This document shows positions 1-696 of a stretch of DNA of 696 bases, one piece after another. The stretch comes from a phage. Where the stretch lies: sequence record AF039878.1, one strand, 5' to 3'. Position 1 is the first letter of the stretch; each line of letters begins with the position of its first letter. Both the position numbers and the translations under genes were made by a program. Below the pieces are notes generated by a model, which was not told where the DNA came from, did not search any database, and saw only the letters and a list, made by a program, of their open reading frames with translations.

Positions 1-9
1 GGGCGTNNC

Positions 10-22
10 CTGCAAATCCGAC
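10..22 (+). repeat. Copy A of 13-nt direct-repeat family (cTGCAAATCCGAC; 12/13 match to consensus GTGCAAATCCGAC)
   Basis: Direct reading: positions 11-22 tgcaaatccgac match the consensus; position 10 is c instead of g. Flanked by N runs at 7-8 and 23-26, so the edges are uncertain. Confidence 0.7.
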
Positions 23-35
23 NNNNTCTGGTAGT

Positions 36-48
36 GTGCGAATCCGAC
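36..48 (+). repeat. Copy B of 13-nt direct-repeat family (GTGCgAATCCGAC; 12/13)
   Basis: Direct reading: gtgcgaatccgac, one substitution (A to G at motif position 5); preceded by tagt, as in copy C. Confidence 0.8.
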
Positions 49-66
49 CCGAAAAATTTTTATAGT

Positions 67-79
67 GTGCAAATCCGAC
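67..79 (+). repeat. Copy C of 13-nt direct-repeat family (exact GTGCAAATCCGAC)
   Basis: Exact 13/13 match; preceded by tatagt, followed by the A/T linker aatgaattttc. Confidence 0.9.
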
Positions 80-92
80 AATGAATTTTCCC

Positions 93-111
93 AAAAACTC
101 CAGCAATCACG
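93..111 (+). repeat. Copy 1 of second repeat motif AAAAACTC-MR-GCAATCA-YG (aaaaactccagcaatcacg)
   Basis: 19-nt stretch matching 433-451 at 16/19 positions; lies immediately downstream of 13-nt copy C and its AATTTTC linker. Confidence 0.75.
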
Positions 112-122
112 AACTGCGTTCG
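110..122. other. Perfect hairpin: stem CGAAC / GTTCG, loop TGC
   Basis: Positions 110-114 cgaac are the reverse complement of 118-122 gttcg; 3-nt loop 115-117. Located at the 3' edge of second-motif copy 1. Confidence 0.6.
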
Positions 123-127
123 AATCC
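118..127 (+). promoter_or_regulatory. tRNA B-box-like decamer GTTCGAATCC (10/11 to the Pol III B box / T-loop consensus GGTTCGANTCC); not an intact tRNA
   Basis: Direct match of gttcgaatcc; the preceding base is c rather than g. No A box found upstream and the flanks do not form a T-arm stem, so at most a tRNA-derived remnant. Confidence 0.25.
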
Positions 128-147
128 TGTGGAATTAGCTAGAGTAT

Positions 148-160
148 GTGCAAATCCGAC
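148..160 (+). repeat. Copy D of 13-nt direct-repeat family (exact GTGCAAATCCGAC)
   Basis: Exact 13/13 match; preceded by atgt. Confidence 0.9.
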
Positions 161-172
161 ATGTGTTGAGAT

Positions 173-185
173 GTGCGNNNNGGAC
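173..185 (+). repeat. Probable copy E of 13-nt family (GTGCg-NNNN-gGAC)
   Basis: gtgcg at 173-177 and ggac at 182-185 align to motif positions 1-5 and 10-13 with the four Ns (178-181) over motif positions 6-9; one mismatch at motif position 10. Preceded by atgt like copies D and G. Starts exactly 25 nt after copy D. Confidence 0.5.
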
Positions 186-202
186 AAGATTNTTGTGACT
201 TC

Positions 203-353
203 GATGGGAGGGTGTGTGATTGTAGGGGTTTGAGGGGAAGATGAGAGAGCGAGAGAAATTTGGGAGGCTAGAAGGATAGGGGCGCAGGATTGGTGCGGAG
301 CACCTGATTTGCGGGGATTTTGGGGAAGAGTTGAGATAATTTGGGAAGATTTG
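203..353 (+). other. Purine/G-rich, C-poor low-complexity block with multiple G3-G4 runs
   Basis: By my count only 9 C in this ~150-nt stretch (positions 250, 268, 283, 285, 296, 301, 303, 304, 312). G-runs at 206-208, 210-212, 225-228, 234-237, 279-282, 313-316, 322-325, 343-345. Confidence 0.8.
243..256 (+). repeat. Short interrupted GA dinucleotide tract (gagagagcgagaga)
   Basis: Direct reading; (GA)3-G-C-(GA)3 microsatellite-like tract inside the purine-rich block. Confidence 0.7.
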
Positions 354-432
354 NNATANGTGCANGAAANAGTAAAATTTTATTAACTAAAGGGGGCAAA
401 ATAGCTTGACAAGTGAAAATTTCTGTGGCTCT

Positions 433-451
433 AAAAACTCAGGCAATCATG
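433..451 (+). repeat. Copy 2 of second repeat motif (aaaaactcaggcaatcatg)
   Basis: 16/19 identity to 93-111. The upstream context (gcaaaat..cttgac..aagtgaaaatttc at ~396-423) resembles a degenerate 13-nt core plus linker, suggesting the same composite unit as at 67-127. Confidence 0.7.
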
Positions 452-463
452 GGCCTTCGGCCC
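451..463. other. Perfect hairpin: stem GGGCC / GGCCC, loop TTC
   Basis: Positions 451-455 gggcc are the reverse complement of 459-463 ggccc; 3-nt loop 456-458. Located at the 3' edge of second-motif copy 2, the equivalent position (within 1 nt) to hairpin 110-122. Confidence 0.6.
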
Positions 464-501
464 GAAATAATGCTGCTATTTTCAGGAGAGTAAGANTTCC
501 T

Positions 502-514
502 AAAAACTTAGGCG
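502..514 (+). repeat. Partial third copy of second motif (aaaaacttaggcg)
   Basis: Shares aaaaact and the ggc core with the other two copies, but runs directly into 13-nt copy F without the downstream hairpin. Confidence 0.4.
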
Positions 515-517
515 TTT

Positions 518-530
518 GTGCAAATCNGAC
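518..530 (+). repeat. Copy F of 13-nt direct-repeat family (GTGCAAATCnGAC)
   Basis: 12 resolved bases match the consensus; N at 527 occupies motif position 10. Preceded by tttgt. Confidence 0.8.
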
Positions 531-552
531 CATAAATTTCTAGAAACACAAT

Positions 553-565
553 GTGCAAATCCGAC
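553..565 (+). repeat. Copy G of 13-nt direct-repeat family (exact GTGCAAATCCGAC)
   Basis: Exact 13/13 match; preceded by aatgt; followed by agtaatttctggaaa. Confidence 0.9.
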
Positions 566-620
566 AGTAATTTCTGGAAATGTGTTTTCAAAAAATGTCT
601 TCTACAAATAANCGCCTCCC

Positions 621-645
621 TAAAACCGCCCTGTATTAAACCGCC
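621..645 (+). repeat. Two copies of AAACCGCC phased 15 nt apart (623-630 and 638-645), with a related aNcgcc at 611-616
   Basis: Direct reading: taaaaccgcc...ttaaaccgcc; the + strand here is C-rich and G-poor, the opposite skew to 203-353. Confidence 0.6.
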
Positions 646-696
646 TAATGCCTGGANGTTCANNGANCATCCAAACTNCNCTACAATAATGTNGCN

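What the first reader, a model, noticed from the sequence alone, without database searches (positions are those of the whole stretch)
10..565. Seven same-orientation copies of a 13-nt core, GTGCAAATCCGAC, across the window
Four exact and three near-exact copies of a 13-mer in 696 nt, all on one strand, is far beyond chance. Start-to-start spacings are irregular (26, 31, 81, 25, 345 and 35 nt), and short conserved flanks are present (TGT before, an AATTTC linker after in several copies). This pattern fits either a dispersed or tandem repeat family, or a clustered protein-binding site (iteron-like or transcription-factor array). The core is too short and too irregularly spaced for CRISPR. Without knowing the source organism I cannot tell which.
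Basis: seen in the sequence. Interest (0 to 1): 0.45.

Follow-up and report, generated by a model that had tools for sequence, protein, structure and literature searches.

The report
Phage T5 "direct repeat D" array
The repeated 13-mer is the already catalogued "direct repeat D" of bacteriophage T5, a one-directional array of probable protein-binding sites that straddles the end of the phage's terminal repeat, where DNA injection pauses; its function is still unknown.

Summary
Seven same-strand copies of GTGCAAATCCGAC lie at window 10, 36, 67, 148, 173, 518 and 553; chance predicts 0.01.

The window is a low-quality read of Escherichia phage T5, AY587007 ~9710-10420. It covers the "injection stop signal" region and the inner end of the left terminal repeat (TR), which ends at window 431. 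The copies are the annotated "direct repeat D" (DRD) copies 2-8.

In the whole T5 genome there are 18 hits with at most one mismatch (12 distinct places), all on one strand, against 0.09 expected. The polar array brackets the TR end in Tequintavirus/Epseptimavirus, Pectobacterium phage My1 and Vibrio phage AG74. Some Vibrio phages carry a variant motif, and Proteus phage Stubb has no array. Paired motifs occur only in T5-like contigs, not in host chromosomes.

No function is assigned in the literature held.

- **Best guess (about 0.3):** binding sites for the essential pre-early DNA-binding protein A2, acting in second-step DNA transfer. A2's predicted recognition helix is as invariant as the motif.
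- **Main rival:** terminase recognition at the concatemer junction.
- **Poor fits:** CRISPR, DnaA boxes, phased iterons, a dispersed repeat.

The feature is already known; the function question remains open.

The parts
1..6 (+). Tail (GGGCGT) of the downstream element of the T5 major nick-1 site (CCCTGCGC, then 29-30 nt, then GATTACGCGTGGGCG). DRD1 lies just left of the window, in the spacer of that site.
   Evidence: Alignment to T5; comparison of the four annotated nick sites. The bipartite nick consensus is my own reading.
10..22 (+). DRD copy 2. The window reads CTGCAAATCCGAC; T5 has GTGCAAATCCGAC.
36..48 (+). DRD copy 3, GTGCGAATCCGAC (the common A5G variant).
67..79 (+). DRD copy 4, exact.
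148..160 (+). DRD copy 5, exact.
173..185 (+). DRD copy 6. N-masked in the read; GTGCGAATCCGAC in T5.
186..360 (+). C-poor, G-rich spacer tract with GGGG runs between DRD cluster A and the terminal-repeat end. It holds annotated direct repeat A copies 2-3.
   Evidence: GC skew +0.6 to +0.8; annotation
365..482 (+). Block about 97% conserved around the inner end of the left terminal repeat. The TR's last base is window 431 (...TTCTGTGGMTC|TAAAAACTC...). The block contains TTGACA and the hairpin GGGCCTTCGGCCC (451-463). It is the likely terminase cut region.
   Evidence: TR annotations in T5, Spc35, EscoHU1 and MM-1 coincide; conservation profile
518..530 (+). DRD copy 7, in unique DNA 87 bp beyond the TR end. 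The read has one N.
553..565 (+). DRD copy 8, exact, 122 bp beyond the TR end.
684..696 (+). Place where DRD copy 9 (GTGCAAATCCGAT in T5) should lie. It is not readable in this degraded read end.

Best explanation
**Identity (shown, near certain).** The window is bacteriophage T5 DNA. It spans the right part of the 'injection stop signal' (iss, Repeat Region 3) and the inner end of the left terminal repeat. The seven copies are 'direct repeat D' (DRD) copies 2-8.

**Nature (inferred, likely).** Each DRD is an asymmetric site of about 14 bp, T-GTGC-RAAT-CCGA-Y, for a sequence-specific DNA-binding protein. The sites form a strictly one-directional array in two clusters, one on each side of the terminal-repeat end.

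**Mechanism (inferred, tentative).** The binder is the essential pre-early protein A2.
1. A2 is made from the first-step-transfer (FST) DNA.
2. It would bind the DRDs that begin 5 bp beyond the 7.9% nick, which lies within about 50 bp of the published FST boundary (~9618).
3. As these sites emerge into the cell, successive binding would hold and draw in the DNA.
4. With A1, this would restart second-step transfer.

The sites are closely spaced at first: 46, 26, 31, 81 and 25 bp. Spacing then becomes sparser: 344, 35, 137 and 1676 bp.
For: **Identity**
- 94.5% identity to T5 over 97% of the window, with differences mostly at Ns.
- GenBank annotation of DRD copies, the iss and the TR end.

**Not chance, and polar**
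- T5 has 18 hits with at most 1 mismatch, all on the + strand, against 0.09 expected. There are no hits with exactly 2 mismatches.
- In 49 A2-anchored loci there are 328 of 328 hits on one strand.

**Selected at the DNA level**
- The motif persists while spacers diverge in Sugarlandvirus, Pectobacterium My1 and Vibrio AG74, whose A1 is only about 31% identical to T5's.
- Between T5 and AG74, the only shared words of 13 nt or more in this non-coding region are palindrome D and the DRD; a DnaA box accounts for a 12-mer.
- The information lies in GTGC and CCGA.
- An internal copy in gene D13 is exact in 27 of 28 contigs. In a pVp-1-sized Vibrio contig it appears in another reading frame.

**Phage-specific**
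- The paired motif occurs only in contigs of 95-123 kb, the size of T5-like genomes. It forms no enterobacterial chromosomal array.

**A2 as candidate**
- A2 is essential, DNA-binding and required for second-step transfer (preprint 10.64898/2026.04.02.716235).
- Its homologues appear mostly in hosts typical of T5-like phages.
- The AlphaFold2 model (pLDDT 83) gives a helix-turn-helix whose second helix is PVSVRSKLTS.
- VRSKL, YQK and RKxHYVR are invariant across lineages that share the motif.
- Lineages with an altered motif have altered A2 motifs. PG07 has GTGCGGATTCTA with QKIHYIR. Stubb has no array, with VRTKL and HVVF.
- By contrast, the third helix of the terminase small subunit's predicted helix-turn-helix differs between lineages that share the identical motif.
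Against: - No binding data exist. The A2 link rests on conservation logic across only about three independent lineages.
- The fold search gave no significant match.
- The published FST boundary (~9618) puts DRD1-6 just outside the cytoplasm at the pause, so A2 could reach them only once the DNA moves.
- The clusters bracket the terminal-repeat end in every lineage checked. A packaging role explains this at least as naturally.
- Proteus phage Stubb has A2 but no DRD array.
- The internal copies at 12074 and 79020/79035 have no obvious role in a restart model.
- Other conserved DNA-binding proteins of the phage were not screened.
Confidence: 0.3

Rival explanations
1. Terminase recognition array (cosB/pac-like) at the concatemer junction. 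The DRD clusters flank the cut that creates the right genome end. They would load terminase for the initiating cut, or define the terminal-repeat boundary and its duplication.
For: - The clusters lie on both sides of the TR end: T5, Spc35, EscoHU1 and MM-1 (-466 to -257, and +87, +122, +259), My1, and AG74.
- There are none at the TR left boundary. That fits a single initiation site if the right end is packaged first; I infer this from left-end-first ejection.
- Uniform polarity suits a directional motor.
- 'SciB' is the terminase small subunit (phrog_3802, E 6e-91).
- Precedents from my own knowledge: lambda cosB R sites, SPP1 pac boxes, and T7 short repeat arrays flanking its terminal repetition.
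Against: - The predicted recognition helix of the small subunit is not conserved among lineages with an identical motif.
- The block of about 120 bp at the cut itself is more conserved than the DRDs and could suffice.
- The array spans 740 bp, wider than typical small-subunit sites.
- Distances from the clusters to the TR end vary between lineages: 41 to 351 bp.
- Stubb lacks the array yet must still package its DNA.
Confidence: 0.25
2. Part of the injection stop itself. A pre-existing host or virion protein, or the tail/portal channel, recognises the polar DRDs as the DNA passes and arrests transfer.
For: - The array starts 5 bp after the 7.9% nick, which lies within about 50 bp of the published FST boundary (~9618), inside the annotated iss.
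- The pause is generally held not to need new phage protein synthesis (my own knowledge).
- The region is extremely conserved (Davison 2020).
- Motif invariance across hosts could reflect a conserved virion or host protein.
Against: - The iss is classically placed left of the shear point; Davison favours IRD'-spacer-IRC' and DRE.
- No array occurs in host genomes.
- The conservation pattern does not fit DnaA boxes.
- Cluster-to-cluster distance is not constant between phages, so a fixed tail-length geometry fails.
- Pauses during ejection in vitro were attributed to nicks (PMC2771126).
Confidence: 0.15
3. Iterons of a replication or recombination/circularisation origin, working with the adjacent DnaA boxes.
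For: - Same-orientation short repeats lie next to four DnaA or DnaA-like boxes and an AT-rich/G-rich stretch, an architecture like a theta origin.
- T5 encodes a protein annotated as 'replication origin binding protein'.
Against: - The spacings (46, 26, 31, 81, 25, 35) are not helically phased.
- No initiator gene is adjacent.
- T5 origins were mapped near the genome centre, and the replication genes arrive only with the second step (Davison 2020).
- The T5 protein matches Herpes_ori_bp only over the helicase part, not the DNA-binding domain.
Confidence: 0.07
4. Accessory sites for the enzyme that makes T5's strand-specific nicks.
For: - DRD1 sits inside the nick-1 site.
- DRD11/12 lie 370 bp from nick 4.
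- Nicks and DRDs are both strand-polar.
Against: - Nicks 2 and 3 have no DRD within 1 kb.
- Nine copies serving one nick is excessive.
- Nickless mutants are viable (my own knowledge), whereas the array is strongly conserved.
Confidence: 0.05

Closest known systems
T5 'direct repeat D' (DRD) of Repeat Region 3 / injection stop signal (GenBank AY587007 annotation; Davison 2020, bioRxiv 10.1101/866236)
   Same: Identical element. [quoted passage not shown]
   Different: Nothing differs in the sequence. The literature held assigns no function.
Terminase small-subunit binding arrays (lambda cosB R1-R3; SPP1 pacL/pacR boxes). From my own knowledge.
   Same: Short repeated protein-binding sites beside a genome-end cut site, acting in a directional process.
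   Different: Those arrays are compact (about 100-200 bp) and binding is proven. The DRDs span 740 bp on both sides of the cut, and the small subunit's recognition helix does not track the motif.
T7 short repeat arrays flanking the terminal repetition (SRL/SRR). From my own knowledge.
   Same: Same-orientation short repeats next to the boundaries of an exact direct terminal repeat in a phage that packages from concatemers.
   Different: The T7 repeats are about 7 bp, tandem, and lie at both boundaries of a 160-bp repeat. The DRDs are 13-14 bp, irregularly spaced, and lie only at the inner boundary of a 10-kb repeat.
Plasmid/phage origin iterons (for example P1 oriR, RK2 oriV)
   Same: Direct repeats in one orientation near DnaA boxes.
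   Different: Iterons are 17-22 bp, helically phased and next to their initiator gene. None of this holds here.
DnaA boxes (TTWTNCACA)
   Same: T+DRD read backwards, ATTTGCACA, matches 8 of 9 positions. True DnaA boxes lie 200-350 bp upstream.
   Different: Position 5 should be a fixed A for DnaA but varies A/G. The free N position is an invariant C. The CCGA half, irrelevant to DnaA, is among the most conserved.

Membership tests
T5 DRD repeats (iss / Repeat Region 3) | Sequence lies in T5-like phage DNA at the inner end of the left terminal repeat | tested here: met
   The window matches T5 9800-10471 of AY543070 at 94.5% identity. The iss and LTR features lie under the match.
T5 DRD repeats (iss / Repeat Region 3) | Copies coincide with annotated 'direct repeat D' features, consensus (T)GTGCAAATCCGAC | tested here: met
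   DRD copies 2-8 map onto window 10, 36, 67, 148, 173, 518 and 553.
CRISPR array | Repeats of about 21-48 nt at regular period, with unique spacers of similar length | tested here: not met
   The core is 13 nt and the spacings are 26, 31, 81, 25, 345 and 35.
Dispersed repeat / mobile element family | Copies scattered genome-wide, in both orientations, in host or phage genomes | tested here: not met
   Nine of 12 distinct T5 places lie in one 740-bp stretch, all on one strand. Apart from one T5-like contaminant contig, the five stretches found among 185,579 bacterial genomes are unrelated tandem repeats.
Replication-origin iterons | Helically phased spacing (multiples of about 10.5-11 bp) | tested here: not met
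   The spacings 46, 26, 31, 81, 25 and 35 equal 4.4, 2.5, 3.0, 7.7, 2.4 and 3.3 helical turns.
Replication-origin iterons | Bound by a cognate initiator encoded nearby | tested here: inconclusive
   No initiator gene is adjacent. The distant 'origin binding protein' matches Herpes_ori_bp only in the helicase region. Binding is not testable here.
DnaA boxes | Match to TTWTNCACA, with a conservation pattern following that consensus | tested here: not met
   The match is 8 of 9. However, the logo of 162 unique sites conserves the wrong positions: invariant C at N, variable A/G at a required A, and a strong CCGA.
Terminase recognition site (cosB/pac type) | Located beside the terminase cut that forms a genome end | tested here: met
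   The clusters flank the annotated TR end in T5, Spc35, EscoHU1, MM-1 and My1. The same holds for AG74, where the TR end comes from self-alignment.
Terminase recognition site (cosB/pac type) | Specifically bound by the terminase small subunit and required for packaging | not testable with these tools
   There is only indirect evidence against: the small subunit's third HTH helix varies among lineages with the same motif.
A2 operator-like sites (proposed here; not an established family) | Specific binding by A2 | not testable with these tools
   Indirect support only: an invariant predicted recognition helix and altered A2 motifs where the DNA motif is altered or absent.
Known structured RNA / tRNA / coding sequence | Rfam, ARAGORN or ORF signal | tested here: not met
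   No Rfam match at E up to 10, no tRNA, and the longest ORF is 50 aa.

The most novel reading that the evidence does not exclude
The DRD array is the long-sought cis element through which the essential protein A2 restarts T5's second-step DNA transfer. It would be a polar, sequence-specific 'binding ratchet' laid out from the pause point across the terminal-repeat end. It would be conserved from coliphages to Vibrio phages and would co-vary with A2's DNA-reading motifs.
Probability: 0.25. Interest if true: 0.65.

Novelty: already known. Interest (0 to 1): 0.3.

Why it matters
How T5 halts injection after about 8% of its genome and then resumes has been open since the 1960s. How long exact terminal repeats are cut and duplicated is also unknown.

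The DRD array sits at the junction of both problems and has no assigned role. If it proves to be the A2 target, or alternatively the terminase loading site, one of these questions becomes directly testable with defined DNA sites and purified proteins.

As a sequence feature it is not new. It is annotated in GenBank and described in the T5 literature.

Tried and rejected
- **RNA, tRNA, coding:** Rfam (E up to 10), tRNA and ORF scans found nothing.
- **Plasmid collection:** no match.
- **CRISPR, dispersed repeat, artefact:** rejected on anatomy and distribution.
- **Host-chromosome array:** the paired motif hit six stretches among 185,579 bacterial genomes. One is a T5-like contaminant contig. 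The other five are unrelated tandem repeats in Nostoc, Myxococcota, Bacteroidales and Alphaproteobacteria MAGs.
- **DnaA box:** 8 of 9 resemblance, but the conservation pattern is wrong.
- **HSV UL9 lead (from memory):** box I CGTTCGCACTT, read backwards, shares GTGCGAA with a DRD variant. The T5 'origin binding protein' matches Herpes_ori_bp only in the helicase part, so I dropped this as unsupported.
- **Tail-length geometry:** in T5 the array spans about 738 bp, roughly 250 nm. The span and cluster distances differ in My1 and AG74, so I rejected the idea.
- **Nick link:** only nicks 1 and 4 have DRDs nearby.
- **Separating A2 from terminase by distribution:** failed. Both sets of homologues are dominated by the same hosts (Vibrio, Salmonella, Escherichia, Klebsiella, Proteus, Pectobacterium). 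Contigs with A1 but no A2 lack the motif, but they are unrelated phages.
- **Foldseek of the A2 model against the PDB:** no significant hit; best E 0.7.
- **Literature:** the motif string appears in no open-access full text. Davison 2015 was not held; Heusterspreute 1987 and Wang 2005 were not looked up.

Full report
**Observation.** The 696-nt window is a low-quality read with many Ns. GTGCAAATCCGAC occurs six times on the + strand with at most 2 mismatches, at 10, 36, 67, 148, 518 and 553. It never occurs on the - strand. Expected is 0.01, and 0 of 200 shuffles reach six. The claimed seventh copy at 173-185 is masked by Ns. There is no Rfam family, tRNA or ORF longer than 50 aa.

**Identity.** There is no plasmid match. 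Among phages, 514 records match; the best is Escherichia phage T5 at 94.5% identity over 97% of the window. Alignment to AY587007 9710-10420 shows that nearly all differences are Ns or base-calling noise. It also resolves three details:
- Copy 1 is an exact GTGC... in T5.
- The masked copy is GTGCGAATCCGAC.
- A further copy, GTGCAAATCCGAT, lies where the read's 3' end degenerates.

AY587007 annotates these as 'direct repeat D' copies 2-8. AY543070 places the 'injection stop signal (iss)' at 9140-10149. The left terminal repeat ends at AY587007 10139, which is window 431. Copies 7-9 are in unique DNA.

[quoted passage not shown] He stresses their conservation in 25 T5-like phages. [quoted passage not shown] The motif string occurs in no open-access full text.

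**Distribution in T5.** In the complete T5 genome there are 18 hits with at most 1 mismatch, all on the + strand, against 0.09 expected. There are none with exactly 2 mismatches. They fall as follows:
- Six in each terminal repeat: 9673-9895, and the same six in the right repeat.
- Three just beyond the left repeat: 10226, 10261 and 10398.
- One at 12074, inside ORF019.
- A tandem pair at 79020/79035, inside exo2/D13.

The half-motifs are equally polar: AATCCGAY occurs 13 times on the + strand and 0 on the - strand.

**Distribution elsewhere.**
- A paired-motif pattern found 42 stretches in IMG/VR, all on contigs of 95-123 kb, the size of T5-like genomes.
- It found six stretches in 185,579 bacterial genomes. 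One is a T5-like contaminant; five are unrelated tandem repeats.
- The motif is therefore locus-specific and phage-specific.

**Comparative anatomy.** In T5, Spc35, EscoHU1 and MM-1 the copies sit at the same offsets from the annotated TR end: -466, -420, -394, -363, about -285 and -257, then +87, +122 and +259. The junction sequence is GTGGMTC|TAAAAACTC.

| Lineage | What is found |
|---|---|
| Sugarlandvirus (Klebsiella) | At least five copies among diverged spacers |
| Pectobacterium phage My1 (Mccorquodalevirinae) | Six copies before and three after its TR end |
| Vibrio phage AG74 (Ermolyevavirinae) | Copies 42-168 bp inside and 194 bp outside the TR boundary; A1 about 31% identical to T5's; TR of 7130 bp from self-alignment |
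| Vibrio pVp-1-sized contig (L153) | GGTGCAAA kept, with a loose 3' half |
| Vibrio PG07 / VspSw_1 | 5-7 copies (PG07) and 2-3 (VspSw_1) of TGTGAGTGCGGATTCTA |
| Proteus phage Stubb (Novosibvirus) | One degenerate direct copy; the palindrome, DnaA boxes, nick site, G-rich tract and junction block are retained |

- Across 49 A2-anchored loci, all 328 hits have one orientation.
- Between T5 and AG74, the only shared words of 13 nt or more in the region are palindrome D and the DRD; a DnaA box accounts for a 12-mer.
- Within Markadamsvirinae the cores are only modestly more conserved than their surroundings: 89% against 82%, p = 5e-5. The block of about 120 bp around the TR end is the most conserved, at about 97%.
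- The logo of 162 unique sites is T-GTGC-R-A-A-T-C-C-G-A-Y-A. Most of the information is in GTGC and CCGA.
- The array is widespread in the family, but it is neither universal nor immutable.

**Internal copy.** The D13 copy at 79035 is exact in 27 of 28 Markadamsvirinae contigs, while the adjacent copy drifts. A pVp-1-sized Vibrio contig has a one-mismatch copy about 16 nt away in a different reading frame. This hints at selection on the DNA rather than on the protein.

**Who binds?** Two conserved DNA-binding proteins are the obvious candidates.
- **Terminase small subunit.** 'SciB' is this protein (phrog_3802). T5 and AG74 versions are 43% identical. The third helix of its N-terminal helix-turn-helix differs among lineages that share the identical motif.
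- **A2.** A2 (phrog_1725, PF26822) is 41% identical between T5 and AG74. Across those same lineages it keeps S...VRSKL, YQK and RKxHYVR invariant. An AlphaFold2 model (pLDDT 83) places VRSKL in the second helix of a helix-turn-helix, followed by a basic linker and a basic helix. Foldseek gave no significant PDB match.
- **Co-variation.** Where the DNA motif changes, A2 changes too. PG07 has QKIHYIR with GTGCGGATTCTA. Stubb has VRTKL and HVVF with no array.

This is suggestive co-variation from about three lineages. It is not proof. Distribution could not separate the two proteins.

**Mechanism.** I rank the models as follows.
- **A2 binding sites for second-step transfer (about 0.3).** The array begins 5 bp after the 7.9% nick, which lies within about 50 bp of the published FST boundary (~9618). 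It is polar, and its spacing widens with distance, as a start-up ratchet would.
- **Terminase recognition at the concatemer junction (about 0.25).** The clusters bracket the inner TR end and are absent from the outer one. This is what a single initiation site predicts if the right end is packaged first, an inference from left-end-first ejection.
- **Part of the stop signal, via a host or virion factor (about 0.15).**
- **Origin iterons (about 0.07).** They are unphased, have no adjacent initiator, and the UL9-like protein matches only in its helicase part.
- **Nicking accessory (about 0.05).**

**Shown versus inferred.**
- Shown: identity, polarity, distribution and conservation.
- Inferred: all binding and function.

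**Verdict.** It is the known DRD array of the T5 iss and terminal-repeat junction, so the feature is already known. Its function remains an open and testable question.

Noticed in passing
window 1-6; T5 AY587007 9661-9716, 22250, 39660, 78651: The four annotated major nick sites share CCCTGCGC. An element like (G/T)ATTACG(C)G follows 29-30 nt downstream. The window starts inside that second element of nick 1, and DRD1 occupies the spacer. In Proteus phage Stubb the PhageTerm 'terminal repeat end' falls exactly at CCCTGCGC|. That suggests the nick was mistaken for a terminus, because a junction-like block lies about 750 bp further on.
   Followed up: partly
just left of the window: T5 9574-9640 (L001 2355-2421); also T5 228-252: The DRC repeats resemble Fur boxes (GATAATGATAATCATTATC, consensus from memory). 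There is a 16/19 match at 9615. Ten of 14 hits with at most 5 mismatches in the non-redundant genome lie in the 10-kb terminal repeat. T5's receptor FhuA is Fur-regulated. Davison 2020 does not mention Fur.
   Followed up: partly
window 186-360: A C-poor, G-rich tract (GC skew up to +0.8) with several GGGG runs lies between DRD6 and the terminal-repeat end. A comparable G-rich tract is present in Proteus phage Stubb. There it carries inverted DRD-like words, GGATTTGCAG, at 10-bp spacing.
   Followed up: partly
window 365-482 (TR end at 431|432): This is the most conserved block of the region (about 97% in 10 phages). It surrounds the terminal-repeat end and holds GGGGGCAAAA, TTGACA and the hairpin GGGCCTTCGGCCC (UUCG-type loop). 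GGGGGCAAAA and TTGACA recur in My1 and a related TTGACA block in Sugarlandvirus. Read inward, both genome ends share TCCAC (left TGTCCAC..., right ...GTGGATC).
   Followed up: partly
L240 1475-1952, L241 4640-5017 (Vibrio phages PG07 / VspSw_1): A lineage-specific variant array, TGTGAGTGCGGATTCTA, in two clusters on the same strand relative to A2 as the DRDs. It keeps GTGC..AT.C.A.
   Followed up: partly
T5 79020-79047 (gene exo2/D13) and 12074 (ORF019): Internal DRD copies inside coding sequence, in the same orientation as the array. The 79035 copy is exact in 27 of 28 related contigs. A pVp-1-sized Vibrio contig has a near-copy in a different reading frame. A copy at the position of 12074 recurs, with one mismatch, in Epseptimavirus-like contigs.
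   Followed up: partly
L059, L061 (Nostocales genomes), L058, L060, L063: Unrelated bacterial contigs contain tandem repeats of period 22-51 nt whose units happen to include GTGCRAATCCGAC. They have no similarity to T5.
   Followed up: no
window 225, 279, 386, 429: A few non-N differences from T5. For example, GTGGCTC instead of GTGGATC at the TR end, which is the base found in Spc35, EscoHU1 and MM-1. The read may come from a T5 variant or close relative rather than the reference strain, or these may be base-calling errors.
   Followed up: no

Follow-up and report, generated by a model that had tools for sequence, protein, structure and literature searches.

Phage DNA ends are formed at sites such as cosQ-cosN-cosB of lambda, with its R sites in both orientations, and pacL-pacC-pacR of SPP1; in these systems sites are repeated beside cosN or pacC. 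They are read as duplex, are without covarying hairpins and give cohesive ends or headful cuts. For T7, a phage with direct terminal repeats, Chung, Nardone and Hinkle are said to have described in 1990 a hairpin intermediate that forms at an inverted repeat close to the terminal repeat during processing of the concatemer junction. Bacteriophage T5 is a classical model phage, and no DNA signal has yet been defined for the pause in its DNA injection or for its exact 10-kb terminal repeats. The non-coding injection stop signal of T5, or Repeat Region 3 (Heusterspreute 1987; Wang 2005, AY587007; Davison, bioRxiv 10.1101/866236), has so far been catalogued as repeats and palindromes without assigned roles, and the injection stop is ascribed in the literature to its repeats, palindromes and secondary structure.

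The window analysed here is the whole 696-nucleotide stretch of record AF039878.1, and it is the right part of this T5 region. Positions 11-683 align with AY543070 9800-10471 at 94.5% identity, the mismatches being mainly due to Ns in the window sequence, and this identity places the window in Repeat Region 3 (T5 about 9194-10409). The T5 features beneath the match are annotated as 'injection stop signal' (iss, 9140-10149) and 'left terminal repeat'. The left terminal repeat (TR) ends inside the window, between positions 431 and 432, and palindromes C-J of the AY587007 annotation all lie left of the window. The neighbouring gene blocks are convergent, with T5.017 on the plus strand and T5.018 on the minus strand. 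Matches to the window were found in 451 phage records, and in an alignment of 55 distinct T5-like sequences the annotated 'direct repeat D' (DRD) copies and the units described below follow one another in constant order.

The unit consists of a motif of ~22 nt, TTCC(C/T)AAAAACTCNNGCAATCA, and an abutting hairpin with a 5-bp stem and a 3-nt loop. Three copies carry the hairpin, two on the plus strand (A1, A2) and one inverted (B2), and three degenerate copies are without it (217-239, 497-513 and 637-667). The features of the region are given below.

88-122, plus strand: copy A1, motif TTCCCAAAAACTCCAGCAATCA (88-109) and hairpin CGAAC-TGC-GTTCG (110-122), within the TR; covariance-model match of 56.5 bits.
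217-239, minus strand: copy B1, degenerate inverted motif TGATTGTAGGGGTTTGAGGGGAA with no adjoining hairpin, from the repeat search; mean majority-base frequency 0.90.
292-327, minus strand: copy B2, as read on the plus strand the hairpin GGTGC-GGA-GCACC (292-304) and then TGATTTGCGGGGATTTTGGGGAA (305-327); covariance-model match of 55.8 bits.
365-431, no strand assigned: conserved block ending in ...TTGACAAGTGAAAATTTCTGTGGCTC, mean majority-base frequency 0.95; 431 is the last base of the TR.
428-463, plus strand: copy A2, motif (GCTC)TAAAAACTCAGGCAATCA, one T, and hairpin GGGCC-TTC-GGCCC (451-463), starting at the first bases outside the TR.
497-513, plus strand: copy A3, partial motif TTCCTAAAAACTTAGGC running into a DRD repeat, no hairpin; 11 bits, E=0.41.
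637-667, minus strand: copy B3, inverted motif (T5 minus strand TTCCTAGAAACTCCAGCAATAG), no hairpin; 18.9 bits, E=3.4e-3.
11, 37, 68, 149, about 173, 519 and 554 (context span 11-565), all plus strand: DRD copies, TGCAAATCCGAC, from the repeat search and the AY587007 annotation.

These repeats form a family in which a conserved motif of ~22 bp abuts a short G+C-rich palindrome whose pairing is conserved and whose sequence is not. The motif stretches AAAAACTCCAGCAATCA (93-109) and AAAAACTCAGGCAATCA (433-449) are identical at 15 of 17 positions, and the reverse complement of B2 reads TTCCCCAAAATCCCCGCAAATCA followed by its hairpin. A covariance model (R1) built only from orthologues of A1 and of the inverted copy B2 recovered A2 independently (21.7 bits, E=6e-4); B1 was missed by this model at E<=10. 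B3 is found in only some T5-like phages, and the window's own base calls are poor there. The units lie in both orientations within 250 bp, and DRD copies flank both units and the TR end. The covariance-model search found no further hairpin-bearing copy in the T5 genome except the duplicates in the right TR, nothing similar to the unit was found elsewhere in the 121.7-kb genome, and the family is restricted to ~600 bp around the right TR boundary. Part of B2 coincides with the annotated 'direct repeat A copy 2' (DRA). The annotated T5 features include neither the motif-plus-hairpin unit with its three hairpin copies nor the covariation of these copies or the position of A2 at the TR end, and none of this is mentioned in the texts consulted on the T5 repeat region. 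Literature searches returned nothing specific about packaging signals of T5 or transcripts from this locus.

A sequence-only reading of the window had noted two repeats followed by hairpins at 93-122 and 433-463, with stem differences matched on the other arm, and the sequence is as it described: the A1 and A2 stems differ at three of five positions, with Watson-Crick pairs throughout. In the clean T5 counterpart of the window, a search for perfect hairpins of 5-bp stem and 3-nt loop yields exactly three, each abutting a motif copy. This three-hairpin pattern exceeds chance, since dinucleotide shuffles gave a mean of 0.79 such hairpins and three G+C-rich ones appeared in none of the 2000 shuffles.

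The earlier suggestion that pairing is preserved while sequence diverges held when further copies were aligned. The A1 orthologues (19 distinct variants) have six stem variants, in which four of the five pairs are changed on both sides, and 86% of their cells are paired compared with at most 43% when the partner is slid. When A1 and B2 were pooled, 97.6% of cells were paired and all five pairs had double changes; the slid-partner controls, which preserve relatedness, reached at most 52%. B2 occurs with the stems GGTGC/GCACC, GGCGT/ACGCC and GGCG/CGCC, and in two of its pairs both partners have changed. The MAFFT pair counts for B2 understate its pairing because variants with 4-5-nt loops are mis-registered; a scan of each sequence shows them paired. 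The pattern supports selection on the hairpin, as judged from these alignments.

The hairpin of A2 is invariant in 49 sequences of T5's subfamily, and the pair flanking it, 450:464, is T.G in 45 of them and C-G in 4. Sugarlandvirus (Klebsiella) has a different hairpin, CGGTG-ACA-CACCG, at the A2 position, 18-19 nt from the conserved CTGTGGCTC, so that pairing at the second copy is also preserved, in another genus. What suggests a structure at A2 is this single cross-genus comparison, the stem being constant within T5's subfamily. A metagenome scan added 13 A2 loci in which the hairpin is again unchanged, a foreseeable outcome since the search pattern contained it, and a scan for TTYCTGTGGCTCTAAAAA, aimed at more A2 variants, returned only Sugarlandvirus and four chance matches.

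Folding of the copies, also put forward earlier, gave z-scores of -0.3 to -1.9 against shuffles. The nearest-neighbour energies are thermodynamically ordinary, and the evidence for the hairpins is therefore comparative, not energetic. On the hairpin-first strand the loop is of the G-N-A type in 43 of 47 sequences for A1, 48 of 49 for A2 and 39 of 55 for B2. Like DNA mini-hairpins and the N4 hairpin promoters, the T5 units have short G+C-rich stems, and on one strand a C-G pair closes their 3-nt G-N-A loop; the Sugarlandvirus loop (TGT/ACA) is not of this type. G-N-A loops form very stable DNA mini-hairpins at phage priming and promoter sites, and nearest-neighbour models do not capture the stability of such mini-hairpins (PMC13037366). 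Three further pairings were tried and rejected. Positions 87-110 could pair at long range with 216-239 (24 nt, of which 75% are complementary, or more if G-T pairs count), but the partner is unchanged where the A1 motif is altered or missing; an outer 3-bp helix around the first hairpin (100-102/130-132, from RNAfold) is too weak and ambiguous in register between lineages; and a second, A/T hairpin at 465-483 is disrupted in several phages.

The TR ends at ...CTGTGGCTC/TAAAAACTC, where the slash marks the junction of window positions 431 and 432, one base before the A2 motif. The same end is given in eight independently annotated genomes, namely two T5 records, phiR2-01, EscoHU1, Elw, Sw2, Sepoy and SIY1lw, the ends of Sw2 and Sepoy having been set by PhageTerm, and six IMG/VR genomes likewise stop at this junction. 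Copy A2 abuts the point where the TR stops and hence lies at the right end of the virion DNA. It is at this physical end that a cos- or pac-type end-formation site would be expected, with three records disagreeing: the TR end is placed inside B1 in chee24 and saus132 and just past B2 in Kenya-K18. The end in IME260 is placed 20 nt right of the T5-type position, and the annotated end in Sugarlandvirus falls within the unit. The TR junction is also the conservation peak of the region, the mean majority-base frequency being 0.95 at 365-431 and 0.98 at 432-485 compared with 0.75-0.90 elsewhere, and the block at 365-431 is conserved into Sugarlandvirus. A protein-coding origin of this block was ruled out, as the frames of the annotated ORFs differ between Sw2 and IME260; the ORFs annotated across it diverge beyond the conserved DNA. 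The unit can serve as a marker of the TR boundary in the annotation of T5-like genomes.

The units may be cis-acting DNA signals for genome-end formation or the start of packaging, a reading to which we assign a probability of about 45% and for which we infer the following mechanism. The palindromes would probably be read as small single-strand hairpins or as an extruded structure and not as base sequence, and motif and hairpin together would probably be the recognition site of an end-formation or packaging protein, the terminase or an associated nuclease being candidates. If DNA packaged last is ejected first, as is the general rule, the right end of T5 would be packaged first because its left end is ejected first. 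The A2 boundary would then both start packaging of the concatemer and delimit the terminal repeat, and the copies A1, B1, B2 and B3, perhaps joined by the DRD repeats, would flank the cut on both sides as accessory or ancestral binding sites.

By analogy with lambda cos and SPP1 pac, T5 would have a specific cut site flanked on both sides by short repeats of mixed orientation, with conservation highest at the cut; unlike these phages, T5 makes 10-kb direct terminal repeats. The likeness to T7 would lie in the palindrome beside the T7 repeat boundary, which is implicated in repeat duplication and end formation. The T7 palindrome and repeat are, however, unrelated to those of T5 in sequence and size, and T7 employs its own RNA polymerase.

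The position of A2 at the TR end, the conservation peak there, the covariation of the stems, the confinement of the family to one locus and the lack of a consistent coding frame all speak for end formation, as do loops of the type found in very stable DNA mini-hairpins. The presence of units in both orientations favours a DNA site, for which this is acceptable, over a motif in one RNA, for which it is not. Against this reading stand several observations. The literature consulted gives the region a role in the injection stop and the palindromes of these units none. The left TR boundary has no related unit or shared motif. Copy A1 is missing from the viable phages L148, L109, L118, L178, L168 and L188, and not all copies can thus be essential. 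A 5-bp stem is too short for ready extrusion from duplex, folding yields ordinary energies, A2 shows no stem variation within T5's subfamily, and the TR end is placed elsewhere in the records of chee24, saus132, Kenya-K18 and IME260. A covarying-hairpin unit that is confined to the repeat boundary and has its best-conserved copy at the genome end in two genera narrows the search to a few dozen bases, which can be mutated by existing T5 engineering methods.

The sequence-only reading had left the choice between a small structured RNA and a structured regulatory or recombination element in DNA. The evidence favours the DNA element. The window gave no Rfam match at E<=10, and the matches elsewhere in T5 9100-11000 were at chance level only. 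A promoter scan of the window gave one weak site, at 351-378, no more than shuffles give, and the TTGACA at 406-411 lacks a usable -10 hexamer; no unit in the window is framed by an upstream promoter and a downstream terminator on the same strand. The confinement of the family to ~600 bp around the TR end, together with its two orientations, is not that of a gene-like locus, and a small RNA seems unlikely.

Alternatively, the hairpins could act in RNA as weak terminators or stabilisers of RNA ends that insulate the TR from convergent transcription, the A-type copies stopping leftward early transcripts of the minus strand and the B-type copies rightward pre-early transcripts of the plus strand. 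The hairpin-first strand of every unit does read, as at rho-independent terminators, a G+C-rich hairpin (5-bp stems with 3-5 G-C pairs) followed by the U-rich UGAUU(U)GC...GUUUUU, and the units lie between the convergent blocks of T5.017 and T5.018. The GenBank record of Sw2 labels the A2 hairpin a minus-strand terminator, the change from T.G to C-G at 450:464 fits an RNA wobble pair on the plus strand, and a strong promoter-like site on the minus strand (T5 10851-10879) is aimed at the units. At rho-independent terminators, however, the U-run lies within 0-2 nt of the stem, whereas here it starts ~13 nt after a stem of only 5 bp, and a consensus terminator scan, run on the window and on T5, called no terminator-like site at the units. 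Motif positions that a U-tract does not need (GCAATCA, CTCC) are conserved, motif copies without a hairpin exist and there is no Rfam family. Termination also leaves unexplained the exact coincidence with the TR end and the conservation peak to the left of it. We consider this role unlikely; if the units prove to be ordinary terminators, they would be of minor interest.

The units could instead be part of the injection stop and second-step transfer, as structures or protein sites that lie in the tail or connector during the pause and stall DNA exit, or on which the A1/A2 proteins act to restart it. 'Injection stop signal' is the annotated name of the region, and the literature ties the stop to local repeats, palindromes and secondary structure. 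Measured from the estimated positions of the shear point and the nick, the units lie ~180-760 bp further right and would still be inside the tail in the pause; the T5 tail is roughly 250 nm long. The best-conserved unit, A2, is nevertheless outside the TR and outside the annotated iss feature (9140-10149), and copy A1 is dispensable in some phages. Such a role seems quite unlikely.

Similarly improbable in our view is a specific form of end formation in which the unit is the site of a strand-specific, hairpin-dependent nuclease, either the terminase working in an atypical way or a distinct nickase of T5. Read along the minus strand, the hairpin is followed by 19 nt of motif and then by the TR end, and the proposed cut would be 5'-GGGCC GAA GGCCC A TGATTGCCTGAGTTTTTA/GAGCC-3', the slash marking the nick. 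A nick at the 3' end of the A2 motif would set the right TR boundary and prime duplication of the TR by strand displacement, with A1 and B2 as secondary nick sites. At HUH relaxase/Rep nick sites the hairpin is situated 5' of the nick on the strand that is cut; no HUH endonuclease was found among the annotated T5 features. If this model is true, the site would be the signal by which phages of the T5 type, with their long direct terminal repeats, form their ends.

Very unlikely, too, is a function as single-strand initiation signals, that is hairpin priming sites or ssDNA hairpin promoters like the G4 complementary-strand origin, RSF1010 ssiA or the N4 early promoters. The anatomy of a 5-bp stem, a 3-nt loop and conserved flanks is the same, the minus strand of A2 holds CCGAAGG, the mini-hairpin sequence cited for RSF1010 ssiA, and G-N-A loops predominate on one strand. 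T5 is also annotated with its own primase and with a polymerase that displaces strands from nicks. The replication origins of T5 are, however, placed near the genome centre in the literature, and the Sugarlandvirus loop (ACA/TGT) is not G-N-A. All T5 gene classes are transcribed by the host sigma-70 RNA polymerase (PMC7472727). We know of no single-stranded stage at this T5 locus and, unlike at ssi sites and in N4, of no primase site or virion RNA polymerase there.

That the palindromes are functionless by-products of the duplication of a protein-binding motif, their symmetry kept by templated (strand-switch) mutation in quasi-palindromes and not by selection, would suit the short stems and ordinary energies, the hairpin-less motif copies, the loss of A1 in some phages and the fact that related sequences without structure can exceed a shuffle control, but it is highly improbable, as three loci hold a 5-bp stem and 3-nt loop at a fixed distance from the motif in two genera with at least six, three and two stem variants, the slid-partner controls stay at or below 52% against 97.6%, and A2 and its surroundings are nearly invariant.

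Other identities for the window were ruled out. A plasmid iteron origin has no plasmid match; a tRNA-like element, prompted by the string GTTCGAATCC, is not found by ARAGORN; and for a kinetoplast minicircle, prompted by the GGGCGT at the window start, the T5 match accounts for everything. A scan of bacterial and archaeal contigs for pairs of the TGCAAATCCGAC repeat returned 38 unrelated matches, mostly in Prevotella MAGs.

BLAST against phage records aligned window 11-683 with T5 AY543070 9800-10471 at 94.5% identity, and 451 T5-like records matched the window. The matching T5 segment is annotated as "left terminal repeat" and "injection stop signal (iss)". The setting is a gap of ~1.8 kb without genes, between the convergent T5.017 (+) and T5.018 (-). 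No plasmid, tRNA or Rfam match was found for the window. The 14-mer TGCAAATCCGAC, present in at least six copies within the 696 bases, recurs 5-7 times with the same spacing in viral genomes of ~108-122 kb (viral contig scan). With ~30 Ns and several bases that disagree with both T5 genome records (e.g. 647-667), the window is a low-quality or old T5 read and not a variant phage. The region, its direct repeats D (DRD) and A (DRA) and its general richness in palindromes have long been known. Davison, comparing 25 T5-like phages, named it Repeat Region 3 (9194-10409), which extends 270 bp beyond the terminal repeat, and left most of its repeats without an assigned role (bioRxiv 10.1101/866236). 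The available annotations and texts on the region do not describe the motif-plus-hairpin unit, how its stem covaries or where it lies relative to the repeat end.

Inspection of the window located the motif and both hairpins exactly where the sequence-only reading had placed them. Perfect hairpins of this shape (5-bp stem, 3-nt loop) number exactly three in the clean T5 counterpart of the window, at 110-122, 292-304 and 451-463; shuffled sequences gave a mean of 0.79, and 0 of 2000 shuffles had three G+C-rich ones. Folding the copies, as had been proposed, gave ordinary energies (z-scores -0.3 to -1.9), on which alone the hairpins would not have been flagged. The third, GGTGC-GGA-GCACC at 292-304, is followed by TGATTTGCGGGGATTTTGGGGAA. 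The reverse complement of 292-327 is TTCCCCAAAATCCCCGCAAATCA plus hairpin, equivalent to TTCCCAAAAACTCCAGCAATCA plus hairpin in copy 1 (A1), and B2 of Epseptimavirus resembles copy 1 still more closely (TCCCCAAAAACGCAGCAAA..). The copies are as follows.

Copies of the unit in the window
88-122, plus strand: A1, motif and hairpin
217-239, minus strand: B1, degenerate, without hairpin
292-327, minus strand: B2, inverted motif and hairpin
428-463, plus strand: A2, motif and hairpin
497-513, plus strand: A3, degenerate, without hairpin
637-667, minus strand: B3, degenerate, without hairpin

A covariance model trained on A1 and B2 only was run unfiltered against the complete T5 genome. It recovered A1 (56.5 bits), B2 (55.8 bits), A2 (21.7 bits, E=6e-4), B3 (18.9 bits) and A3 (11 bits), the A1 and B2 copies of the right terminal repeat, a weak match within coding sequence (E=0.08), and nothing else of note in the genome. 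A plain pattern search agreed; the unit family is thus local and not dispersed. Several T5-like phages, SHSML-45 and SE3 among them, lack A1 and the preceding DRD copy (window 60-118; L148, L109, L118, L178, L168, L188); at this place they have AACCGCCCTCCCTATAACCGCCCT, which belongs to the CCGCC repeats also present at window 611-646. The plus strand at 190-360 shows a strong excess of G and shortage of C, for example in the runs GGGAGGGTGTGTG, GGGGTTTGAGGGG and GGGGATTTTGGGG; the inverted motif copies account for part of this bias.

The alignment comprised the window and 55 distinct homologous segments drawn from IMG/VR, metagenomes and GenBank phages. A1 stems occurred as CGAAC/GTTCG, (T)CGAAC/GTTCG(A), GATGC/GCATC, GTGC/GCAC, CGAG/CTCG and TCGTGC/GCACGA, one variant with an internal mismatch. 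Among 19 distinct A1 variants, 86% of cells were paired against at most 43% with the partner slid, and two-sided changes occurred at four of the five pairs. B2 stems were GGTGC/GCACC, GGCGT/ACGCC and GGCG/CGCC, and their loops measured 3-5 nt. When A1 and B2 were pooled in a gapless alignment (18 and 16 variants), 97.6% of cells were paired (slid controls, at most 52%) and double changes were found at all five pairs. The A2 stem was identical in 49 sequences; the adjoining pair 450:464 was T.G in 45 and C-G in 4. The proposal that pairing is preserved while the stems diverge holds for A1 and B2; within T5's subfamily the A2 stem does not vary. Pairing is kept through sequence change; one rival view is that these palindromes are functionless. 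Non-Watson-Crick pairs were too few to reveal the strand. A long-range complement of A1 at 216-239 was rejected, as it showed no covariation.

The left terminal repeat ends at T5 10219, window 431, with TTTCTGTGGCTC before the boundary and TAAAAACTCAGGC after it; the A2 motif begins one base later. The same end is given by record annotation in both T5 records, phiR2-01, EscoHU1, Elw and SIY1lw, by PhageTerm in Sw2 and Sepoy, and by contigs that stop there in six IMG/VR genomes. Three GenBank records differ (L191 463, L184 760, L192 569; ~window 219-222 and ~330). The repeat ends within B1 in chee24 and saus132 (..GTGTGATTG before TATGGG), and 8 nt beyond the B2 T-run in Kenya-K18 (PhageTerm; ..TTTTTGGGGAAGA before GTTGAG). 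These deviating ends may be method artefacts, or could be strand breaks beside paralogous units. Conservation peaks at the junction, with 0.95 at 365-431 and 0.98 at 432-485 versus 0.75-0.90 elsewhere. One unit, A2, thus adjoins the right end of the genome inside the most conserved stretch. Short hypothetical ORFs cross the repeat end in phiR2-01, Sw2, Sepoy, TrudiGerster and IME260; their frames are mutually inconsistent, so the constraint on the block is not at the protein level. A perfect TTGACA at 406-411, within the repeat and 20 bp short of its end, is kept from T5 to Sugarlandvirus (L194 2733-2738). Downstream of this hexamer the repeat end falls at the -10 position, so that an acceptable -10 hexamer is lacking.

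The Klebsiella phages IME260, Sugarland and Kpn13-P1 (Sugarlandvirus) retain TTGACA...CTGTGGCTCTAAAAA, flanked on either side by DRD arrays. After 18-19 diverged bases comes CGGTG-ACA-CACCG, where T5 has (T)GGGCC-TTC-GGCCC; by sequence comparison, the hairpin differs and its place is the same. The annotated repeat end of IME260 lies at the base of this hairpin, 20 nt right of the T5-type position, and though shifted remains inside the unit.

The T5 left end is ejected first, and the right end would therefore be packaged first. The boundary between 431 and 432 would then mark the start of concatemer packaging and set the limit of the repeat. Together with A2, the conserved block may form part of this packaging or repeat-delimiting signal; the remaining units would serve as accessory sites, as might the DRD repeats. 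In a more specific version, a putative nick in the minus strand, where the A2 motif has its 3′ end, would prime repeat duplication; the geometry fits.

Several points argue that the units act as DNA rather than RNA. They are present in both orientations within 250 bp, conservation extends to the non-U positions of the motif, and the location of the family is linked to a landmark in the DNA. A promoter/terminator scan of the window and T5 found no promoter or canonical terminator framing the unit. On the strand where the hairpin precedes the motif, most loops are G-N-A with a closing C-G pair, an unusually stable DNA mini-hairpin type seen in phage priming sites, RSF1010 ssiA and N4 promoters (PMC13037366). 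The CCGAAGG of ssiA is also present in the A2 minus strand of T5, and single-strand initiation signals are one rival reading of the units. Between the structured RNA and the DNA element first suggested, DNA is favoured by orientation, landmark and loops; RNA has neither an Rfam match nor a framing promoter or terminator.

Several points nevertheless argue against dismissing function as RNA. The hairpin-first strand is U-rich downstream, the unit orientations fit convergent transcription, and a strong promoter-like site at T5 10851-10879 (-) is directed at the units. The A2 hairpin (window ~445-464; L196 581-600) is annotated as a minus-strand terminator in the Sw2 record, and the units could be weak terminators. 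A part in the injection pause is a further rival. The promoter-like site (L160 2552-2580, minus) is near-consensus, TTGACA-17-TATCAT with an upstream TG and 11/12 consensus matches. It lies outside the window, immediately downstream of T5.018, points left to the window and precedes a CCACAC-AGAAG-GTGTGG hairpin. Neither a notable ORF nor an Rfam match follows the site, which makes an unannotated non-coding transcript possible.

The spacings A1-A2 and B2-B3 are both ~340 bp (T5 9877 to 10216; 10115 to 10455), and each pair encloses two DRD copies (window 88-327 versus 428-667). This suggests an ancient tandem duplication of a ~340-bp module, and the repeat boundary looks like the start of the second module. 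In the AY587007 annotation the 12-mer repeats are "direct repeat D", window 317-355 is "direct repeat A copies 2 and 3", and palindromes C-J all lie left of the window. DRD copies (TGTGCAAATCCGACA) share one orientation on either side of the repeat end (window 11-565; T5 9754-10490), with 6 left and 3 right in T5 and 5 left and 6 right in IME260. The first begins 2-5 nt right of the 7.9% single-strand nick; further copies occur at T5 12155 and, two in tandem, at 78937/78952.
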